Positions 1-64,000 of a stretch of 64,000 bases of DNA are shown one piece after another. A model generated the notes under the pieces. The model was not told where the DNA came from. It saw nothing but the letters and a program-made list of their open reading frames with translations, and searched no databases. The first letter of the stretch is position 1, and the number at the start of each line of letters is the position of its first letter. The translations under genes were made by a program, and so were the position numbers. The DNA lies in the IMG/VR virus record IMGVR_UViG_3300025320_000152, positions 1-64,000 of that record; one strand, 5' to 3'. The DNA comes from a virus (lineage: Duplodnaviria > Caudoviricetes).

Positions 1-435
1 TCATCCGAGAGTGACGTCTGTACGCATGCGGCGGATGGCCTCTATCGCCATGATGGCCTCAGGGCCGGGATTCTCGATCTCGCGCATGCCGTGCTCGGCC
101 GCCACTGCGCCGGACTCGAACAGAGGGACGGGAGAGACGTAGTCGCGAACGGCCTCAGCGACTTCCGTGGCCATGTGGCCAAGCGCGATGGCGATCCTGA
201 TCGACATGAGCTCTACGCCGTCGTGGCATCCGGCCCAGCCGGCGCACACGATCGGCGACTCGGCGCTCTCCTCCTCTATGTGGCAGCCGAAGACCGCCGC
301 TGGCTGCTCACCTGTCTCCAGGTCGTAAGGGGGTAGCTTCTCGTACTCGGAGTTTGCCCAGACGCCGGAGGCGACGTCGCGCCGGTAGGGGCAGTGCTTG
401 CAGGGCGTGCGCGCCGGAGGACGCCAGAGCCGCAT
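1..435 (-). CDS. DUF6283-like phage protein
   Basis: PCKHCPYRRDV.SG.W...EYEKLP.YD and CAGW.GCH motifs recalled for this family. Confidence 0.55.
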   Translation of the reverse strand: MRLWRPPARTPCKHCPYRRDVASGVWANSEYEKLPPYDLETGEQPAAVFGCHIEEESAESPIVCAGWAGCHDGVELMSIRIAIALGHMATEVAEAVRDYVSPVPLFESGAVAAEHGMREIENPGPEAIMAIEAIRRMRTDVTLG

Positions 436-704
436 CGGTCAATCTCCCCAGTCTTCGAGTGTGGCCAGCGTATTGCTAGTCGCTAACAGTTGTCGCTAAC
501 AGTCGGCGCTCGCCGACCGGAATGCTGGCTGCATGAACACGGACATAGTCGAGTATCGGATCATGGCGGGCGGCCGTCAGGGCGGTAAGCGCAAGGCAGT
601 CGAAGCGTTCGTCGGCCTGCTGCTTGCGGGCGGTTGGACTGAGCTTCCTAAGGAACGGTTCGGGCCGAGCGTGCGTGTGTTCAGCAGGCCGGAGGTTGAG
701 TCCC

Positions 705-1034
705 ATGGGTGACCACCGACTGTACGTCCGCTTCCCGGACGGCGAGATCCGCCACGGCGGCTACCGCTCATCGTGTGACCTCGCCCTCCCGGCGCTGTTC
801 GAGACTCCCGATGAAGCCGCGCAGGCGGCCTTCATCCGAGGCCGTGTCGTACCGGACCACGGAACCGGCGAGCAGGTCGAGGTCGCGACGGTATACGGCA
901 ACGGCTTCTGGTGGACGGCGACCGCGCTCAAGGACTGGCTCACCTCGAATCACGACCCGTTCGCAGCCGACGAGCACGCCGGCCTGCCGGAGTGGCTGAC
1001 CGCGTACTTCGCCGATGACGACGCAGATGAGTGA
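705..1034 (+). CDS. hypothetical protein
   Basis: ATG at 705 after GGAGG; high-GC3 coding pattern; overlaps the next ORF. Confidence 0.6.
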   Translation: MGDHRLYVRFPDGEIRHGGYRSSCDLALPALFETPDEAAQAAFIRGRVVPDHGTGEQVEVATVYGNGFWWTATALKDWLTSNHDPFAADEHAGLPEWLTAYFADDDADE

Positions 1035-1356
1035 CGAGTGCCGCCCCGAGATGCTGCCGTCCGGTGAGGTGATCCGTGTCCGGGGCGCACGCCCGTTCTC
1101 CGAGGCCGAGAGGAAGTCCCTCGGGGAACTTGTCGAGGCGGCGCGCCGCAGGATGCCGCCGCCGAACCCTGGCGCGTTGGAGTTGCATGAGCGCATCGTG
1201 GCCGCTCTTGCAGGGCTGGAGATTTCCCGCCGCATCGAACTCGCTCCCATGATCGGTGTGAAGTACTCCGTGCTCGGCCGCATCCCCCAGGGCCGCATGC
1301 CCGATGCGGACGACCTGGCGAAGATCGAGACGTGGCTGGCTGAGCACGGAGTCTGA
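1027..1356 (+). CDS. hypothetical protein, possible C-terminal HTH
   Basis: C-terminal RRIELAPMIGVKYSVLGRI..GRMP resembles an XRE-type HTH. Confidence 0.5.
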   Translation: MSDECRPEMLPSGEVIRVRGARPFSEAERKSLGELVEAARRRMPPPNPGALELHERIVAALAGLEISRRIELAPMIGVKYSVLGRIPQGRMPDADDLAKIETWLAEHGV

Positions 1357-1360
1357 GGCG

Positions 1361-1807
1361 TCAACCCGCCTGCTGAGCCGACTTCTTCGCTTCCCTCTTC
1401 AACTTGCGGTCGACTTTCATGGAGATCTTGTCAGGCGCATAGCACCCCGCAGCCTTGACGAGGTCGAGGCGGTAGGCGCTGGCGTTCACGCGCTCCGCGT
1501 GCTCGTCGAGGATCGGCCCTTCTTCGATCCACGAGGGCACGCGCCACAGGTCGGTGTCGACGTCCTGACAGTCCTCGATGAAGATCCCGTTCTCGTCGAG
1601 GACGTCGCCCGGCTCCAGGCGTGCGGGGAGATCGCAGCCCCAGTCCAATTCCAGCCATCTGGCGTTGCGGTGCTTGTCGCGGATCGTTCGGGCGAGGTAG
1701 CCGAGCGCTGCGTACTGCACATCGGCCCCGGAGTCCCTGTACGTCTCTACCGTCAGCTCGAACGCGGCGTGGTCGCGAACGTTAGTCAGGTATTCCTGCT
1801 CTGCCAT
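1361..1807 (-). CDS. hypothetical protein
   Basis: ATG at 1807 with GGAG; abuts the upstream ORF. Confidence 0.6.
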   Translation of the reverse strand: MAEQEYLTNVRDHAAFELTVETYRDSGADVQYAALGYLARTIRDKHRNARWLELDWGCDLPARLEPGDVLDENGIFIEDCQDVDTDLWRVPSWIEEGPILDEHAERVNASAYRLDLVKAAGCYAPDKISMKVDRKLKREAKKSAQQAG

Positions 1808-2397
1808 CACAGCTCCTTCGTCAGGTCGAGTCGCGCCAGGACCAATTCGAGCTGCTCGATCCATCCAGGAAGGCTCTGCAGAACTTCCATCCCGGCGTCC
1901 TCTTCGGCCTGCTCATACCTGATCCTGTCCGACTTGGACGCGGCCTCCAGCCAGTCCTCGTCGGCCTTCTCGGGGTCGGCGTCCTCCCTATGCTTGGCTG
2001 CCGTGGCATCCCAATCGGATCGCGCGCCGGTCATGCTGCTCAGCAGGTTCCGCAGCGCTTCGATCGCGGACGGTTGCGCACCGTCCTGCTCGTCGTCAGG
2101 CTCGGGGCTCTCCTGGCCGCTGAGGTCTTCGAGGGTGAACGCGTCGCACGCGTCCTTCCGGCCTGAAAGGGCCGCCACGTAGTGCTCGATGCGGTAGCGT
2201 CCGCACCTCGTGCAGATCCAGACCTCTATGGATAGACCCGGGATCGACAAGTCCGGCACCGCCGAGGCGGGGATCGTGTCCCTGTTGCGCTTGATCGCAT
2301 CGGCCAGTGCGTAGGAGGCGACGTTCAGCGCGCGGTCCCCGCCATGGGCGTTGGCAGCGGCGAACCGCTCGATCGCATCCTCGATCTCGATCGTCAT
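1807..2397 (-). CDS. hypothetical protein
   Basis: ATG at 2397; 4-nt overlap with the upstream ORF. Confidence 0.6.
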   Translation of the reverse strand: MTIEIEDAIERFAAANAHGGDRALNVASYALADAIKRNRDTIPASAVPDLSIPGLSIEVWICTRCGRYRIEHYVAALSGRKDACDAFTLEDLSGQESPEPDDEQDGAQPSAIEALRNLLSSMTGARSDWDATAAKHREDADPEKADEDWLEAASKSDRIRYEQAEEDAGMEVLQSLPGWIEQLELVLARLDLTKEL

Positions 2398-2741
2398 GTC
2401 TGCAGTTCCTTCTCGATGTGGTCGCGGAGCTCGGCGCGCTCGTCGTCGCTGAGAGCACTGTGCTTGTACGGCTCGGTCGGGTACGGGAACTGGTCGGGCA
2501 GCTCGAAGGCCCATCCGAACCCGAAGCTGATCGCCTGATCTGCGCGGGCGATGAAGACGTTCCAGCCGGTCTCGTCCGGCGAGATGACGCTGTACTCGAA
2601 CGCGAGGCGGGAGCGGTACGCGTGCGCCAGACGCAGCCGCCCTTCGCCGTACTCCCGAACCCATATGCGCGCCGTCTCCAGGCTCCGTTCCCGCCGCAGG
2701 ATGCCGACGTCGATGTCGAGCACCAGCCACAAAAAGTTCAC
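2394..2741 (-). CDS. hypothetical protein
   Basis: GTG start; 4-nt overlaps at both ends. Confidence 0.55.
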   Translation of the reverse strand: MNFLWLVLDIDVGILRRERSLETARIWVREYGEGRLRLAHAYRSRLAFEYSVISPDETGWNVFIARADQAISFGFGWAFELPDQFPYPTEPYKHSALSDDERAELRDHIEKELQT

Positions 2742-3310
2742 TCGTCCACAGCGATCAGCATCGTGGCGATGACCTGCTCGCGTGTGATGTCTTGGACGAG
2801 CTTGCCGTCCTGGTCCTGCACCATGAACTTCGAGCCGTAGCCCACAACGGTCCCCGCATGCAGCGCGGTCGCGGTCGCGTACGCGATGACCATGTCCAGA
2901 TTCGGATCGTCGCCAAGGTGGGAGTCGGTGACCATGCGCCACATCCGAGAGATGCGCTCACGGTCCGGGGAGAGGTAGCGCACGCCGATATTGATGTCGT
3001 CCGGGTCGTCCTCGAAGTGCGGGATCCGCGGCCAGCGTTCACGGTCCTCCCAGGCGTCGCCGTCGTTGACGTCGATGCGCAGGCTTGGCTCGCCGTTTTT
3101 CCCGTGAGGGCCGCCGTCCGCCGAGTCGAACTCCGCGCGGGGCTTGCCGTCGACGAGGCTGTAGTTCAGGAGCACCTTGAACGGGAAGATCTTGCTCGGA
3201 TGGACCTGGATGAACTTCTGGCCGTCCCCCTCGCCGATCTCGAAGATGGGCTCGTCGTCCAGCTTGTCATTGAACGCCTTGGCCTGGTTAATCAGGGCGT
3301 ACGCGTCCAT
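2738..3310 (-). CDS. hypothetical protein
   Basis: ATG at 3310 after an AAGGG RBS-like sequence. Confidence 0.65.
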   Translation of the reverse strand: MDAYALINQAKAFNDKLDDEPIFEIGEGDGQKFIQVHPSKIFPFKVLLNYSLVDGKPRAEFDSADGGPHGKNGEPSLRIDVNDGDAWEDRERWPRIPHFEDDPDDINIGVRYLSPDRERISRMWRMVTDSHLGDDPNLDMVIAYATATALHAGTVVGYGSKFMVQDQDGKLVQDITREQVIATMLIAVDE

Positions 3311-3390
3311 AGGATTCCCTTCTTGGGTGGAAGCCGCCGGGCCCCTCAGCATCAGCCAAGGAGCCCGACAGCGGGTTGAATACCGGCCGG

Positions 3391-3693
3391 TCAGGGCGAG
3401 GCTGCTTCGGCCGCTTCAATCAGGTCGGCGATAAGCCAGTCGAGCCGGCCGTCCTGCGCGTAGCGGAACTCGACCTCTGCGTGCTCGCAGGAGATCTTCG
3501 CCGTGAACCCAACCAGCTCGCAGGTACCGCAGTGCGCGAATCCCCCCTGGTTGGTGAGGTCGCGCACGGCGATGCTGGGGCAATGCAGGATGTGGCTCTG
3601 AGTGCTGTACGGCAGGTGGCTGAATTGCTCGGCGAACCGAGACAGGGTGAGCCGCTCCAGCAGCTCGTCCGCGCTCGGCTGGTCGCCGGTCAC
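3391..3693 (-). CDS. hypothetical protein (Cys-containing)
   Basis: ORF in a tightly packed operon; C/CxxC residues. Confidence 0.55.
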   Translation of the reverse strand: MTGDQPSADELLERLTLSRFAEQFSHLPYSTQSHILHCPSIAVRDLTNQGGFAHCGTCELVGFTAKISCEHAEVEFRYAQDGRLDWLIADLIEAAEAASP

Positions 3694-3965
3694 GCGTTAC
3701 TGCCGGAGATGTATTCCTCGATCATCTGGTTCAGCCGGGCGTTCGTGGCGTTGAGTACCTCGTTCTCGGACTCCAGGTGCATGGTGTCGAAGGCGCCCTT
3801 CAGGAAGTCGCCGTAGACCAGCGGCACGAGGAGGCAGCCGTAGACCAGGGCCAACAGCAGAGCAAGCCACATTTGCTGGAAGATGACCGCGATTATGAAG
3901 GTGCCTTCGAGGAAGAGCAGCACGATGACCACGTTCCTGCGCCAGTTGCGACGCAGCAGCGTCAC
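3690..3965 (-). CDS. small membrane protein
   Basis: two hydrophobic segments followed by a coiled-coil-like tail. Confidence 0.55.
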   Translation of the reverse strand: MTLLRRNWRRNVVIVLLFLEGTFIIAVIFQQMWLALLLALVYGCLLVPLVYGDFLKGAFDTMHLESENEVLNATNARLNQMIEEYISGSNA

Positions 3966-3981
3966 GAGTGACTCCCCCGCC

Positions 3982-4806
3982 TCAGCCGCGACTAAGCGGC
4001 TTGCTCGCGGGACGGTGCGCCATGGACTCGGCGCGCTTCGTCTGCGCCCTGGCCGCGTCCTCGCGGCGCTTCAGAGTACGCTCGTAGTCCTCGAACCTGG
4101 CCTTGGCGATGGTCCCGCGGTCGTCGCTGCGCAGGACAACGCCCTCCGCCCGGCCTCGCGCGCCCTCGTCCAGCGCGACGCGCGTCTTGGGGAGCAGCTC
4201 GTTGAGCCACACGTAGGTGTCCTCGACGGTGCCGGGCAGCTCGCCAGCCTCGACCATCCCGAGGCGCGGGGTGAGCTCGATACCCTCGACCTCGGCGGCG
4301 CGGTCCAGCACGTACTCGGTGGACCAGGCCTGGCCGCCATGCTCGCGCCAGAAGGCGATGCGCTCGCGCTCCCAGCCGAACACCTCCATCGGCACCCAGG
4401 CGAGATCGAACAGGCGGGCGCCGACGTTGCGCTCGCTGCTGTACTGCTTGGCGGCCGACGTGGTTCCACCAAAGACTTCCAGGAAGAATACAAGGGCCTT
4501 GTCGGAGCTCTGACCGTGCAGCGTCGCGGCGAGCGGGCGCAGCGCGTCAACGACGCCATCGGTCTTGGGGGCCACGCGGTCGCCACGGGCGGTAAGCAGC
4601 TCCTCGCGGCTACCGATGTACCAGTCGCCGTCCGGCATGAGGATGATGCGTGCGTTGACGCCGTTGATCTTCTCGGTCAGCAGGACGCGGCCCTCGAACT
4701 CGATGTGCTCCTCCAGCAGCCCACCCCGACCGTCGAGGGTGTGGTGGGTGGGGATGGACGGGTACTTGGTCGCGCTGTTGAGGCACGCCAGGTCGAGCTT
4801 GGTCAC
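3982..4806 (-). CDS. ATP-dependent RNA ligase family protein (Rnl2-like nucleotidyltransferase)
   Basis: KYPSI N-terminus, motif I TEKINGVNAR, LFD, EGVVLR and AKAR motifs. Confidence 0.75.
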   Translation of the reverse strand: MTKLDLACLNSATKYPSIPTHHTLDGRGGLLEEHIEFEGRVLLTEKINGVNARIILMPDGDWYIGSREELLTARGDRVAPKTDGVVDALRPLAATLHGQSSDKALVFFLEVFGGTTSAAKQYSSERNVGARLFDLAWVPMEVFGWERERIAFWREHGGQAWSTEYVLDRAAEVEGIELTPRLGMVEAGELPGTVEDTYVWLNELLPKTRVALDEGARGRAEGVVLRSDDRGTIAKARFEDYERTLKRREDAARAQTKRAESMAHRPASKPLSRG

Positions 4807-5003
4807 AGCATGATTCCCATCTGCCGGCGTCGCCGCTCGGCTTTCTCAGGGTCGAGAGTGTGGGGTGTTCCGGCGCGGGGGCCCGGGGCGCTGGGGCTGA
4901 CGCAGAATGCGCTGTCCCAGGTATCTGTGGTGCGGAACCCGTCGGTGAACAGCTCGGCGTCGCAGTAGGCGCACGGTCCGACGGGATTCCAGTGCTTAGG
5001 CAT
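4803..5003 (-). CDS. small zinc-finger-like hypothetical protein
   Basis: CAYC...C motif; 4-nt overlap with the ligase gene. Confidence 0.45.
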   Translation of the reverse strand: MPKHWNPVGPCAYCDAELFTDGFRTTDTWDSAFCVSPSAPGPRAGTPHTLDPEKAERRRRQMGIML

Positions 5004-5018
5004 GGCGCGACCACCTCC

Positions 5019-5420
5019 TTACCGGCGCACGCGGGGGCGCCGGGAGATACTGGTCAGTCGGGTGAGTGCGACCTCGACCTCTGCGAGGTTCCCTTCCGCG
5101 ACCGTCCAGAGCGCGATGCCATGCTGCTCTGCCCATTCCGTGAACTCGTCGATGTGCTTCTCGCCCCGCCAGAACACGATGCTGTTGGCCGCGAGGATGA
5201 TGTCGTACTTGTCCGGGCGCGTCAGCCACGGGCCGAGGCCGGGCCGGTCGAACGGGCGGCTGGTTCCGGAGACGGCCCGGTCCTCGCAGACGCCGACCAG
5301 CTCCCAGCCATGCGCCTGGATGAATGGGTTGGTCTTCGCATTCTGATGCTGGAGCTGCTCGTAGTTGTCCTGTGCGGACCGCGCTATCGCGAGGCAGCGC
5401 GGTCGCAGGTTCTTGACCAT
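5019..5420 (-). CDS. stand-alone serine recombinase (resolvase) catalytic-domain-like protein, probably degenerate
   Basis: HGWELVGVCEDRAVSGTSRPFDRPGL is typical of serine recombinase N-domains; no DNA-binding domain. Confidence 0.65.
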   Translation of the reverse strand: MVKNLRPRCLAIARSAQDNYEQLQHQNAKTNPFIQAHGWELVGVCEDRAVSGTSRPFDRPGLGPWLTRPDKYDIILAANSIVFWRGEKHIDEFTEWAEQHGIALWTVAEGNLAEVEVALTRLTSISRRPRVRR

Positions 5421-5479
5421 TCCTCTCCTTCATGAGCGCCGCCCGGCCACTGCGATGTGCAGCGACCGGGCGGCGAGTT

Positions 5480-6109
5480 CTACATGCCCGGGTGTAGTTC
5501 GCGGTGCGCCTGGCAGCCGCCGTCCGCGAAGAACACGTACGTGACCATGAGCGGACCCTCATACGCCCACCAGGCGCGTGCGGGCATCCACGCGCTCTCG
5601 TCCTCTTGCAGGACGATCGTGATCGTGGACGAGCCGTTGCCCAGTGGTTTGGCGTGCTCGCGCAGGTAGGCCTCGTCGTACGTGCACTCGGCCGGCAAGA
5701 CGCTCTGACCCTCGCCGACCCGGTACTGCGCTGCGCCTATGGCGTCCGCCAGCACGCTGACGAGTTGGATCAGCTTGTCCTGCAGCGCCTCGGTGTCCAG
5801 CGGCGTATCGTGCTCGCGCTGGTGGTGCGCCTGCCAGTCCACGGCGTCGATGCCCAGCCAGCCGGGGAGGTTCTCCCCGGGCAGTGCGTTCGCATCGTCG
5901 ACGGGCCCGGCGACCAGCGGAAGCTGCGTTCCGAGCGCCGTGTTGGCGACCTGGTAGGACGGCCATGCTCCGACGAGCTCGGGCGGCAGCCGCACGTATC
6001 CGTGTGGGATCCCACCTTCGTCCACCCGGACCACGCATAGCAGCCCGCTCTCGGTCCGCCAGTCATGCGCGCGCGCTAACCAGATCGGATCTCGTTCGAG
6101 ATCATCCAC
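5480..6109 (-). CDS. hypothetical protein
   Basis: 209-aa ORF with GGAG RBS; HGYV...GID pattern. Confidence 0.6.
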   Translation of the reverse strand: MDDLERDPIWLARAHDWRTESGLLCVVRVDEGGIPHGYVRLPPELVGAWPSYQVANTALGTQLPLVAGPVDDANALPGENLPGWLGIDAVDWQAHHQREHDTPLDTEALQDKLIQLVSVLADAIGAAQYRVGEGQSVLPAECTYDEAYLREHAKPLGNGSSTITIVLQEDESAWMPARAWWAYEGPLMVTYVFFADGGCQAHRELHPGM

Positions 6110-6125
6110 ACTGTCTGCTCCTTTC

Positions 6126-7160
6126 CTACTTCTTCTCCGCCTTGAGCTGCCGCCCGTGGAGGGTCAGCGCGACCGCGATGTTGCCAGCTTCCTTCGCACC
6201 GACACCCTCGATCCCCGCCAGCTGGCTCCGGGTGAGATCGCACAGCTGGTCGACCGTCTCAATCCCTGAGGTCTTGAGACCACCGAGGCTGCGCCTGACC
6301 TTGGTGACGTCCTGGAGCTCCAGGGCGTCCTCGGGCAGCTTCAGGCCCAACTCGGTCAGCGCGCTCCGGATGCCCGTGACGTAGGTGGGACCGACGCCGG
6401 GAATTCTCCCGAGTTGGCGCGGCGACTTGCCGAGCAGCTGCGCCACGGTGTCGACGCCGTCGCTGTGCAGGGACGCGACAGCGTTGGCATGGATGTTCAG
6501 CCGGGCGACGGGCGTCACTTCGAGCTCGGCCCAGCGCTCCGGATCCATCCCTTCGGGCACCTTCGTCTCGGGCTGTGACGCGGTCGCGGTTGCGATCGGA
6601 ACCCGGGCCTTGACCGCCCTGCGGATAGCTTCCTTGACCTCCTCCTCGCTGACGCCATAGGACTCGGCGATATCAGCGGCGGAACTGATTTCGTTCAGCC
6701 CCGCCACCTCCTCGTCGCTCGGCAGTCCGACCGTCGGCTTAGGCTCCGCTGCGGGCTCCGGCTCAATCGCCGGCGCCGTGAAGCGCACGGGAGCCGGTGG
6801 CACTCGTGCGGGCGCCGATTGCGCTGCGAGCTTGGGGTCCGTGACTGGCTTCAACTCGGGCGACGGCACTGTGAAGCGCCCCTGCGCCGGAATCTGCGCA
6901 GACTCCTCTTCCCTCACCGCAGCCGCCTGCTCGGGCTCGGTCGTCTCCGGCCGGTCGGCCGGTATGTGAAGAGGAACCTGTGCCGCTGAGAGGGCAGCGA
7001 CTGCCGGCGAAGTCCAGTTCACCTCGAACTCGACTTGGTCCATCGGGATCGCCACGACCCACGTGCCGTTCTTGCTGAAGGCTCCGGTGAGCGGGACGTC
7101 ATTGAGGCGCGGGCCGTCCTCCTGGGTGATCTTGAGGTGGAACGGTCTATCGAGCTCCAT
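6126..7160 (-). CDS. protein with two C-terminal RNA polymerase alpha-CTD-like (HhH) domains
   Basis: two repeats of L..xG(V/I)xTV.QL...(S/T)..QL..I.GVG; Pro/Ala/Glu-rich linker. Confidence 0.7.
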   Translation of the reverse strand: MELDRPFHLKITQEDGPRLNDVPLTGAFSKNGTWVVAIPMDQVEFEVNWTSPAVAALSAAQVPLHIPADRPETTEPEQAAAVREEESAQIPAQGRFTVPSPELKPVTDPKLAAQSAPARVPPAPVRFTAPAIEPEPAAEPKPTVGLPSDEEVAGLNEISSAADIAESYGVSEEEVKEAIRRAVKARVPIATATASQPETKVPEGMDPERWAELEVTPVARLNIHANAVASLHSDGVDTVAQLLGKSPRQLGRIPGVGPTYVTGIRSALTELGLKLPEDALELQDVTKVRRSLGGLKTSGIETVDQLCDLTRSQLAGIEGVGAKEAGNIAVALTLHGRQLKAEKK

Positions 7161-7404
7161 ATATCTGCTCCATGTAGTGTGCTGAGCAGGGGCTTTCTAT
7201 ATCCCCGGACATCGGTTAATTATGGGCGACCCTATCGAGGACGGCTAGGATTAATATCGGGTAGCAGCTATTTATCTCCTTGTGACATTTGCTAAGAATC
7301 GACTAGTCCCGAAGGACCCCAACGGCCGCCGTCCCAGTTCGGAGCGGCGGCCGAGAGGCTCACGCGGGCAGTACGACTAGCCACGCAGCTGGCTTGTAAC
7401 TGCC

Positions 7405-7734
7405 TTATTCAGTTCCCATATCAGTGATAACCGGACTTACCGCGAGCCGCACGACACGGCCCTTGCCATGCTTCTCCTCGATCTCCGTGCCGTAGGGGAA
7501 GCACATCGTCAGACCGCCCTTGTACGGGTGGGAGAACAGCGGCTCCGACTCTCCAGCCGCGATCCAGGCCCAGTGCGTGGCGGACGGGTCGTCCTTGGCG
7601 ACCTCGACCACCTCGACCTCGACGATCGGATACGACAGGTGGTGGATCTCGACCCACCACTTCTCGCCGAGGTCGTAGTACTTACCGTCGTCGTACCGGT
7701 GGGCGAACATGCTCCACGTCTGAGGCTCGGTCAC
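7405..7734 (-). CDS. hypothetical protein
   Basis: ORF with 4-nt overlap; coding-like composition. Confidence 0.6.
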   Translation of the reverse strand: MTEPQTWSMFAHRYDDGKYYDLGEKWWVEIHHLSYPIVEVEVVEVAKDDPSATHWAWIAAGESEPLFSHPYKGGLTMCFPYGTEIEEKHGKGRVVRLAVSPVITDMGTE

Positions 7735-7961
7735 ATGTCCTGCTCGCCGACGCCAGTCACCTCGCGGCCTGTGGTACCGGCGTAGTTTTCGTTCTCCTCG
7801 TAATCGGACAGATCCAGGACGTCGTCGAGATCGTCTCCGTTCGCGATGGCCTGGCGCAGTTGTGCCGCCGGGAACTGCGCGGTGAAGGATTCCGTCGTGC
7901 TCCAGCGCACCTCCACCATCTCGTCGTCGGGCAGGTCGTTCAGGAACTCGAAGTCGCCCAT
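7731..7961 (-). CDS. small acidic hypothetical protein
   Basis: ATG at 7961 after GGAGG. Confidence 0.55.
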   Translation of the reverse strand: MGDFEFLNDLPDDEMVEVRWSTTESFTAQFPAAQLRQAIANGDDLDDVLDLSDYEENENYAGTTGREVTGVGEQDM

Positions 7962-8575
7962 GCGACCTCCTTCTGCAGTTCGGCGACCTCCGCGAGCGCG
8001 CCGCGCGCGGCGGGCTTGTTGTAAGTGGCCAGCACAGGGATCAGCACACGCAGGACGTTGATGTCGCGGGTCTTGAGCCGGACGTTGATGTCGCCCCGGT
8101 GTGCGGCCTCGATGGCGACCTCTCCGGCCTCGCCGACGTCGAAGTACCCGTAGATGTGGTTCGGCTCGCCGTCGTGGCCCTCCGTGTTGACGCGCGGGGT
8201 GATCGAGAGAATCTCGCCGATCTGCGCCAGCGCGTCCTTCGTGTCCTCGGCCCACTCCTCGGCGCCGTGCTGGTGCTCCATCCGGTCGGCCAGCAGGTTG
8301 CGGTACATCGGAACGTAGTCCCGCACCAAGACATCGATGATCTTGTCGGAGCCCCAAGCCAGGGGCGCCGTGAAGGTCAACGTCACGTCCATGGCGTTGA
8401 CCGGCTTGCAGATGATCTGTAACGCGTCCTCGGAGATCGCCTCAATCGTGATCTTCGCACGGTCCGGGCCGACGACCTGAGACCCGACGGGGTAGGGCTC
8501 AGCCATCCACTGCCTGCCGAGCTTGGCCGCAATTCGGCTGGCCAGCGCCAACATCCGTGTCTGCTCCTTGTACAT
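7940..8575 (-). CDS. hypothetical protein
   Basis: 211-aa ORF with GGAG RBS. Confidence 0.6.
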   Translation of the reverse strand: MYKEQTRMLALASRIAAKLGRQWMAEPYPVGSQVVGPDRAKITIEAISEDALQIICKPVNAMDVTLTFTAPLAWGSDKIIDVLVRDYVPMYRNLLADRMEHQHGAEEWAEDTKDALAQIGEILSITPRVNTEGHDGEPNHIYGYFDVGEAGEVAIEAAHRGDINVRLKTRDINVLRVLIPVLATYNKPAARGALAEVAELQKEVAWATSSS

Positions 8576-8602
8576 ACTCCATCACCTCTCGCTGACGATT
8601 CT

Positions 8603-8639
8603 GGGCATGCAGAAGCCCCGGGTGTTAGCAACCGGGGCT
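8603..8639 (-). terminator. intrinsic terminator-like hairpin, copy A of a direct repeat
   Basis: GCCCCGG stem followed on the minus strand by TTCTGCATGCCC. Confidence 0.6.
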
Positions 8640-8657
8640 GTGGCCGCGCTGTGGGTG

Positions 8658-8825
8658 CTAGTTGATCAGCAGAGCCGGGCAGCCGCTGATGTTCAGCGTG
8701 CTGATGCCGGTGATGTCCTTGACGTTGCCCTTCCCCTTCTTGGTGATGACCTTGACCTCGGTCATCCCGTCGCCGCCGGCCTTCTTGATCGACTCGATGA
8801 ACTGCTCCAGCATTTCGACAGTCAT
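8658..8825 (-). CDS. small hypothetical protein (55 aa)
   Basis: ATG at 8825 after GGAAGG; flanked by the two repeated hairpins. Confidence 0.55.
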   Translation of the reverse strand: MTVEMLEQFIESIKKAGGDGMTEVKVITKKGKGNVKDITGISTLNISGCPALLIN

Positions 8826-8879
8826 GTCGGTACCTTCCGATTGGAGTGCGGGACCGTGCAGGGGCACGATCCCGAGCCT

Positions 8880-8915
8880 GGGCATGCAGAAGCCCCGGGT
8901 GTTAACACCCGGGGC
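8880..8915 (-). terminator. intrinsic terminator-like hairpin, copy B of a direct repeat
   Basis: GCCCCGGGTGTTAACACCCGGGGC followed on the minus strand by TTCTGCATGCCC. Confidence 0.6.
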
Positions 8916-8943
8916 CGTCTAGTCGTGCGCTAGCTGAGGAACG

Positions 8944-9219
8944 TCACCCGCTGGGCTCCAGCAGCCCCTGAAGAGACTCCAGGGCCTCTTCCGTCTGCGC
9001 GATCAGCTGGTTGATCTCCGTCAGCTTATGCAGGATCCCCTCCGGCGCAAGGAACTGGTACTCACTCGGCTCGGCATTGAGGAGGGTCTTATGCAACTCC
9101 CCCAGCCGCTGGATCCGGACCCTCATGGAGTCCATGAGGATGTGGTGGTTGGCCTCCAGCCAGATCGCCCTGCGGCCGAACTCCTCGATCTCATCGTCCG
9201 GGAAGTCCTTGTACGCCAT
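8944..9219 (-). CDS. hypothetical coiled-coil protein
   Basis: MAYKDF start after AGGAG. Confidence 0.55.
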   Translation of the reverse strand: MAYKDFPDDEIEEFGRRAIWLEANHHILMDSMRVRIQRLGELHKTLLNAEPSEYQFLAPEGILHKLTEINQLIAQTEEALESLQGLLEPSG

Positions 9220-9281
9220 AGTTCTCCTATCTACGACGAAGGCCGCCCTCATCGGGGCGGCCGGAACAGTGGTGTAGTAGC

Positions 9282-9674
9282 TCAGCCGTACAGGAGCTTG
9301 CCCCAGGTGGCCATCTGCAGCAGGCGGTCGATGTGGTCCGGATCGAGTTCCACCTCCTCCGGGTCGATGAGTAGCTGCAGGTACTTGGCCCGCTCGTCGA
9401 GCTCCAGATTCTCGTCCTCGGCGAGCTTGAGCGCCGTCTCGTAGATCTTCTGGTGATCGATCTTGTACTCGGGCCCGGTCGGCTCACTGTCGCGCCTGCC
9501 GTCGCGCTCCCTCAGAAGGACGACCCAACCCCCCATCCACGGACCGTCGTGCACATCCGAGACCTTGTGGAACCAGTAGTACTCCGGGTCTCCGATGACG
9601 TCGGCGCCGATGATCGCGTCGTAGGTGTCCTCCTCCGTCGCGCGGATCGGGAAGTTGGTCGCGTCGAGACTCAT
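9282..9674 (-). CDS. hypothetical protein
   Basis: MSLDAT start after AAGGAAGG. Confidence 0.6.
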   Translation of the reverse strand: MSLDATNFPIRATEEDTYDAIIGADVIGDPEYYWFHKVSDVHDGPWMGGWVVLLRERDGRRDSEPTGPEYKIDHQKIYETALKLAEDENLELDERAKYLQLLIDPEEVELDPDHIDRLLQMATWGKLLYG

Positions 9675-10029
9675 GCGTTGCCTTCCTTGTATTTCGGTGA
9701 GTCCTGAACGACGATTCGGTTCGCCATGCATAGGAACCAGATCGCCGTGGCCCGGTCCATCTGCGTCGCGTTTCCGGGCCACATGTAGCGTTGGTGGCCG
9801 CTCGCCGCGATCTGCCACCCATCGTCGGTCTCGAACACGACCCCGCGCACACGGGTTCCCTCCTGCACTTGGAACACGTTGCCGCGCGCGCCGACCGCAT
9901 GAGCCCAACTTCCCTCCTCGGGCTTGATCGCCTCCAGGCGCACCGTGACGGCGGGCGGGGTGATGTCCATGCTTCTGCTCGGCTGCTGCGTTTCTTTCAT
10001 TGCACTGCCTCCTCTCTCAGATATCGTGC

Positions 10030-11511
10030 TCATGCCGCTTCCGCCATCAGGGCACTGACCTCAGCCAGCAAGGCGTCGACGCGCTTGATGATGGCCACCG
10101 CGTCCTCATCCTCGATCTCGGGCTTGGGCTCGTCGTCCACCCCCGACATCTCGGCCGCCTCGTGCTCCCGCTTCGCCTGGAGCAGCAAGACGAAGGAGGT
10201 GACGGACTGGAGGGGCATCACGCCGTTACCGATCCTGGAAATCTGCTCGCCCAGCGAGACGCCCTCGACCTCGGTCGCCCATCCCTCGGGCAGCCCCATC
10301 ATCCACTCGACGAATCGGGGGTTCACTTTCACGCCGCCGCGCGGGCCGCGGATGACCGGGATCGGCGCCGCCGACTGCGACAGGCATTCCCACCGGCGGA
10401 CCGCAGGCAGGAACTCGTTCCACCACTCGGCCGGCGAGAACGGCCCGTCGCCCGCCTCGTCCTCGGGCCTGACGTTGAGCAGGAAACAGACCTCGTCGTC
10501 CAAGGTCGGCCCATGCTTGCCAGCCTTGCGCTGGTCCGGATGCTGGGCCGCCCCGCTGCTCCCCAAATACGCGGTCGGCGTCTTGAGATAGATCGTCGGC
10601 TTCGCCCCCAGCCACTCGGGGTGCTCCTCGTACACCGAGGGGTTGCGCCGGAACAGCTTCGTCAACACGGTCACGAGGTCGTCGCTGCCCTGGTGCACCG
10701 TGCTCTTAAGCGTCGGACCTCGCCCACCGTCGGCCGCGCGGACGGTGGGAAGGGACGGTGCATCCCTGGTCGCGTTCGCTGGCGCCTCAAGCTCCGAAAG
10801 TTCACCGTCGCGCATCGAACCCCACTTGGTGAACAGATGCTTGCAGGACTTGCTGTCCCCGATCTCGTCGTGCTGGGGCGTTCTCCAGGTGTGCGTGTCC
10901 GGGTCGTAGGTCCCATAGATCGTCGTGGGGCTCCTGCGCGCGTGCCGGGAAGGTTCCGCATAGCAGAACCAGCGCTTGCGGATGTGGCATGCGCCGACGT
11001 CATCGGCTCCGAGAATGCCCCACCAGGCGTTGTACTTCATCTCGTGCAGCGAGCCGAGTACCGCATAGAGTCCTCGGGTTCGGATCGCCGCTACGTTCTC
11101 CAAGAACACGTGCTCAGGTCTCATGATCCACAAGCCCGTGGCGATGTCGAACCAGAGTCCGGACCTCATACCCTTGATTCCCTCACGCGTCCCAGCCTGG
11201 GAGATGTCCTGGCAGGGAAATCCGGCAGAGACGACCTGCGTCTTGCCTCGGTACTGCTCCCAGTCGATCTTCTTCGCGTCGCCCAGGTTGCGGGCATTGG
11301 GGAAGCGTTTGGCCATGATCTTGCAGGCCTCGGGATGTACCTCGGCCACCAGCGTTGTCTTGGCGCCCGTCACGAACTCGGTCGAGAGCGCGAGTCCGCC
11401 GATCCCGGCGCACAGCTCCAGGGATTCGGTGCCGGTCAGGTCGAAAAACGGCACGTGGAGTCCACTCGGCAGCTGCCTGGTCGCGCGGCGGGCCAGCTCG
11501 ATGATCGTCAT
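10030..11511 (-). CDS. DNA (cytosine-5)-methyltransferase
   Basis: motif I LCAGIGG, motif IV GFPCQDIS, motif VI ENV, RKRW, and C-terminal EWMMGLP..W and GNGV motifs. Confidence 0.9.
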   Translation of the reverse strand: MTIIELARRATRQLPSGLHVPFFDLTGTESLELCAGIGGLALSTEFVTGAKTTLVAEVHPEACKIMAKRFPNARNLGDAKKIDWEQYRGKTQVVSAGFPCQDISQAGTREGIKGMRSGLWFDIATGLWIMRPEHVFLENVAAIRTRGLYAVLGSLHEMKYNAWWGILGADDVGACHIRKRWFCYAEPSRHARRSPTTIYGTYDPDTHTWRTPQHDEIGDSKSCKHLFTKWGSMRDGELSELEAPANATRDAPSLPTVRAADGGRGPTLKSTVHQGSDDLVTVLTKLFRRNPSVYEEHPEWLGAKPTIYLKTPTAYLGSSGAAQHPDQRKAGKHGPTLDDEVCFLLNVRPEDEAGDGPFSPAEWWNEFLPAVRRWECLSQSAAPIPVIRGPRGGVKVNPRFVEWMMGLPEGWATEVEGVSLGEQISRIGNGVMPLQSVTSFVLLLQAKREHEAAEMSGVDDEPKPEIEDEDAVAIIKRVDALLAEVSALMAEAA

Positions 11512-11584
11512 GCAAGAGGCCTCCATAACACGAAGGGCGCGCGGTGATCTCCCACCGCGCGCCCACAGCCTGCGAACCTGGGGT

Positions 11585-12019
11585 CTAGCTGACCTGCCTG
11601 GCGACCTCCAGGCGCTTGGAGAACGCCCAGACGCCGATTGCCTCCAGGAGAGGCATGACGTAGATCTCGTTGTCCTGCGGGTCGTCGGCGGGCGCCAGCC
11701 ACCGCCGCGAGAGACCGCCGGTCCCCTGGCCGTGTCCGCTGTACACCTGGACGCTGATCTCGCGCGCGCCGTCCCAGCGGACACACACGTTGACGTGAGT
11801 CAGGATCTTGACGGAGCCGCTCTGGGCGGTCTCACCGTCCCGGAACTCGTGGTACTCGATCATCGCGCCGTGCCTGTCGGAGGGGAGCTCCAGCGTCGTG
11901 TATCGCCGGATGCTCACGGCGTACCAGTCGGTAATCTGCTTGGCGATCTCGTGCGCCCACTGCATCGAGAGCTCGCCGATCGGTTCGCTCCAGGTACGCT
12001 CGGGCTCGGTGCCGGGCAT
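11585..12019 (-). CDS. hypothetical protein
   Basis: ATG at 12019 after GGAGG. Confidence 0.55.
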   Translation of the reverse strand: MPGTEPERTWSEPIGELSMQWAHEIAKQITDWYAVSIRRYTTLELPSDRHGAMIEYHEFRDGETAQSGSVKILTHVNVCVRWDGAREISVQVYSGHGQGTGGLSRRWLAPADDPQDNEIYVMPLLEAIGVWAFSKRLEVARQVS

Positions 12020-12027
12020 GGGTCCTC

Positions 12028-12810
12028 CTAGTCTTCGGATCCGTAGATCCTGGTCTGGAACTGTGCGGTGAATCCCGCCGGTGTCTCGTGCTCCGTGTTC
12101 TTCAGCACGAGCGCGAGGCAATCCGTGTAGGTCGCCCTCGCGGGAGCCGCCCACTTGGCCAGCAGCTGGCCCTCGGGCGTGTAGTACTTCACCACGTCCG
12201 CGTCGCGCTCCCACGTGACGTACCTGGTCGAGCCGCTCTCACCGGGCGGCAGCCGTACGACAACCTGCTTCCAGTCGTCGGTGTAGTCGACGGCCGGGAT
12301 GCCGAGCTCGGCCGAGACGCGCGCGTCAGCGCGGGCGCGCCGCGAGCGCGCGCTCTCACTGCCGCCGATGAATTCGGCGAGCATGCACTGCTTACCGCCC
12401 TCCTCGCGCAGGATGATGACGTGGCGCGCGCCGCGCCAGTGCATCGCCTTCTCCTCGGTCTCGTACGGGCCGCGGATCGTCCAGTTCCCACACGTGCCGG
12501 CGTGGCTCCAGTGGTGGTTGTAGTTGACGATCTCGCCGTCCGGGCCGAACGTGACGCCGTCCGTGCACTCGTGGACGATGTAGTTGACGGACTGCTGTGC
12601 TGCCGGACCCTCACGCAGCTTCTGGACCAGTCCCGCCAGCTCCGACGTATGGACTTCTCGCGGCTGCTCGTCGGAGTAGAGCGGTGTCCACAGCCACACC
12701 TCGTCATCGACCGGCCGCACGGCCACGACGGGCTCGCCGTCGGCGAGCACCGTCACACAGTCGCCGAGTCCTCCCGGCAGCGTCTCTTCGAGAGTGATCT
12801 TCTTGCGCAT
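12028..12810 (-). CDS. hypothetical protein
   Basis: 260-aa ORF with RBS. Confidence 0.6.
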   Translation of the reverse strand: MRKKITLEETLPGGLGDCVTVLADGEPVVAVRPVDDEVWLWTPLYSDEQPREVHTSELAGLVQKLREGPAAQQSVNYIVHECTDGVTFGPDGEIVNYNHHWSHAGTCGNWTIRGPYETEEKAMHWRGARHVIILREEGGKQCMLAEFIGGSESARSRRARADARVSAELGIPAVDYTDDWKQVVVRLPPGESGSTRYVTWERDADVVKYYTPEGQLLAKWAAPARATYTDCLALVLKNTEHETPAGFTAQFQTRIYGSED

Positions 12811-13955
12811 GTGTTTCCCCTCTTCGATCTAGTCGTCGATCTGCACGCCGATGGAGTCCCGGCCCACGTAGAAGTTGCGGCTCCTCATGCAGCGCTCGGG
12901 CTCACGCCAGCTCTTGTCGAGCCATTCGAGGAGGTAGATGACGTCCTCGGCCGCGTTCTCGTCGCCCGGCCTGGCTCGGGCGGCGGCGCGCTCGCCGGCG
13001 GCCTGGAGCTCGCTGCGCACGAGTGCGACCATCTCGTCCCAGTTCGCGGCCCGCTTGAAGTCCGGGCGTACCGGTCCGTAGTCGGGCGCCACACCCACCG
13101 TCCAGGCGCTCACAGCTGCTCCCTGATTGTCACGCCGTACTCGGCGAGCACTCCGGCGAAGCGACCGTCGTCCTTCACGAACTGGTGGCAGTCGGGGTCG
13201 CCGACGTTGTAGGCGGTCCAGTGCAACCCCCAGTTACTTCCTTGGGTCCGCTCGTCCAAGCAGATCTTCTTGGCGTCTGCTCGCGAGACGTGCCAGAGCA
13301 CACGCAGCCTCGCCGGGGCGTGCTTCGCGCTGGCGATGAACACCGCGACGGTGTCCTCCGGCGACTCGACGGGCCGTTCTTCGTCTCCCACTGGCTCCTC
13401 TTTCAGTTGACTGGCTGGACGGGGTTCGCGTAGACGATCCGGCCGTGCGGGCTGAGGGTGAGTTCCACCGGCACGTCCTGGAGCTCGGAGTTGCAAATCC
13501 CGTAGTTGACTGCGGCGTCCGACTGCGTCGTGTACGCCGTTCCGTCGGTGCAGTGCACACGGAAGCGCGGGTTACCGGCGGCGCTGCATATCAAGGTCTC
13601 AACCCGGCTGATGGTCTTCACGACGATCGTCTGTCCGGACATCGCGTCCTCCTGATTTCTCGCGGATCTTGGAGAGTTGTGGCTACTGCCGAATCGGCCG
13701 CGCAGAGGTAGCGCCGGACGGGTCCTTCGCCGGGTCGTGCATGTGCTCGTCGCAATACGCCGTGCTCACCAGCAGCGAGCCGTGCGGAGCGAAGTCCTCC
13801 CATTGACTCGCCAGATGCGCCTCGGGCTCGGCCAACATCCCGTTCTCGTCAGCGAACTTCGCGATCCAACAGCCGATGCGGCCGTCCGGCATCCTGTGGA
13901 AGTGCTTCTTAGGCCCGGTTCCGATCTTCATATGCCAGTCCTCTTAATCTCGTGC

Positions 13956-13996
13956 GGGCATGAAACGGCCCCCGCCCAGTTGAGCTGGACGGGGGC
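13956..13996 (-). terminator. intrinsic terminator-like hairpin
   Basis: GCCCCCG.CCAG stem followed on the minus strand by GTTTCATGCCC. Confidence 0.6.
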
Positions 13997-14922
13997 TGGC
14001 AGTGTTAGCGATCAGCGCGCACCTGCGCCGCGCTGCGCCTATCCGTTGTTGGGCACCGCGAGGATGAACGGTCCGAGCTGGGTGTGCTTGAGCTGTACGG
14101 TCCAGCCGGCCGCCAGGAGGACTCCGCGGTACGTCGCTACCTCGGTGACCTGGACCCACCGGCGCTGGTCGTTGCTGCGCCTGTTCGAGTCGTCCCAGTC
14201 CTCGTCCGGGAGCTTGTGGGAGATGCGCACGCCAAAGTCCGTGCTCTTCGGACCGGCGCCATGCTCCGTCCGGAATCCCGCGACGACGTACCTGCCGTAC
14301 AGGTCCCGGACCACTTCCGGCAGCCCGGCCGCCTTGAGGAGGTCGGCCGCCAGCTCGCAGAGCTCGTCCTGGTTGAATTCCTGTTCTGATGCCGTCACGC
14401 TGGCACCTCGATCAGGCCCTCGTTGATCAGGTGCTGCGCCGTGCGCCCGTAGGAACCCTGCAGGGACCAGGCCATGCCGTTGTTCACGAGTTCCTGGAAC
14501 AGCTCGATGACCTGCTCTTCCGTGGCGTCGCCCTGCTCGTACGCCATCATGAGGTTGAACAGCTGACCTCGGTGAGTCACGGTTCTTCTCCTAGTAGCTC
14601 GTGCGCTCGTTCCAGCCCGGCTGGGCCGGCTGGTTCTTGTGCCTTTGGAGGTACGCCTGCAGCGGGTACAGGCTGTCGAGGTTGATGGGCTCGTCGATCC
14701 TGTCCTTCCATATCTGGGCCCTGACCTCCACGATCGCGTCGGTGGTCACGCAGCCGGTCGAGACGAACGAGTACAGGGCCGAGCCCTGGCCGCCGTGGAA
14801 CCTCTCGGCGATCATCCGGGCCGTGGTGTCGTCCAGCGGCTCGCCAGAGTCCAGCCAGATGTTGATGCGCTCCCAGTCGGACATAGAGGCTCCTTAATCG
14901 AGGGTTGACGCTCTCGCCTTAA

Positions 14923-14965
14923 GGCATAAAAAAGGCCCCCGCCCGGTGGTCCCGAGCGGGGCGGG
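14923..14965 (-). terminator. intrinsic terminator-like hairpin
   Basis: GC stem followed on the minus strand by TTTTTTATGCC. Confidence 0.65.
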
Positions 14966-15772
14966 TCTACTTGTCGCCTTCCTGGTGATAGGTGAACACG
15001 CTGACCGCACCGGTCACGCGGTAGATCTCGATCGTCAGCGCACCATCCGATTCCTGGCGAATGGAGATGAGTCCTCCGGGCGCATCCGTGTCGTGCGGAC
15101 CGCCCACACCGAACTCCCGGATCACCTCGCCCGGCTGCTGGTGCGGTGACGCGGGGCCGCGAAACAGGCGCGGCCGGTGAACTCCCCCATCCTTCCTCAG
15201 TCCGTTCATCGGCCGCTGTCCTCGTTCAGCAGCGCCTCCAGGGCAGTCTCCGTGTCCTCCAGGATGGTCACCGTGGGCTGAATCACCGCGCAGAACTGCG
15301 GGTCACTGCCCATCGGCTGGCACTCGGAGCACGTCTTGAGATGCTTCGCGACGGCCCGACGCATCTTCGGGACCTCCTTGCGGTCGCGGAGGATCTCGCA
15401 GGGCAGGCAGCCCTCCAGGAGCTGTCCGGGCTCGTGCGGGTAGTCGACGTGCTGCATCGCCATCACTTGCTTCCTCCCGAGATGCGGAAGAACTCCTCCG
15501 CGAGCTTCTTGGCGGCCGGGAACGAATGCGCGCCCCAGAAGGTGGGGTCGTCGACGAGCGTCAGGGTGTTTCCGACTGTGTTGAACCCGGACAGGAACCG
15601 CTCCGAATAGCGGTTCCAGTAGAGGACGAACGTCACCTCCTCCCCGTCGTAGTCGTCGTTTACGAACGTCACCCCGTTGGGATCGTTTCGCAGGATCCTC
15701 ATCTCTGCGCTCCTCTCGTGTGACCAGGACCGCGCCGAGCGCGGACTTGCGCCCGCACTCGACACGCTGAAA

Positions 15773-16372
15773 TCAGCTGCTCCCCCGGAATCCGATACCT
15801 GCGAGTGAGTCCACCTGCGCGCACCAGGCGATGGCCTGCAGCGTTTGGGGGATCAGTTCGAGGCGCACAGCCGCGACTCGGTAGGCATGCGCGAGCGCCG
15901 CGTACCGACCGGCCGCGCCGAGGCCGCGTTCGGCGTTCCCGTACGTCTTGCCTACGGCCACGTCGTGCGCGTGCCGGTCGACGACAACCGGGTCCGGATC
16001 GGCGGGGTCGAAGATGCACCGGAAGAAGTGGCCCGTTTTCGAGGACATGGGGAGCACGTCCTCCGGGTCAGCGCCCTCCAGGATTGCGGCCACCTTCCGG
16101 AGGGCGTCGGAGACGTGTCCGTGCACGTGGCCGTTGCCCGCATCCTTGGCAAGCTGGATGTTCTGCTTCCAGCTCTTGTTGGGGCTCAGCGCAGCGATCA
16201 CGCCGGCGCCTTTGCGCGCGTCTCCGGCCCCGACGATGAACGCCAGGTCGCGCGCGACGGGGTACCACTGCTCGCCGCGCCGTCGCGCCGACTCCGGCGC
16301 CGAGTGATAGGCGGCGACGATGTTGGCGACGTACTTCCTTCGCTGGGCATTCGAGGGTTTCGCCGGGATCAC
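15773..16372 (-). CDS. DUF7178-like phage protein (possibly a remote HhH-GPD glycosylase-fold relative)
   Basis: G..WY, GVIAALSP...W..N, K...F and VVVDRHA motifs; GTG start at 16372. Confidence 0.55.
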   Translation of the reverse strand: MIPAKPSNAQRRKYVANIVAAYHSAPESARRRGEQWYPVARDLAFIVGAGDARKGAGVIAALSPNKSWKQNIQLAKDAGNGHVHGHVSDALRKVAAILEGADPEDVLPMSSKTGHFFRCIFDPADPDPVVVDRHAHDVAVGKTYGNAERGLGAAGRYAALAHAYRVAAVRLELIPQTLQAIAWCAQVDSLAGIGFRGSS

Positions 16373-19068
16373 GCGGCGACGCGGGCGGCACGCCAGCTGT
16401 AGGTTGGCTTGATCAGGCCGCCGGCCAAGCTCCACCACGCCAGCGGGCAGCCCTCGATGAACACGCCGTAGGTGGGTCCGTCTGCGATCGTCTCCCCCAA
16501 CTGCTGCGCCACGTCCAGCGGAACGCGCGCGTTGAGCTCGGGCCAGCTGGGGTTGTCGTCCCACATCCCGACCGTGTCGGTCTCCGGCCAGATGAACGTC
16601 TTGCGGACTTCCAGGCACTCGTCGAGTGGCATGGGTGTGACGATCGGCCGCTCAGGGATGGTAATTTGCATTGTCTCTCCCTTGTTGTTAAGCCTTCGTC
16701 TTAAGCCCGAAAAATGCCCCCACCTGGTGTGACCCAGGTGGGGGCTCCTTGTGCTATCGACCTACAGCCATGCCCAACCGTTGGTGGCAATCCATCGCCG
16801 CACCTCCAGCGGCATGAGCTTCGTCCAACCCTCGGGGGTGATCGGCTCGACGAGCATGTCCACGATGTCGGCGCGGTTACCGCCGTAGATCTCGGTTGCG
16901 TCCCAGGTCAGGTGTTTCGCCGTGAAGGACTTCATGACGGATTCGACAAGCTCGTCCGGCATCGGGGCGGCGAACACGGCCTCGGAGCTGCGGTAGCGCA
17001 GCTCATGCCAGATACCCCCGTCGCCGGTCTCTTCCGGGTCGCTGCAGACGATCAGCTCGACCTGTTGACCCACGCAGTAGCGCGCCTCGGCGCCGCCTGA
17101 GACCCAGTCGGGCCGGTCCGCCTCCGGGTTGCCCGCCTGCTCCCACCGGTCCTCACACCAGAACTTGATGGTGGCGGCGCCGAAGAATCCGTCGCCACGG
17201 TCACGCACCCACCGCCGCGAGAAGACGGTGGAGGCCATGGACTCGGGGGCTACTTCGTCCAGGGCCTGCACGTGCTCGAACGTCGTCCAGGTGCTCACTT
17301 GGCCATCTCCCTGAGCTCCGCCTTGATGCGCCGGGCGGTCTCGCCCTGCCAGCCGCGCGCGTTCGACAGGAAGTACTGGATGATGTCAGCGCCGCTCTCG
17401 TAGCCGTAGCTGTCGCTGATCCTGTTCAGGCAAGTGAAGGCCCTGATGTACGGCATGGCGGCGAAGTTGGGGAGCTTCCAGTCCGCCACGATGTCCTTGG
17501 CGATGACGAACAGCGGACGCGGCTCGGCGTCCTGGTCCTGCGTCGTCTCGTTCTCAGTGGTCTGCGTCATGGCCTACCTCCAGTCGCCGAGCTGCACGGA
17601 CATGGTGATGTGACGCACGAACCGGTCGTAGTACTTCCAGCTCTCGCGGTCCTCGGTCTTCCAGGCCGTCATGGACTTCTCGCCGCGCTTGACCGCCTCG
17701 GGCAGCACCTCTCCGAGCAGGAGCATGGCGCGCAGCATCTGGGTCCTGGTGAGCAGGAGCTTGAGCAGCGGCTTGCCTGTCTGAGTGGCGATCCCCAGGC
17801 GGTCGGGTTTGTCAGGATCCATGTACACAGCCATGCCGTTCGCGACCTGGGCCTCGACGTCGACCTTGGTCTTATTTGCGCGCTTGACCGCGATCGTGAT
17901 CGTCAGGACTGCTGCCTCTTCCTCGCTTACGTCCATGAAAATTCTCCTTTTGATTCACACGTGATAGGAGGCCCTGGATTTCGAAGAGTCTCTACGCTGA
18001 GATCAGACTGCGTCCGGCGTCGAGGGCGGCGGAGCCGGAGCGGACATCACGAGCGAGGTCCGCTGCTGGTCGGTCATCTCGTGGACGGCGCGGATCGCCG
18101 CCGCCGTGGGTTCGTGGCACGGGTTGAAGAACAGCACCGTGACACGCGGGTACCACATGAGCTCGATGTTCGCGAGCTCGTACTGCGCGTCCGTCGGCAG
18201 ACGGAGCATCATCGCGTCCCAGTTGAGCTTCGCCTGGTCGACCGCGCTCGCGGCGGTCATGAACAGCGCCCTGCCCACGAGCGGCCAGCCCAGCAGGTTG
18301 CGACACCGCGCTGCCGCATGCTTGACCAGCTTCCCATCGGCGGCCACGACGTACGGCACATACGCCGAGTCGAGCTCCACGGCGGTCCTATCGCGAGCAG
18401 TCAGAAGCATCGAACACACCCCTGTCGTTGATGTTCGAGATCGCGAGCTGGCCGGGAAACTCCGGCTCCGATGGCATCGGACCGCCGTGCAGCTCGTCGT
18501 CTGTGTATTTGCCACACGCCTCGCATGGCTCATCGCCGCCGACGCCGAGGTAGTCATGGGGAAAGTCCTTGTCGCCGTACTCAACCCCGCAGTTCTGGCA
18601 GGCCCCCGGTCCCTCGGTGCCGGTCACGAAGTCGCCGCAGTCCTCATCCGGGCACCGGCGGAAGTCCTCGGGGTCGAGCCCGAAGAATTCCAGGCAGTCA
18701 CCGCATTGCTGCGGCTTCGTGATCTCGTTGAACGTGACCGGTTTGGGCAGGTCCCGCGAGTCATAGTTGCGCTCGTCCGCGCGGTCGATTCCGAGCTGTG
18801 TCGCAGCGCGCGTGAGCGCCTGCTCTGCACTCTCGTCCTCGTCCGCCCAGCCACACTGGACGCAGGTGACGCAGAGCATTTCCGCGTCGCCCATGTATCC
18901 GGCGATGGCGCTCTCATGCGGGAGCTTGTAATCGCGCAGCCGGTCCGGGACGACCAGGCCGACGAGTTGTCCATCCTTAACTACCGGCTCCACTCCCGGC
19001 GTTGTGAGAAGACGAAACGTGTTGGTGAGCCGATCGGCATCTTGGCGATCAGATTTGAAGCGCGTCAC
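16369..19068 (-). other. run of small hypothetical ORFs (16369-16671, 16762-17298, 17295-17570, 17574-17936, 18003-18410, 18388-19068)
   Basis: packed minus-strand ORFs; 17295-17570 (RPL..IA..I..DW..., YFLSNA..W.GETARRIKAEL) resembles a widespread unknown phage family; 18388-19068 has several CxxC. Confidence 0.55.
16705..16746 (-). terminator. intrinsic terminator-like hairpin
   Basis: GCCCCCACCTGG / CCAGGTGGGGGC stem followed on the minus strand by ATTTTT. Confidence 0.65.
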
Positions 19069-19913
19069 GACCGCGCCTCCCGATTGTTACTGAACGGCTT
19101 GAGGAGTTCCGCCAATTCGGAATCCATGCCACTCCTTCCCTGGCGCCCCACCGGCCGGCGGAGACTAGACCGGGAGCCGCTTCCCACCTCGACTCCCAGA
19201 CTGACCACCGCAGGCCATACAACCTGAACGGAACGTCACGTACTAGTACCTGGGTGTAGGAGAAGTCAGGTAGCAGATATATGCGCATCTGTTACCTGAC
19301 TTCTCCTGCACGGGACTGACCTGCTAGTTCTTAGCCTCTTCAGCCGACTCGATCATGGCCGCCTTGAGCGCGTAGTAGGCCTTCTCCGTCAAGATGCTGA
19401 CCCACCCGCCCACGTCCCGCTGCCCGTCCTCCGGCAGCGAAGCGCCGTCGAACGCCATCATCGAGACGAACTTCCGGGCGGCCAGATACGCGGCGCGCTT
19501 GGCTGCCTGCTCGATGCTGAACTGCGAGAAGAGCTTGGGGGTGCTGACGTACTTGTCGCACCACAGTCCGGCCGCCTTCTCCGCAGCCTTGCGCGCGCAC
19601 TGGTGCACCGCGTACTGCACATCGATCACGGTCGGATGGTCCTTGACGAGTTCGCAGTACGCCCTACCGAACAGCCCCTGCCAGACCTCGTTACCGCAGA
19701 TGGTGCCCGGCATGGGCCAGGGCATGTCGTTGATGTGCTCCATGACCACGCTGTCGACGCACGTCCACACGTCTCGATCCCTGACGCCAGTACGGATCAA
19801 TGCATCGACGAGCTTGGCGTGCTCGTCACACGCGGCCTTCTTCAGCATCGCGTAGAGCAGCCTCTCGGCCGGAATCCTGTCCACGATCTCTCCTCTCAAG
19901 AGCAAGCGTTCTC

Positions 19914-19951
19914 GCCCATGAAAAAGGACCGACCCTGATTCGGGGCCGGCC
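19914..19951 (-). terminator. intrinsic terminator-like hairpin
   Basis: GC stem followed on the minus strand by TTTTTCATG. Confidence 0.6.
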
Positions 19952-21545
19952 GTGGTGTGCGATGTGTTCAGTTCTCGATGATCTCGTAGTCGTGGGCGCC
20001 GAGCTGGTTCACGAGCTGTGCGGCATGCTCCCGCGCAGACTGCTCATCGGCCGCCTCCACCTCGAATTCCCTAGCCTCGGTGTGTTCCTCATACATCCCC
20101 TTGTCCACGAACCACTGGAGCGTAACGATCCAGCGCTTCATCAGGCCTCCAACAGATCGATGGCCTCTTGGAGGGCCGCACCGATCGGGCAGAATTCGCC
20201 GCCGAGGATGCAGCACACCTCGCAGCCCTCGGAGTGGAGCTCGTACGCCCGCTGGGTCAGCGCATACGCGTCCAGGCCCACGTCGTTGGTCTCGAAGTTT
20301 CCTTCGCCGGCGTGATGCGACTCGTAGTGTGACCCGACGACGGTTGGCAGCGTCAGCAGGTTGTCGTCGTCCTCGACGTCACACAGCCACGGATCCGTAC
20401 ACCCGTCGAAATCACAGCGGAGCTCCACGTCCGTCTTCTCCGGATCCTCGGCCGCGCGCACTGTGGCGCCGAAATTGATGATCGCCATCCTTCTCCCTCA
20501 CTTGCGGAAGCACTCGAAGTTGAACGTGACGTCGTCCGCGCCGTCGTGCACGGCGATGTTGCGGATCGAACTGTCGCTCCACCTGGCCCACTCACGGCCG
20601 TTCACCTCGACCGCTTCGCCGCCCATCAGGATCGTCGTCGGCAACCACTTGCCGCGAAACTTGGACTCGTAGCTCACCCGGTAGAGCTTCGGCGTCGTCT
20701 CGCACGCCTTCGCCGGCGGCGTCTTCAGCACTCGCTGCGTGAGCCAGTACAGCCAGTCGTCGGTGAAATTCGGCTGCATGCCGTTGAGCACCATCGTGGT
20801 TGTCAGATGGTGCGGTCGGCCGCAGACGTACGGATCGTTCACCAGCAACATCGGATCGTCGGAGATCTCTTGGAAGATTCCACTCACCACCACCGTGAGC
20901 ACCGCGGCATCGAGCACGCCATAGCTCTCGATCCGCACCTGCTTTGCGGCCTCGTCGTACTCGGCCGGGATCTGGATGTAGTCGCGCAGGTGCTCCGCGA
21001 TCCAGCGCATCAGCGATGCATCGTTCCCGAAGCTCTCCACGCGCTTCTGTGTGATCCCCATGGTTCCCCTTTCGTCGATTCCCGAGCGGACAGGGACAGG
21101 CAGCGGACGACAGGCCGCCACCCACCCGGCCGCGCTCAACCGAGGGTGAGCGTGTACAGATCCGTACGCTCGAAGGCGAGCTCCGTAATCTCGTGCCAGC
21201 GCTGCTCACCGCAGTCGTCCTCGCGCTCGACTATCCACACGCCGATCAGATCGCCGAGCTGAATGCTGCGCGTCCGCCAGTCGTATTCACGCCATAGCGG
21301 TCGCAGGCGTGCATCCCAATCGACGCCGGCGGATATGTCGTTGAGGACTTTCCACACCGCCTCGCACACCTCGCGGTCGAACTCGGCGCGGTCGGTGATG
21401 GGCGCCTGCTTGAAGACTGTGTCGAGGTGCCCGACCGGACGCGATGGGTCGAACTGCGTGTACTCGTGTTGATCCGGCATCTTGTAGAACACGTGGACTT
21501 GTAGGCGCATCGATCCTCCTTCGCCGATTTTTCGCTTCCGTTTTT

Positions 21546-21587
21546 GGGCACAAAAAATCCCGGCCCGAGCCGAAGCCCGAGCCGGGA
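21546..21587 (-). terminator. intrinsic terminator-like hairpin
   Basis: TCCCGGC stem followed on the minus strand by TTTTTTGTGCCC. Confidence 0.65.
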
Positions 21588-22685
21588 TATCTCGCCTACT
21601 GATGTGCGTTGAAGTCCTGCCAGAACCGTAGCTCCGGTCTCTTGCGCTTGGGAGGATCCGCGAGCGGCACGAACTCCACCTCCCACGTCTCATCGTCGTC
21701 CTCGACCGGCGGCGCGATGCGCTCCGGACCGGCTGCCTCGCGCTCGGCCTCGCGAACTTGGAACGCCGCGTCGAACACCTCACGGCTCCCGTCATCGGGA
21801 GTTTCCGGGGCCATGAACGCGGACTTGTAGTCCGGCACGGTCGCGCCCGGCTTCTTGCTTGTCAGCGCGCGCCGCACGGCGTCCGTAACGCTCACCGGAC
21901 TGACGTACGCGCGCCCGGCCGGACCGGCGAGAATCTCGCGCCCGTCCCAAGCACCGCGCCCGCGCGGGTTGTGCACGACGACGAACTCTGCGTCTCCGAG
22001 CACATGCCGCTTGGCGCCGTTGATGTAGACGTACTGCGTGCGGAACGCCATGCCGCCGTCCCGGATGCTGTCGAAATCCAGCACCTCGACCGACTCGACC
22101 TTGAACGGCTCCGCCCCTACCTGGTTCGCGCGCACGACCAGGCCCATGAAGAGCTCAGCCGCGTCGATGACGGTTACCGTCCCCAGCGCGTACTCACCAC
22201 GCAGCGGGATCGCGGTGGACACAGCGCGTCCCTTGCGCGGCTTGGCCTTGCCGTGTCTGTTGCGCGAAGGAATTCGGGCGCCCTCGAATGTGGCTGAGGG
22301 AACCTTGGTCGTACCCGTATTCCTCAAGACAGCTCGTCCCCTGCTACGACGCGTACTTCCTCGCCCGGCTTGTAGTCGCGCCGGTTGATGGCCGTGCCTC
22401 CATTCGGCAGATCGGCGAGCAGCCACACCTTCTCGTATACGAACCGCGTGACCATCTCGCCGTTCTCAAGCACCTTGCGCGTGCTGGCGTACACCGTGTC
22501 GCCGTACTCGACGAGCTGCGGATCCAACGGATACGTGCTGCGGAAAATCTCCGCGTGCGCGGCGGCGTCCAGCAGAACCTCGCGCGGAATCTCGCGCGGC
22601 TCCTCTGCGGTGGTGGAAAATACGGCGCGCTTGTAGACAGAAGTCGTTGCCATCGTCTCGTTCCTTCGTAGGACGTTTCGATTTT

Positions 22686-22728
22686 GGGCATGAAAAAAGT
22701 TCCCTACGGCTCGCCAGCCGTAGGGAAC
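22686..22728 (-). terminator. intrinsic terminator
   Basis: 12-bp stem GTTCCCTACGGC / GCCGTAGGGAAC followed on the minus strand by TTTTTTCATGCCC. Confidence 0.75.
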
Positions 22729-22786
22729 ACGAGAGCTAGCCAGACCCCCTAGCGGAGTCTGGCTAGCTCAGTGAGCGCGCGCTCTG

Positions 22787-23584
22787 TCAGCCCATGCGCT
22801 TGATCTTGGTGCCCCGGTCCAGACCGGACAGGTTGAACCGGTCACGCCAGTAGGACAGGTTCTCAGCGTTCAGGCCATACGCGTGATCCCACGTGATCAC
22901 GGTCGGCTTGCCATCCTTGCCCATCGCGGGCAGTCCGAGCCGCGCGCGCGTTGCGCTGATCTCCTCGGCGGACAGTTCTCGCTCACCCGTGCGGACTTCC
23001 GAGATGACGTCGCGCAACTCGTTGTAGAGATCTTCGATTTCCTCGGAGCGCTGCTCCGCGCGAGTGATTGCGTCGGCAAGCTCACCCGGCTTGCTCAGCC
23101 GCTTGACCTCAGCAGCGATTTCCTCGCCCGACTCGATGACTGCCGTCATGGCATCGAACGCGTCCGCCTTGACCGCGCGCGCGACCGAAACCGCGCTCTC
23201 CGCGCTCGTGATCGCTTCCGCAGCCTTGTCACGCGCGCTCGTGAGCGACTTCTCAACCTTGGGATCCGTGGACGCTGCCAGAGCCTTGACCGCGTCCGCG
23301 TGCGCGCTCTTGGCCGCGCTGAGCGCGCTCTCAGCCGCGCGGAACTCCGTCTTGGCCTTGACCTCGGCAGCGCGCGCCGTGTCGTAAGCGCGCTCGTTGT
23401 CCTGCTGACGCGTGATGACCTCCGCGTTATCCCGCTCGTACTCGGCGACCTTGACGGACCAATCGTGCTCCGCGCTCCCGATCGCGCGACGGAACTTGCC
23501 AAGCGTGTTGCGCCGCATGTAGTCCGCCCGATCGAGAGCAACGAGCGGGAACAGCTGAGCAGCGTTAGCGGCCAACTTCGCCAT
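22787..23584 (-). CDS. Ala-rich coiled-coil protein, first gene of the leftward arm
   Basis: 265-aa ORF, heptad-like Ala/Glu/Lys composition, GGAG RBS. Confidence 0.65.
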   Translation of the reverse strand: MAKLAANAAQLFPLVALDRADYMRRNTLGKFRRAIGSAEHDWSVKVAEYERDNAEVITRQQDNERAYDTARAAEVKAKTEFRAAESALSAAKSAHADAVKALAASTDPKVEKSLTSARDKAAEAITSAESAVSVARAVKADAFDAMTAVIESGEEIAAEVKRLSKPGELADAITRAEQRSEEIEDLYNELRDVISEVRTGERELSAEEISATRARLGLPAMGKDGKPTVITWDHAYGLNAENLSYWRDRFNLSGLDRGTKIKRMG

Positions 23585-23589
23585 GAGTG

Positions 23590-24800
23590 CACACTCCGAT
23601 TTCCGGGAATGAGAATTGAATGGAATTTCCCGCGTTTTTATTCGCGCGATTTATTCCGCTGAATTTTTCAGCGATTTTTTCTCGCGCGATTTTCTCGCGG
23701 AATTCTGCGCGCGGGCACGCGAGCGGCGCGGGCAGTGCGCCCGGTCGGTCCGTGATCATGCCTGCGTGTGTCATAGCTCAATAATCCCAGGTCAGAGGCA
23801 TGATCACCATATCCCGTGATCATACTGTGATGCCTTAGACGCCAATCTGTAGTCTTGATCTTGGTACCTACAAACAGCCATGTAGTCTTTTGATAACCAG
23901 TGTGACCAGAGTGGCGACGTACGCAGATGATCATCGAGTGGATCATGCAAAGCCGCAGGTCAGAGGCCTTTTGATCTTCGCATAGGTCCGACATGATGTC
24001 GGCATATTCGGCCCGACTAATTCTGATATGCCCGATTTGATATCGGCTTCCCCGTATCAACATGCGGCATGGGTATGCAGGCGGCTCGTATCATTATCCG
24101 AAGGTCAGGGGTTGATACGCGCTGCCGCTCGCGCAAGAGGTGAGGCGTGATCAGCAGCTCTAGTGGATCATCAATCAAGATCACATAGGTACTCAGCGCT
24201 GTGACCTGCAAGGACAACGGCACAATGGTAGCTAGTTGCTACGCCGCACGCCAGGGATCATGGATGCCAGCCCATTCGCAGAGTTCTGATGCAAGGTGGT
24301 TGCTGCCAGTACCCCACATTGGTCTAGACCATGATTCGATCATCAAACCGACTGGAGGCAGGCTCCATATGTCAATGGCCGTATGGTGCTTGTGTTAATC
24401 AGTCATGTGTCCGAGTTATCCGCTTTGCCACCATGATAACGGTCATTATCATGGTCAAACCATGATCCACAAGGCCATGTCAAGGTGTGGATACGTGAGG
24501 CCCAGGGGTGGCGCAGAGTAATTAAGACAAGCACCATACATGTGATGATGTCAATGCCTTGTTGTATCAACCTCTTGACACCCCCCTACCCTTAACGAAT
24601 GATCTTGCAACCTGCGGGACTGGACATCCGCGCAACATGGCTCAGTTTAGCACGGAGCCAGTGGCCCCGGGGCTCTGACCTGCGATAATGTTCCGACGCG
24701 GTGTCGGGATAACTTCCATGCCCAGCGGCTCGATGAGTCAATATCTTGCTAACTGGCGGCGCTCGGACGCGCTGGTGTTCCATTTTTGCTCCAATAAAGA
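23590..24800. promoter_or_regulatory. large non-coding divergence region (candidate origin, terminus or early promoter region)
   Basis: no credible ORF, visibly lower GC, dense GATC/ATCATG; gene polarity switches across it. Confidence 0.55.
24430..24455. other. symmetric dif/Xer-like recombination site candidate
   Basis: ACCATGATAA-CGGTCA-TTATCATGGT: perfect 10-bp inverted arms, 6-bp spacer, ATAA-N6-TTAT core. Confidence 0.5.
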
Positions 24801-24865
24801 TCAGTTCGCAGGTTTACACGGCGTAGCTGCCGCTCGGCGTCGCCGGCGAGCGGCAGACTAGGTGC

Positions 24866-25597
24866 ATGACTGACGTACCCTCAGATGTGATTCAAGGCTG
24901 CGTGGCCTTGGGCACCATCGGACTTGCCACCGCAACGTTCAGCACCGTGCGCGCACAGCGACGCAGCAACCTCGATGCGACAGCGCCGCGCATCCTGGTC
25001 ACCCAGTTCGCTGTCCAGGAGCAGCCCCGCGCGGGCTCGCCTGCCGCGCCGTCCACACAGCCGGTGAGCCCCGGCACTAGTTGGGATATGACACAACACG
25101 GAGCGACGGTCATGGGCGTATGGGCCGACGGGCAGATGCGGAACGAGGGATCTTCGACGGCTCTGGTTGCCATCGCGGGCGACGACGTCGGGCTCGATAA
25201 GGTCTGGGCCGAGGCGCCCGATCCGCAGGACAGCAGCCAGTTCGGGTACCCACTTCCTCAGCAGGGCGGACTGTATCTCCTGGCTCCGGGCGAGGAAGCC
25301 GTCTTCACAGTCCACTGGTGGCGGCCGTCGCACGACTGGATCTCGTCCCCCGAGGGTCAGACTCCGACGACCTCCTTGACGATTGCGGTTCGCGGCGCGG
25401 TGGAAGGCGGCCCGGTGGACACATGTGTGCTCCGCTTCGGCGCGCTGCCGTTCGTTCGGCAGCCGGGGAGGGACGGGTGGATGATCGCCAATGGGAACCC
25501 TGCTGCAAGCGCGCCGTCCAAGCCTGAGACCGCTCCTGTAGCCGAGATCGGCCTAATCCGCCGGGCTTACCCAAGGGGGCGCCTGTTCAGGCGTTAG
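24866..25597 (+). CDS. hypothetical protein with N-terminal membrane anchor (moron-like)
   Basis: hydrophobic N-terminus; isolated gene with its own terminator. Confidence 0.6.
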   Translation: MTDVPSDVIQGCVALGTIGLATATFSTVRAQRRSNLDATAPRILVTQFAVQEQPRAGSPAAPSTQPVSPGTSWDMTQHGATVMGVWADGQMRNEGSSTALVAIAGDDVGLDKVWAEAPDPQDSSQFGYPLPQQGGLYLLAPGEEAVFTVHWWRPSHDWISSPEGQTPTTSLTIAVRGAVEGGPVDTCVLRFGALPFVRQPGRDGWMIANGNPAASAPSKPETAPVAEIGLIRRAYPRGRLFRR

Positions 25598-25632
25598 CTG
25601 GCACTCCGACTCAGGTAGACAGATGGGAATGG

Positions 25633-25669
25633 CAGAGAGCCCCGGGGTCATAACTCCCGGGGCTCTCTG
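25633..25669. terminator. bidirectional terminator between convergent genes
   Basis: CAGAGAGCCCCGGG / CCCGGGGCTCTCTG inverted repeat. Confidence 0.7.
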
Positions 25670-25780
25670 TGTGCTGTAGCCGACGCAACAGCTGCAGCGC
25701 CATGTCCAACTTCAGATAGGCCGCTCCACCGAGCCGGTCTGAGATCGACGCTATTCTCATCGACTTCTCATGTGTGAGCG

Positions 25781-26647
25781 TTAACGTCGGGCCTTTGGGT
25801 CAGGCAGCTGCCACTCGCCGCTGGTTAACGCCTGCCAGGTCTCCTTCGCCGTCCGCCGCGCGTCCCTACCGCGCTGGGTGGGGACGAATAGTCCAGAGAG
25901 AGGTTCGTCGGCCGACCGGACCGTCATGAGCGTGAACGGCTCAGGCGCGTCGATCTTGGCGGTAAGGGGCACTAGCCGCATTCGTACAACAGTTCGACCA
26001 ACCATCTTCTCGCGGATCTCGGCAAACGGGACGCTGCGGCCGATGATTCCGGGGACATTGCGTGTCGTGTGCCGCAGGCGGTCCCACATCTCGGCGAGGA
26101 TCGGATCGCCGGTCTCGGCGCGCATGGTGTTGATCTGCTGGAGCATCGGAAGGGCCCAGCGCTCGTGCCAGTCGAGCAGCTCCACGCGCGCCGCCTCGGC
26201 TGTCAGCGTCCACTCTGCGGCGTTGGCGCCGGGGCCGAGAGCCGGGAACCACTCCAGGAACAAGCGGTTGGCCGCGAGGACGTTCCAGTACCGGTCGTGG
26301 ACGTAGGCCGCGATGGTCATGTGCGCGCAGCTCGCGATGAGGTCCTCTGGCGTGCGATAGGGGCCGGGAAGCGCGGGTGGCTCGTGGCCGCGCATCAGCA
26401 CGAACAGGCTGCGGCGCTCCCCGGGGGACATCTCCAGCACCTCGGCGAGCTTGTCGAGTGTCTCGATCGGCGCCTGGGGCTGCACCAAGCCGGCCTCGTA
26501 CTTCTTGTAGGTGTTGACGTGCACGCCGATGGCGTCTGCGACGGCCTCCTGGGTGTACTTGGCTGGGCCGGGAGGGCGGAGCCGGGTGCGGCACGTGAGG
26601 ACCAGATTCGCCAAGTCGATGTTGAACTCGGCGTCCTGACGTGCCAT
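25781..26647 (-). CDS. XRE-HTH regulator with MmyB-like (PAS-fold) ligand-binding domain
   Basis: TQEAVADAIGVHVNTYKKYEAG HTH; LA.VL.M...ERR.L; AYV.DRYWNVLAAN...W.P signature. Confidence 0.8.
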   Translation of the reverse strand: MARQDAEFNIDLANLVLTCRTRLRPPGPAKYTQEAVADAIGVHVNTYKKYEAGLVQPQAPIETLDKLAEVLEMSPGERRSLFVLMRGHEPPALPGPYRTPEDLIASCAHMTIAAYVHDRYWNVLAANRLFLEWFPALGPGANAAEWTLTAEAARVELLDWHERWALPMLQQINTMRAETGDPILAEMWDRLRHTTRNVPGIIGRSVPFAEIREKMVGRTVVRMRLVPLTAKIDAPEPFTLMTVRSADEPLSGLFVPTQRGRDARRTAKETWQALTSGEWQLPDPKARR

Positions 26648-27045
26648 GCAGCCTCCTAGGTAAGGCCGGTCTAGACCACGACGCTAGCATCTACGCGATC
26701 TGATGACAGAGGGGTTTAAGGGGCCCATGTAAAGGGGCCGTAAAAATACACACCGTGGGTGTCTGGTCACTGCGGTGCTGGTGAAGAGATCCTCGTTAAA
26801 GTCAAGTACTCCTTAAGGGGGAATAAAGCTGTGGGCGAGGAAGACGAGGGCGGGACAGTCGAGGAGATCCTGGAGGCGTTGGCGCGCTTGGTGGAGCGCG
26901 GCGAGGTCGTCGTCCGGGGTGCCTTGACGGCATCGCCACGCCAGGTGGAGGTGGAGATCCAGTAGATGGGTTCGTAATGCACGACGTCTACCTCTGATCG
27001 GATATAGCTGCTACCTTTAACCCAACCGAGCAGGTTGGAGCTGAG

Positions 27046-27525
27046 ATGACTCTCCCCACGTGTCAGCGGGACACTCCGGGCAGGGAGCGCACGCGATGCG
27101 GCCTCCCTGCCCGGGAGCAGCCTTACTACGTAGTGCTGCCAGCTCGCAGGGGCTCAGACGGCATCGTCCTCGACAAGGGCGGCCCACTTGAGCTCACTCT
27201 GTGCGCCGGCTGCGTCGAAGAACTGTTCGCATCCCTCGATCCCTTTATCGCGAACGCCGAGAAGGCGCCGCTGCGCCAGACCCTCGACGTCGAGGACAGA
27301 TTCGGCCAGCCGTGGTCGGCTGAGATGCTCCGGGCGTTGGCAAAGGCCGTCGCAGGTCTCGATGTTCCCGAGAAGGGGCGGCTGGAAGCAGTTTTGGAAG
27401 CGCAACTGCTTACCATGGTCGACACGGACCCGGAGCTCCACGCGAAGATCAAGCGGGAGCTTGCTGGGATCCGGCTGGAGAAACGCTCCCGCGCGGAGGG
27501 CAAGCGGAAGCAAGCCGCATCGTGA
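27046..27525 (+). CDS. Lsr2-like nucleoid-associated protein
   Basis: ELTLC...EELFASL.PFI..A dimerisation-like segment; LRALAK..GLDVPEKGRL resembles the Lsr2 IR.WA...G..V..RGRI motif. Confidence 0.55.
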   Translation: MTLPTCQRDTPGRERTRCGLPAREQPYYVVLPARRGSDGIVLDKGGPLELTLCAGCVEELFASLDPFIANAEKAPLRQTLDVEDRFGQPWSAEMLRALAKAVAGLDVPEKGRLEAVLEAQLLTMVDTDPELHAKIKRELAGIRLEKRSRAEGKRKQAAS

Positions 27526-28436
27526 CCGTCGCGCTGATAGAGAAGACGGTCGAGGACTGGCTACGACCGAAGTCGGACAACACCCAGCGTGGGTACCGAC
27601 GTGATCTAGAGTTGTGGCTCGGATACTGCGAGCAGGCCGACGTGGATCCGCTGTCCGCCGTCCGGTCGGATGCGGAGAAGTTCCGTGCGTGGTTGGAGGA
27701 GAACGGCTGCGCGGATGCGTCGGTTGCTCGGCGCATGCGGGGCGCCTCGTCCTTCTACGCCTACGCCGTCGAGGAAAGTGTGGCGGAGCGCAACCCGTTC
27801 ATCAAGGCTTCGAAACCGAAGATCGACACGACCTTCTCCGCAACCGTGTGGCTCAGTGAGAACGAGGCCGCGCGGTTCCTTCGTGCTGCGGAGCTGCGGG
27901 TGCGCAACGAGCGCCCGGGGCGACCGGCGTACGTGACGGCGATGCGCAACTGGGCGATGGTGTCGGTCACGCTCATCCTCGGCCTGCGCACTGACGAAGT
28001 GGCGTCGCTGACGGTTGGGGACTACACCGAGGTCGCCGAGGTCATGGGTTTGAACGTGCGGGGCAAGGGCGGCAAGCAGGTCCGTCGCACTGTGCCACCG
28101 CAGCTCGCGGAGTGCATAGACCGCTACCTGGCCGAGCGCGGTTCGCTGCGCGACGAGAACCCCCTGTTCGCCACCGCAACCGGACGGGTGGTCGACTACA
28201 AGACGCGGTACGAGATGGTCGGGGTGATCGCGCGGGACGCGCGGCTGCCCAACGCGTTGAGCATCACGCCGCACTCCCTGCGCCACACCTTCGCGACACT
28301 ATCCTCCAAGGGAGGCGCGTCGACTCGGAACATCAAGCGCGCCATGGCCCACTCCTCTGAGCGAACCACCGAGCGGTACCGGCACGACGAGATGGATGAT
28401 CCGTCGGTGCTGATGGCGGATGCGCTTCTGCGCTAA
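27522..28436 (+). CDS. XerC/D-like tyrosine recombinase
   Basis: SAM-like N-domain; GLRTDE (R), GKGGK (K), HSLRH, AHS and RY catalytic residues; 304 aa with no arm-binding domain. Confidence 0.9.
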   Translation: MTVALIEKTVEDWLRPKSDNTQRGYRRDLELWLGYCEQADVDPLSAVRSDAEKFRAWLEENGCADASVARRMRGASSFYAYAVEESVAERNPFIKASKPKIDTTFSATVWLSENEAARFLRAAELRVRNERPGRPAYVTAMRNWAMVSVTLILGLRTDEVASLTVGDYTEVAEVMGLNVRGKGGKQVRRTVPPQLAECIDRYLAERGSLRDENPLFATATGRVVDYKTRYEMVGVIARDARLPNALSITPHSLRHTFATLSSKGGASTRNIKRAMAHSSERTTERYRHDEMDDPSVLMADALLR

Positions 28437-28500
28437 CACTCTGGTCGCTCCCCTGCATAGCGTGCTGATACGGACTCTATTCAGCGCATGAGGAGCGGCC

Positions 28501-28842
28501 ATGCCCATGAACGATCACTACGCCCACGCGAAGTTCACCAACGTGACGCGCGAGCTGCACATGCGGGACGGTTCGCGGATCGGCCTGGTGCGCGGGGTTT
28601 CCGAGCTCGTCTCGCAGCTGGCCGCCGACGCGGAGGCCGCGTTGACCGCGGCGGCCCAACTGGTGGACGTGGTGGAGAGCGGCGGCGAGGACGAGGAGAT
28701 CTTCTCGGTGGCCGTTACCTTGGGGCGTGACGCCGCGACGGCGGTGGCGACCGGGTACCAGGTGGCGGCGGCCCTGGACGTCCCGGATTTCGATCTCGAT
28801 GTGCACTGTGTTCTGACTTCCCCCCTGAGTGCCGTGTCCTAA
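28501..28842 (+). CDS. hypothetical protein
   Basis: ORF with GAGGAG RBS. Confidence 0.55.
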   Translation: MPMNDHYAHAKFTNVTRELHMRDGSRIGLVRGVSELVSQLAADAEAALTAAAQLVDVVESGGEDEEIFSVAVTLGRDAATAVATGYQVAAALDVPDFDLDVHCVLTSPLSAVS

Positions 28843-28903
28843 CATTGACGTTCGTGTTCGAACTACGCTTGGCGTGACGGCGGACGAACACGCAGGGGCG
28901 CGC

Positions 28904-29221
28904 ATGCTTGATTGGTTGGCCTCAGGCCTAAGCAGTGTCGAAGGGTTCTCCCTCGACGCGCCCATCGTTCTCGGTCCCGTCCTGACAATCGTCGCCGTCC
29001 TCCTGATGAACGAGTGGATCGTGCCCGGCCGGACACATCGCCGGGTTCTGAAGGAGAACAAGGAGCTGCGCGAGCTGATCGAGAAGATCATCCCCTTGGC
29101 GCAGAGCATGGTCGAGGCGACCGAGGCGATGACCGCTACGGCGGAGAGGTCGGTGCGTGTCATGGAAGACGTGGTCAACGCCATGGGCGGCGCGCGTCCG
29201 GTCTACAGGGCAGCGCGGTGA
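28904..29221 (+). CDS. single-pass membrane protein with coiled coil
   Basis: hydrophobic segment then WIVPG..H and a coiled coil, like actinophage lysis-region membrane proteins. Confidence 0.55.
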   Translation: MLDWLASGLSSVEGFSLDAPIVLGPVLTIVAVLLMNEWIVPGRTHRRVLKENKELRELIEKIIPLAQSMVEATEAMTATAERSVRVMEDVVNAMGGARPVYRAAR

Positions 29222-29475
29222 GCCGGCGAAGCGGCTTCCAGCCGCACACCGAGGTCAACGAGCACCGGACCGAGATGGATGAGCTGTGCGCGCGCATGCG
29301 ATCGGCCGCCGCGCAGATGCGCGCGCACAGCGCCGGATCCGCCGAGGTCGAGGACCGCAACCGGCGTCTGGCCCTCGCTGAGGGCGCAGCCTTGCAGGAG
29401 GAGATGAAGTCATGGCCGCACGCGAGCCGAAGCCCGAGGAGTCCAAGAGCGAATGTGACAACCACGCCGGCGTAG
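29218..29475 (+). CDS. hypothetical protein
   Basis: GTG overlapping the upstream stop. Confidence 0.45.
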   Translation: MSRRSGFQPHTEVNEHRTEMDELCARMRSAAAQMRAHSAGSAEVEDRNRRLALAEGAALQEEMKSWPHASRSPRSPRANVTTTPA

Positions 29476-29586
29476 ATGCCGTGTTCGTGAGCGACGGCGG
29501 CGGGAAGCACCAGCCCATCCGCCTGTGCAAGCCGTGCCTGGCCAGGATGGAGCGGGCCCAGGTGCCCAGGCGCGGGGGCATCCGCG

Positions 29587-30357
29587 TTGGCTAGGAAGCG
29601 CAAGCCTCAGAGCGGTATGGCGTCCGACGCGTTGCGGCGGGCGCGCGAGAGCTTGGAGCGGGTGAACTCCGTGGCGCCGGCCGCGCCGCCGAGCGGTGCG
29701 TGGGAGCGGCAGGCCACGGGGCAGGGTACGTGGGGCCGTCCTGGTGCGGAGCGCAGGACCCGGGAGTATCCGGTGTCCGAGCAGCAGCGGATGGTCGAGG
29801 CCTACCGTCGGCGTGATCAAGCCAACCGCAAGCCGTCGGTCGGGCGTGCGGTGGACGCGTACACCAGCGGGGAGTCGCTCAGCGAGCTGCTGCCGGTGGA
29901 CCTCGGCGTCTCGCCGCACACGATCAACCCGACCAGGCCGCGGTGCGACCGGGGCGGCTACGACTCGCGGGCGCAGACGGTGCGGGTCACGTTCCCGCGC
30001 TCGGGTGCGATGTACGAGTACTACGAGGTCCCGCCGAACGTGTGGCGCCAGCTGGTGCGCGCCCGCTCGGCGGGCCGGTACATCGATCGGGTCTTGGACA
30101 CCTACCCCTATGCGCGGGTGACGGGCCCCGGTGCCGGCGACTCGTCGTACGGGTACTTCTCGGAGAACTCTCCGCAGTACGCGAGGCCTGCGAGCAACCC
30201 CGGAGCGGGCTTGGGTGCGCTGTTCGGGCCGCAGTTCGGCGGGGCGTCCGAGCCGTTCGTCGCGGATGACGACGACTCGTGGACCGGGTACGAAGGCGAC
30301 ACACCGGACTACGGGTACGACGACTACACGGATGAGGGGCCGGGGTGGGCGCAGTGA
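29587..30357 (+). CDS. KTSC-domain protein
   Basis: GYD......VTF..SGAMYEYYEVP..VW..L..A.S.GRYI. Confidence 0.75.
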   Translation: MARKRKPQSGMASDALRRARESLERVNSVAPAAPPSGAWERQATGQGTWGRPGAERRTREYPVSEQQRMVEAYRRRDQANRKPSVGRAVDAYTSGESLSELLPVDLGVSPHTINPTRPRCDRGGYDSRAQTVRVTFPRSGAMYEYYEVPPNVWRQLVRARSAGRYIDRVLDTYPYARVTGPGAGDSSYGYFSENSPQYARPASNPGAGLGALFGPQFGGASEPFVADDDDSWTGYEGDTPDYGYDDYTDEGPGWAQ

Positions 30358-30671
30358 TGCCCGTGTTCATCGCCGTGACCAGGACGCTGCCAGCGTTCCC
30401 GCGCTACTACCGTACGTGGCGCCAGGAGTTGGACCCGCCGTTCCGGCGCTGTGACAGCGCCTACGTGCTGCGGCTGCCGTGGCTGCACTGGGCGCTGGTG
30501 GCCGGGCGTTGGCACTCGCGCGCCCGGGATGTGGACGCGGCGATCGAGGGCCTCGGGGTCACGATGATGGCGATCGATGACCTTGAGCAGGATGCGCGCG
30601 AGAGGGTACTGAACCACCGGGCTTATACGGAGGCTGAGAGTGAAGCTGAGACGGTCGAAGCCGCACGTTGA
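30357..30671 (+). CDS. hypothetical protein
   Basis: ATG overlapping the upstream stop. Confidence 0.55.
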   Translation: MPVFIAVTRTLPAFPRYYRTWRQELDPPFRRCDSAYVLRLPWLHWALVAGRWHSRARDVDAAIEGLGVTMMAIDDLEQDARERVLNHRAYTEAESEAETVEAAR

Positions 30672-30903
30672 CGGCAAGGTCGCGCAGCGTATCGCGAGCC
30701 TGGACCGGATCATGCTGCTGGACCAGGCGGACGTCTACGGGTCGATCATCGCGGGGAAGCTGTATGCGCTGCGCATGTTCCGGGGTGCGGCGCTGGACGA
30801 GCTCGCCGAGGCGGAGCAGGCCTACCTGGTGCTGGGGGCGATCTTGGCGGAGGCGCGCGTACGTGAGGAAGCCAAGGCCGAGCTGCACCGGAAGATGTCC
30901 TAG
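30640..30903 (+). CDS. hypothetical protein
   Basis: ORF in operon context. Confidence 0.5.
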   Translation: MKLRRSKPHVDGKVAQRIASLDRIMLLDQADVYGSIIAGKLYALRMFRGAALDELAEAEQAYLVLGAILAEARVREEAKAELHRKMS

Positions 30904-31142
30904 TTGAAGTTCACCGCGTAGATCACGAACGCGATGAACCCGAGGACGACCAGGAGCACGATCCACGCGGTGATGTGCGGGTGGCTCTGGTTGCCCTTGC
31001 GCAGCGCGTAGTACACGCCGGCGCCGACGGCTGCGCCGGCGATGTCGTGCTCCAGGGCGCGCTTGGTCGTGTGGCCGGCGACGACCTGATCGAAGCCACC
31101 GTGGTCCATGGAGCCCGGTCCGCCCGGCATCTGGTCGCTCAT
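30900..31142 (-). CDS. small membrane protein
   Basis: Gly-rich segment and C-terminal transmembrane helix. Confidence 0.5.
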   Translation of the reverse strand: MSDQMPGGPGSMDHGGFDQVVAGHTTKRALEHDIAGAAVGAGVYYALRKGNQSHPHITAWIVLLVVLGFIAFVIYAVNFN

Positions 31143-31177
31143 GACTTCCTCCCCTTCCGTTGGGACAGGCAAGAATA

Positions 31178-31432
31178 TCAGAACCCGTCGATGATCCGTT
31201 TCGCGACGTCAACGCCGAGGCCGTACTTCTCGGCGATCTCCGTGTAGGTCATGCCGCCGCCGTAGTACTCCTCGCAGAGCCAGCTGTCGCGCTGCTCGTT
31301 CTTGCGCACGCGCTTCGGCGTGGTGGCGCACGGTGTGCCGCAGGCGACGGCAACCGGCCTGGTGCCGAGGGCGATCGGGTCGTCGCAGGCGCGGCAGCAC
31401 AGGACCATGACCGGTCCCTTGTTCTCGTTCAC
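31178..31432 (-). CDS. zinc-finger plus HTH DNA-binding protein
   Basis: CRAC...CGTPC and MTYTEIAEKYGLG HTH. Confidence 0.6.
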   Translation of the reverse strand: MNENKGPVMVLCCRACDDPIALGTRPVAVACGTPCATTPKRVRKNEQRDSWLCEEYYGGGMTYTEIAEKYGLGVDVAKRIIDGF

Positions 31433-31680
31433 GCCAGGCCCTGTTGGCGTGCGATGCCGGCGAGCTCGCCGAGGTTGAACGGCGTGATGTAGACGCTGCG
31501 CGTGGCGGCGGCCTTGGGCTCGCCCTTGGGGGAGGTGTCCTCGACGATCGTGCGCAGGTCGTAGACGACGGTGCCGTTGGTGCGGTGCACCTTATATACG
31601 TCGACGCGGTAGCCGGGCGCCTTCTCGGCGAGCGAGGCGATGAATTCTTCGTCCGGGTGCAGGTCGTCCATGCCGCTCAT
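31429..31680 (-). CDS. small protein, possibly PC4/YdbC-like ssDNA-binding
   Basis: YDLR.....(T)RSVYI....LGEL pattern; weak resemblance. Confidence 0.35.
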   Translation of the reverse strand: MSGMDDLHPDEEFIASLAEKAPGYRVDVYKVHRTNGTVVYDLRTIVEDTSPKGEPKAAATRSVYITPFNLGELAGIARQQGLA

Positions 31681-31745
31681 GATAGCGGGCTAACACCCCC
31701 GCAGCCGGTCAACCTACGTTTGTTATATCCGTAGGTTGACAAGGG

Positions 31746-33335
31746 GTGGCGATGGCGGCGACGGCGCACGAGGAACTCGCCGAGGGCTTCATCGAGGCGT
31801 TCGACGACGAGACGGCGGCCGAGGCCGAGGCCCGTGTCGCGAGCGAGGTCGAGCTCGACCCCCTCAGCCAGAACTTCGTGGACGACCTGGTCGACCGGCT
31901 GCTGATCCTGACCGACGAGGTCTCCGGACATCCGCTGCGCGAGTACCAGACGCCCTTCGCCAGGCGCTTCATCGAGTCCGTGATCATCGGCGACGGTGAC
32001 ACGATCACGGCACTCTTCTCGCGGCAGTCCGGCAAGTCGGAGACGGTGTCGGATGTCGTCGCCACCCTCATGATCTTCCTGCCGGTGCTCGCGCAACGCT
32101 ATCCCGACCTGCTCGGCAAATTCAATGAGGGCGTGTGGGTCGGCGCGTTCGCACCTGTGGACGAGCAGGCCGACACTCTCTACGGCCGCATCGTCGCGCG
32201 GTTGACCTCGGAGCGGGCCGAGGAGATCCTCGCGGACCCGGAGATCAACGACCGGCTCGTGGGACGCGGCCGGGAGGTGAAGCTCAAGCGGCTCGGGTCG
32301 CTGGTCAGGAAGACGACCGCACATCCCCGGGCCAAAATCGAGGGCAGGACGTACCACATCATCTTGCTCGACGAGGCTCAGGATGCTGACGAGAAGGTCG
32401 TCAACAAGAGCATCTCGCCGATGGGCGCCTCCACCAACGCGACCAGCGTCTGGACCGGCACACCGACGTATGTCAAGGGCGTGTTTTACCGGCAAATTCA
32501 GGCGAACAAGCGGCGGGCGAACCGGCGCGGTGCGCGCATCAGCCACTACGAGGCTGACTGGCGGCGGGTGGCGAAGTCGAATGCCAACTACCGTAAATTC
32601 GTCAGCAAAGAGATGCTCAGGATCGGCGAGGACTCGGACGAGTTCAAGTTGTCCTACAGGTTGATGTGGTTGCTGGACCAGGGCATGCTCACCACGTCCG
32701 AGCGCATGGATCAGCTCGCCGACCCGTCCATGCAGGTCGTTCACGCCTACCACCGCTCCCCCGTCCTTGTCGGCATCGACCCGGCGCGCAAGCAGGACTC
32801 CACGGTCGTGACGGTCTGCTGGGTGAATTGGCAATATCCTGATGAGTTCGGCCAGTACGAACACAGGGTATTGTCATGGCTTGACCTGGGGGGACTCGGG
32901 TGGGAAGAACAGTATTTCCGGATCGTCGAGTTCCTGGCCAACTACAACGTCATGGCGATCGGCATCGACTCCGGCGGGGTCGGCGACGTCGTCGCATCGC
33001 GCCTGCGTGTGCTGATGCCGGGTGTGGAGATCATCGACATGAAGTCGGACCGAACGTCTCAGTCGGGCCGGTGGAAGCACCTGCTCGCGCTGATGAACTC
33101 GGGCATGCTGACCTGGCCGGGGCACAGCAAGGCCAAGCGGCTCAAGACGTACCGCCGGTTCAGGACCCAGATGGAAGACGCCGAGCTGCGCTACGAGGGC
33201 CCCCATGTGATCGTCGCGGCTCCGCGCGCGGCGGATGCGCATGATGACTACGTGGACTCGCTCGCCAACGCGCTCGCCCTGACCAAGGACATGGGCATGC
33301 CGGAGGTCGAGGTCAGCAACAGCGTCTTCTACTAG
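31746..33335 (+). CDS. terL: terminase large subunit
   Basis: Walker A SRQSGKS, Walker B IILLDEAQ, GTP coupling motif, GID.A nuclease motif, HDDY.DS. Confidence 0.92.
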   Translation: MAMAATAHEELAEGFIEAFDDETAAEAEARVASEVELDPLSQNFVDDLVDRLLILTDEVSGHPLREYQTPFARRFIESVIIGDGDTITALFSRQSGKSETVSDVVATLMIFLPVLAQRYPDLLGKFNEGVWVGAFAPVDEQADTLYGRIVARLTSERAEEILADPEINDRLVGRGREVKLKRLGSLVRKTTAHPRAKIEGRTYHIILLDEAQDADEKVVNKSISPMGASTNATSVWTGTPTYVKGVFYRQIQANKRRANRRGARISHYEADWRRVAKSNANYRKFVSKEMLRIGEDSDEFKLSYRLMWLLDQGMLTTSERMDQLADPSMQVVHAYHRSPVLVGIDPARKQDSTVVTVCWVNWQYPDEFGQYEHRVLSWLDLGGLGWEEQYFRIVEFLANYNVMAIGIDSGGVGDVVASRLRVLMPGVEIIDMKSDRTSQSGRWKHLLALMNSGMLTWPGHSKAKRLKTYRRFRTQMEDAELRYEGPHVIVAAPRAADAHDDYVDSLANALALTKDMGMPEVEVSNSVFY

Positions 33336-33430
33336 AGGCGCTACTAGCCGGACCGGCCCGGCGGATATCCTGGCATTGACTTGTTAGCGGATCGGACCCC
33401 ACTCGGTGCAGTGTGCTGGAAGGCACCGAC

Positions 33431-33841
33431 ATGGCTGTTCCCCTGCTCAACTCCCCCTCGCACGTCGACGGGCTCTACACCGCGTACGGGACGGGCTTCG
33501 GACTCCAGCTCGTCAACGCGTACACCATCACGGCCACCGACAACACCGGGATTTTCTCCTTCCCGTACGTCAGCGCGCTCGGCAAGATCCGCCTCATCGT
33601 CAGCGTCACCGCGATCTCCGGGGCATCGGCGTCGCTGACCGTGGCCTACCAGGAGTCGGTGGACGGCGTCACGCTCAACCCCACCCCGGCCCTGACGACC
33701 TCGGCGCTGACCGCGACCGGCGAGACGTGGGTAGCGGCGGCCACTGGCCCGATCTACAACACCGGCGAGCTCGTGTGCACCGTCGCCGGCACCACCCCGT
33801 CGGTGACCTTCTCCGCGTGGCTGGCGGTGTGGAACAAGTGA
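33431..33841 (+). CDS. hypothetical beta-rich virion-associated protein
   Basis: Thr/Ala/Val-rich, in the packaging region. Confidence 0.55.
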   Translation: MAVPLLNSPSHVDGLYTAYGTGFGLQLVNAYTITATDNTGIFSFPYVSALGKIRLIVSVTAISGASASLTVAYQESVDGVTLNPTPALTTSALTATGETWVAAATGPIYNTGELVCTVAGTTPSVTFSAWLAVWNK

Positions 33842-34308
33842 CCAAGGCGCGCCGCCACGACGCGGTCGCAGCCCACGAGCAGAGCGAGACCATCCATCTG
33901 CTCACCCACGTGCCGAACCACGTCCGGCGCGAGGACGACCCGCACTATCACCTGTTCGAGCAGGCCAAGGCGCGGCTCAAGCGGCAGGGGCTGTGGAAGT
34001 GCCTGATCGACGACGACCTGTGCGACGGCGAGCCGGAACTGCACCACACCTTCATCGAGTTCTCCCAGATCAACGCGGTCGACTCGGACAAGGTCGCCAA
34101 GGGCCTCGGGTTGCACTTCGAGGACGACGAGGAGTTCCAGGCGTGGGTGGAATCTCCGGCGAACCTGGAGGTGCTCTGCCGCAACCACCACATCAGCCAC
34201 TTGGGTATCCATCACATCCCGGGGCCGCTCTGGGAGGCGATCAGGTTCCACAAGGCAGGCACCGCGCCGGCCGCTGAGGTCAAGACGGCGGCAGAGGTCG
34301 GGGAATGA
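33838..34308 (+). CDS. HNH-like protein
   Basis: C...C..ELHH...NLEVLCRNHH pattern; GTG overlapping the upstream stop. Confidence 0.5.
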   Translation: MTKARRHDAVAAHEQSETIHLLTHVPNHVRREDDPHYHLFEQAKARLKRQGLWKCLIDDDLCDGEPELHHTFIEFSQINAVDSDKVAKGLGLHFEDDEEFQAWVESPANLEVLCRNHHISHLGIHHIPGPLWEAIRFHKAGTAPAAEVKTAAEVGE

Positions 34309-34805
34309 GCGCCAGCGGCCAGCGGCATCCGGGCTGGCGGCGGCACCCCGGCGTGCGCACGGAAGGGCAGCTGACCCGCGGTGAGCGCGCGGCGGACCGG
34401 ATGCGCAACTCGATGGGCAGCTGGGCGTTCGTGTTCGGGGCGCTCGGGTTCCTCGCGGTGTGGATGGGGTTCAACCGGCACAGCGGATTCGATCCATACC
34501 CGTTTATCCTGCTGAACTTGCTGCTGTCCTGCGTTGCGGCGCTCCAGGGCGCGATCCTGCTGATCGCCGCCAAGCGAAGTGACCAGGTCTCCAGCGAGCT
34601 GGCGCAGCACGACTACGAGGCGGACGTGGCGAGCCGGGAGCTGCTGACCATCTTGCAGGCCGATTTCGCCACCCTCGCCATCCGGCACGCCGAGCTCACG
34701 GCGCAGCACGCCGAGCAGACCGCGCTGATCGCGCAACTGCTCGCGCTCGCGGGCCCCCAGGAAGCGGACCCGACCGGCACCAGCGCGGGAGAGCTCAGCT
34801 CATGA
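34305..34805 (+). CDS. DUF1003-domain membrane protein
   Basis: GERAAD....MGSW.FV; FDPYPFILLNLLLS..AALQ...IL. Confidence 0.85.
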   Translation: MSASGQRHPGWRRHPGVRTEGQLTRGERAADRMRNSMGSWAFVFGALGFLAVWMGFNRHSGFDPYPFILLNLLLSCVAALQGAILLIAAKRSDQVSSELAQHDYEADVASRELLTILQADFATLAIRHAELTAQHAEQTALIAQLLALAGPQEADPTGTSAGELSS

Positions 34806-35110
34806 GCACGAAGACGGTGTACGTGTCCATCGGCAACTCGGACAACAAGCTGCCACAAGCCGAGTGGTACTACTTCGCCTGCGAGGTGAAGATCGTCGCC
34901 GAGATGTACTCGCGGGCGTGGCACGGCACGTGGAGCTCGGAGACTCTGAGCGCGTATCAGAACGCGGTGTTCTGCTTCGAGGTGCACCCGGCGCACGTCG
35001 AGACGGCCAAGGACCGGCTGCGCGAGCTCGCGACGCGCTACGGGCAGGACTCGATCGCGTGGGCCGAGGCTGAGACGGAGTTCCTCGTGCCGCTGCCCGG
35101 CTTGACATAG
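34802..35110 (+). CDS. conserved hypothetical phage protein
   Basis: VSIGNSDNKL.Q.EW...YQNAVFC...QDSIAW. Confidence 0.6.
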   Translation: MSTKTVYVSIGNSDNKLPQAEWYYFACEVKIVAEMYSRAWHGTWSSETLSAYQNAVFCFEVHPAHVETAKDRLRELATRYGQDSIAWAEAETEFLVPLPGLT

Positions 35111-35184
35111 TATCAATAGCACGAGATAACACTTCTTCCATCACTGGGATCACACTCGGAGTAGATCGACCGAGGAGGTCACCG

Positions 35185-35577
35185 ATGGGTCTGTCTCCCA
35201 GCCCGCAGTTCCCGGAGCGCTCGCCCCAGCAGTACGAGGCCGTTCAGACCTCGAACCCCGAGCGGCGCGGCATCCTGCGCTTCGAAGAGGGAATCAGCAC
35301 CGATACATCCGTGCCCGACGACTTCGTGTTCGGAGCCATGCAGGGCTACCGCACGCCCGCAGGTAGGCCCAACCACAACCTCAACGTCTACGAGAAGCCG
35401 GCCGAGCAGACGATGAAGGAGCGCGCCCACCTGGGCAGCGCCGCGTGGCCGGACGCCCCGTCCTTCGTGGGTGAGTTCCGGCACGGCACCACCCCCATCG
35501 CGGAGCAGCGCTACGAGCAGGTCACCCGGGACGGTCGCCACCAGGACCGCAAGAACGCCGAAGTCATCTCGGACTGA
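35185..35577 (+). CDS. conserved hypothetical protein upstream of portal (probable virion protein)
   Basis: LRFEEG..TDT.VP.DF..GA..GY..GRPNHN.NV.EK motif recalled from actinophage myoviruses. Confidence 0.6.
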   Translation: MGLSPSPQFPERSPQQYEAVQTSNPERRGILRFEEGISTDTSVPDDFVFGAMQGYRTPAGRPNHNLNVYEKPAEQTMKERAHLGSAAWPDAPSFVGEFRHGTTPIAEQRYEQVTRDGRHQDRKNAEVISD

Positions 35578-35588
35578 GGGGGCACTCC

Positions 35589-36413
35589 ATGGGCAGCAAG
35601 GGCGGAGCCAAGAAGCCGCCGGCGGACGACCCGTTCGAGCGGGAGATGCAGGGGCGCGCCAAGAAGGCAGAGGGCGACGCCGACCTCGCGCACGAGAAGG
35701 CGCGCTCGCTGCGGCTGGCCAACAACGAGCGGGAGTCGCGCCCCGGCGGCGCCGACTCGGAGTCGGCGGCCAAGGTCGGTGTGCACCACGCGCAGGCTGC
35801 GGTGCACGCCGCGCGTGCTCGGGTGTTCGACGAGCAGGCCGAGGCGGTGCGCTCCAAACGTGTGAACGACAGCGCCGCGTATGTGGGCAACCAGGACCGG
35901 ATGCGGCGCACAGCGGATAACGCCGACGCGAAGTCGCAGGCCGAGGTCGCGCACTCCCACGCTCGCGCTTCGCTGACGCACGAGCAGGCGAAGTCGACGG
36001 CGTGGAAGCGGGAGAACGAGCACGAGGCGCACGTCTCCGCGCAGGACCGATTGGGACGAACGCAGAGCAACGCGGATGCCAAGTCCCAGGCGGATGTGGC
36101 ACACACCCACGCCCGTACCGCGCATACCCAGGCACAGGCGACCAAGACGCAGGCGGAGACCGCAGCGGTGCGGTACCGCACCTCTTCGGCCGCGCGCGAC
36201 GAGCCGTTCAAGCGCGAGTCCGAGGCGCGGGCGCGCACGGTGTGGGGCCAGCAGGACGAGGACCGGGCGCGGCGCAACGCGCACTTCGAGGCTCGGGCCC
36301 ACAGGGAGAACGTCCACAGCACGATCGCGGCCGTGCGCGGCGTGCTGGGCGCGTTCGGCGGCGGCAACGGAGAGCTGCGGTCGGGACTGCGCGGCCAGAT
36401 CCGCGGCCAGTGA
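35589..36413 (+). CDS. low-complexity hydrophilic protein with internal repeat
   Basis: two copies of QDR..RT..NADAKSQA.VAH.HAR. Confidence 0.6.
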   Translation: MGSKGGAKKPPADDPFEREMQGRAKKAEGDADLAHEKARSLRLANNERESRPGGADSESAAKVGVHHAQAAVHAARARVFDEQAEAVRSKRVNDSAAYVGNQDRMRRTADNADAKSQAEVAHSHARASLTHEQAKSTAWKRENEHEAHVSAQDRLGRTQSNADAKSQADVAHTHARTAHTQAQATKTQAETAAVRYRTSSAARDEPFKRESEARARTVWGQQDEDRARRNAHFEARAHRENVHSTIAAVRGVLGAFGGGNGELRSGLRGQIRGQ

Positions 36414-36434
36414 CAACCGGGATCGGGTGCTGAT

Positions 36435-38135
36435 ATGTCGATGATGTTCCCGTCGCCGAGCATGCGGGCTGCGGCATCCGACCTGACCATTTCGATTTCA
36501 CCACTCGGTCTAGTCGAATTGGCCGATGAGGAATTCGAAGTTCATGGCCCACGTTTGAACAGGTACGCCACTAACATGGCGTTTTTCTTGGGTCATCATT
36601 GGGGCTATCGTCGGGAATCGGGAGAGCCGCAGCTCACGTTCAACTACGTGGGCGCGTTCTCCCGGTACCTGACGAACTTCTGCTTCTCCAAGGGAGTGCA
36701 CTTCTCCAGCGAGAAGGCGACCGAGCACATTGTGCCAGCTCTTCTCAAGCGTATCTGGGAGGTGGACAACAACAAGCCGAAGCTGCTCCTGGAGCTGGGG
36801 GAGCTCGGCGGTGTGAACGGTGACGCATTCGTCAAGATCGCGTATGAGGAGCCATGGGAAGATGCCTCTGGCCTGGTACATCCCGGCCGCGTGCGACTCC
36901 TAGCGCTGAATCCGGCATTCGTCTTCCCGGAATATCATCCACACGATCCCGAGCGCCTCATTCGCCTGAAACTGAAATATCGCTTTTTTGGCACGTCCAC
37001 CGAAGGAACTCGCAGTGTATTTACTTACACGGAGATCATTACGGATGAGTCCGTCGAGGAGTTCATCAATGATGAGCTGATCGACTCGCGCAAGAACGCA
37101 CTCGGGCAGATTCCTGTCGTGCACATCGCGAATATCCCGGTCCCGGGTAGCCCGTGGGGGCTGTCGGATATCACCGACATCATCACGCTCAACAGGGAAT
37201 ATAACGAACAGTGCACGAATATCGCGGACATCGTGAACTACCACGCAGCGCCGATCAATGTGATCTACGGCGCCAAGGCTACCAACTTGGAAAAGGCACC
37301 GAAAAAGCTGTGGGCGGGCCTTCCCAAGGATGCTCGGGTCGAGACCCTCGATAACGGGATCGACCTGGAGGGGCCGCTGGCCTACCTGGAGCTGATCAAG
37401 AGGGCGATGCACGAGCTGACCGGTGTGCCGGAGACGGCGCTCGGCCAGGTCCAAGCGATCAGCAACACCTCGGGCGTCGCCCTGGCCATGACTTTCCAGA
37501 CGACGATGCTGCGCTGGCACTACAAGACGACCCAGTACGGGTCCGGCTGCCAGAAGATCAACGCCATCGCGCTGCGCACGATGTGGATCTACGAGCCGGA
37601 CACCCGCAGGTACGATCCGGCGCTGGAGGGCCTGAAGACAGAGGACTACCAGGCTGACGAGATCGACCCTATGGACGCGGCGAACTACCGCACTACGTGC
37701 GAGTGGCCGCCACCGCTGCCGGTCGACATCCTCGTGCTGCTCAACGAGATCCAGTCCAAGCTCGGCTTGGGGCTGATGTCCAAGCGCGGGGCGCTCAAGG
37801 CCTTGGGTGAGGAGTTCCCCGAGGACGTGCTGGCGGAGATCTTCGACGAGGCGATGGACGAGGCCAAGTACCAGGGTGCACTTGACATGCTCAAGGCATG
37901 TATATCTAGTGCTATTCTCCAGGAGACAGGACTTCTGCCCGAGGGGATGGAAGTTCCGCCGCCCGCGCCGCAAGGCGAGGGGGCACCCGCAGCAGGCCCG
38001 ATGCCGGGAGTACCCGGTCGCGGCGGCAGCGGGGATATCAAGGCTCTACAAGACCGACTCGTGGCACTCTCGGCAGGCACCGTTCTCGCGGGCCAGCTGC
38101 GTAATCCGGACAACAGCCAGGATTCGGAGACGTGA
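36435..38135 (+). CDS. portal protein (SPP1 gp6-like)
   Basis: 566 aa between terminase and scaffold; NFC, GDAFVK, GQIPVVHIAN, SG.AL motifs. Confidence 0.88.
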   Translation: MSMMFPSPSMRAAASDLTISISPLGLVELADEEFEVHGPRLNRYATNMAFFLGHHWGYRRESGEPQLTFNYVGAFSRYLTNFCFSKGVHFSSEKATEHIVPALLKRIWEVDNNKPKLLLELGELGGVNGDAFVKIAYEEPWEDASGLVHPGRVRLLALNPAFVFPEYHPHDPERLIRLKLKYRFFGTSTEGTRSVFTYTEIITDESVEEFINDELIDSRKNALGQIPVVHIANIPVPGSPWGLSDITDIITLNREYNEQCTNIADIVNYHAAPINVIYGAKATNLEKAPKKLWAGLPKDARVETLDNGIDLEGPLAYLELIKRAMHELTGVPETALGQVQAISNTSGVALAMTFQTTMLRWHYKTTQYGSGCQKINAIALRTMWIYEPDTRRYDPALEGLKTEDYQADEIDPMDAANYRTTCEWPPPLPVDILVLLNEIQSKLGLGLMSKRGALKALGEEFPEDVLAEIFDEAMDEAKYQGALDMLKACISSAILQETGLLPEGMEVPPPAPQGEGAPAAGPMPGVPGRGGSGDIKALQDRLVALSAGTVLAGQLRNPDNSQDSET

Positions 38136-38136
38136 C

Positions 38137-38886
38137 ATGAGCGAGACCGACGTGATCACCATTCCCGTCGTACCGCCCGCGCCGGCACAGCCGACTGCCC
38201 CCACCTTCACCGCTGAGGACATCGCCGCTGCCCGGCAGCAGGAGAAGGACAAGCTGTACAAGCGCCTGGAGACGAACCAGGAGACGCTCGGCCAGATGCA
38301 GTCCCAGCTCGCGGTGCTCACCGCGGAGCGGGAAGCGGCCGAGACGGCTCGTTCGGAGGCTGCGGCTGCCGCCGAGGCTGAGCGTGTGGCAAGCGTTCAG
38401 GCACAGATGGACGCCAAGTCGTACGCGGAGACGCGGATCTCCGAGTTCGAGCAGCGCATGGCCGCGATGCAGGCCGAGCGCGAGGCGGAGCGGGCGGTGC
38501 TGGCGCGGGAGCGGGAGTACGGCGAACTCCAGTCCTACCGCGCGGAGCAGATGCAGACCGCCGGCCAGCAGATCGCGCCGGAGCTGATCGATCTCGTGAG
38601 CGGCAACACCCGCGAGGAGATCGACGCGTCGGTGGCCCTCCTGACCGCCCGCACCCAGGCGATCGTCGAGTCCATCCAGACGGCTCAGGCCGCTGCGACC
38701 CCGCCGCGCGGTGTCGCTCCGACCGGCCGGCCGAACGTCGACCCGCTCAACCCGCAGGGGCCGGGCACGAAGACGTACACGGCGCAAGATCTCAAGAGCA
38801 TGTCAATGGGCGATTACATCGCCAACCGTTCGCAACTACTCGGGGCACTCTCCGACCAGGTCCGGCGAAACGGCCTGTACGGATAA
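38137..38886 (+). CDS. capsid scaffolding protein
   Basis: QQEKDKLYKRL coiled coil, LIDLVSGNT.EEI; directly upstream of the capsid gene. Confidence 0.8.
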   Translation: MSETDVITIPVVPPAPAQPTAPTFTAEDIAAARQQEKDKLYKRLETNQETLGQMQSQLAVLTAEREAAETARSEAAAAAEAERVASVQAQMDAKSYAETRISEFEQRMAAMQAEREAERAVLAREREYGELQSYRAEQMQTAGQQIAPELIDLVSGNTREEIDASVALLTARTQAIVESIQTAQAAATPPRGVAPTGRPNVDPLNPQGPGTKTYTAQDLKSMSMGDYIANRSQLLGALSDQVRRNGLYG

Positions 38887-38916
38887 CCATCCATCCCGTA
38901 ACGGAAGGCCCTAACA

Positions 38917-41088
38917 GTGGCCAGTGCGATCACGGGTACGCCGAATCTCTCGGCAAGCCCCACCAACTACTCCGGCAGCAACAGCATGCTGACGCCGGCG
39001 ATCCAGACCATCTGGTCCAAGGAAATCCTCAACGCCGTTCGGTAGGGGACCCCGTCGGGCGACCGGCGGGTAAACACCACGCTGTATCGGTGAACCCCTC
39101 TGCAGTTCGGCAGGGGAATACCGAGGGAACCTAGCGCCTAGGACTCCGTAGAGACTACACGCGAGGCATCTCCCATAGATTCGACCGCCAGGCGCTCACG
39201 CGGCCGAGACTGGAGATGAAGATATAGTCCGACCTGCACCGATAGTAAAGGTGCAGAGGCTGGCAGAAATGACCAGCCCCCGCCGATCGGCCGGGTAACA
39301 AAGTGCTTCCAGGCGATGCCGATCCTCAGGTTCGAGCAGTTCGCTGTCAAGAAGACCGAGCTCGGGGTAGCTCCCGGTCTCACCATCAACTTCATGCGGT
39401 CGATTCTCGGGCTCTCAGGTGCCCGTTGTGCCGCCTGACACGGTGACGTGTCAGTGAAAACCACGCTGTATCGGTGAACCCCACCGCTGCGCCACCGGGG
39501 AATACCGAGGCAACCCGTACCGGGGAGTCCGTAGAGACTACACGCGAGGCGCACTCCGATAGGACTGGAAGGCCGGTATAGCCGACCGGGACTGGAGTCG
39601 AAGATATAGTCCGATCTGCATCGATGGCAAAGATGCAGAGGCTGGCAGAAATGACCAGCCCGCTCCGGCCCTGTCCGGAGCGGTAACAGAAGTGACAACA
39701 ACCTGGGTGATGCGTCGCAGCTCGTCGAGGGCGTGCGCATGACCACCAACGCCCTCACGGCGTCGCAGTTCAGCATCACCGTGGCAGAGCAAGGCTACGC
39801 CGTGGCGGTCACCGAACTGCTGCTCAACGCCTCGTTCGACGACGTCATGGCGAGCGCCAGCCGGCTGCTCGGACGCAACATGGCGAAGTACCTCGACAAC
39901 CTGGCGCAGTCGACGCTGCTCCTGGCGACGTCGCTGATCTTCGGGTACTACAAGGACCCGGCCGCGTCGATCACGGCGAACTCGCCGTACGACCTGGGCA
40001 CGGTGGGAACCTCCACCAACACCCTGACGGGCGGGTACTACTTGACCCCGTCGGCGATCCGCGACATCGGGGAGAACCTCGCGACGCTCAACGTTCCGCG
40101 CATCGGTGAGACCTATGTGTGCTTCGTGCACCCTCACCAGTCGCGGCACCTGCGGGAGTCGCCCGAGTGGATCGAAGTCACCAAGTACGCAGCGCCCGGT
40201 CTGCAGCGAGACACCTTCGCACTGGCCGCCTGATCCAGCAATGGATCAGTGAAAAACCCGAGAATTGCTGGAACATCCTGTTAGACCTCAGCGCCACAGC
40301 GTGGGACGAAAGTCCGAGCGCGACGGCTTGAGAAGCTGAGGGTAGGGACAATCAGCAGCCGAGCCCGTCTGGACTAGCTCCGACGGGAAGGTTCACAGAC
40401 TATGTACGGGTCACCCCACGTGGGTGAAGATATAGTCGGAGCTGCATGGAGACATGCAGAGGCTAGCGGAAACGACTGGCCCCGCGTAGCAATACGTGAG
40501 TAACAAGACTGAACTTCATGCTTGGTGAGATCGGCCGGCTGTTCGACACGATTTTTATCGAGACGACGCAGGTTACGCAGCAGACGAACTCGGCAGCGCA
40601 GCAGGTTTACTCTGCGATCGCCATCGGAGACAACGCATTCGGGCACGCCATCAGCCTTCCCGTCGAGCTGAGGGACGGCGGGGTACTCGATTTCGGACGT
40701 GAGCATGCACTTGCCTATCGTAATGACTGGGCCCTCACGGCGTGAGCCGTGAGTGAAAATTCCGAGAATTGCTGGGAAGCCCGTACCACCTGACAGCACC
40801 ACAGCGTGAGTCGAAAGACTGAGCGCGACGGTTCGAGAAGCTGTCAGCAGGGGTTATCAGCAGCCGAGCCCGCCTGGACTAGCTCCGACGGGAAGGTTCA
40901 GAGACTATGTACGGAATACCTCAATAGATTGAGGTAAAGATATAGTCCGATCTGCGTTCGAGAGGCGCAGAGGCTGGCAGAAATGACCAGCCCACTCCGG
41001 ATGACCGGAGGGGTAACAGCGAGGGTACGCGATCTTGGGAATGGGACTGATCACCAACCAGTCCGTCATCGTCTGCCAGACCAACTGA
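38917..41088 (+). CDS. major capsid protein (HK97 fold, N4-gp56-like), spliced: join(38917..39029,39306..39400,39695..40200,40512..40716,41024..41088), 327 aa
   Basis: exons of 113+95+506+205+65 = 984 nt join in frame to MASAITG...WSKEIL|FQAMPILRFEQFAVKKTELG...NFMR|YNNL...KYAAPG|NFMLGEIG...DFGREHALA|WYAI...QTN*. Confidence 0.92.
39030..39305 (+). ncRNA. group I intron 1 (276 nt, no ORF)
   Basis: 5' exon ends in U, intron ends in G; IGS GGUAG-GGGA; P2 GNRA loop; P7 GACUA / UAGUC; GAAGAUAUAGUCC. Confidence 0.9.
39401..39694 (+). ncRNA. group I intron 2 (294 nt, no ORF)
   Basis: IGS GUUGU-GCCGC pairs with the 3' exon ACAAC and the 5' exon GCGGU (U-G); CGUAGAGACUA; GAAGAUAUAGUCC; terminal G. 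Confidence 0.92.
40201..40511 (+). ncRNA. group I intron 3 (311 nt, no ORF)
   Basis: GAAUUGCUGG / AUCAGCAG P4; GGUUCACAGACUA; GAAGAUAUAGUCG; P2 GCAA loop; U|...G| boundaries restore KYAAPG-NFMLGE. Confidence 0.9.
40717..41023 (+). ncRNA. group I intron 4 (307 nt, no ORF)
   Basis: GAAUUGCUGG / AUCAGCAG; GGUUCAGAGACUA; AAGAUAUAGUCC; IGS ACU-GGGC; U|...G| boundaries restore a Trp codon. Confidence 0.9.
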
Positions 41089-41104
41089 TTCGGAGCTCAT
41101 AACT

Positions 41105-41455
41105 ATGCCGACACAGCGCAAGCGCCCGCAGGATCTCACGGGGCGCCAGACCGAGGCCCTGGCCCGCAAGCGGGACGAGGACGCTTCTCGGGCGGCGGAG
41201 ATCTCCATGGCGACGGCGGCGGCCGAGCGCGAGGAACTGGAGACCGCGGTCATTGACCTCACGGCCAAGCCGGAGATCGAGGACGTCCGTCCGGTCGAGA
41301 TCGCCTCGCCTACCCGCAGGGTGCGTGTCACCGAGGATCTGGAGGACACGATCTTCGGGCACGGGAACTTCTACACCCTGCGGGCCGGCCAGCAGTACGT
41401 GCTGCCGCGTGAATTCGCCGACCACCTCGACCGGCTCGGGTTCGTGCACCACTGA
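41105..41455 (+). CDS. conserved hypothetical protein following the capsid gene
   Basis: KRPQDLTGR; G..Y.LP....DHL...G C-terminal motif. Confidence 0.65.
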   Translation: MPTQRKRPQDLTGRQTEALARKRDEDASRAAEISMATAAAEREELETAVIDLTAKPEIEDVRPVEIASPTRRVRVTEDLEDTIFGHGNFYTLRAGQQYVLPREFADHLDRLGFVHH

Positions 41456-41754
41456 TGGACGCACCCGAGATCGGCGCTTACTACGCGCTGGCCGAGTCAG
41501 CGCGCCTGGGCGAGGGGGACACCGCTCTCCCGCCCGGCGCGCTGGTCAAGGTCGTCAGGGTCGCGCCCCCGGGCGAGCCGGGCGTGGGGCGCAGCGGCCA
41601 CGAGACCGTCATTGCCGAGTACGTCTACGACGTGGCCGGTGTCGACGGGCGCGGGGAGGCTGTGCGAATTTCGCACGTCCGCTACCTGGGTCTTGCCCTG
41701 CCCGCGTTCACCGCGACCTTTACTCCCGCCGAGAGCCCTGAGGGGGTTAGCTGA
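41455..41754 (+). CDS. hypothetical protein
   Basis: ORF overlapping its neighbours by 1 nt. Confidence 0.5.
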   Translation: MDAPEIGAYYALAESARLGEGDTALPPGALVKVVRVAPPGEPGVGRSGHETVIAEYVYDVAGVDGRGEAVRISHVRYLGLALPAFTATFTPAESPEGVS

Positions 41755-42194
41755 TGGCTGGCCAGTTCACGCCCGTGGGCAGTCAGTACGCCTTGGACTA
41801 CCTCTCCGGCACGTTGGACACCAACCTCGCCGGCGGGACGGCGTTCTCGACGTACCTGATGCTGGTCACCGCGCCGCCCTCGAACCTGTCGTCCCTCGCG
41901 ACCTACCCCGAGGTCGCGGCGGCCGGATACGCACGGCAGCCGGTCTCCTGGACAGCGGCGTCGGTCAACTCCTCCGGCGCCTATCAGCTCTCGAACTCGA
42001 CCTCGATCCTGTTCGGTCCGTTCACCGCGGCCTCCGGCATCGGGGCTGCGGCCACCGGTTGCGCGCTGGTGACGACCCTGACCGGGATCATCGGGAAGCC
42101 GCTGATGTACTGGACGTTCTCCACCCCTGGCTCGGCGGGCCAGAACGCCAGCCTGCAGCTGCCGATCGGCGCGCTGACGATGGCGCTGTCGTAA
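41754..42194 (+). CDS. virion structural protein
   Basis: GYARQ.V.W...N...I.FGPF pattern typical of small phage structural proteins. Confidence 0.6.
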   Translation: MAGQFTPVGSQYALDYLSGTLDTNLAGGTAFSTYLMLVTAPPSNLSSLATYPEVAAAGYARQPVSWTAASVNSSGAYQLSNSTSILFGPFTAASGIGAAATGCALVTTLTGIIGKPLMYWTFSTPGSAGQNASLQLPIGALTMALS

Positions 42195-42204
42195 GGGGGC
42201 GGGG

Positions 42205-43020
42205 ATGCAGGAGACGGCGCTGATCGCGCGCATGAGGGCGGAGCTCGGCGACCTCGGCACCCCATTTCAGGACCTTTACACCGGGACGGGCGAGCAGTCG
42301 TACTACGACCTGTCCGAGTCCTCCATCTCGGCGGCGAAGCTGACTGTGAACGTCAACGGCGTCTCGCGGACTCTGGTGGAGGGCGCGGACTACCAGCTGC
42401 TGGCCGCCGAGGGGCGCGTGATCCTGCTCGGGAGCCTCGACCCGCTTCCGCAGGGCGCGGCCCTGGTGGTTTCGGGGCAGGCCTCGGGGATGTTCCTGGA
42501 GGAGGAGCTGGCAGTCTTCGCGCACGAAGCGGTACTGATGCACTGCGACAAGCGGTTCACGCCCACGCGCGTGATGGACGCCCACGGGTTCATTCAGTAC
42601 GTCGATACTCCGATGAGCTTGGCCACCCTCCCGGAGATCGAGGAGCTGCCGCTCGCGCTGCTGGCTGTGGCCAACGCGTTGTGGGCGTTGGCGACGGATG
42701 CGGCGTCCGACGTCGACATCATCACCGTCGAGGGCACGCATGTGCCGCGCAGCCAGAGGTTCGAGCAGCTGATGGCGCAGATTGACGCCGTCAGTGCCCG
42801 GTACCGGGACTACTGCGCGCAGCTCAACATCGGGTTCTGGCGTATCGAGGTGGTGGAGCTGCGACGCGTCAGCCGCACTACCAGCAGGTTGATACCCATC
42901 TACAGGGAGCGCGAGTACGACGACTACGGCCTCGCTGTCAGGCAGCTGCCACCGACCAACCACCGCAACGACGACGACAGCGACATCGCCAACCCAGGCT
43001 TCGGTGGAGGTTGGTGGTAG
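42205..43020 (+). CDS. head-tail adaptor/connector
   Basis: position after capsid; R.ELGD, D.DI...EG..VPRSQRF.QL. Confidence 0.6.
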   Translation: MQETALIARMRAELGDLGTPFQDLYTGTGEQSYYDLSESSISAAKLTVNVNGVSRTLVEGADYQLLAAEGRVILLGSLDPLPQGAALVVSGQASGMFLEEELAVFAHEAVLMHCDKRFTPTRVMDAHGFIQYVDTPMSLATLPEIEELPLALLAVANALWALATDAASDVDIITVEGTHVPRSQRFEQLMAQIDAVSARYRDYCAQLNIGFWRIEVVELRRVSRTTSRLIPIYREREYDDYGLAVRQLPPTNHRNDDDSDIANPGFGGGWW

Positions 43021-43023
43021 GTC

Positions 43024-43563
43024 ATGGGGCGCGTGGACTTCAAGCGGGGCAGGTTCGGGATCGGGTTGGAGACCAGGTCGATCGAGCAGGGGCTGCGCGG
43101 CTGGCAGTCGCTGACCGGCGACCTGGTCGACTACTGGCGGTTCCTGCGCGAGGACTCCACCGCGGATCCGGTGTACGACGAGGGCTCGGGCGCCGGGAAG
43201 GTCTACTCGGGCCCGATCCCGTTGCCGTGCCTGCACGTGGTGCACCTGCAAGGGGACGACCTGGCCGGCGGGACCGTCGGGTTCTACAGCACCGACACCC
43301 TGACGGTGACGGTGGCGTTCCGGCAGTTCCAGCGCACGGGGATGTACCTGGCGGATGTCAGGGACGAGATGTACCTGAGGGACCGGATGACGTATGACCG
43401 CAAGGTCTTCAGGATCGTGCGGATCACGGCGCTCGGCCAGATCCAGCGCGCCGATCTCATTCTGCAGATCGAGGGCGCGCAGGTGAACGCGGACGAGTTG
43501 GTGGACGACGCGCAGTTCGCGGCGTGGAGCACGGACGTCGACAACAACAACACAAGTAGTTAA
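43024..43563 (+). CDS. head closure/stopper protein
   Basis: DPVYDEG, L.DR..YD..VFR; position. Confidence 0.55.
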   Translation: MGRVDFKRGRFGIGLETRSIEQGLRGWQSLTGDLVDYWRFLREDSTADPVYDEGSGAGKVYSGPIPLPCLHVVHLQGDDLAGGTVGFYSTDTLTVTVAFRQFQRTGMYLADVRDEMYLRDRMTYDRKVFRIVRITALGQIQRADLILQIEGAQVNADELVDDAQFAAWSTDVDNNNTSS

Positions 43564-43638
43564 CACACGTAGATGCACTCAGTAGATGCTGGAAGCGCGA
43601 ACAACAAGCGCCTATAGCAAGCTAAGGAGGGCCCTGAC

Positions 43639-44241
43639 GTGTCGCTGCTCTACATCACCGACGAGGCCCTCAAGCTCAAGCTGCAGGGACTGACCGTCTC
43701 GGACGCCAACGAGGATGCGCGTTCGGTACCGGTGAGATACAGGACGCCGGAGAACGAGCTGGCCGACCAGGTCTTCCCGGTCATCGTGATCGAGAACAAC
43801 GGCTACGCGCAGGACCCCACGCGGGCGCACTCCGGGTACATCCCGCTCAACTACGCCCCCGAGGGCTACGCCCCGGTGGACGCGGGCGGCTGGCGCTTCA
43901 CCGAGACGCCGCTGCCGCTGAACGTCGACTACACCGTCACCCTCTACACCCGCAAGGCGCTGCACCGCACCGCGCTGGTCGGCGCCATGGCCGCGTTCGC
44001 GTACCTCCCCGGCCGGCTCGGATTCCTGGAAGTCGCCGGCGACGGGACGCTGCGGCGCCTGGAGGTCATCGGCGGACCCACCCTCTCGACCGCCCGCGAC
44101 GCGCAGGGCAAGCGGCTGCTCACGGCGCTCTGGCGTCTTCGTACCACCGCAGAACTCATCTGGGCCCCCTTGGACGCGGTGCGTGAGACCACCGCAGTGG
44201 ATCTGACCGTCGCGCCGATCGGCGCGACCATGACCGAGTAA
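43639..44241 (+). CDS. tail terminator/completion protein
   Basis: D.ALK.KLQG.TV.D, PV.Y..PE; immediately upstream of sheath. Confidence 0.55.
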   Translation: MSLLYITDEALKLKLQGLTVSDANEDARSVPVRYRTPENELADQVFPVIVIENNGYAQDPTRAHSGYIPLNYAPEGYAPVDAGGWRFTETPLPLNVDYTVTLYTRKALHRTALVGAMAAFAYLPGRLGFLEVAGDGTLRRLEVIGGPTLSTARDAQGKRLLTALWRLRTTAELIWAPLDAVRETTAVDLTVAPIGATMTE

Positions 44242-44253
44242 GGGAGCCTGACT

Positions 44254-45786
44254 GTGGCGACTCTTGGACGCCCAGGCGTTTACATCTCTGAGACGCTTAC
44301 CCCGCTGACCTCGACTGCGACCTCAAGCAGCACAGCGGTGGCGGCGTTCGTGGGCGGCGCGAGCTACGGCCCGGTGGGGCCGAACTGGGTGACCTCCTGG
44401 TCCCAGTACTCCTCGACGTACAACGGCTTCGGCAACGGCGTCGACCTGCTGCCCTATGCCGTCTACAACTACTTCGCCAACGGCGGCACGGGCTGCTACA
44501 TCGTGCGCGCGGTGTCCTCGGACGCGACGGCCGCGACGCTGACCATCAACGACACCGAGACCACCCCGGCGCCGCTGGTGACGCTGACCTCCAAGGCCGT
44601 GGGGACGTTCGCGAACGAGATCTACGTCGCGATCACCGCGACCAGCGCGGGCCGGTTCAACATGACCATCTCGGTGGGCTCGGCCGCGAACATCGTGGAC
44701 CAGTACACGGACGTGACGTTCAACCCCACGGATGCGCGCTACCTCATCCCGATGATCAACTCGCCGATCAGCGGGTCCTCGACGGTGAGCGCCGCGTACA
44801 CCAGCGCGATCTCCCCCTGGACCGTCCTGCAGACCCCTGCGACGCTCGCCGCGACTCCGTTGACGGGAGGTACGGCCGGCACCACGGCGAACATCAACTA
44901 CGTCACGAGCACGGAGTTGCTCTCGACGATCGCGAGCCCGCTGCTGGTCAACTTGCCGGGCATCGGGACGTACACAGTCATCAACGCGCTGCTGGCGTGG
45001 GCGGCGGCGCAGAGCGACGTGATGATCATCGTGGACGCGCCGCAGGCGGGTTCGACGTATGCGGCGACCCTCGCCTCCTACCTGGCGCTCGCGCCGTCGG
45101 CGAGCTCCGGCAACCCGTACAGCAACAGCTCCTTCGGCGCGATGTACGGGCCGTGGCTCGTGTGCTCGGACCCGAGCTCGCTCGCGTCGGGAGCTGTGCG
45201 CACGCTGCCGCCGGGCGGCGCCGTACTCGGGCAGTTCTGTGTCAATGATGCGGTGGCAGGGCCTTACCAGACTCCGGCCGGTACGCAGACCACCCTCGCG
45301 AACGTCGTGGGCGTGGACACGACGTTCCAGCTCAACGACCTCGACTCGCTGAACGAGGCAGGCATCGACATCATCCGGCCGATCCCCGGCTACGGGTACT
45401 GCATCGTGGGCGGCCGGACCCTGAACTACAACATGCCCAGCCGGTACATCTCGATCCGCAGGAACCTGATCTACATCGAGACGCTGCTGTCCCAGGTGGT
45501 GCAGTGGGCGCTGTTCCAGCCCAACACCCCCGTCCTGTGGGCGAAGCTCAGCTCAGTCATCTCGCAGAACCTCCAAGGGCTGATGCAGGCCGGTTACCTC
45601 GCCTCCACTTCGGCCGCCTCGGCGTACTACGTGACTTGCGACGCGAGCAACAACACGGCCTCGACCGTCGCGGCGGGCCAGGTGAACATCACGGTCGGTG
45701 TGGCCTTGGCCGCGCCGGCTGAGTACATCGTGATCAGCATCGGCTTGTTCGACACCACGACCTCGACTTCCTCGTCTCTGGCCTGA
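44254..45786 (+). CDS. tail sheath protein
   Basis: RPGVYISE N-terminus; LN..GI..IR..PG.G..I.GGRTL; YISIRR; ALFQPN...LW; PAEYIVI. Confidence 0.93.
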   Translation: MATLGRPGVYISETLTPLTSTATSSSTAVAAFVGGASYGPVGPNWVTSWSQYSSTYNGFGNGVDLLPYAVYNYFANGGTGCYIVRAVSSDATAATLTINDTETTPAPLVTLTSKAVGTFANEIYVAITATSAGRFNMTISVGSAANIVDQYTDVTFNPTDARYLIPMINSPISGSSTVSAAYTSAISPWTVLQTPATLAATPLTGGTAGTTANINYVTSTELLSTIASPLLVNLPGIGTYTVINALLAWAAAQSDVMIIVDAPQAGSTYAATLASYLALAPSASSGNPYSNSSFGAMYGPWLVCSDPSSLASGAVRTLPPGGAVLGQFCVNDAVAGPYQTPAGTQTTLANVVGVDTTFQLNDLDSLNEAGIDIIRPIPGYGYCIVGGRTLNYNMPSRYISIRRNLIYIETLLSQVVQWALFQPNTPVLWAKLSSVISQNLQGLMQAGYLASTSAASAYYVTCDASNNTASTVAAGQVNITVGVALAAPAEYIVISIGLFDTTTSTSSSLA

Positions 45787-45820
45787 TCCGGCGCATCTAC
45801 ACACTGATAGGAGCGCCGCA

Positions 45821-46408
45821 ATGGCCTACACCGTCTCGCAGCAGCCATCGATCGCCCAGTACCTGACAGACCCTCTGAGGGCGTTCAAGTTCCACGTGAT
45901 CATCGGCGGTTCGCTGATGACCGCGACCAATCCGTCCACGAACGTGGCCCTCGGATTCATGAGTGTGTCAGGACTCGGAGTCCAGACGGACATCATCAGT
46001 TACCGTCAAGGTGGCTACAACACAACGACCCAGAAAATGCCTGGTCAGAGCGATTTCGGGCCGATCGTTCTGCAGAAGGGTGTCATCTGCGGCGACGCGA
46101 ATCCTATGTCGTGGCTGAACCAGACCTTCCAGGTTCAGCAGGGTTCTGGCAACTGGAACAACACCCAGGACTTCCGCGCGAACGTGGACATCTTGGTCAT
46201 CGACCACCCGGTCACGACACCGACGGCCATGGTCAAGGCGGCCTTCAGGATCTACAACGCTTGGCCTACGCAGGTTTCTTTCAATGACCTCGACGCGGCT
46301 AACAACATGTTTATGGTCTCGCAACTCACGCTCGCCCACGAGGGGTGGGCGGTCAACTTCGCGCCCGCGCCGGGCGGCAACTCCAGCGCTACCCCGATCA
46401 CCAACTGA
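45821..46408 (+). CDS. tail tube protein (T4 gp19-like)
   Basis: DPLRAFKF, GFMSVSGL, YRQGG, KMPGQSDFGPIVL.KG, IYNAWP, L.HEGW. Confidence 0.9.
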   Translation: MAYTVSQQPSIAQYLTDPLRAFKFHVIIGGSLMTATNPSTNVALGFMSVSGLGVQTDIISYRQGGYNTTTQKMPGQSDFGPIVLQKGVICGDANPMSWLNQTFQVQQGSGNWNNTQDFRANVDILVIDHPVTTPTAMVKAAFRIYNAWPTQVSFNDLDAANNMFMVSQLTLAHEGWAVNFAPAPGGNSSATPITN

Positions 46409-46432
46409 CCCCGAACCCGACAAGGACTTGTC

Positions 46433-47296
46433 ATGGACTACAACTACGGATCCTTCGACGCGTTCTCCGACGCCCAGGGCGGCGAGAGCGTCTCGGCGAT
46501 CGAGGACCCGCAGGGGGCGAACGCGGCCCTCGCGACCCTGTTCACCGACGAGCCCATGCCCGAGCCGCCGATCCCCGGACAGGACTACACCACCCTGCCG
46601 GTGGGCCTGGAGCGCGACGGGCAGCGCCACCGTGAGGCGCGGGTGCGCGAGCTCACGGGCGCGGACGAGGAGGAGATCTCCCGGGCTGGGAGTGACCCGC
46701 TGCGCTACTTCGAGGCGATCCTCAAGGCCGGGGCGGTCTCGGTCGGCCCCTACCCGGCGGACGAGAAGCTGCTGCTGGAGCTGGCCATCGCCGACCGCGA
46801 CACGCTCCTGCTCGCGATCCGGCGCGCCACCTTTGGCGACGAGCTCGGCTGGGTCGGATACGAGTGCCCGAGCTGCCACAGCCTGTCGGACCTGAAGATC
46901 CCGCTGGACGAGATCGAGATCCGCGAGGTGCCCGAGGGATTGGAGCCCGAGTTCGTCGTCGCGCTGCGCAGCGCCTACGCCCTGATGCGCCTGCCCACCG
47001 GTGAGGACCAGAAGGCGCTGTTCGCGCGTGAGGATCTCAACCAGGCCGAGCGCAACTCGATCCTGCTCGGGCGCTGCCTGGTGGAGATGACCCGTATGCC
47101 GTCGGGGCCGGATGCCGTCACCGTGACGGGGTCGCTGAAGCTGGCCAAGTCGATGGGCCTGGCGGACCGCCAACTGCTCCTCGAAGGCCTCGACACGCAC
47201 AGCTATGGCCCGCAGTTCGAGAAGTACTCGATCATCCACGAGGCGTGCGGCGAGGAAGTGCGGGTGCCGATCAGCGTGGGGGCGATGTTTCGCTGA
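46433..47296 (+). CDS. tail assembly chaperone / baseplate-hub assembly protein
   Basis: VRELTGADEE, DRD.LLLAIRR.TFG, CPSC, LPTG.DQ; between tube and tape measure. Confidence 0.75.
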   Translation: MDYNYGSFDAFSDAQGGESVSAIEDPQGANAALATLFTDEPMPEPPIPGQDYTTLPVGLERDGQRHREARVRELTGADEEEISRAGSDPLRYFEAILKAGAVSVGPYPADEKLLLELAIADRDTLLLAIRRATFGDELGWVGYECPSCHSLSDLKIPLDEIEIREVPEGLEPEFVVALRSAYALMRLPTGEDQKALFAREDLNQAERNSILLGRCLVEMTRMPSGPDAVTVTGSLKLAKSMGLADRQLLLEGLDTHSYGPQFEKYSIIHEACGEEVRVPISVGAMFR

Positions 47297-47456
47297 CGTC
47301 GACGCGCTCCAGGCGCTGCGCGAGTATCGCGAGCTCGCGGCGGTTCAGCAGGGATGGAGCCTGAGGGATATCAAGGCACTGCCGGTGCGTGAGCGCTGGT
47401 GGTGGGTGAGTACGGCCCGTTGGAGCGCGGAGAGGAGGGCGGCGGGCGATGGCTGA
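47292..47456 (+). CDS. start-less ORF, probable frameshift extension of the chaperone
   Basis: GWSL.DIKALPVRER..W motif; no usable in-frame start; begins at TTT CGC TGA. Confidence 0.55.
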   Translation, partial: ADVDALQALREYRELAAVQQGWSLRDIKALPVRERWWWVSTARWSAERRAAGDG

Positions 47457-50400
47457 GAGTGCGGCCGGGCAAGGGATCCTGGGCGTGGACCAGCTCCAGC
47501 GGCAGGTCGACGCTCTCACGACGAGCGTCGGCCAGCTCACCAGCGAGCTGTCCTCCTTCGTCACGCGCATCACTTCCGCTCTCTCGGGCGTCTCGAACGC
47601 GACCGCCGGAGCGGCGACTGCCTCCAGCGGCGCGATGTCCGGCCAGCCGGCGGGACGGGCGACCGGTACCGGCACCGGCGGATATGCCGCGATGGCCTCG
47701 TCCGGCGCACCGACGCAGACGATGGGGCAGAACGCCAACGGCGCCGCCGCTGGGACCGGCTCCCCCGGCGCACCGGTCGCGGCCGGTTCCGGCGGGATCA
47801 GCGGCAGGTTCCGCCAGTTCCTCTCCTTCGGAGGCGGAGGCGGCGGCGGAGGTGCGGGAGGCGGTGGCGTCGGCGGGATGAGCCGTGGCGCCACGTACAC
47901 GGCGCTCGGCGCCGGTGTCGTGCAGGCAGCGGCCATGTACGGCACCAGTCACCTCAACACGTTCTTGACCATGAACACGATGGCCAACCAGCAGGTGATG
48001 AGCTCCGGGCTGCAGTCCGGAGGGTACGGCGCGTCGGTGCGAACCGCCACGTCCATGGTTTACGGCTCCGGTGGACGGAACCTCAACGTCACCGCAGCCT
48101 CAGTTCAGGATGCGGCACAAGCCGCCGGGACGCTGTCGTACGCGATGGGCGCCCCGATGTACAACGCGAACGGCTCCCCGAACAGCGCCTGGGTCGGCGG
48201 GCAGTCCTCGATGTACCAGATGGGGTACGCCAACCCCACGATGTCGCAGGCCGCTGTCGCGGCTTCCATGCAGTCCGTGTACTCGCCGCGCTCGGCGATG
48301 ATGATGTCCGCACTCGGCTACGGCAGCTCGATCGGTACCGGGGGCACGCGAACGTCGATGTCCTCGATCGCCGACCAGGTCATGTCCCGCACGTTCCCGG
48401 GGCAGTCCGGAGCCGTCTCCTCGCAGACGATGGCAGCCGCCCTGTCCCAGGGCGGCTCCCTGGACTCGAACCTGCAGTACCTGGCGTCCCAATCCGGGTG
48501 GAGCTCCTCCACAGTCGGGATGCTGGAGGGGTACCTGAAGGACCGCAACGTCGCGCTCGGCAAAGGAGTGACCTCCAGCCAGTTCGACACGCTGATGACG
48601 CAGGCGTCCAGCGGCGACAAGAACGCACAGTCTCAGCTGAGCCAGTACGGGATCGGCGCCTCCACCGTCCAGTCGATGAAGGATCTCCAGGGCGCGCAGA
48701 CCGCCACGCTCGCGGACCAGTCAGGGTCCTACAACGACGCGCTGCAAACCTCGACCGGACTGTTGACGCAGTTCAACCGGGCGCTTGGCAACATCTTGAA
48801 CAACACCGGCCTGTCGAGCCTGATCGGCGGCACGTCCGGGCTCTCCACCCCATTCGGCTCCGCAGCCGCCGGGGTCGGGACGCTCGCTGGTCTTACCGGC
48901 CTGGGCGGCGGCAGTGGCGGGAGCACGGGCGGCGGCTCCGGGATGCTCAGCTCGCTCGCGATGAACCTCGGCCTCGGGGTTGCCGCACGCGGCTCCGGCA
49001 CCCTCGCGCGTGCAGGCGCGGGCGCGCTCGGCTCGGGCTGGCGGGCGGCGTTCGGCGCGAGGGCTGCGGCGGGCGTCGGCGCGGCCGGTGGCATGAGTGT
49101 GGCCGGGCGTCTCGGCGTCGCCGGCGCGGGGCTTGCCGTGGGGTACGCCGGCGTGCAGGGCAACAACGCGCTGTGGTCCAACGTCGCCGGACACACCGGA
49201 TCCGGGGACGACTGGGTCACCGACGTCGGCAAGGGCGCAGGCAACACGCTCGCCTACGCGGCGAGCGGCGCGCTGATCGGCAGCGTGATCCCCGGCGTCG
49301 GCACGGCGGTGGGCGCGGGTGTCGGCGCGGCGATCGGACTCGGACAGTCCGTCTGGGACTGGTGGAACGACAAGTCCGGGTACTCCGCGCGCTCCAGCTC
49401 GACGGTGAACAACGCAGCAACCTCGCCGTCGGTCTCAGTCACGGGCTCCAACGCGATGGGCGGGTACACCACCGGCTCGATCGGCGGCGGCACCGACAAC
49501 GGCACGACCTCCACGGCCGGGCCGTCGTCGGTCACCCCGGCTCCGGGCGCGTCGGGCGCGACGACCGCGACGCTGCAGAGGGTGATCTCGGCGGCGGTCG
49601 CACAGGTCGGCAAGGAGTACGAGTACGGAGCTACGGGCCCTAACACATTCGACTGCTCGGGTCTGATGCAGTTCGCGTACGCGCAGGGCGGGATTCACAT
49701 CCCGCGCACTTCCGAGCAGCAGATGACCACCGGCTCCCCGGTCAAGCCGGAGGCCGCACTGCCCGGGGACCTGCTATTTCCTTATCCAGGTCACGTCATG
49801 ATGTGTGTCAGCCCTGGCAAGGTGGTCGAGGCCAGGCACACCGGGACGACGATCTACATTCGCAGCTACTCCCCGTCGGAGTTCATCGCGTGCCGGCGGA
49901 TCATCCAGCTCGCCTCGGAGGGCGGGACGCAGAACGCTGCGGCGTCCGGCGGCAACGCCGCGACCGGTGCGAGCCCGGCGACCTCGGCGACGGTCACCGG
50001 CGGCGGTCTTGCGGCGGGCACCAGCGAGCTGGACGCGATCAACGCGAACGCGCAGTCCGCCACCACGGATGCGCTGACCGCGTCGCTGCGGATTACGGCG
50101 GCCGACACTCCGTTCGGGCTCACCTCCTCGACGCTGCCGAACTCGCTTACGGGGAACCCGCTCTCGAACCCGTTCTCTGGCGGGAACAACGCGGCGGTCT
50201 CCAGCGGGATGACGGCGACGAACAACACGGTCAAGGACATCTACGGGCACACGTACAAGGTGCCTTCAGGTGCGAGGCCGGCGGGGAACGTGGCGTCGTG
50301 GATCTCCCAGGCCCTGTCGGACATGGGGATGGCGCCATCGTGGACGGCGGACGTCAAGGACATCGTCACCGGGGAGTCGGCGGGCGATCCGTGGAACATC

Positions 50401-50919
50401 AACCTGACCGATTCCAACGCGGCGCACGGCACCCCGAGCGAGGGGCTGATGCAGACGATCGGGCCGACGTTCGCGGCGCACAAGATGCCGGGGCACACGG
50501 ACATCTGGAACCCGGTCGACAACATCATCGCGGGCGTGCGCTACGCGATCGGGCGGTACAAGAACCTTGACAACGTGCCGGGCGTGCAGGCGGTCAAGGC
50601 CGGGCGGCCGTACGTGGGTTACGCGGCGGGCGCGTGGGATCTGCCAGCCGACCAGATCGCCAAGTTGCACAAGGGCGAGATGGTCCTTCCGGCCAGCGCG
50701 GCGCAGTCGGTGCGAAACGCCGTCATCTCCGACTCCCTCGGCGCCGGCAAGGGCAGCACAGCCGCGCAGAGTTCCGGGGTGACGCTGCACTTCAGGCCAG
50801 GGTCGATCCAGATCACGATGGGCCAGGTCAGCGCGCAGACCGCGCAGCAGGCTGGTACGGCGATCGTCGATTCGATCGTGTCGGACCCGAGGATCAAGAA
50901 GATGGCGGTGGGGTTGTAA
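47449..50919 (+). CDS. tape measure protein with NlpC/P60 and lytic transglycosylase domains
   Basis: long Gly/Ala-rich ORF; Y.YGA.GP..FDCSGL...PGDLLF..HV; ES.G...S.GLMQ.I..TF...NPVDNI.A. Confidence 0.88.
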   Translation: MAESAAGQGILGVDQLQRQVDALTTSVGQLTSELSSFVTRITSALSGVSNATAGAATASSGAMSGQPAGRATGTGTGGYAAMASSGAPTQTMGQNANGAAAGTGSPGAPVAAGSGGISGRFRQFLSFGGGGGGGGAGGGGVGGMSRGATYTALGAGVVQAAAMYGTSHLNTFLTMNTMANQQVMSSGLQSGGYGASVRTATSMVYGSGGRNLNVTAASVQDAAQAAGTLSYAMGAPMYNANGSPNSAWVGGQSSMYQMGYANPTMSQAAVAASMQSVYSPRSAMMMSALGYGSSIGTGGTRTSMSSIADQVMSRTFPGQSGAVSSQTMAAALSQGGSLDSNLQYLASQSGWSSSTVGMLEGYLKDRNVALGKGVTSSQFDTLMTQASSGDKNAQSQLSQYGIGASTVQSMKDLQGAQTATLADQSGSYNDALQTSTGLLTQFNRALGNILNNTGLSSLIGGTSGLSTPFGSAAAGVGTLAGLTGLGGGSGGSTGGGSGMLSSLAMNLGLGVAARGSGTLARAGAGALGSGWRAAFGARAAAGVGAAGGMSVAGRLGVAGAGLAVGYAGVQGNNALWSNVAGHTGSGDDWVTDVGKGAGNTLAYAASGALIGSVIPGVGTAVGAGVGAAIGLGQSVWDWWNDKSGYSARSSSTVNNAATSPSVSVTGSNAMGGYTTGSIGGGTDNGTTSTAGPSSVTPAPGASGATTATLQRVISAAVAQVGKEYEYGATGPNTFDCSGLMQFAYAQGGIHIPRTSEQQMTTGSPVKPEAALPGDLLFPYPGHVMMCVSPGKVVEARHTGTTIYIRSYSPSEFIACRRIIQLASEGGTQNAAASGGNAATGASPATSATVTGGGLAAGTSELDAINANAQSATTDALTASLRITAADTPFGLTSSTLPNSLTGNPLSNPFSGGNNAAVSSGMTATNNTVKDIYGHTYKVPSGARPAGNVASWISQALSDMGMAPSWTADVKDIVTGESAGDPWNINLTDSNAAHGTPSEGLMQTIGPTFAAHKMPGHTDIWNPVDNIIAGVRYAIGRYKNLDNVPGVQAVKAGRPYVGYAAGAWDLPADQIAKLHKGEMVLPASAAQSVRNAVISDSLGAGKGSTAAQSSGVTLHFRPGSIQITMGQVSAQTAQQAGTAIVDSIVSDPRIKKMAVGL

Positions 50920-51773
50920 TGGCGGGCGGCGGAGGTTCCTCGTTCGGGGCAACCCCGATCGGCGCGACGGTCACCCCGGGCGGCGGTGTCACCAAGACCG
51001 TATATACGCAGCTTGCATTCGATCCGCGCATCAACAAGCAAGCGCTGCTGGGCGGCCCGATCACCACGCAGATCAAGCACGGCAACGGGTTCGGCTACGA
51101 GCCGGAGTCGGGACTGGCGCACGGATTCATCGTCCAAGCCCAATCCCAGGCGACCTCGGACGGCGCCCTGTTCGGCGCGGCATTCCTGTTCAATCCCTCG
51201 CTCGTGACGTTGCAGCACGGCATCGACAGCAACAGCTCGCTGGTGTTGCCGCAGTACCGGCGGCTGACGGCGGACACCGGCGTGTACGTGATCGGTCTTG
51301 CATCGACCATTGATATCAGCCTATTTTACGACAGGACGTACGAGGTCAACACGGCGGTGCTGTCGAACAACTACTACACCGCGTACTCGCCGCTCGGGTA
51401 CCTGATGAACGTGGGCGAGGCGCCCGAGGGCGTGTCCATCGCGCAGAACGAGGACCCCCGGCTGATCGGCGCCATCGCGGATGTCAACGCGTTGTATCGG
51501 GTGGCGGGGATGACGCAGCCGATCCCCAACGTGACGTGGACGAACGACGCGGTCGGCAGTCAGACCGCGACGACGTCGACGACCACCGTCACAGGCCCGA
51601 TGCAGCAGGTGCCGTGCTACGTGATGCTGGGCGCGAACATGGTCAGCAACACGCCGTTCTGGTATGGATATATTGATTCCATCGGTGTTACATACACACA
51701 TTTCACACAGGCGATGGTGCCGATGCGCGCCGAGGTGGACCTGGAGATCACGCTGCTGCCGACGCAGTCCTAG
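50919..51773 (+). CDS. baseplate hub / tube-initiator-like protein
   Basis: FLFNP, L.YDRTYE, YGYIDSI.VTYTHF...MVP. Confidence 0.7.
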   Translation: MAGGGGSSFGATPIGATVTPGGGVTKTVYTQLAFDPRINKQALLGGPITTQIKHGNGFGYEPESGLAHGFIVQAQSQATSDGALFGAAFLFNPSLVTLQHGIDSNSSLVLPQYRRLTADTGVYVIGLASTIDISLFYDRTYEVNTAVLSNNYYTAYSPLGYLMNVGEAPEGVSIAQNEDPRLIGAIADVNALYRVAGMTQPIPNVTWTNDAVGSQTATTSTTTVTGPMQQVPCYVMLGANMVSNTPFWYGYIDSIGVTYTHFTQAMVPMRAEVDLEITLLPTQS

Positions 51774-51793
51774 AGACGAAAGAGTGTGGATCG

Positions 51794-52072
51794 ATGACGG
51801 TGAGCGCTAACTCCCGCTACGCGGGCCGCGTGATCACGCCGGTCACGGACGCCGACGGCGTGACCCGGCAGACGATCCTGCCCGCGCTGCCCGCCGACAA
51901 GGCCTACCAGGTGCGCTACTACACCTGGCGAATGACGGACCGGCTGGACATCGTCGCCTACCGCACCTACGGGTCCGAACAGTCCTGGTGGCTGATCGCG
52001 GACGCCAACCCCGAAGTGATCAACTGGCTGTCCGTGCCGGTCGGCACCGTCATCAGGATCCCCGTTGCCTAG
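51794..52072 (+). CDS. LysM-like baseplate protein
   Basis: NSRY; DRLD.VAY..YG....WWLIADANP; GT.IRIP. Confidence 0.8.
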   Translation: MTVSANSRYAGRVITPVTDADGVTRQTILPALPADKAYQVRYYTWRMTDRLDIVAYRTYGSEQSWWLIADANPEVINWLSVPVGTVIRIPVA

Positions 52073-53267
52073 CCCGGCGGCGCTGCCGCGCCTGACGGTC
52101 CTGACCCCCTCGATGGACCGTCACACCCTGCCGATCGCCGTGCAGATCAGGATGGCAGAGGGCGAGCACCAGATCGCGACCCTCACCGTGCTCACCCCGC
52201 TCGCCCGCGATCGGCGGGCGCTGGACGCGAACGTACCGGCGAGCCTCGTGCTGCCCGAGGGCACGCCGGTGAAATTCGCGTGGGGCAGCTCCCTGGCGGA
52301 CACCTCGATCTGGTACGGGTACGTCTCCTCCCGCCAAGTCCAATCCACCAAGGCGCAGATCGCGAACCCGCAGGCTCCGGTGGTGCCCGTGGTCTACACG
52401 CTGACCGGAATCAGCCGGCCGATGCAGTCCGCGCGCTCGCGCGCCTACACCGGGGTCAGCGCGTCGGCGGCGGCGCGCAGCGTGATCGCGGACTACGGCC
52501 TCGCGGCGTACGTGCAGCCGCACCCGCGCATCTGGCCCGCCCTCGCACAAGGAAGCCTGTCGGATTTCGCGTGGCTCACCCAACTCGCGGAGAAGATCGG
52601 CTACCGCCTGAACGCGGACGTCGACCGGATCACGTTCGCCGACGCCGGGACCGACCTGACCCCCACGTCCATCACGCCGCCGACGTTCAGCAGGGCCCTG
52701 CAGTCCGGGATCTGGGACTCGCTGATCGAGTTCGACCCTGCATCCGGGCAGTCGGATCCCTCGGGCAGCACGGTGGCCGCGATCACCTCGTACGCGGTGC
52801 GCCCCTCCTCGGGGACGGCGGCGGCCGTGAACCTCGCGCCCGGGATCGTCGGAGCCGACGGCACCACGGGCGCGCCGACGTTCAGCAAGATCGCGTGCGG
52901 GAGCGCGCAGTCCTACGCGGACGCGGCGGACAACGCCGCAGCGGAGGCTGCGGGCAGCAGGTACTGGGTGTACGCCAACGCCACGGTCGACGGGAGCTCG
53001 ACGCTGCGCCCCGGGCGCACGGTCGTGCTCGGCGGCGACGGGGTGACCGCGGCCGATCAGGGGCGCTGGCGGATCAGCTGCGCCACCCACGCCCTGACCC
53101 TGTCCTCCCTCGGCCAGGCCACCGCGACCTACTACGCGTACCTGGACCTCGGGCGCGATCAGTACGCGGACCTCGACGTCACCGCGCCCACCCCGCCGCT
53201 GGACCGCGCGGGCGCGATGAGCCTGGTCTCGGGCAGCTGGATCTCTCCCGGGACGGCGGCGCCGTGA
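52065..53267 (+). CDS. baseplate hub protein (gpD/gp27-like)
   Basis: SDFAWL..LA..IGY; G..TLRPG..V; W.I....H. Confidence 0.7.
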   Translation: MPSPAALPRLTVLTPSMDRHTLPIAVQIRMAEGEHQIATLTVLTPLARDRRALDANVPASLVLPEGTPVKFAWGSSLADTSIWYGYVSSRQVQSTKAQIANPQAPVVPVVYTLTGISRPMQSARSRAYTGVSASAAARSVIADYGLAAYVQPHPRIWPALAQGSLSDFAWLTQLAEKIGYRLNADVDRITFADAGTDLTPTSITPPTFSRALQSGIWDSLIEFDPASGQSDPSGSTVAAITSYAVRPSSGTAAAVNLAPGIVGADGTTGAPTFSKIACGSAQSYADAADNAAAEAAGSRYWVYANATVDGSSTLRPGRTVVLGGDGVTAADQGRWRISCATHALTLSSLGQATATYYAYLDLGRDQYADLDVTAPTPPLDRAGAMSLVSGSWISPGTAAP

Positions 53268-53842
53268 TTCCCTCGATCCTGCGCGGCACGGTGGTCACGG
53301 CAGCAGACCCCCTGAACCTCGAACGCGTGAAGGTCACCGTCCCGCAGGCGACCGGGCCCGCTGCGGTATGGGCGAGCCCGCTGCAGCGCGGCGCCGCCAC
53401 GCCTCCGGCCCCGGGCAGCGCGGTGTGGGTGCTGTACGAGTCCGGGGAGGTATCTCTGCCCGTGTACGTCCCGGCGGCCGGGTGGAGCACCTGGACGCCG
53501 ATCCCCTCGGGATGGGTGGCCGCCGGCTGGAACGCGTACACCGCGCAGTACCGGCTCGGGCCTGCCGGGGCTGTGCAGTATCAAGGCGAGCTCGACACCC
53601 CGAACGCCGGCAGTTCGACGACGATCAACAACGGGTCCTCCGTGCTCACGCTGCCCGCAGCCCTGCAGGCCGCGCTGACCTCCTCGATCCCCGTGGGGCT
53701 CCTGCCGGGCGGGATCACCGGCACCACATTTGCGGTGCTGCGGGTCAGCGGCGCGAACGTCTCCGTGTACGGCGGGCCGTGGACGTACACCGGTGTCACG
53801 TACCTGTCCCTGGCCGCGCTGACCTACGCGGCCGATTTCTAA
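53264..53842 (+). CDS. baseplate spike (gpV/gp5 OB-fold-like)
   Basis: RGTVV...DP....RVKV.VP, P.PG..VWV.YE.G....PVY; GTG at 53264. Confidence 0.75.
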   Translation: MIPSILRGTVVTAADPLNLERVKVTVPQATGPAAVWASPLQRGAATPPAPGSAVWVLYESGEVSLPVYVPAAGWSTWTPIPSGWVAAGWNAYTAQYRLGPAGAVQYQGELDTPNAGSSTTINNGSSVLTLPAALQAALTSSIPVGLLPGGITGTTFAVLRVSGANVSVYGGPWTYTGVTYLSLAALTYAADF

Positions 53843-53853
53843 GGAGTCCCGAG

Positions 53854-54258
53854 ATGGCTACTGCCGCGATGGCAATCCCGTTCGCGATCGACGAGTCGGG
53901 CGCTGTGGCGACGACCCAGTCCGGGGTCCAGCAGCTCTCGGACCGGGTGACCGCGCTGGCGTCCACGCAGCCGGGGGAGCGGGTGATGCAGGTTCAGTTC
54001 GGAGTCGATACTGCGAGCCTGCTGTTCTCCCTCGGGAATCCGGCCGCGACCCAGCAGCTCGCGCTCGCGCTCGGTGACGCGATGAAGGTGTACGAGCCGG
54101 GGGCGGTGCTGACCGGGATCGTGCCGGTGTCGAACGCCGCGTCCACCGGTGTCGCGCGGATCGTCGCCACAGCGGTGGCCGCGTCGTCGCAGGGTACGAC
54201 GTCGACCACCTCCGGCGTCGTGGTCCGCGCCGACGGAACCGTCATTACCACGTCATAA
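53854..54258 (+). CDS. baseplate wedge protein (gp25/gpW-like)
   Basis: IPF.ID..G, T.PGERVM...FG. Confidence 0.8.
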   Translation: MATAAMAIPFAIDESGAVATTQSGVQQLSDRVTALASTQPGERVMQVQFGVDTASLLFSLGNPAATQQLALALGDAMKVYEPGAVLTGIVPVSNAASTGVARIVATAVAASSQGTTSTTSGVVVRADGTVITTS

Positions 54259-54292
54259 GTGTATTTCCATAGGCTGGTAGCGGAGGTGCTCC

Positions 54293-55774
54293 GTGGCCCA
54301 GCCGGTGATCGACTACACCGCGAAAGACTTCGCAGGCTTCGAATCCGCCCTGCTCGCGTACGCGTCGGTGGCCATGCCGTCTTGGACGACGCAGCAGACC
54401 GGCGACTTCGGGATGCTCATGCTGAACATGGTCTCGTACGTCGGGGACGTGCTGTCCTACTACGAGGACCGGATCAGCGCCGAGGCGTACCTCTCGACCG
54501 CGACCCTCCCGCAGTCCGTCGTGCAGCTCGCGGCGCTCCTCGGGTACACCCCGGCGCCCGCGCTCGCGGCCACCACCACCGTCACCCTCGTCTCGGACCC
54601 CACCACCCTCGACGCGATCACCGTGCCGGCCGGGACCGGCGTGATCACCGCGTTCCAAGCAATCCTCGACGGGGTCATCCAATTCGAGCTGGACGCGGCC
54701 GTGAGCGTCCCGCCCGCAGGCGGGAGCGTGAACGCGGCCGTCACACAGGGGGTGACGGCCGGAACCACGGCCCTGACGGCGGCGAACGGCACCAGCTACA
54801 TGGTCGTCAACCTCGGCACCTCCGACGGCTCGGCCGAGCAGCAGTTCACCCTGCCCACCGCTCCCCTGCTGATCGGCACGCTCAACGTGCTCGTGCAGCT
54901 GCCGTCCGGCGCCGTGCTGTGGACCCAGGTCCCCTCGGTGCTGGACGCAGGACCGAGCGACACCGTGTACTCCGCCGCGACCGACGCGGCCGGCGCCACC
55001 GTGCTCAGCTTCGGCGACGACGTCAACGGTGCGATACCCCCGTCCGGGTGCGTGGTCAGCGCCGCGTACAGGACCGGCGGCGGATCCTACGGCAACGTCG
55101 GCGCCAACACTCTGATCGACATCTCGACCGCCGTCACCGGCGTGTCGGTCGCCTCCTCGCTCGCCGCGACCGGCGGCGCGGACGCGGAGTCGCTCGCGTC
55201 GATACGCACCAATGCCCCCCGGGCGTGGCGTGTGCAGTCGCGGTGCATCACCGCGCAGGACTACGCGGACGCGGCGCTCGCGATCCCCGCGATCGACAAG
55301 GCCAGCGCCTCGGCCGGAGCGATGGGCGCGGTCACCGTGTACGTGATGGCCGCAGCCGCGCAGACCCCCACGGCCACCCTGATCGCGCAGGCGCAGGTGC
55401 TCGTCGCCTCCCAGGGCGCGGCCGGGTCGACGGTGACGGTGGCGGCCGGGACGGCGATACCGGTGAACATCGGCTCTGCCAGTAGCCCGGTGCTGCTCAC
55501 GGTGCAGCCGACGTTCGACCGGGCGAGCGTACAGACCGCGGTGACCCAGGCGCTGCAGCTCATGCTGTCGCCCGCCGCGACCGACCTCGGCATGGTCATC
55601 CCGCTCTCGGCCGTCTACTCGACGATCGACCAGGTTCCGGGAGTCTCGATGGTCTCGATCCCCGTGTTCGCGCGCTCCGACATGGCGCAGACCTCGAACT
55701 ATGACCAGTACTTCCGGGCGTGGGAGCTGCCGACGCCCGGCACGATCATCATCAACGCGTCCGGAGGCAGCTGA
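54293..55774 (+). CDS. baseplate J-like protein
   Basis: IDYT.KDF, DFG, YY.DR...E.YL.TA, FGD..NGAIP, YR.GGG..GNV, GGAD.ES, DY. Confidence 0.9.
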   Translation: MAQPVIDYTAKDFAGFESALLAYASVAMPSWTTQQTGDFGMLMLNMVSYVGDVLSYYEDRISAEAYLSTATLPQSVVQLAALLGYTPAPALAATTTVTLVSDPTTLDAITVPAGTGVITAFQAILDGVIQFELDAAVSVPPAGGSVNAAVTQGVTAGTTALTAANGTSYMVVNLGTSDGSAEQQFTLPTAPLLIGTLNVLVQLPSGAVLWTQVPSVLDAGPSDTVYSAATDAAGATVLSFGDDVNGAIPPSGCVVSAAYRTGGGSYGNVGANTLIDISTAVTGVSVASSLAATGGADAESLASIRTNAPRAWRVQSRCITAQDYADAALAIPAIDKASASAGAMGAVTVYVMAAAAQTPTATLIAQAQVLVASQGAAGSTVTVAAGTAIPVNIGSASSPVLLTVQPTFDRASVQTAVTQALQLMLSPAATDLGMVIPLSAVYSTIDQVPGVSMVSIPVFARSDMAQTSNYDQYFRAWELPTPGTIIINASGGS

Positions 55775-56577
55775 TGGCGGCGATCTACCCGGTGGCGGTG
55801 CGCGCGTACACCGAGAAGATGGACTACACCGAGCTCGTCGACGCGCAGGACGTCAACGAGCTGCAAGACGAGGTCGGCGCGATCGAGCAGACCCTGGGCA
55901 CCAACCCGCACGTGTACAAGGCCGCCGGTGCGGCGGCCACGACGTACAAGACCGTCGGGGCGCGCCTGGACTCGCACGAGGCGTCGCTCGCGAACCAGCA
56001 GTCTGAGATCAACACGATCCTCGCGGCGAGCAAGGTCGGGTGGGCCACGCCGGCGTTGACGGTCACGGGATCCGTGTTCCCGGGGATCCGCACCATCCTG
56101 CCGGATCTGGGGCCCGCACCGGTGATCTGGACGAGCTCGTCGACCGACATCGGTGACATGTTCATCGCCGGCGCCTCGGTCATCTCCATCCCCCTGGGCG
56201 GGCGGTGGAAGATTCGCGCGATGGGCAACTCCCCGGTCGACTGGCCCAACCTGAACGCGGCGCAGACCACGAACAACCACCTGGGCGTGCTGCCGATCCC
56301 CATCGCGTTCCAGCGCCTGATGCTGACGCTGTACATCAACGGGGTGCAGGTCGCCGCCAACTACGACGAACGCCGGTGGTATCCCCTGGCCCTGTCCGGC
56401 GGCAACCCGCCGGTGGGCTACCCCGTCTCGCCCTTCCAGCCGTGCCTGGACTGGACCGGCACGCTGACCAGCGGGATGCAGCTGCAGCTCAAGGCCGAGC
56501 AGTGGTATGGGGCGATGCCGTCCGCGTCGGTGACTATGAGCGTCGACTTCGACAAGTCCATCCCCGGAGTCGACTGA
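55774..56577 (+). CDS. virion baseplate/tail protein
   Basis: A.YP...R.YT.K.D....VDA.DVN.LQ.EV.AIE..LG N-terminus. Confidence 0.65.
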   Translation: MAAIYPVAVRAYTEKMDYTELVDAQDVNELQDEVGAIEQTLGTNPHVYKAAGAAATTYKTVGARLDSHEASLANQQSEINTILAASKVGWATPALTVTGSVFPGIRTILPDLGPAPVIWTSSSTDIGDMFIAGASVISIPLGGRWKIRAMGNSPVDWPNLNAAQTTNNHLGVLPIPIAFQRLMLTLYINGVQVAANYDERRWYPLALSGGNPPVGYPVSPFQPCLDWTGTLTSGMQLQLKAEQWYGAMPSASVTMSVDFDKSIPGVD

Positions 56578-56581
56578 CGAT

Positions 56582-59341
56582 ATGGCTACATACGGCGTCG
56601 ACTACTACGGCAAGTCGTTCTACGGCGGCCCGCTGCTGATCGATTACGCGGTCGGCAACCTCACCGCCACGCAGCTCGGGTTCGGGCGGGTGCGGGTCAC
56701 CTGGTCCGCGCCGTCCCCGAACATCTGGACCACCCTCGTCCTGGTGCGCTCGCGCTACGGCTCCCCGGTCTCCCCGACGGACGGCCAGCAGCTCGGCACC
56801 TGGTCCTCGACCCAGGCGTCCACCAGCTTCGACGACATCGATCTGACGCCGGGCTACTGGTACTACGGCATGTTCGCGGCGACGCCGCTGCCCACGTGGG
56901 AGGCGGCACTGACCTACCAGGTCGGGGACCGGGTGTCCTACAGCGCGTCGAACTGGATCTGCGTGCAGCTCGCCCTGCCCGGCACCGCGCCGGGGGCGGG
57001 CTCGTCGTACTGGTCCGCGACGGACGAGACGGCGATCTGGCAGCCGGCGGGCGCAGTCGGCACCATGTCAGTGGCCGATCACGGGTACAGCGCGCTGATG
57101 TACTCCCTGATCCCCGGGGCGTACAAGGCGCTGCCGGTCCTCTCGACGGACGCGAGCGAGATCAACGACGACCTCTCGGAGTTCCTCGGGGTCCTGGCGT
57201 TCGGATTCGAGATCACCGCGAGCGAGCTCGACGACATGTACCTGCTCTACACGCCGGAGACCACTCGCTGGGACCGGCTGCTGCAGATCAGCGAGATGCT
57301 CGGGATCTCGACGGAGGCCGCCTCCTCCCCGCGCTACCAGCGGCTGCGCACCAGGGACGCGGCCACCCTCGCCCGGGGCAAGGGCACCGTCGAGGGCCTG
57401 GCGGCGATGATCGCCGCGACGACTGGGCTCCGGGCGCAGGTCACCACCGGCGCGAACCTGATGCTCTCGCGCGATCAGAGTGATTTCCCGTTCCCGGTGT
57501 ACCCGGACTGGCAGTCGGACGAGTCCTACGCGATCGGCGAACTGGTGACCTACCAGGGCGTGCGGTACGTGTGCTCGACCTATGCGCTCGATGCGACGCA
57601 GGTCGCCGCAGCCTCGTTCACCGCGACACCGAACGCCGCGAGCACGCTGACCGGCATCGGGTCGAACATCGGGGAGGTCTCCTCGGCTCCGTCCACCCTC
57701 GCGCTGCCGGTCACCGTCCCGGTCGCGGGCGTCTACGAGCTCGGCCTCGTCTTCGAGCAGCGGCCCACCGGCGGCATCGTCGCGCTCACGGTCGACGGGG
57801 TGGCCCAGCAGTTGCTGCCGCACGCCTCCGTGCTGCCGCTGTTCATCACCCCTGTCGGGTGGGGCACTCCGACCGGCTACGTCCCGAACGTGGACACCTA
57901 CGCCTCGGCGACCGGCACCACCCAGATCTACACCTACCTGGCGTACCTCACCGCGGGCTCCCACACGCTCTCGCTCGCCTCGACCACGAAGAACTCCTCG
58001 TCCACCGGCTACGACATCGTTGCGGAGGTCTTCAGTCTCACCGGTGTGTTCACCCGGTACCCGCCGTCGACGACCGCGCCGAACTCCGCCGCGACCAACG
58101 GGGTCCAGTGGCAGGTCGCCTCCCCCGGCACCACGCCGGTCACCGAGTACGCGAACCCGATCACCGGCGGTGTCTCCACCTGGAACGGCGTGCCGGGCAT
58201 GGAGGTGTTCTACTTCGGGCCGAACACGGGCCTGGAGATCGCGAGCTCGAACTGGCTCGCCACGACCCCGGGGAGCCTGACCAGCGGCTCCACGTACGTC
58301 GTCTCCAGCGCCGAGCATCCGAGCATCGCGGCGTACAACCCGGCCACCGCATACGTGGCGGGCAACATCGTCACCTCCGGGGGGCTGCAGTACGCGGCGC
58401 TGGCCGCGACGAGCGGGGTCGCGCCTCCCGCGCCGGGCGTGTGGACGCGCAGCTCCTACGGCTCGCCATATGACAGGGAGCTGATCGCGCAGTCCTGCGT
58501 TCCACTGCACGGCCCCGCTCCGTGGGACCCGCACGCCGCCTACGCGGAGGGCCAGGAGGTGACCTACGCGGGCAGCCGGTACGTCGCGCCCGCGCCGACG
58601 CAGTTCATCGCGCCGCCGGCGAGCCCCGGGTCGAACAGCGCCTGGGAGTACGCGGGGGCGGCAGGGTCGCCGTTCACCGGGAGCTTCTACACCCCGACGA
58701 CCGGCGGGTACTTCCCCACCGGCACCGTCAGCCTCCTATATCCGGGGATCACCTGGTACGACGCGAACGGGGAGCCGATCGCGTTCGCGACGATGATGAA
58801 CTCCTCCGGCACCATGACCGCCTCACTCCCCCTCTACGCGCGCCTGGCAGAACCGGTGGTCGAGCTGAACGGCGCCTACCTGGACGCCGGGGGCGCCACC
58901 TGGAGCGCGAACCCGAGCGGGTTCTGGCAGGTCAGTGCAGGCGCGTGCTTCGCGAACCCCGCCTACGCCGGCAGCCAGCACATCAAACTGCTGACAGTGG
59001 CCAGCTCGTTCTCGGACGGCTGCGTCGGAACCACGTGGGTCACCGACGTCGCGAACAAGGCCGTGCGCGACGTCGGCATCGTGTTCCGCTACAGCGACGC
59101 GACCCACTTCTGGGCCGTCATGCGCGACCAGATCGTGAGCTACAACGGCGGGACGCTCACCAACCAGATGAGCTACACCCGCCTGCCCGTCGGCACCCGC
59201 GCGTTCGTCCAGTTGTCCGGGGCGACCATCAGCCTCTACGCGTACCCGGGCAACTCGGCCGCGCCCACCCTGATCGCCACCATCACCAACAGCTTCAACC
59301 AGACCGCGACCACACACGGCCTGGTGGATTGGACGTGGTGA
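56582..59341 (+). CDS. baseplate wedge / tail fibre protein with carbohydrate-binding modules
   Basis: YG..YYG N-terminus; KGT..G wedge motif; repeated W.A...Y..G..V.Y.G modules resembling CBM5/12. Confidence 0.7.
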   Translation: MATYGVDYYGKSFYGGPLLIDYAVGNLTATQLGFGRVRVTWSAPSPNIWTTLVLVRSRYGSPVSPTDGQQLGTWSSTQASTSFDDIDLTPGYWYYGMFAATPLPTWEAALTYQVGDRVSYSASNWICVQLALPGTAPGAGSSYWSATDETAIWQPAGAVGTMSVADHGYSALMYSLIPGAYKALPVLSTDASEINDDLSEFLGVLAFGFEITASELDDMYLLYTPETTRWDRLLQISEMLGISTEAASSPRYQRLRTRDAATLARGKGTVEGLAAMIAATTGLRAQVTTGANLMLSRDQSDFPFPVYPDWQSDESYAIGELVTYQGVRYVCSTYALDATQVAAASFTATPNAASTLTGIGSNIGEVSSAPSTLALPVTVPVAGVYELGLVFEQRPTGGIVALTVDGVAQQLLPHASVLPLFITPVGWGTPTGYVPNVDTYASATGTTQIYTYLAYLTAGSHTLSLASTTKNSSSTGYDIVAEVFSLTGVFTRYPPSTTAPNSAATNGVQWQVASPGTTPVTEYANPITGGVSTWNGVPGMEVFYFGPNTGLEIASSNWLATTPGSLTSGSTYVVSSAEHPSIAAYNPATAYVAGNIVTSGGLQYAALAATSGVAPPAPGVWTRSSYGSPYDRELIAQSCVPLHGPAPWDPHAAYAEGQEVTYAGSRYVAPAPTQFIAPPASPGSNSAWEYAGAAGSPFTGSFYTPTTGGYFPTGTVSLLYPGITWYDANGEPIAFATMMNSSGTMTASLPLYARLAEPVVELNGAYLDAGGATWSANPSGFWQVSAGACFANPAYAGSQHIKLLTVASSFSDGCVGTTWVTDVANKAVRDVGIVFRYSDATHFWAVMRDQIVSYNGGTLTNQMSYTRLPVGTRAFVQLSGATISLYAYPGNSAAPTLIATITNSFNQTATTHGLVDWTW

Positions 59342-59342
59342 G

Positions 59343-61037
59343 ATGAACCTGACCGCTTCCGGGCAGAGCACGTCGGTCGGCAACGCGCAGGACCCGGCCA
59401 ACAACGTACCGGTCGACATCGCCGCGTACGGCGCCAGCCAGACCTCCGGCAGCGCTGTGTGCGTCACCTACGTGCCGCTCGGGGCGATGGCTGACTTCGG
59501 GGCGTGGCCGACCGTGCTGCCCGACCCGGCGGTCAGCTGCGTGCTCGCCGACGTCGCGCCCGTGGCCACCGGAGGCCGCGTCTCGATCACCGCGACCACC
59601 CCGGCCGAGTACGACACCGCGCTCGGCACGCTGTGGAACAGCGCCGCGTACGGGTCGGTGCGCGGCAGCTGGGTCCAAGGGCAGCACAGCGGCATCAACC
59701 AGTCCACCGCGCTCACGCAGGTGCAGCTCGAACGCACCGAGGCCGCGAACCTGCTGCCGCCCGACGCGCAGGATTACCGCGACAACCTGGTCTACCAGCA
59801 GTACTCGACGACGGTGTCTGGGGCCACCACGTGGGGCGCCTCGATCACCCGGTCACAGGACCGGGCCCTGTCCGGGCTGTGGTCCGGGAAGTTCGTCAAC
59901 ACCCCGCAGGGGTTCGCGACCTACGCGCCGGGCGCGCTGCCCGCCGCGATGGCCCCGGTGGTCGCGGGCACCCACTACAGCGGATCGGTCAACCTCGCGA
60001 TCGAGCGGACCGGCGCGCAGTGGCAGGTGCAGCTCAACTGGTACGACGGCAACTTCGACCTGCTGACCCCCACGACCTCGGCGGCCGTGACGCACCCGGG
60101 AGGGTTCGCATGGCAGCCCGCGAGCGTCACGGGGATCGCGCCAGTGGCCTCCGGCGGCAACGGCGCCGCCGTATGGGCCGCCGTCGTCCCGGTCGTCACC
60201 CCTCTCACGCCGGGGGACGGGGAGATCGCATACGCGGATGTCCACAGGCTGTGGAGCACTCAACCGGCGCAGACGCTCGCGCCGACCACGTTCGTTCCAG
60301 CTCGCCAGCAGAACATCGTGGTGAAGGCGAACCGGGTCAACTACGCCAACAACCCCGGGTTCACCACCTCGACCTACGGCTGGTGGGGGCAGGGCGGCAC
60401 CGGGTCATCGCCCCTGTCATGGGAGCCCGCCGTCGGCCGGTCCGTGCCCGGGGCGGCCAAGCTCACGGCCACCTACGGCGCAGGCGCCATGTACCCGCAG
60501 ATGGGCACCCTGTCCCAGACCACCGGGTCCGCCGGCGGGATCACCACCGGCAGGTCCGGGGAGACCTTCACCCTGTCCTGCTACGTGCTCCCAGGCCCGC
60601 AGTCGCCGAACATCAACCTGCAGGCGATCATCGGAGGCGGCGACGGCGGCATCTACGTCCCCGGCACCTCCACCCTCGGCCTCATGCCGGACGCCAACGG
60701 CTGGTACCGCCTGTCGGTCACCACGACGATCCCGCCGGAATCCTCCGGCGCCATCGAGATGCTGCTCGCCATCAACCCCACCGACTGGACCACCAACGCC
60801 CGCGACGTCTCGTGGTGGGTCGATGACGTCCTGGTCGAGCAGTCCTCGCTGCTCGGGGAGTATTTCGACGCCTCCCTGCCGAGCCCCGACTACCTGTGGG
60901 AGGGCACGGCGTTCGAATCGCGCAGTCACTATTACCAAGGGCTTCGTATTCTGCAATACCGTATAAATGAGCTGGTAGAGCAGTCGCTGCCGATAGGCGT
61001 CCCCTACCAGATCCTTCTCGCACAACCCGATTCGTAG
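59343..61037 (+). CDS. tail/baseplate protein with galactose-binding-like domains
   Basis: two NL/NP.F-initiated beta-sandwich repeats; R.NY..NP.F; DVLVEQ...GEYFD. Confidence 0.65.
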   Translation: MNLTASGQSTSVGNAQDPANNVPVDIAAYGASQTSGSAVCVTYVPLGAMADFGAWPTVLPDPAVSCVLADVAPVATGGRVSITATTPAEYDTALGTLWNSAAYGSVRGSWVQGQHSGINQSTALTQVQLERTEAANLLPPDAQDYRDNLVYQQYSTTVSGATTWGASITRSQDRALSGLWSGKFVNTPQGFATYAPGALPAAMAPVVAGTHYSGSVNLAIERTGAQWQVQLNWYDGNFDLLTPTTSAAVTHPGGFAWQPASVTGIAPVASGGNGAAVWAAVVPVVTPLTPGDGEIAYADVHRLWSTQPAQTLAPTTFVPARQQNIVVKANRVNYANNPGFTTSTYGWWGQGGTGSSPLSWEPAVGRSVPGAAKLTATYGAGAMYPQMGTLSQTTGSAGGITTGRSGETFTLSCYVLPGPQSPNINLQAIIGGGDGGIYVPGTSTLGLMPDANGWYRLSVTTTIPPESSGAIEMLLAINPTDWTTNARDVSWWVDDVLVEQSSLLGEYFDASLPSPDYLWEGTAFESRSHYYQGLRILQYRINELVEQSLPIGVPYQILLAQPDS

Positions 61038-61070
61038 CATATTCGGCGCAGCGACCCGAAGGACTACTTC

Positions 61071-61421
61071 GTGGACCGCGTCTCAGTCATCTCCCTGATC
61101 GTCGGCTCGGTGCTACCGCTGCTGACCACCACCGCGACCAAGGCATCCTGGCCCGAGTGGGCCAAGCAGCTGATCCTCGCCGCCCTGTCCGCCCTGACGG
61201 GCCTGGGCACCGGGCTGCTGCACTCGGGCGCGACCCTCCCGAACATGATCGCCAACGCGGTCACCGCGTTCGCCGTCGCCGCAGCCCTGTCGGCCGGTAC
61301 CTGGAAGCCCACCGGCGCGCTGGCGAAGCTGGAGAACGTGATCATCAAGGACGCCCCGGGTGTGACCAAGGCCGTGGACGCGGTGGTTTCCAACGCGGCG
61401 TCAGCAACCTCGAAGCAGTGA
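61071..61421 (+). CDS. holin-like membrane protein
   Basis: three hydrophobic segments, after the tail genes; G..WKPTG. Confidence 0.65.
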   Translation: MDRVSVISLIVGSVLPLLTTTATKASWPEWAKQLILAALSALTGLGTGLLHSGATLPNMIANAVTAFAVAAALSAGTWKPTGALAKLENVIIKDAPGVTKAVDAVVSNAASATSKQ

Positions 61422-61437
61422 CCTGCGGACCTCGGGG

Positions 61438-61488
61438 ATAGCAGCTATTCGCATATAGCAGCTATCTCCGGTCACACATAGCAGATAC
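61438..61488. promoter_or_regulatory. tandem palindromic operator-like boxes ATAGCAGCTAT (x2) plus a variant
   Basis: copies at 61438, 61455 and 61478 (ATAGCAGATAC) upstream of the replication operon. Confidence 0.5.
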
Positions 61489-61563
61489 CGGATATTCAGC
61501 CTTGTGATATGGCGCCGGTGCCTCGTAGTTTCGAGGCACCGCCCGCTTCACCTGGAGGATTTC

Positions 61564-62514
61564 GTGGCTATCACCATCGCGTTTTACGGCGAGAAAGTCT
61601 GCGAGTACAAGCTCGTCGCCGACGCCCTGTGCGACTGGCTCGGCTACGGCCAGCCGGACGAAGAGGGCTACTACGCGCCGCCCGAGGAGTCCGAGCAAGT
61701 CGACGTCCTAGTCTCCGGCTGGCCCGAGCACGCCTACGCCGTCGCCGAGATCGTCGCCTGGACCGCCCGAGCCGACCTGCCCTACACCACCGTCGTCAAG
61801 CGCACCGACGGCGAACCCCGCAAGCCGGAGGAGGGCGAGGAGATCCAGGCCTCGCGCGACGTCGAGAGCTACATCGCCTCCGCGCTGAACGTCGCGGCCG
61901 ACCAGGACTCCGCAGCCCTGATCCTCATGATCGGCGACGAGGGCCCGGACGAGGAGACCGAGCGGCTGCTCTCTCTCGTGCACGACGGCGTCGACGTCCT
62001 GGTCCTGGGCGACGCCCTGCTGCCCCTGCAGGCCGCCGCGCAGGCACCGGTCGAGGCGGCGGCGAATCCTGAGCCCCGGCAGGTGGCCGGCGAGCCCGTC
62101 TCGCATGTGATCACGGCCAGCGTGGAGAACACCGACTGGCCGATCGGCGACCTGCTCGACATGATCGACGAGCAGGGGCGCTGGTTCTACGAGACGGCCA
62201 TGGCCTTCGCCGGGACGCTCATGGAGCTCGCCGAGCTCGCGGAGCGCCAGCGCGGGCAGATCAAGAAGGCGCGGGAGCGCGGATGGCTCGGCGCTGCGGC
62301 GGACCTGGCTGTCGTCGACGAGGCGCAGTCCTTCGAGCCCGAGCAGGCGGCTGCGCCGCCCATGCTCGACGTCGAGCCCGCATCGACGGTGCTGCTGCCC
62401 ACCCCCAACAAGACGCGGCGCGAGTGGCTCGACCCGTCCGACCAGACGTGGAAGCCCGTCGGACGTGGACGCCCGCGCAAGGACGTTGAGATCCGGGAAG
62501 TCCCGGCCGCATGA
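61564..62514 (+). CDS. hypothetical protein with C-terminal AT-hook
   Basis: GTG after GGAGG; C-terminal GRGRPRK. Confidence 0.65.
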   Translation: MAITIAFYGEKVCEYKLVADALCDWLGYGQPDEEGYYAPPEESEQVDVLVSGWPEHAYAVAEIVAWTARADLPYTTVVKRTDGEPRKPEEGEEIQASRDVESYIASALNVAADQDSAALILMIGDEGPDEETERLLSLVHDGVDVLVLGDALLPLQAAAQAPVEAAANPEPRQVAGEPVSHVITASVENTDWPIGDLLDMIDEQGRWFYETAMAFAGTLMELAELAERQRGQIKKARERGWLGAAADLAVVDEAQSFEPEQAAAPPMLDVEPASTVLLPTPNKTRREWLDPSDQTWKPVGRGRPRKDVEIREVPAA

Positions 62515-62765
62515 CGAGCCCGGAGGAGCGCGCCCCCATCACCGTCGAGGCCGATGGGGGCCGATGGGTGGGGCTGACGGGTGAGGAGATCCTCGCCTGC
62601 CCCGGCCTGAGCGCGGGGGCACGGGGGGTGGCCCTGCTCGGGGTCGTGCTCTCCCGCAATCCGAACGTCGCGGAGATCACGGCCCTCACGGGCGATGACC
62701 CGGTCCTGGCCGCCCGGTGGATCACCGAGCTCACCGGGTCCGGCTACCTGGACTGGGAGGGCTAG
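62511..62765 (+). CDS. small winged-helix-like protein
   Basis: LS.GARGV.L...I.EL..SGYL resembles the N-terminus of replication HTH proteins. Confidence 0.45.
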   Translation: MTSPEERAPITVEADGGRWVGLTGEEILACPGLSAGARGVALLGVVLSRNPNVAEITALTGDDPVLAARWITELTGSGYLDWEG

Positions 62766-63731
62766 ATGCCCCTGCAGCGCAAGAGCGGGTCGTTCGCCAT
62801 GGCGCCGCGTGCCATGGTCGCCGATCACGCGGTGAGCGACCGAGCGGTACGCCTGTACTGCGTGCTGACCCGGTACGCGAACACCCGTGACGAGGCGTGG
62901 CCGAGCCAGGCGACGCTCGCGAAGGATCTGGGCTGCTCCAAGCCGACGATCGAACGCGCTGTGCGGGAGCTGCGGGAGACCGGGTGGATCACGGTGCACC
63001 GCCGAGCGGCCGGCGCAGGCAACCTCTACCGCATCCACCGCATCCCCGAGCTGCCGGAGGACGAGGACCCGCAGGACGCGTTCGCGCCGACGCCGGAACC
63101 CGGCCCGAAGCAGACCTCTTACATGGCCCGCGACCTGGTTGAACGGACACCCCCGGGCATCTTCAGTGATGGCAGGGTGCCATCAGCGGTGAGGTCGCAG
63201 CTATATAGAGACCCAGAGAACGAGAAGGAGACTTCACCGCCGCGAGCGGCGGTACGCCGAAGGACGCAGACGGACCCGGACGACATGCTCGACCCGGCCC
63301 GCTCCCTGGGGCTGTGGGACTCCCCGGCGCCCACCGCCGTGTCCCCGGCCGAGGCGAACAACATGAACCTGGCCCGCGAGTTCCGCGACGCGTGGCGGCA
63401 GGTTCCCGGGTCGCTGCCGATGGAGGCCAACCTCAAGGCCCTGGCCGCGCACTTCAAGGCCCTTAGATCCGACGACGTCAGCGTGGCCGAGATCCGCTCC
63501 ATGATCCACCTGTTCGTCACCGTCCCCGGGCTGCGCAACTCCGACGCCCCGCCCTGGCGCGACTTCCTCTACCGCCGCCGCCAGCTGCTCCAGCTCGTGC
63601 GCCGCGACGAATCCGGCCGCCGAATGGAAGCCGACCCCGGCACATATCAGACCCCTGCCTTCGACCAGGCCGCCGAGGACGCGGAGAACGCCGCGTACCG
63701 CAATGCCTTCGCCGCCTTCCAGGCCGCGTAA
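62766..63731 (+). CDS. HTH replication initiator / replisome organiser
   Basis: SDRAVRLY.VL..YA.....AWPSQATLA.DLG.S..TI.RA..EL...GWI. Confidence 0.8.
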   Translation: MPLQRKSGSFAMAPRAMVADHAVSDRAVRLYCVLTRYANTRDEAWPSQATLAKDLGCSKPTIERAVRELRETGWITVHRRAAGAGNLYRIHRIPELPEDEDPQDAFAPTPEPGPKQTSYMARDLVERTPPGIFSDGRVPSAVRSQLYRDPENEKETSPPRAAVRRRTQTDPDDMLDPARSLGLWDSPAPTAVSPAEANNMNLAREFRDAWRQVPGSLPMEANLKALAAHFKALRSDDVSVAEIRSMIHLFVTVPGLRNSDAPPWRDFLYRRRQLLQLVRRDESGRRMEADPGTYQTPAFDQAAEDAENAAYRNAFAAFQAA

Positions 63732-63752
63732 CCCCAGAACCGGAGCACTGAC

Positions 63753-64000
63753 ATGGACCCCACGATCGCCGACCTGCACTGGCGCGAGGCCCGCATCCCG
63801 CGCAAGCACCGGGGCCGCACCCTGACCGAGATGGGCGAGCTGCCCGAGGAGATCCGCGAGGCCGCCGAAGGCTTCGTCGCGACCTGGGAGCAGCGGTACA
63901 TCCCCGACACGCTCGCCACCTCCAGCTACCCCGAGGACCGCGGCCTGTTCGGCGCGGGCCTGTCCCTCATAGGCCCGCCGGGGCGAGGCAAGACCACCTT
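63753..64000 (+). CDS. DnaC/IstB-like AAA+ helicase loader (runs off the window)
   Basis: A.IP..H N-terminus; Walker A GPPGRGKT; directly after the initiator. Confidence 0.75.
   Translation, partial: MDPTIADLHWREARIPRKHRGRTLTEMGELPEEIREAAEGFVATWEQRYIPDTLATSSYPEDRGLFGAGLSLIGPPGRGKTT

Follow-up and report, generated by a model that had tools for sequence, protein, structure and literature searches.

Group I introns of phages are known mostly from genes of nucleotide metabolism and replication (PMC11878797). Polymerase genes of the Bastillevirinae contain up to three of them (PMC11878797), and each genome of the Jug jumbo phages of the gut carries about 18, with terL in two to three pieces (PMC12880540). 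Virion genes are represented as well. In Cluster J mycobacteriophages, the minor-tail gene of BAKA and Optimus contains an ORF-less intron of 265 nt, and the intron in the major capsid gene of LittleE carries an endonuclease gene; splicing was shown by RT-PCR for BAKA and LittleE and additionally by N-terminal protein sequencing for LittleE (Pope et al, 2013; PMC3706429). A capsid intron of Tuc2009 appears as a citation in the same article (PMC3706429). The tail tube gene orf142 of Twort, as summarized in later articles, contains three group I introns and is a gene for which exon skipping has been shown (Landthaler & Shub, 1999, via PMC11878797 and PMC6669764). A preceding sequence-only reading of the DNA analysed here had placed phage group I introns mainly in nucleotide-metabolism and replication genes, which agrees with PMC11878797 but omits the published capsid and tail cases. 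The literature we searched reports no phage gene with four or more introns and no capsid hotspot of the kind considered below, and it offers nothing specific on capsid genes with several introns in phages of Streptomyces or in other actinobacteriophages.

The stretch of DNA analysed, here called the window, comprises the first 64 kb of an IMG/VR virus record of 82,930 bp from an aquatic metagenome, which IMG/VR labels a provirus of 84% completeness. It derives from an uncultured, high-GC, BRock-like phage, probably of actinobacteria. A search of sequencing runs for the locus found no RNA run that holds it, and the one run that holds it in full is the probable source metagenome. The capsid ORF (38917-41088), of which the whole record contains a single copy, is interrupted four times (Table 1). 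Its third exon matches Pfam Phage_capsid_4 with 31.8 bits at a cut-off of 27 and is about 70% identical to annotated major capsid proteins in six Streptomyces phage records, which represent the five phages LuckySocke, Alone3, BRock, pSt2308, and GiJojo. The capsid genes of these phages are uninterrupted. The gene order portal, scaffold, capsid is the same in LuckySocke and BRock, the scaffold being represented in the window by an ORF at the corresponding position. Upstream of exon 1 lies GGAAGG, a motif resembling a ribosome-binding site, and the N-terminus encoded by this exon matches the capsid proteins of LuckySocke and BRock starting at residue 2. At the nucleotide level, a megablast search with 38000-42000 found no near-identical DNA among isolated phages.

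Table 1. Features of the capsid locus, in window coordinates.
Feature	Position	Strand	Length (nt)	Evidence and details
Portal gene, uninterrupted	36435..38135	+		Pfam SPP1_portal E=1e-16; synteny with LuckySocke and BRock
Capsid exon 1	38917..39029	+	113	GTG start; ends ...AUCCU
Intron 1, type A	39030..39305	+	276	RF00028 31.5 bits; type A nhmmer E=5e-80; guide GGGA 39046-39049
Capsid exon 2	39306..39400	+	95	
Intron 2, type A	39401..39694	+	294	RF00028 26.5 bits; guide GCCGC 39430-39434
Capsid exon 3	39695..40200	+	506	Phage_capsid_4; 168 codons from 39697
Intron 3, type B	40201..40511	+	311	RF00028 69.2 bits; guide GCCG 40225-40228; outer P7 pair C..G
Capsid exon 4	40512..40716	+	205	
Intron 4, type B	40717..41023	+	307	RF00028 58.1 bits; guide GGGC 40729-40732
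Capsid exon 5	41024..41088	+	65	Includes stop codon

Removal of the four inserts, whose positions and lengths of 276-311 nt hold as the sequence-only reading gave them, leaves 984 nt that form a frame of 327 codons plus stop and contain 0 internal stops. As likewise stated there, intron DNA (1188 nt in sum) exceeds exon DNA. The spliced 327-aa protein shares 241 of 327 residues (74%) with the capsid protein of LuckySocke and aligns with the intron-less capsids of LuckySocke and BRock with 0 gaps at the four junctions. The sole gap in the alignment falls into a variable loop away from the junctions. Thus, the peptides restored at the junctions are those that run contiguously in intron-less capsid homologues, and the gap-free alignment that the earlier reading had called for is found at every junction.

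The four inserts fall into two core types that have the P9-P9.1-P9.2 tail in common. Type A displays a compact core, that of the BAKA/LittleE family, and type B contains an extended P5 domain. All features that the sequence-only reading had named recur upon inspection: each intron is directly preceded by an exonic U (T in the DNA) and terminates in G; P2 is closed by a GNRA cap (GCGA, GUGA, GCAA, and GUGA in introns 1 to 4); and the P7 pair GACUA/UAGUC as well as the element (A/G)AGAUAUAGUC are present in all four. Adjacent to P7, intron 3 has a C..G pair, and introns 1, 2, and 4 have G..C. Moreover, a P1 helix can be formed in every intron between a guide located just before P2 and the last four to five bases of the exon, with a U.G pair at the cut site. 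In intron 2, the guide region is contiguous, as GUUGU pairs with ACAAC of the 3′ exon (P10) and is followed by GCCGC, which pairs with the 5′ exon; P1 and P10 comprise 5 bp each. For intron 4, an alternative boundary 2 nt downstream also fits the U/G rule and yields AYY instead of AWY. We favour the boundary given in Table 1 because homologues have W at this position and because of the P1 pairing and the GUAACA-N4-G spacing. ORFs within or across the four introns gave no Pfam match.

RF00028, the Rfam model of group I introns, matches all four introns over model positions 1-253 (cmscan) and finds no other match in the whole 83-kb record. With the gathering score of 50 bits as cut-off, introns 3 and 4 lie above and introns 1 and 2 below, so this check, which the sequence-only reading had proposed, bears out the assignment fully for the type B pair and at sub-threshold level for the type A pair (in a 2.4-kb search, intron 1 gave E=1e-5 and intron 2 E=4e-4). 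The introns of BAKA and LittleE score 28.6 and 30.7 bits, in the range of introns 1 and 2. Since these introns, whose splicing is documented, are sub-threshold as well, low RF00028 scores are usual for type A.

Comparison with the described systems places the two pairs differently. Introns 1 and 2 match those of BAKA, Optimus, and LittleE at about 72% identity over 200 nt and align with the BAKA intron from end to end; the P2-P9.2 layout and the GUAACA tail do not differ either. In contrast, introns 3 and 4 have only the P7-P9.2 part in common with the BAKA/LittleE family. Type B introns were not found in records of isolated phages, where intron 4 gave only a short 76% match to crAss-like phages. 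The Cluster J introns, like those of the window, reside in virion genes of actinobacteriophages; they occur singly, however, whereas the capsid gene described here contains four introns, two of them of type B, and belongs to an unrelated, BRock-like capsid family. Twort orf142, by the descriptions available in citing articles, resembles the window capsid gene in being a highly expressed virion gene with several small ORF-less introns, every one of which must splice; it differs in having three introns instead of four and a low-GC host. The Jug and Bastillevirinae introns are also numerous, small, and mostly ORF-less, interrupt essential genes, and are accompanied by free or intron-borne endonucleases. 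They are spread over many genes, mainly of DNA metabolism and terminase, whereas all four introns in the window record lie in the capsid gene. Further, the window introns are devoid of an intron-encoded homing endonuclease, the mark of mobile group I introns, and the sensor aptamer of allosteric or ligand-gated group I ribozymes was not found in them. Capsid and tail group I introns of actinobacteriophages are already published, and the capsid gene described here is a rich example of what is known, not a new kind of system.

The catalytic core of both types is supported by compensatory changes among relatives. Profile searches started from the two core types returned 121 intron matches in the fetched loci, and the full-length members, 18 of type A and 22 of type B, were aligned separately for each type. 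RNAalifold recovers P2, P3, P4-P6, P8, P9, P9.1, and P9.2, and in type B also a three-helix P5 extension with a GAAA cap. P7, a pseudoknot, was added to the RNAalifold structure and scored in the covariation counts. For type A (n=18), 94.7% of the cells in 68 pairs are paired and 49 pairs changed on both sides; 0 of 500 shuffles reach as high, and slid controls are 36-40% paired. Type B (n=22) behaves alike, with 98.8% of the cells in 81 pairs paired, changes on both sides in 47 of these pairs, no equally high value in 500 shuffles, and 31-39% paired in slid controls. Consequently, the P3-P9 core is backed by covariation in 40 relatives. The P7-adjacent pair, whose covariation had been proposed from the four window introns, is GC in 13, CG in 6, and AU in 2 of the 22 type B relatives and C..G in the BAKA intron, and the covariation is real. 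RNAalifold also draws a helix between the guide and the GGU of the GUAACA tail; we do not claim it, as the sequence there is invariant and so uninformative.

Taken together, the covariance model, the P1 pairing, the covariation in 40 relatives, and the homology to published spliced introns uphold the group I ribozyme reading and support the view that the four inserts in the major capsid gene are group I introns devoid of ORFs. We put the probability at about 0.87 that the locus is a single BRock-like capsid gene with four genuine group I introns of one widespread mobile family, which would be selfish, endonuclease-less, and independently acquired. A late transcript over portal, scaffold, and capsid would then contain four ribozymes. 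Each intron would fold and bind guanosine in P7, the guide would pair with the last four to five exon bases, and cleavage would occur after the U.G pair. The exons would subsequently be ligated, presumably by the standard guanosine-initiated two-step transesterification; we infer these steps from membership in the family. Comparative evidence points to exact exon ligation that restores the capsid frame, with omega-G in all four introns. Without splicing, the frame ends at a stop codon 16 nt into intron 1 (39043-39045), so that the 327-aa capsid protein is encoded only by RNA from which all four introns have gone. Efficient splicing of the four introns in vivo would be expected on these grounds, and the introns may persist as neutral or selfish passengers.

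The distribution of the introns among related capsid genes is sporadic. The 80 closest capsid homologues in IMG/VR comprise 76 without interruption and four with a single intron. Among loci retrieved via the intron motif, some capsid homologues carry two introns (L094, L101, and L135), others three (L107, of which L110 and L130 are copies, as well as L137), and one carries five (L123), the highest number among the loci examined. Additionally, prophage capsid genes with two or three introns of the family occur in isolate genomes of Streptomyces, Kitasatospora, and Saccharothrix, and one isolate prophage, that of Streptomyces sp. NPDC020379, carries introns at the sites of window introns 1 and 4. 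Further strains with a homologous multi-intron prophage are S. rimosus NRRL WC-3904, Kitasatospora sp. NPDC052896, and Saccharothrix sp. ST-888. Reconstruction of the junctions in related loci defines 12 distinct capsid intron sites, located in the numbering of the window protein at 33.3, 37.7, 46.3, 51.7, 69.3, 98.7, 129, 138, 238, 252.7, 300/301, and 306.3. The intron 1 site is also occupied in a Streptomyces prophage (L164), and the intron 2 site in a further locus (L031).

The nearest relatives of the window introns lie elsewhere. Intron 2 is closest to an intron at capsid site 33 (85%), intron 3 to an intron in the portal gene of another contig (88%; L122:2879-3190), and intron 4 to those introns of L101, L137, and L123 that occupy its own capsid site (80-84%), while the four window introns are mutually only 72-75% alike. 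As the nearest relatives are each found in other contigs, the four introns were probably acquired separately and not by local duplication. The family extends beyond capsid genes, with members in portal and tail genes of relatives, and a 24-nt piece of P9.1 from introns 1, 2, and 4 has exact copies in 64 other IMG/VR stretches. The 3′ module common to the window introns recurs throughout the family. The upstream exons of 20 other family members remained nearly blank in searches with Pfam and PHROGs, which returned one Phage_capsid/phrog_10 head protein and three phrog_13692 proteins of unknown function. In several type B relatives, an Endonuclease_7 ORF of 220-255 aa is inserted in P8, and one relative contains a DUF559 ORF there. 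One of the Endonuclease_7 ORFs of relatives lies at L097:9785-10453. In the 84%-complete window record, none of the four Pfam families HNH, Endonuclease_7, DUF559, and GIY-YIG was found. The sporadic occurrence, the varying number and sites, and the endonuclease-bearing relatives argue for selfish mobile elements and against a conserved regulator.

The capsid sites follow a rule that relates them to the guide. GGU, which is complementary to a conserved GCC guide, precedes ten of the 12 sites, and at eight of these the preceding sequence is CGGU. GGU accounts for about 10% of the U positions in these genes, which gives a binomial probability of about 8e-9 for sites that are not fully independent. 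Introns at GGU sites carry the guide GCC(G) irrespective of core type, while the guide at the two CCU sites is GGG. Since the guide GCCG is common to window introns 2 and 3, exon 3 might conceivably be skipped. Further, near-identical introns occur at different sites and in different genes. One guide at many sites would fit guide-directed insertion, or at least a filter for P1 compatibility, and we offer this as a suggestion. A more far-reaching view holds that BRock-like phages and prophages of actinobacteria have a hotspot in their capsid gene, in which one intron family has settled at no fewer than 12 sites, with up to five introns per gene, and in which the ribozyme guide, not an endonuclease, picks the sites. 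We regard this view as tentative, with the odds leaning somewhat against it. If true, guide-directed transposition of introns, of the reverse-splicing type, would have left a clear comparative signature in phages.

Retention of the introns might also reflect a protective role. An allele that contains an intron is immune to the cognate homing endonuclease. Endonuclease-less introns could thus be kept since each of them disrupts the homing-endonuclease target of co-infecting relatives, and the family members with Endonuclease_7 or DUF559 in P8, as well as the filling of the same sites in other phages, are consistent with such armour. The four insertion sites also lie in DNA of above-average conservation (percentiles 64-99.7), as this idea would have it. 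However, the endonucleases of the relatives have no known cleavage specificity, none of the endonuclease-bearing relatives found was shown to lie at these four sites, and the difficulty of precise loss explains retention equally well. We therefore consider a protective role unlikely, and selfish persistence of the four introns the better account.

The provirus label and the 84% completeness given by IMG/VR might suggest a defective prophage, in which the introns are inactive and the capsid gene is a dead remnant. Against this, the 984 nt of exon contain neither a stop nor a frameshift, the product is 74% identical to functional capsids, the core helices of all four introns stay paired where relatives vary, and the guides still fit their exons. 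A decayed gene is very improbable in view of this preservation.

Very improbable, too, is the proposal of the sequence-only reading that the introns serve as a gate or timer, in which four obligatory splicing events would tie capsid synthesis to guanosine, Mg, or time as a selected control. It is true as a logical point that all four introns must go and that unspliced RNA terminates early, and introns as “molecular on-switches” have been floated for other phages (PMC11878797). Nevertheless, the introns are not conserved, being absent from 76 of the 80 nearest homologues and varying in number and sites; the same family inhabits portal and tail genes; and relatives carry endonuclease genes. Nor does the region contain a sensor domain or another RNA family: across 38800-41200, no riboswitch or aptamer family was found at E<=10, either in or beside the introns, and, apart from the introns themselves, only models of snoRNA, CRISPR repeats, and lncRNA were hit, weakly and below threshold. 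The peripheral helices of the four introns are ordinary hairpins common to relatives. The gate or timer thus finds no support.

An assembly artefact, in which repeated intron modules gave rise to a chimeric contig, is scarcely credible even though the source is a metagenome and exact modules of 24-26 nt are common to the introns, because a single 15,983-nt contig from the independent Logan assembly of this run covers 38000-42000 with 0 differences and even depth, and because isolates of Streptomyces, Kitasatospora, and Saccharothrix have, in their genomes, capsid genes with several introns of this family.

With four introns, this phage gene exceeds the three found in the literature searched and extends the published range. 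Gene callers fragment this capsid gene, and recognition of the introns consequently corrects how a key structural gene is annotated, both in this record and in many contigs and prophages related to it. The family as a whole unites two core types, members with and without endonuclease, a dozen sites in one gene, and a rule that links guide to site. As copies reside in cultured Streptomyces, Kitasatospora, and Saccharothrix, both the spread of endonuclease-less introns and the protection they may confer from homing endonucleases are open to tests at the bench.

The capsid gene homologue of L123, a contig holding relatives of the window's introns, contains five introns of the window's family, three with the compact type A core and two with the extended P5 domain of type B. 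They lie at sites 33.3, 46.3, 98.7, 138, and 307 of the window's 327-aa capsid protein, and conserved peptides are restored at every junction. In L139, capsid exons 1 and 2 are 735 nt apart (L139:6429-7165); ~270 nt of this gap are a recognized type A intron, and the remaining ~460 nt upstream of it may represent a second, unrecognized intron or another insertion.

Portal genes of relatives are also interrupted (L122:2105-4354, L139:1567-4347, L044:124-2643). In that of L122, one type A and one type B intron lie behind ~aa 37 and ~aa 177, while those of L139 and L044 carry ~1 kb inserts at ~aa 165-200 without a match to the type A or type B intron profiles. Further, a gene of unknown function (phrog_13692, ~490 aa) contains several introns of the window's family (L108:5445-9672, L089, L150), with the largest number, four or more, in L108.

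The P8 loop of six type B relatives accommodates an Endonuclease_7 ORF of 220-255 aa, and that of a seventh a DUF559/HTH ORF, all seven on the strand of their host intron. At the 3' end, a GUAACA hexamer 4-5 nt upstream of the intron's terminal G is invariant in the four window introns, all 40 aligned relatives of both core types, and the minor-tail intron of mycobacteriophage BAKA.

Coordinates of the L123 capsid gene, GUAACA hexamers, and P8 ORFs
Feature	Location	Strand	Accession
Capsid gene, homologous to window capsid gene	L123:5664-8014	minus	IMGVR_UViG_3300049781_000089
GUAACA, intron 1	window 39292-39297
GUAACA, intron 2	window 39680-39685
GUAACA, intron 3	window 40497-40502
GUAACA, intron 4	window 41010-41015
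Endonuclease_7 ORF, type B P8	L090:9140-9820	intron's strand	PF02945
Endonuclease_7 ORF, type B P8	L095:4082-4750	intron's strand	PF02945
Endonuclease_7 ORF, type B P8	L097:9785-10453	intron's strand	PF02945
Endonuclease_7 ORF, type B P8	L118:234-899	intron's strand	PF02945
Endonuclease_7 ORF, type B P8	L142:6346-7110	intron's strand	PF02945
Endonuclease_7 ORF, type B P8	L145:2844-3587	intron's strand	PF02945
DUF559/HTH ORF, type B P8	L127:2155-3105	intron's strand	

Exact copies of the 24-nt P9.1 module are likewise present in L155, L157, L161-L163, L166, L168-L170, and L172, genomes labeled Chloroflexota, Acidobacteriota, Planctomycetota, Sulfuricaulis, and one Hadarchaeota archaeon MAG. Intron profile matches in these genomes cover the 3' half only, so that either the module itself or a broader intron clade extends far beyond actinobacterial phages.

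Introns 2 (39401-39694) and 3 (40201-40511) share the guide GCCG, and both 5' exons terminate in CGGU. Because of this identity, mis-pairing between the two introns could lead to skipping of exon 3. Exon skipping is reported for Twort orf142 (Landthaler & Shub 1999, cited in PMC11878797 and PMC6669764). If skipped, the loss of exon 3 (506 nt) would shift the capsid reading frame.

Follow-up and report, generated by a model that had tools for sequence, protein, structure and literature searches.

A 27-mer recurring in the introns of a phage major capsid gene probably belongs to a conserved 3' domain of a large phage group I intron family

The window analyzed here is a stretch of 64,000 nt from an 82,930-nt IMG/VR provirus record, and the locus of interest within it is a major capsid gene interrupted by four insertions (Table 1). 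Mapping the capsid protein of Streptomyces phage Alone3 onto the window gave five capsid exons separated by insertions of 276, 294, 311 and 307 nt, with the exon bounds set by tblastn with the Alone3 protein and by the in-frame spliced CDS. Once joined, the exons form a 984-nt in-frame CDS of 327 codons (327 aa) that is collinear with the unbroken Alone3 capsid gene, and they share approximately 70% DNA identity with the unbroken major capsid genes of the Streptomyces phages Alone3, LuckySocke, pSt2308 and BRock. At all four junctions the upstream exon ends in T (U in the RNA) and the insertion ends in G, and none of the four insertions contains an ORF. Their cores are of two types, which we refer to as type A (introns 1 and 2) and type B (introns 3 and 4). 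The core motifs that an earlier, sequence-only reading of this DNA had quoted as common to introns 1 and 2, and the different ones quoted for introns 3 and 4, are all present.

Table 1. Coordinates of the capsid gene, its predicted introns and the elements of their 3' domains, numbered from the first letter of the window.
Feature	Coordinates	Strand	Remarks
Whole capsid gene including introns	38917-41088	+	exon mapping
Major capsid protein exon 1	38917..39029	+	GTG start, ends in T; tblastn with Alone3 and spliced CDS
Intron 1, predicted group I, type A core, 276 nt	39030..39305	+	capsid site aa 38; RF00028 31.5 bits
27-mer, intron 1	39253..39279	+	P9 3' strand 39253-39256, unpaired A, P9.1 hairpin 39258-39278
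P9.2 hairpin, GTAACA (39295-39300), 4-nt tail and terminal G, intron 1	39280..39305	+	consensus structure
Capsid exon 2	39306..39400	+	Alone3 mapping
Intron 2, predicted group I, type A core, 294 nt	39401..39694	+	capsid site aa 70; RF00028 26.5 bits
27-mer, intron 2	39635..39661	+	P9.1 hairpin 39640-39660
P9.2 hairpin, GTAACA (39683-39688), tail and terminal G, intron 2	39662..39694	+	consensus structure
Capsid exon 3	39695..40200	+	Alone3 mapping
Intron 3, predicted group I, type B core, P5abc-like extension, 311 nt	40201..40511	+	capsid site aa 238; RF00028 69.2 bits
Compensated 27-mer variant, intron 3	40456..40482	+	P9.1 hairpin 40461-40481
P9.2 hairpin, GTAACA (40500-40505), tail and terminal G, intron 3	40483..40511	+	consensus structure
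Capsid exon 4	40512..40716	+	Alone3 mapping
Intron 4, predicted group I, type B core, 307 nt	40717..41023	+	capsid site aa 307; RF00028 58.1 bits
27-mer, intron 4	40967..40993	+	P9.1 hairpin 40972-40992
P9.2 hairpin, GTAACA (41013-41018), tail and terminal G, intron 4	40994..41023	+	consensus structure
Capsid exon 5 with stop codon	41024..41088	+	Alone3 mapping

All four insertions matched the covariance model RF00028 over its full 253 positions. Introns 3 and 4 exceed the gathering score of 50 bits, while introns 1 and 2 remain below it (E = 1e-5 and 4e-4, respectively, in a local search), and two spliced relatives, the introns of phages BAKA and LittleE, reach 28.6 and 30.7 bits, which is about the same as introns 1 and 2. 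Judged by their core, the U/G junctions and the restoration of the reading frame, the four insertions qualify as group I introns, whose splicing in this gene is a prediction from sequence. A permissive Rfam scan of the window returned no further group I introns.

The 27-mer that had first drawn attention to these introns is indeed identical in introns 1, 2 and 4, with exact matches starting at 39253, 39635 and 40967; there is no other site in the window and none of 100 dinucleotide-preserving shuffles contained a match (0/100). The compensatory version claimed for intron 3 was likewise confirmed: here a G-C pair takes the place of the A-U pair that closes the GAAA loop, and two pairs of the outer stem are altered with pairing kept. 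In consensus structures built from 45 relatives of each core type, the 27-mer corresponds to the 4-nt 3' strand of P9, an unpaired A and then a 21-nt P9.1 hairpin, which is composed of a 6-bp outer stem, one bulged A, a 2-bp inner stem and a GAAA tetraloop. The 3' domain as a whole runs from P9 through a linker of one to two bases into P9.1, followed by a variable P9.2, GTAACA, four to five bases and the terminal G. A P9.1 with GAAA loop, bulged A and covarying outer stem follows P9 in 4/4 window introns, and all four continue through a variable P9.2 into GTAACA, a short tail and the terminal G, which bears out the shared intron ending described in the sequence-only reading. The type B consensus also has a P5abc-like extension with a GAAA loop. 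A relaxed pattern for the 3' module, run over the whole 82.9-kb record, retrieved no copies beyond the four in the capsid gene.

The P9.1 helix itself is shown by covariation. An alignment of 58 distinct 27-mer versions has the helix paired in 98.9% of cells compared to 76.5% in shuffles, with a covariation score of 0.643 as against 0.169 in shuffles and at most 0.095 in slid controls, and with changes on both sides in six of the eight pairs. The loop-closing pair is among those that covary, being either A-U or G-C. Twelve columns of the 27-mer are invariant across the 58 versions and four more are at least 90% conserved. Family-wide, about 17 of the 27 positions do not vary, and the remaining ten make up the covarying helix.

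This form of 3' end is widespread. A module pattern that left three outer stem pairs free matched more than 119 IMG/VR viral contigs among the matches listed, and after added scans of IMG/VR with motifs of the core only we obtained 213 distinct module-bearing introns with type A, type B and many other cores, on contigs ranging from AT-rich to GC-rich. The 5-bp outer stem occurs in 48 variants among these 213 introns and is paired in 1052 of 1065 cells; GCTGG/CCAGC, the version found in the window, is the commonest of them (39/213 overall, 29% of type B and 12% of type A). Samples retrieved by core motifs alone are unbiased for the 3' end, and in these a P9.1 of this form together with GTAACA is present in about 72 of 74 verified type A introns and in at least 39 of 63 type B introns, with P9.2, GTAACA, tail and G following in 52/53 type A and 39/39 type B module carriers. 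The type B introns without the module, most of them on AT-rich contigs, look like those of Xanthomonas phage RTH11 and Klebsiella phage DP. Searches of named phages were less productive: the 88-nt 3' domain gave no BLAST match at E up to 1, and two family members with other cores gave partial Staphylococcus phage matches or none. The sequence-only reading had taken the 27-mer as the trace of local events, an interpretation that it would have given up for a generic element of such introns. For the actinophage family the 27-mer is essentially that, given its presence on type A, type B and many other cores, on AT-rich and GC-rich contigs alike and with a covarying stem, and we conclude that it is largely a generic structural element in the 3' tail of a large phage group I intron family.

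Introns of this family are found in one capsid gene family, where they occupy 11 or more sites, and also in a portal gene, with up to four or five introns per gene. When capsid homologs were collected by protein, only four of the 80 closest contained any intron and 76, with which the spliced CDS of the window is collinear, were intron-less, and all fetched loci together comprise 44 intron-bearing homologs, with at least 11 sites at approximately aa 35, 38, 47, 52, 70, 90-99, 135-140, 231, 238, 252 and 300, in addition to aa 307. The P2 and P9.2 hairpins are strongly tied to the insertion site, and in these each window intron matches its site orthologs, which are found at L118, L274, L253, L277 and L083 for intron 1 (aa 38), at L158/L056 for intron 2 (aa 70) and at L289, with an identical 5' module, for intron 3 (aa 238).

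A single site can be occupied by either core type between nearly identical flanks. L049 and L238 both have an intron at capsid site aa 47, the former with a type B and the latter with a type A core; their 5' modules (guide region and P2) are identical at 31/33 positions and their 3' domains (P9.1 to GTAACA) at 42/44, whereas only 90 of 213 aligned columns match in P3-P9. Sites 52 and 231 are similarly occupied by type A in some phages and by type B in others. Comparing the variable 3' parts (outer stem and P9.2) in pairs of introns with core identity below 85%, we found at least 90% identity in 7/47 within-genome pairs as opposed to 30/12,322 between-genome pairs. Such sharing occurs in 5/23 genomes versus 0.11 expected (P about 1e-7, rising to 2e-4 when three related contigs are counted as one), and the excess among co-resident introns holds with the window and L013 removed. 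Individual pairs have sharp boundaries: two introns of L083 with cores approximately 80% identical differ wholly in P9, after which they agree at every position of the 55 nt that lead from P9.1 to the splice site, and the portal-gene and capsid-gene introns of L251 have identical P2 and 3' domains around a core of approximately 80% identity. The crossover on the 3' side lies at the start of the 27-mer region. Domain exchange and homogenization do occur in this intron family, and the conserved block is more likely to be a substrate for exchange than its product. The earlier claim of a 3' region homogenized across different cores is upheld at the level of the family; in the window, the 3' domain of intron 4 is closest to those of type B introns in other phages. 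Core type changes 22 times on the 3'-domain tree compared to 28-48 times with shuffled labels; the 3' domain is largely co-inherited with the core, as far as a 3'-domain tree of only 50 columns and low resolution can tell. The association of module and core is non-obligatory, because the module is missing from B-like cores of other phage groups. It may have passed between lineages in an ancient transfer, because the introns of RTH11, DP and the AT-rich contigs have a similar P3-P9 and another 3' end.

Together, we consider it likely that the 27-mer is part of the conserved 3' domain of a large family of compact, ORF-less phage introns, found mostly in high-GC actinophages, and that the four introns of the window are separate members of this family, not local copies. 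P9.1 would then act as a peripheral tertiary-contact element that docks on the folded core through its GAAA loop and bulged A, as general knowledge of such elements suggests, and this docking may help to place the 3' end in the active site, with GTAACA and the tail possibly leading the terminal G into the P7 pocket. By inspection, we found neither a partner complementary to GTAACA nor an 11-nt-type receptor for the GAAA loop. Purifying selection on the element would fix about 17 of its 27 positions, and the remaining ten would be helix, present here in its commonest version. Since purifying selection and the commonest version of the helix would suffice, three identical copies need no local event.

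A different origin, in which intron 2 descends from intron 1 and intron 4 from intron 3 through reverse splicing or ectopic recombination within this gene, might be suggested by the location of all four introns within 2 kb, by an 85-nt stretch common to introns 1 and 2 at 87% identity and by a 130-nt core repeat of introns 3 and 4 at 85%. However, core identity amounts to just 0.77 between introns 1 and 2 and 0.79 between introns 3 and 4, and in core trees none of the four has another of them as its nearest relative. Intron 4 is sister to the same-site intron at position 755 of L013 (L013b; 90% identity, support 98/97), and the core of intron 2 has its sister at position 227 of the same locus (L013a; support 93/90), with intron 2 also matching L074 at 85%. 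For intron 1 the closest relative is the L118 intron at the same site (79%), and the core of intron 3 is closest to introns of L083 (87%) and L008. The P2 and P9.2 modules likewise match same-site orthologs and not the neighboring intron. For intron 4, every part (5' module, core, P9 and 3' domain) finds its match in relatives that are either at the same site or of type B; it is not chimeric, because its 3' domain shares 96% identity with the one in a type B intron of L130, introns 1 and 2 being less close. Local duplicates should be each other's closest relatives, and this relationship is seen neither in the core trees nor in the identities nor in the site-linked P2 and P9.2 hairpins. The sequence-only reading had the introns spread within this gene by reverse splicing or recombination, but core trees and site mapping give every one of them a closer relative elsewhere. 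Each window intron is closer to an intron of another phage, usually at the same site, and the four are therefore not local duplicates; they appear from sequence to be separate, site-specific family members with orthologs at the same capsid sites in other phages. Local duplication is largely refuted, and we regard it as very improbable. It also seems improbable, though somewhat less so, that the loop block and GTAACA form the binding site of a shared host or phage protein splicing cofactor, which would explain conservation beyond pairing. In favor of such a cofactor, the sequence of the loop region, of the bulged A and of GTAACA does not vary even though hosts and base compositions differ greatly, which is more than the helix alone requires. 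Yet the loop-closing pair covaries between A-U and G-C, as expected for an RNA structural element, and the family includes both AT-rich and GC-rich phages, for which a common protein is unlikely. GNRA loops and bulged adenosines are, moreover, classic RNA-RNA contact elements of group I introns.

A further possibility, on top of the conservation seen throughout the family, is that short tracts were converted or recombined among introns residing in one genome, so that introns 1, 2 and 4 came to agree at the ten variable positions of the stem and perhaps also in the stem of P9.2. Such an event would not contradict our main explanation, as it would explain no more than the final step toward exact identity. 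The within-genome excess across the family and the sharp tract boundaries in L083 and L251 are in line with conversion, and in the window the variable 3' parts of introns 2 and 4 are 0.81 identical over cores at 0.59, which places them in the top 0.6% of between-genome A-B pairs, although this p of 0.006 is an uncorrected single-pair figure and six window pairs were compared. The stems of the orthologous pair of L013 also fit homogenization within each genome, with CCAGG/CCTGG in both of its introns and GCTGG/CCAGC in both of the window pair. Against our main explanation, the type A introns of the window bear a stem that is typical of type B and a minority version in type A, and most site-38 orthologs of intron 1 bear another version. 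Orthologs also differ from the window stem in the comparisons of intron 4 with L013b and of intron 2 with L013a and L158. On the other hand, stem-only concordance, a comparison superseded by the one over the full variable 3' part, was significant over all pairs (18/56 versus 6.6 expected) but non-significant for diverged cores without the window and L013 (4/28 versus 2.8 expected). Furthermore, introns 2 and 4 have different P9.2 loops, intron 3 is un-homogenized, and the site-70 ortholog L158 already has a B-like P9.2. Intron 4 and its ortholog also differ by compensated changes in P5b, which indicates that helices evolve fast without a donor. The window stem or a one-step neighbor of it is found in L178, L049, L025, L251 and L118; of these, L118, which is kin to intron 1 and one base away, and L025 and L251, which are kin to intron 2, already have the window stem or such a neighbor. 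Descent is therefore sufficient. The identical tract coincides with the conserved block. The gene conversion proposed in the sequence-only reading retains a modest signal for introns 2 and 4, which alone stand out, and none for the other pairs, which are ordinary apart from introns 1 and 4 at 5.8%. We rather doubt that local conversion contributed in this window, while considering it possible.

Returning to the four introns as separate members of a family with a conserved 3' domain, we suggest that the striking repeat reflects purifying selection on an RNA structural element and should not be taken as intron proliferation within the gene. The mosaicism seen at the level of the family is a more interesting lead than the sharing of the 27-mer. 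As a tentative proposal that we hold to be a serious possibility, the introns could be three-part mosaics of a site-anchored 5' adaptor (guide region and P2), an exchangeable P3-P9 cassette of type A or B and a 3' adaptor (P9.1, P9.2 and GTAACA), with crossovers in invariant blocks including the 27-mer region and the 3' match of introns 2 and 4 as one product. If this were true, ORF-less introns would swap cores at a fixed site and homogenize their adaptors among co-resident copies. Clear cases of exchanged core cassettes and homogenized 3' domains make the family a tractable system for studying the movement and recombination of introns that lack a homing endonuclease. The family is large, compact and mostly unannotated, its type A members falling below the Rfam gathering score, and the invariant P9.1 loop block together with GTAACA provides a simple signature with which to find and annotate such introns in phage genomes. 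That introns reside in actinophage structural genes, and the type A intron itself, were already known from Cluster J mycobacteriophages (PMC3706429). Our literature search found no description of the wider family, its type B members, multi-intron capsid genes of Streptomyces phages or module exchange.

Several known introns share part of this architecture. The intron of Xanthomonas phage RTH11, which lies by an RNA polymerase beta gene, and that of Klebsiella phage DP, located in a DNA polymerase gene, have a P3-P9 like type B, and the P9 hairpin of the former is identical to that of intron 3. Both differ from the window introns in their Gram-negative hosts and in having no P9.1, P9.2 or GTAACA after P9, and the DP intron carries an HNH gene whereas the window introns have no ORF. 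In Tetrahymena IC1-type introns, hairpins after P9 with GNRA-type loops serve as tertiary clamps. These introns resemble those of the window in their peripheral P9.1/P9.2 and P5abc elements, the type B extension being P5abc-like with a GAAA loop, but their sequences are unrelated. Several self-splicing group I introns in a single phage gene, as predicted here, also occur in Staphylococcus phage Twort, where orf142 contains three (cited in PMC3706429). The Twort introns are assigned to IA2 and have P7.1/P7.2, which are absent from the window consensus structures. The subgrouping of phage introns is unsettled, and both classification and Rfam coverage are incomplete (PMC11878797). The introns of the Cluster J mycobacteriophages BAKA, in a minor tail gene, and LittleE, in the capsid gene (Pope et al., 2013; PMC3706429), were shown by RT-PCR and N-terminal sequencing to be spliced in vivo, in work that does not describe type B introns (PMC3706429). 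Other hosts, other insertion sites and one intron per gene instead of four set them apart from the window, as does the HNH endonuclease gene that LittleE carries on the opposite strand inside its P9.2 region, the window introns being ORF-less. Nevertheless, their core motifs are those of type A, as in introns 1 and 2, and they lie in actinophage virion structural genes; like the window introns they have a P9 with a 9-nt loop, the same P9.1 loop block, compensated stems, P9.2, GTAACA, the tail and the terminal G. The mapped 3' splice site of BAKA falls after GTAACA, four bases and G (PMC3706429).

Intron occupancy of the capsid gene differs between the window and a related phage, of which the L251 and L013 segments listed in the table belong to one IMG/VR contig. 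In this phage the capsid gene carries at least three introns, at amino acid sites 35, 231 and 307, and site 307 is the only one shared with the window, which points to rapid turnover of intron occupancy among relatives. Its SPP1-type portal gene also contains two introns, one of type A and one of type B. Other capsid homologues (L129 and L083) hold four or more introns of the family within about 1.2-2 kb, showing that multi-intron capsid genes are recurrent. The P9.1 stems of the four L129 introns all differ from one another, and homogenisation of this region, which the sequence-only reading had proposed for the window, is thus not universal.

Coordinates of the introns, splice sites and comparison loci discussed here
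Feature	Position	Strand
Window type A introns	39030-39305; 39401-39694	
Window capsid 5' splice sites	39029; 39400; 40200; 40716	
Related phage, single contig	L251:2150-3200; L251:5200-5500; L013:1-820	
L129 multi-intron capsid locus	about 3400-4600, reverse-complement coordinates	minus
LittleE intron locus with HNH endonuclease gene	L002:1640-2220	opposite (HNH gene)

Depending on the phage, capsid sites 47, 52 and 231 are occupied by either a type A or a type B core (L049, L238, L131, L256, L013 and L083). At site 47 the type A and type B introns have near-identical 5' and 3' flanking modules, an arrangement equivalent to a core-cassette swap. When the 5' splice sites of the window and of the fetched capsid loci were inspected, GGT directly preceded the intron at about nine of 11 insertion sites and CCT at the remainder, and a conserved GGCCGCC-like element was visible immediately 5' of P2 in both intron types. 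Similar guide sequences may allow new GC-rich sites to be easily colonised.

In a few type A introns (L025 and L262) a longer hairpin bearing a GTGA loop takes the place of the usual P9.1; these retain a GNRA-type cap despite loss of the invariant block. In LittleE, an HNH endonuclease gene encoded on the other strand has been inserted at the P9.2 position of ORF-less relatives, with the P9.1 hairpin on one side of it and the terminal GTAACA tail on the other.

Finally, type A introns of the window and of the mycobacteriophages BAKA and LittleE (L001 and L002) score 26-32 bits against the Rfam group I model RF00028, far below its gathering score of 50, and the whole type A class is therefore missed by standard annotation; these low scorers include the BAKA and LittleE introns whose splicing has been demonstrated experimentally.
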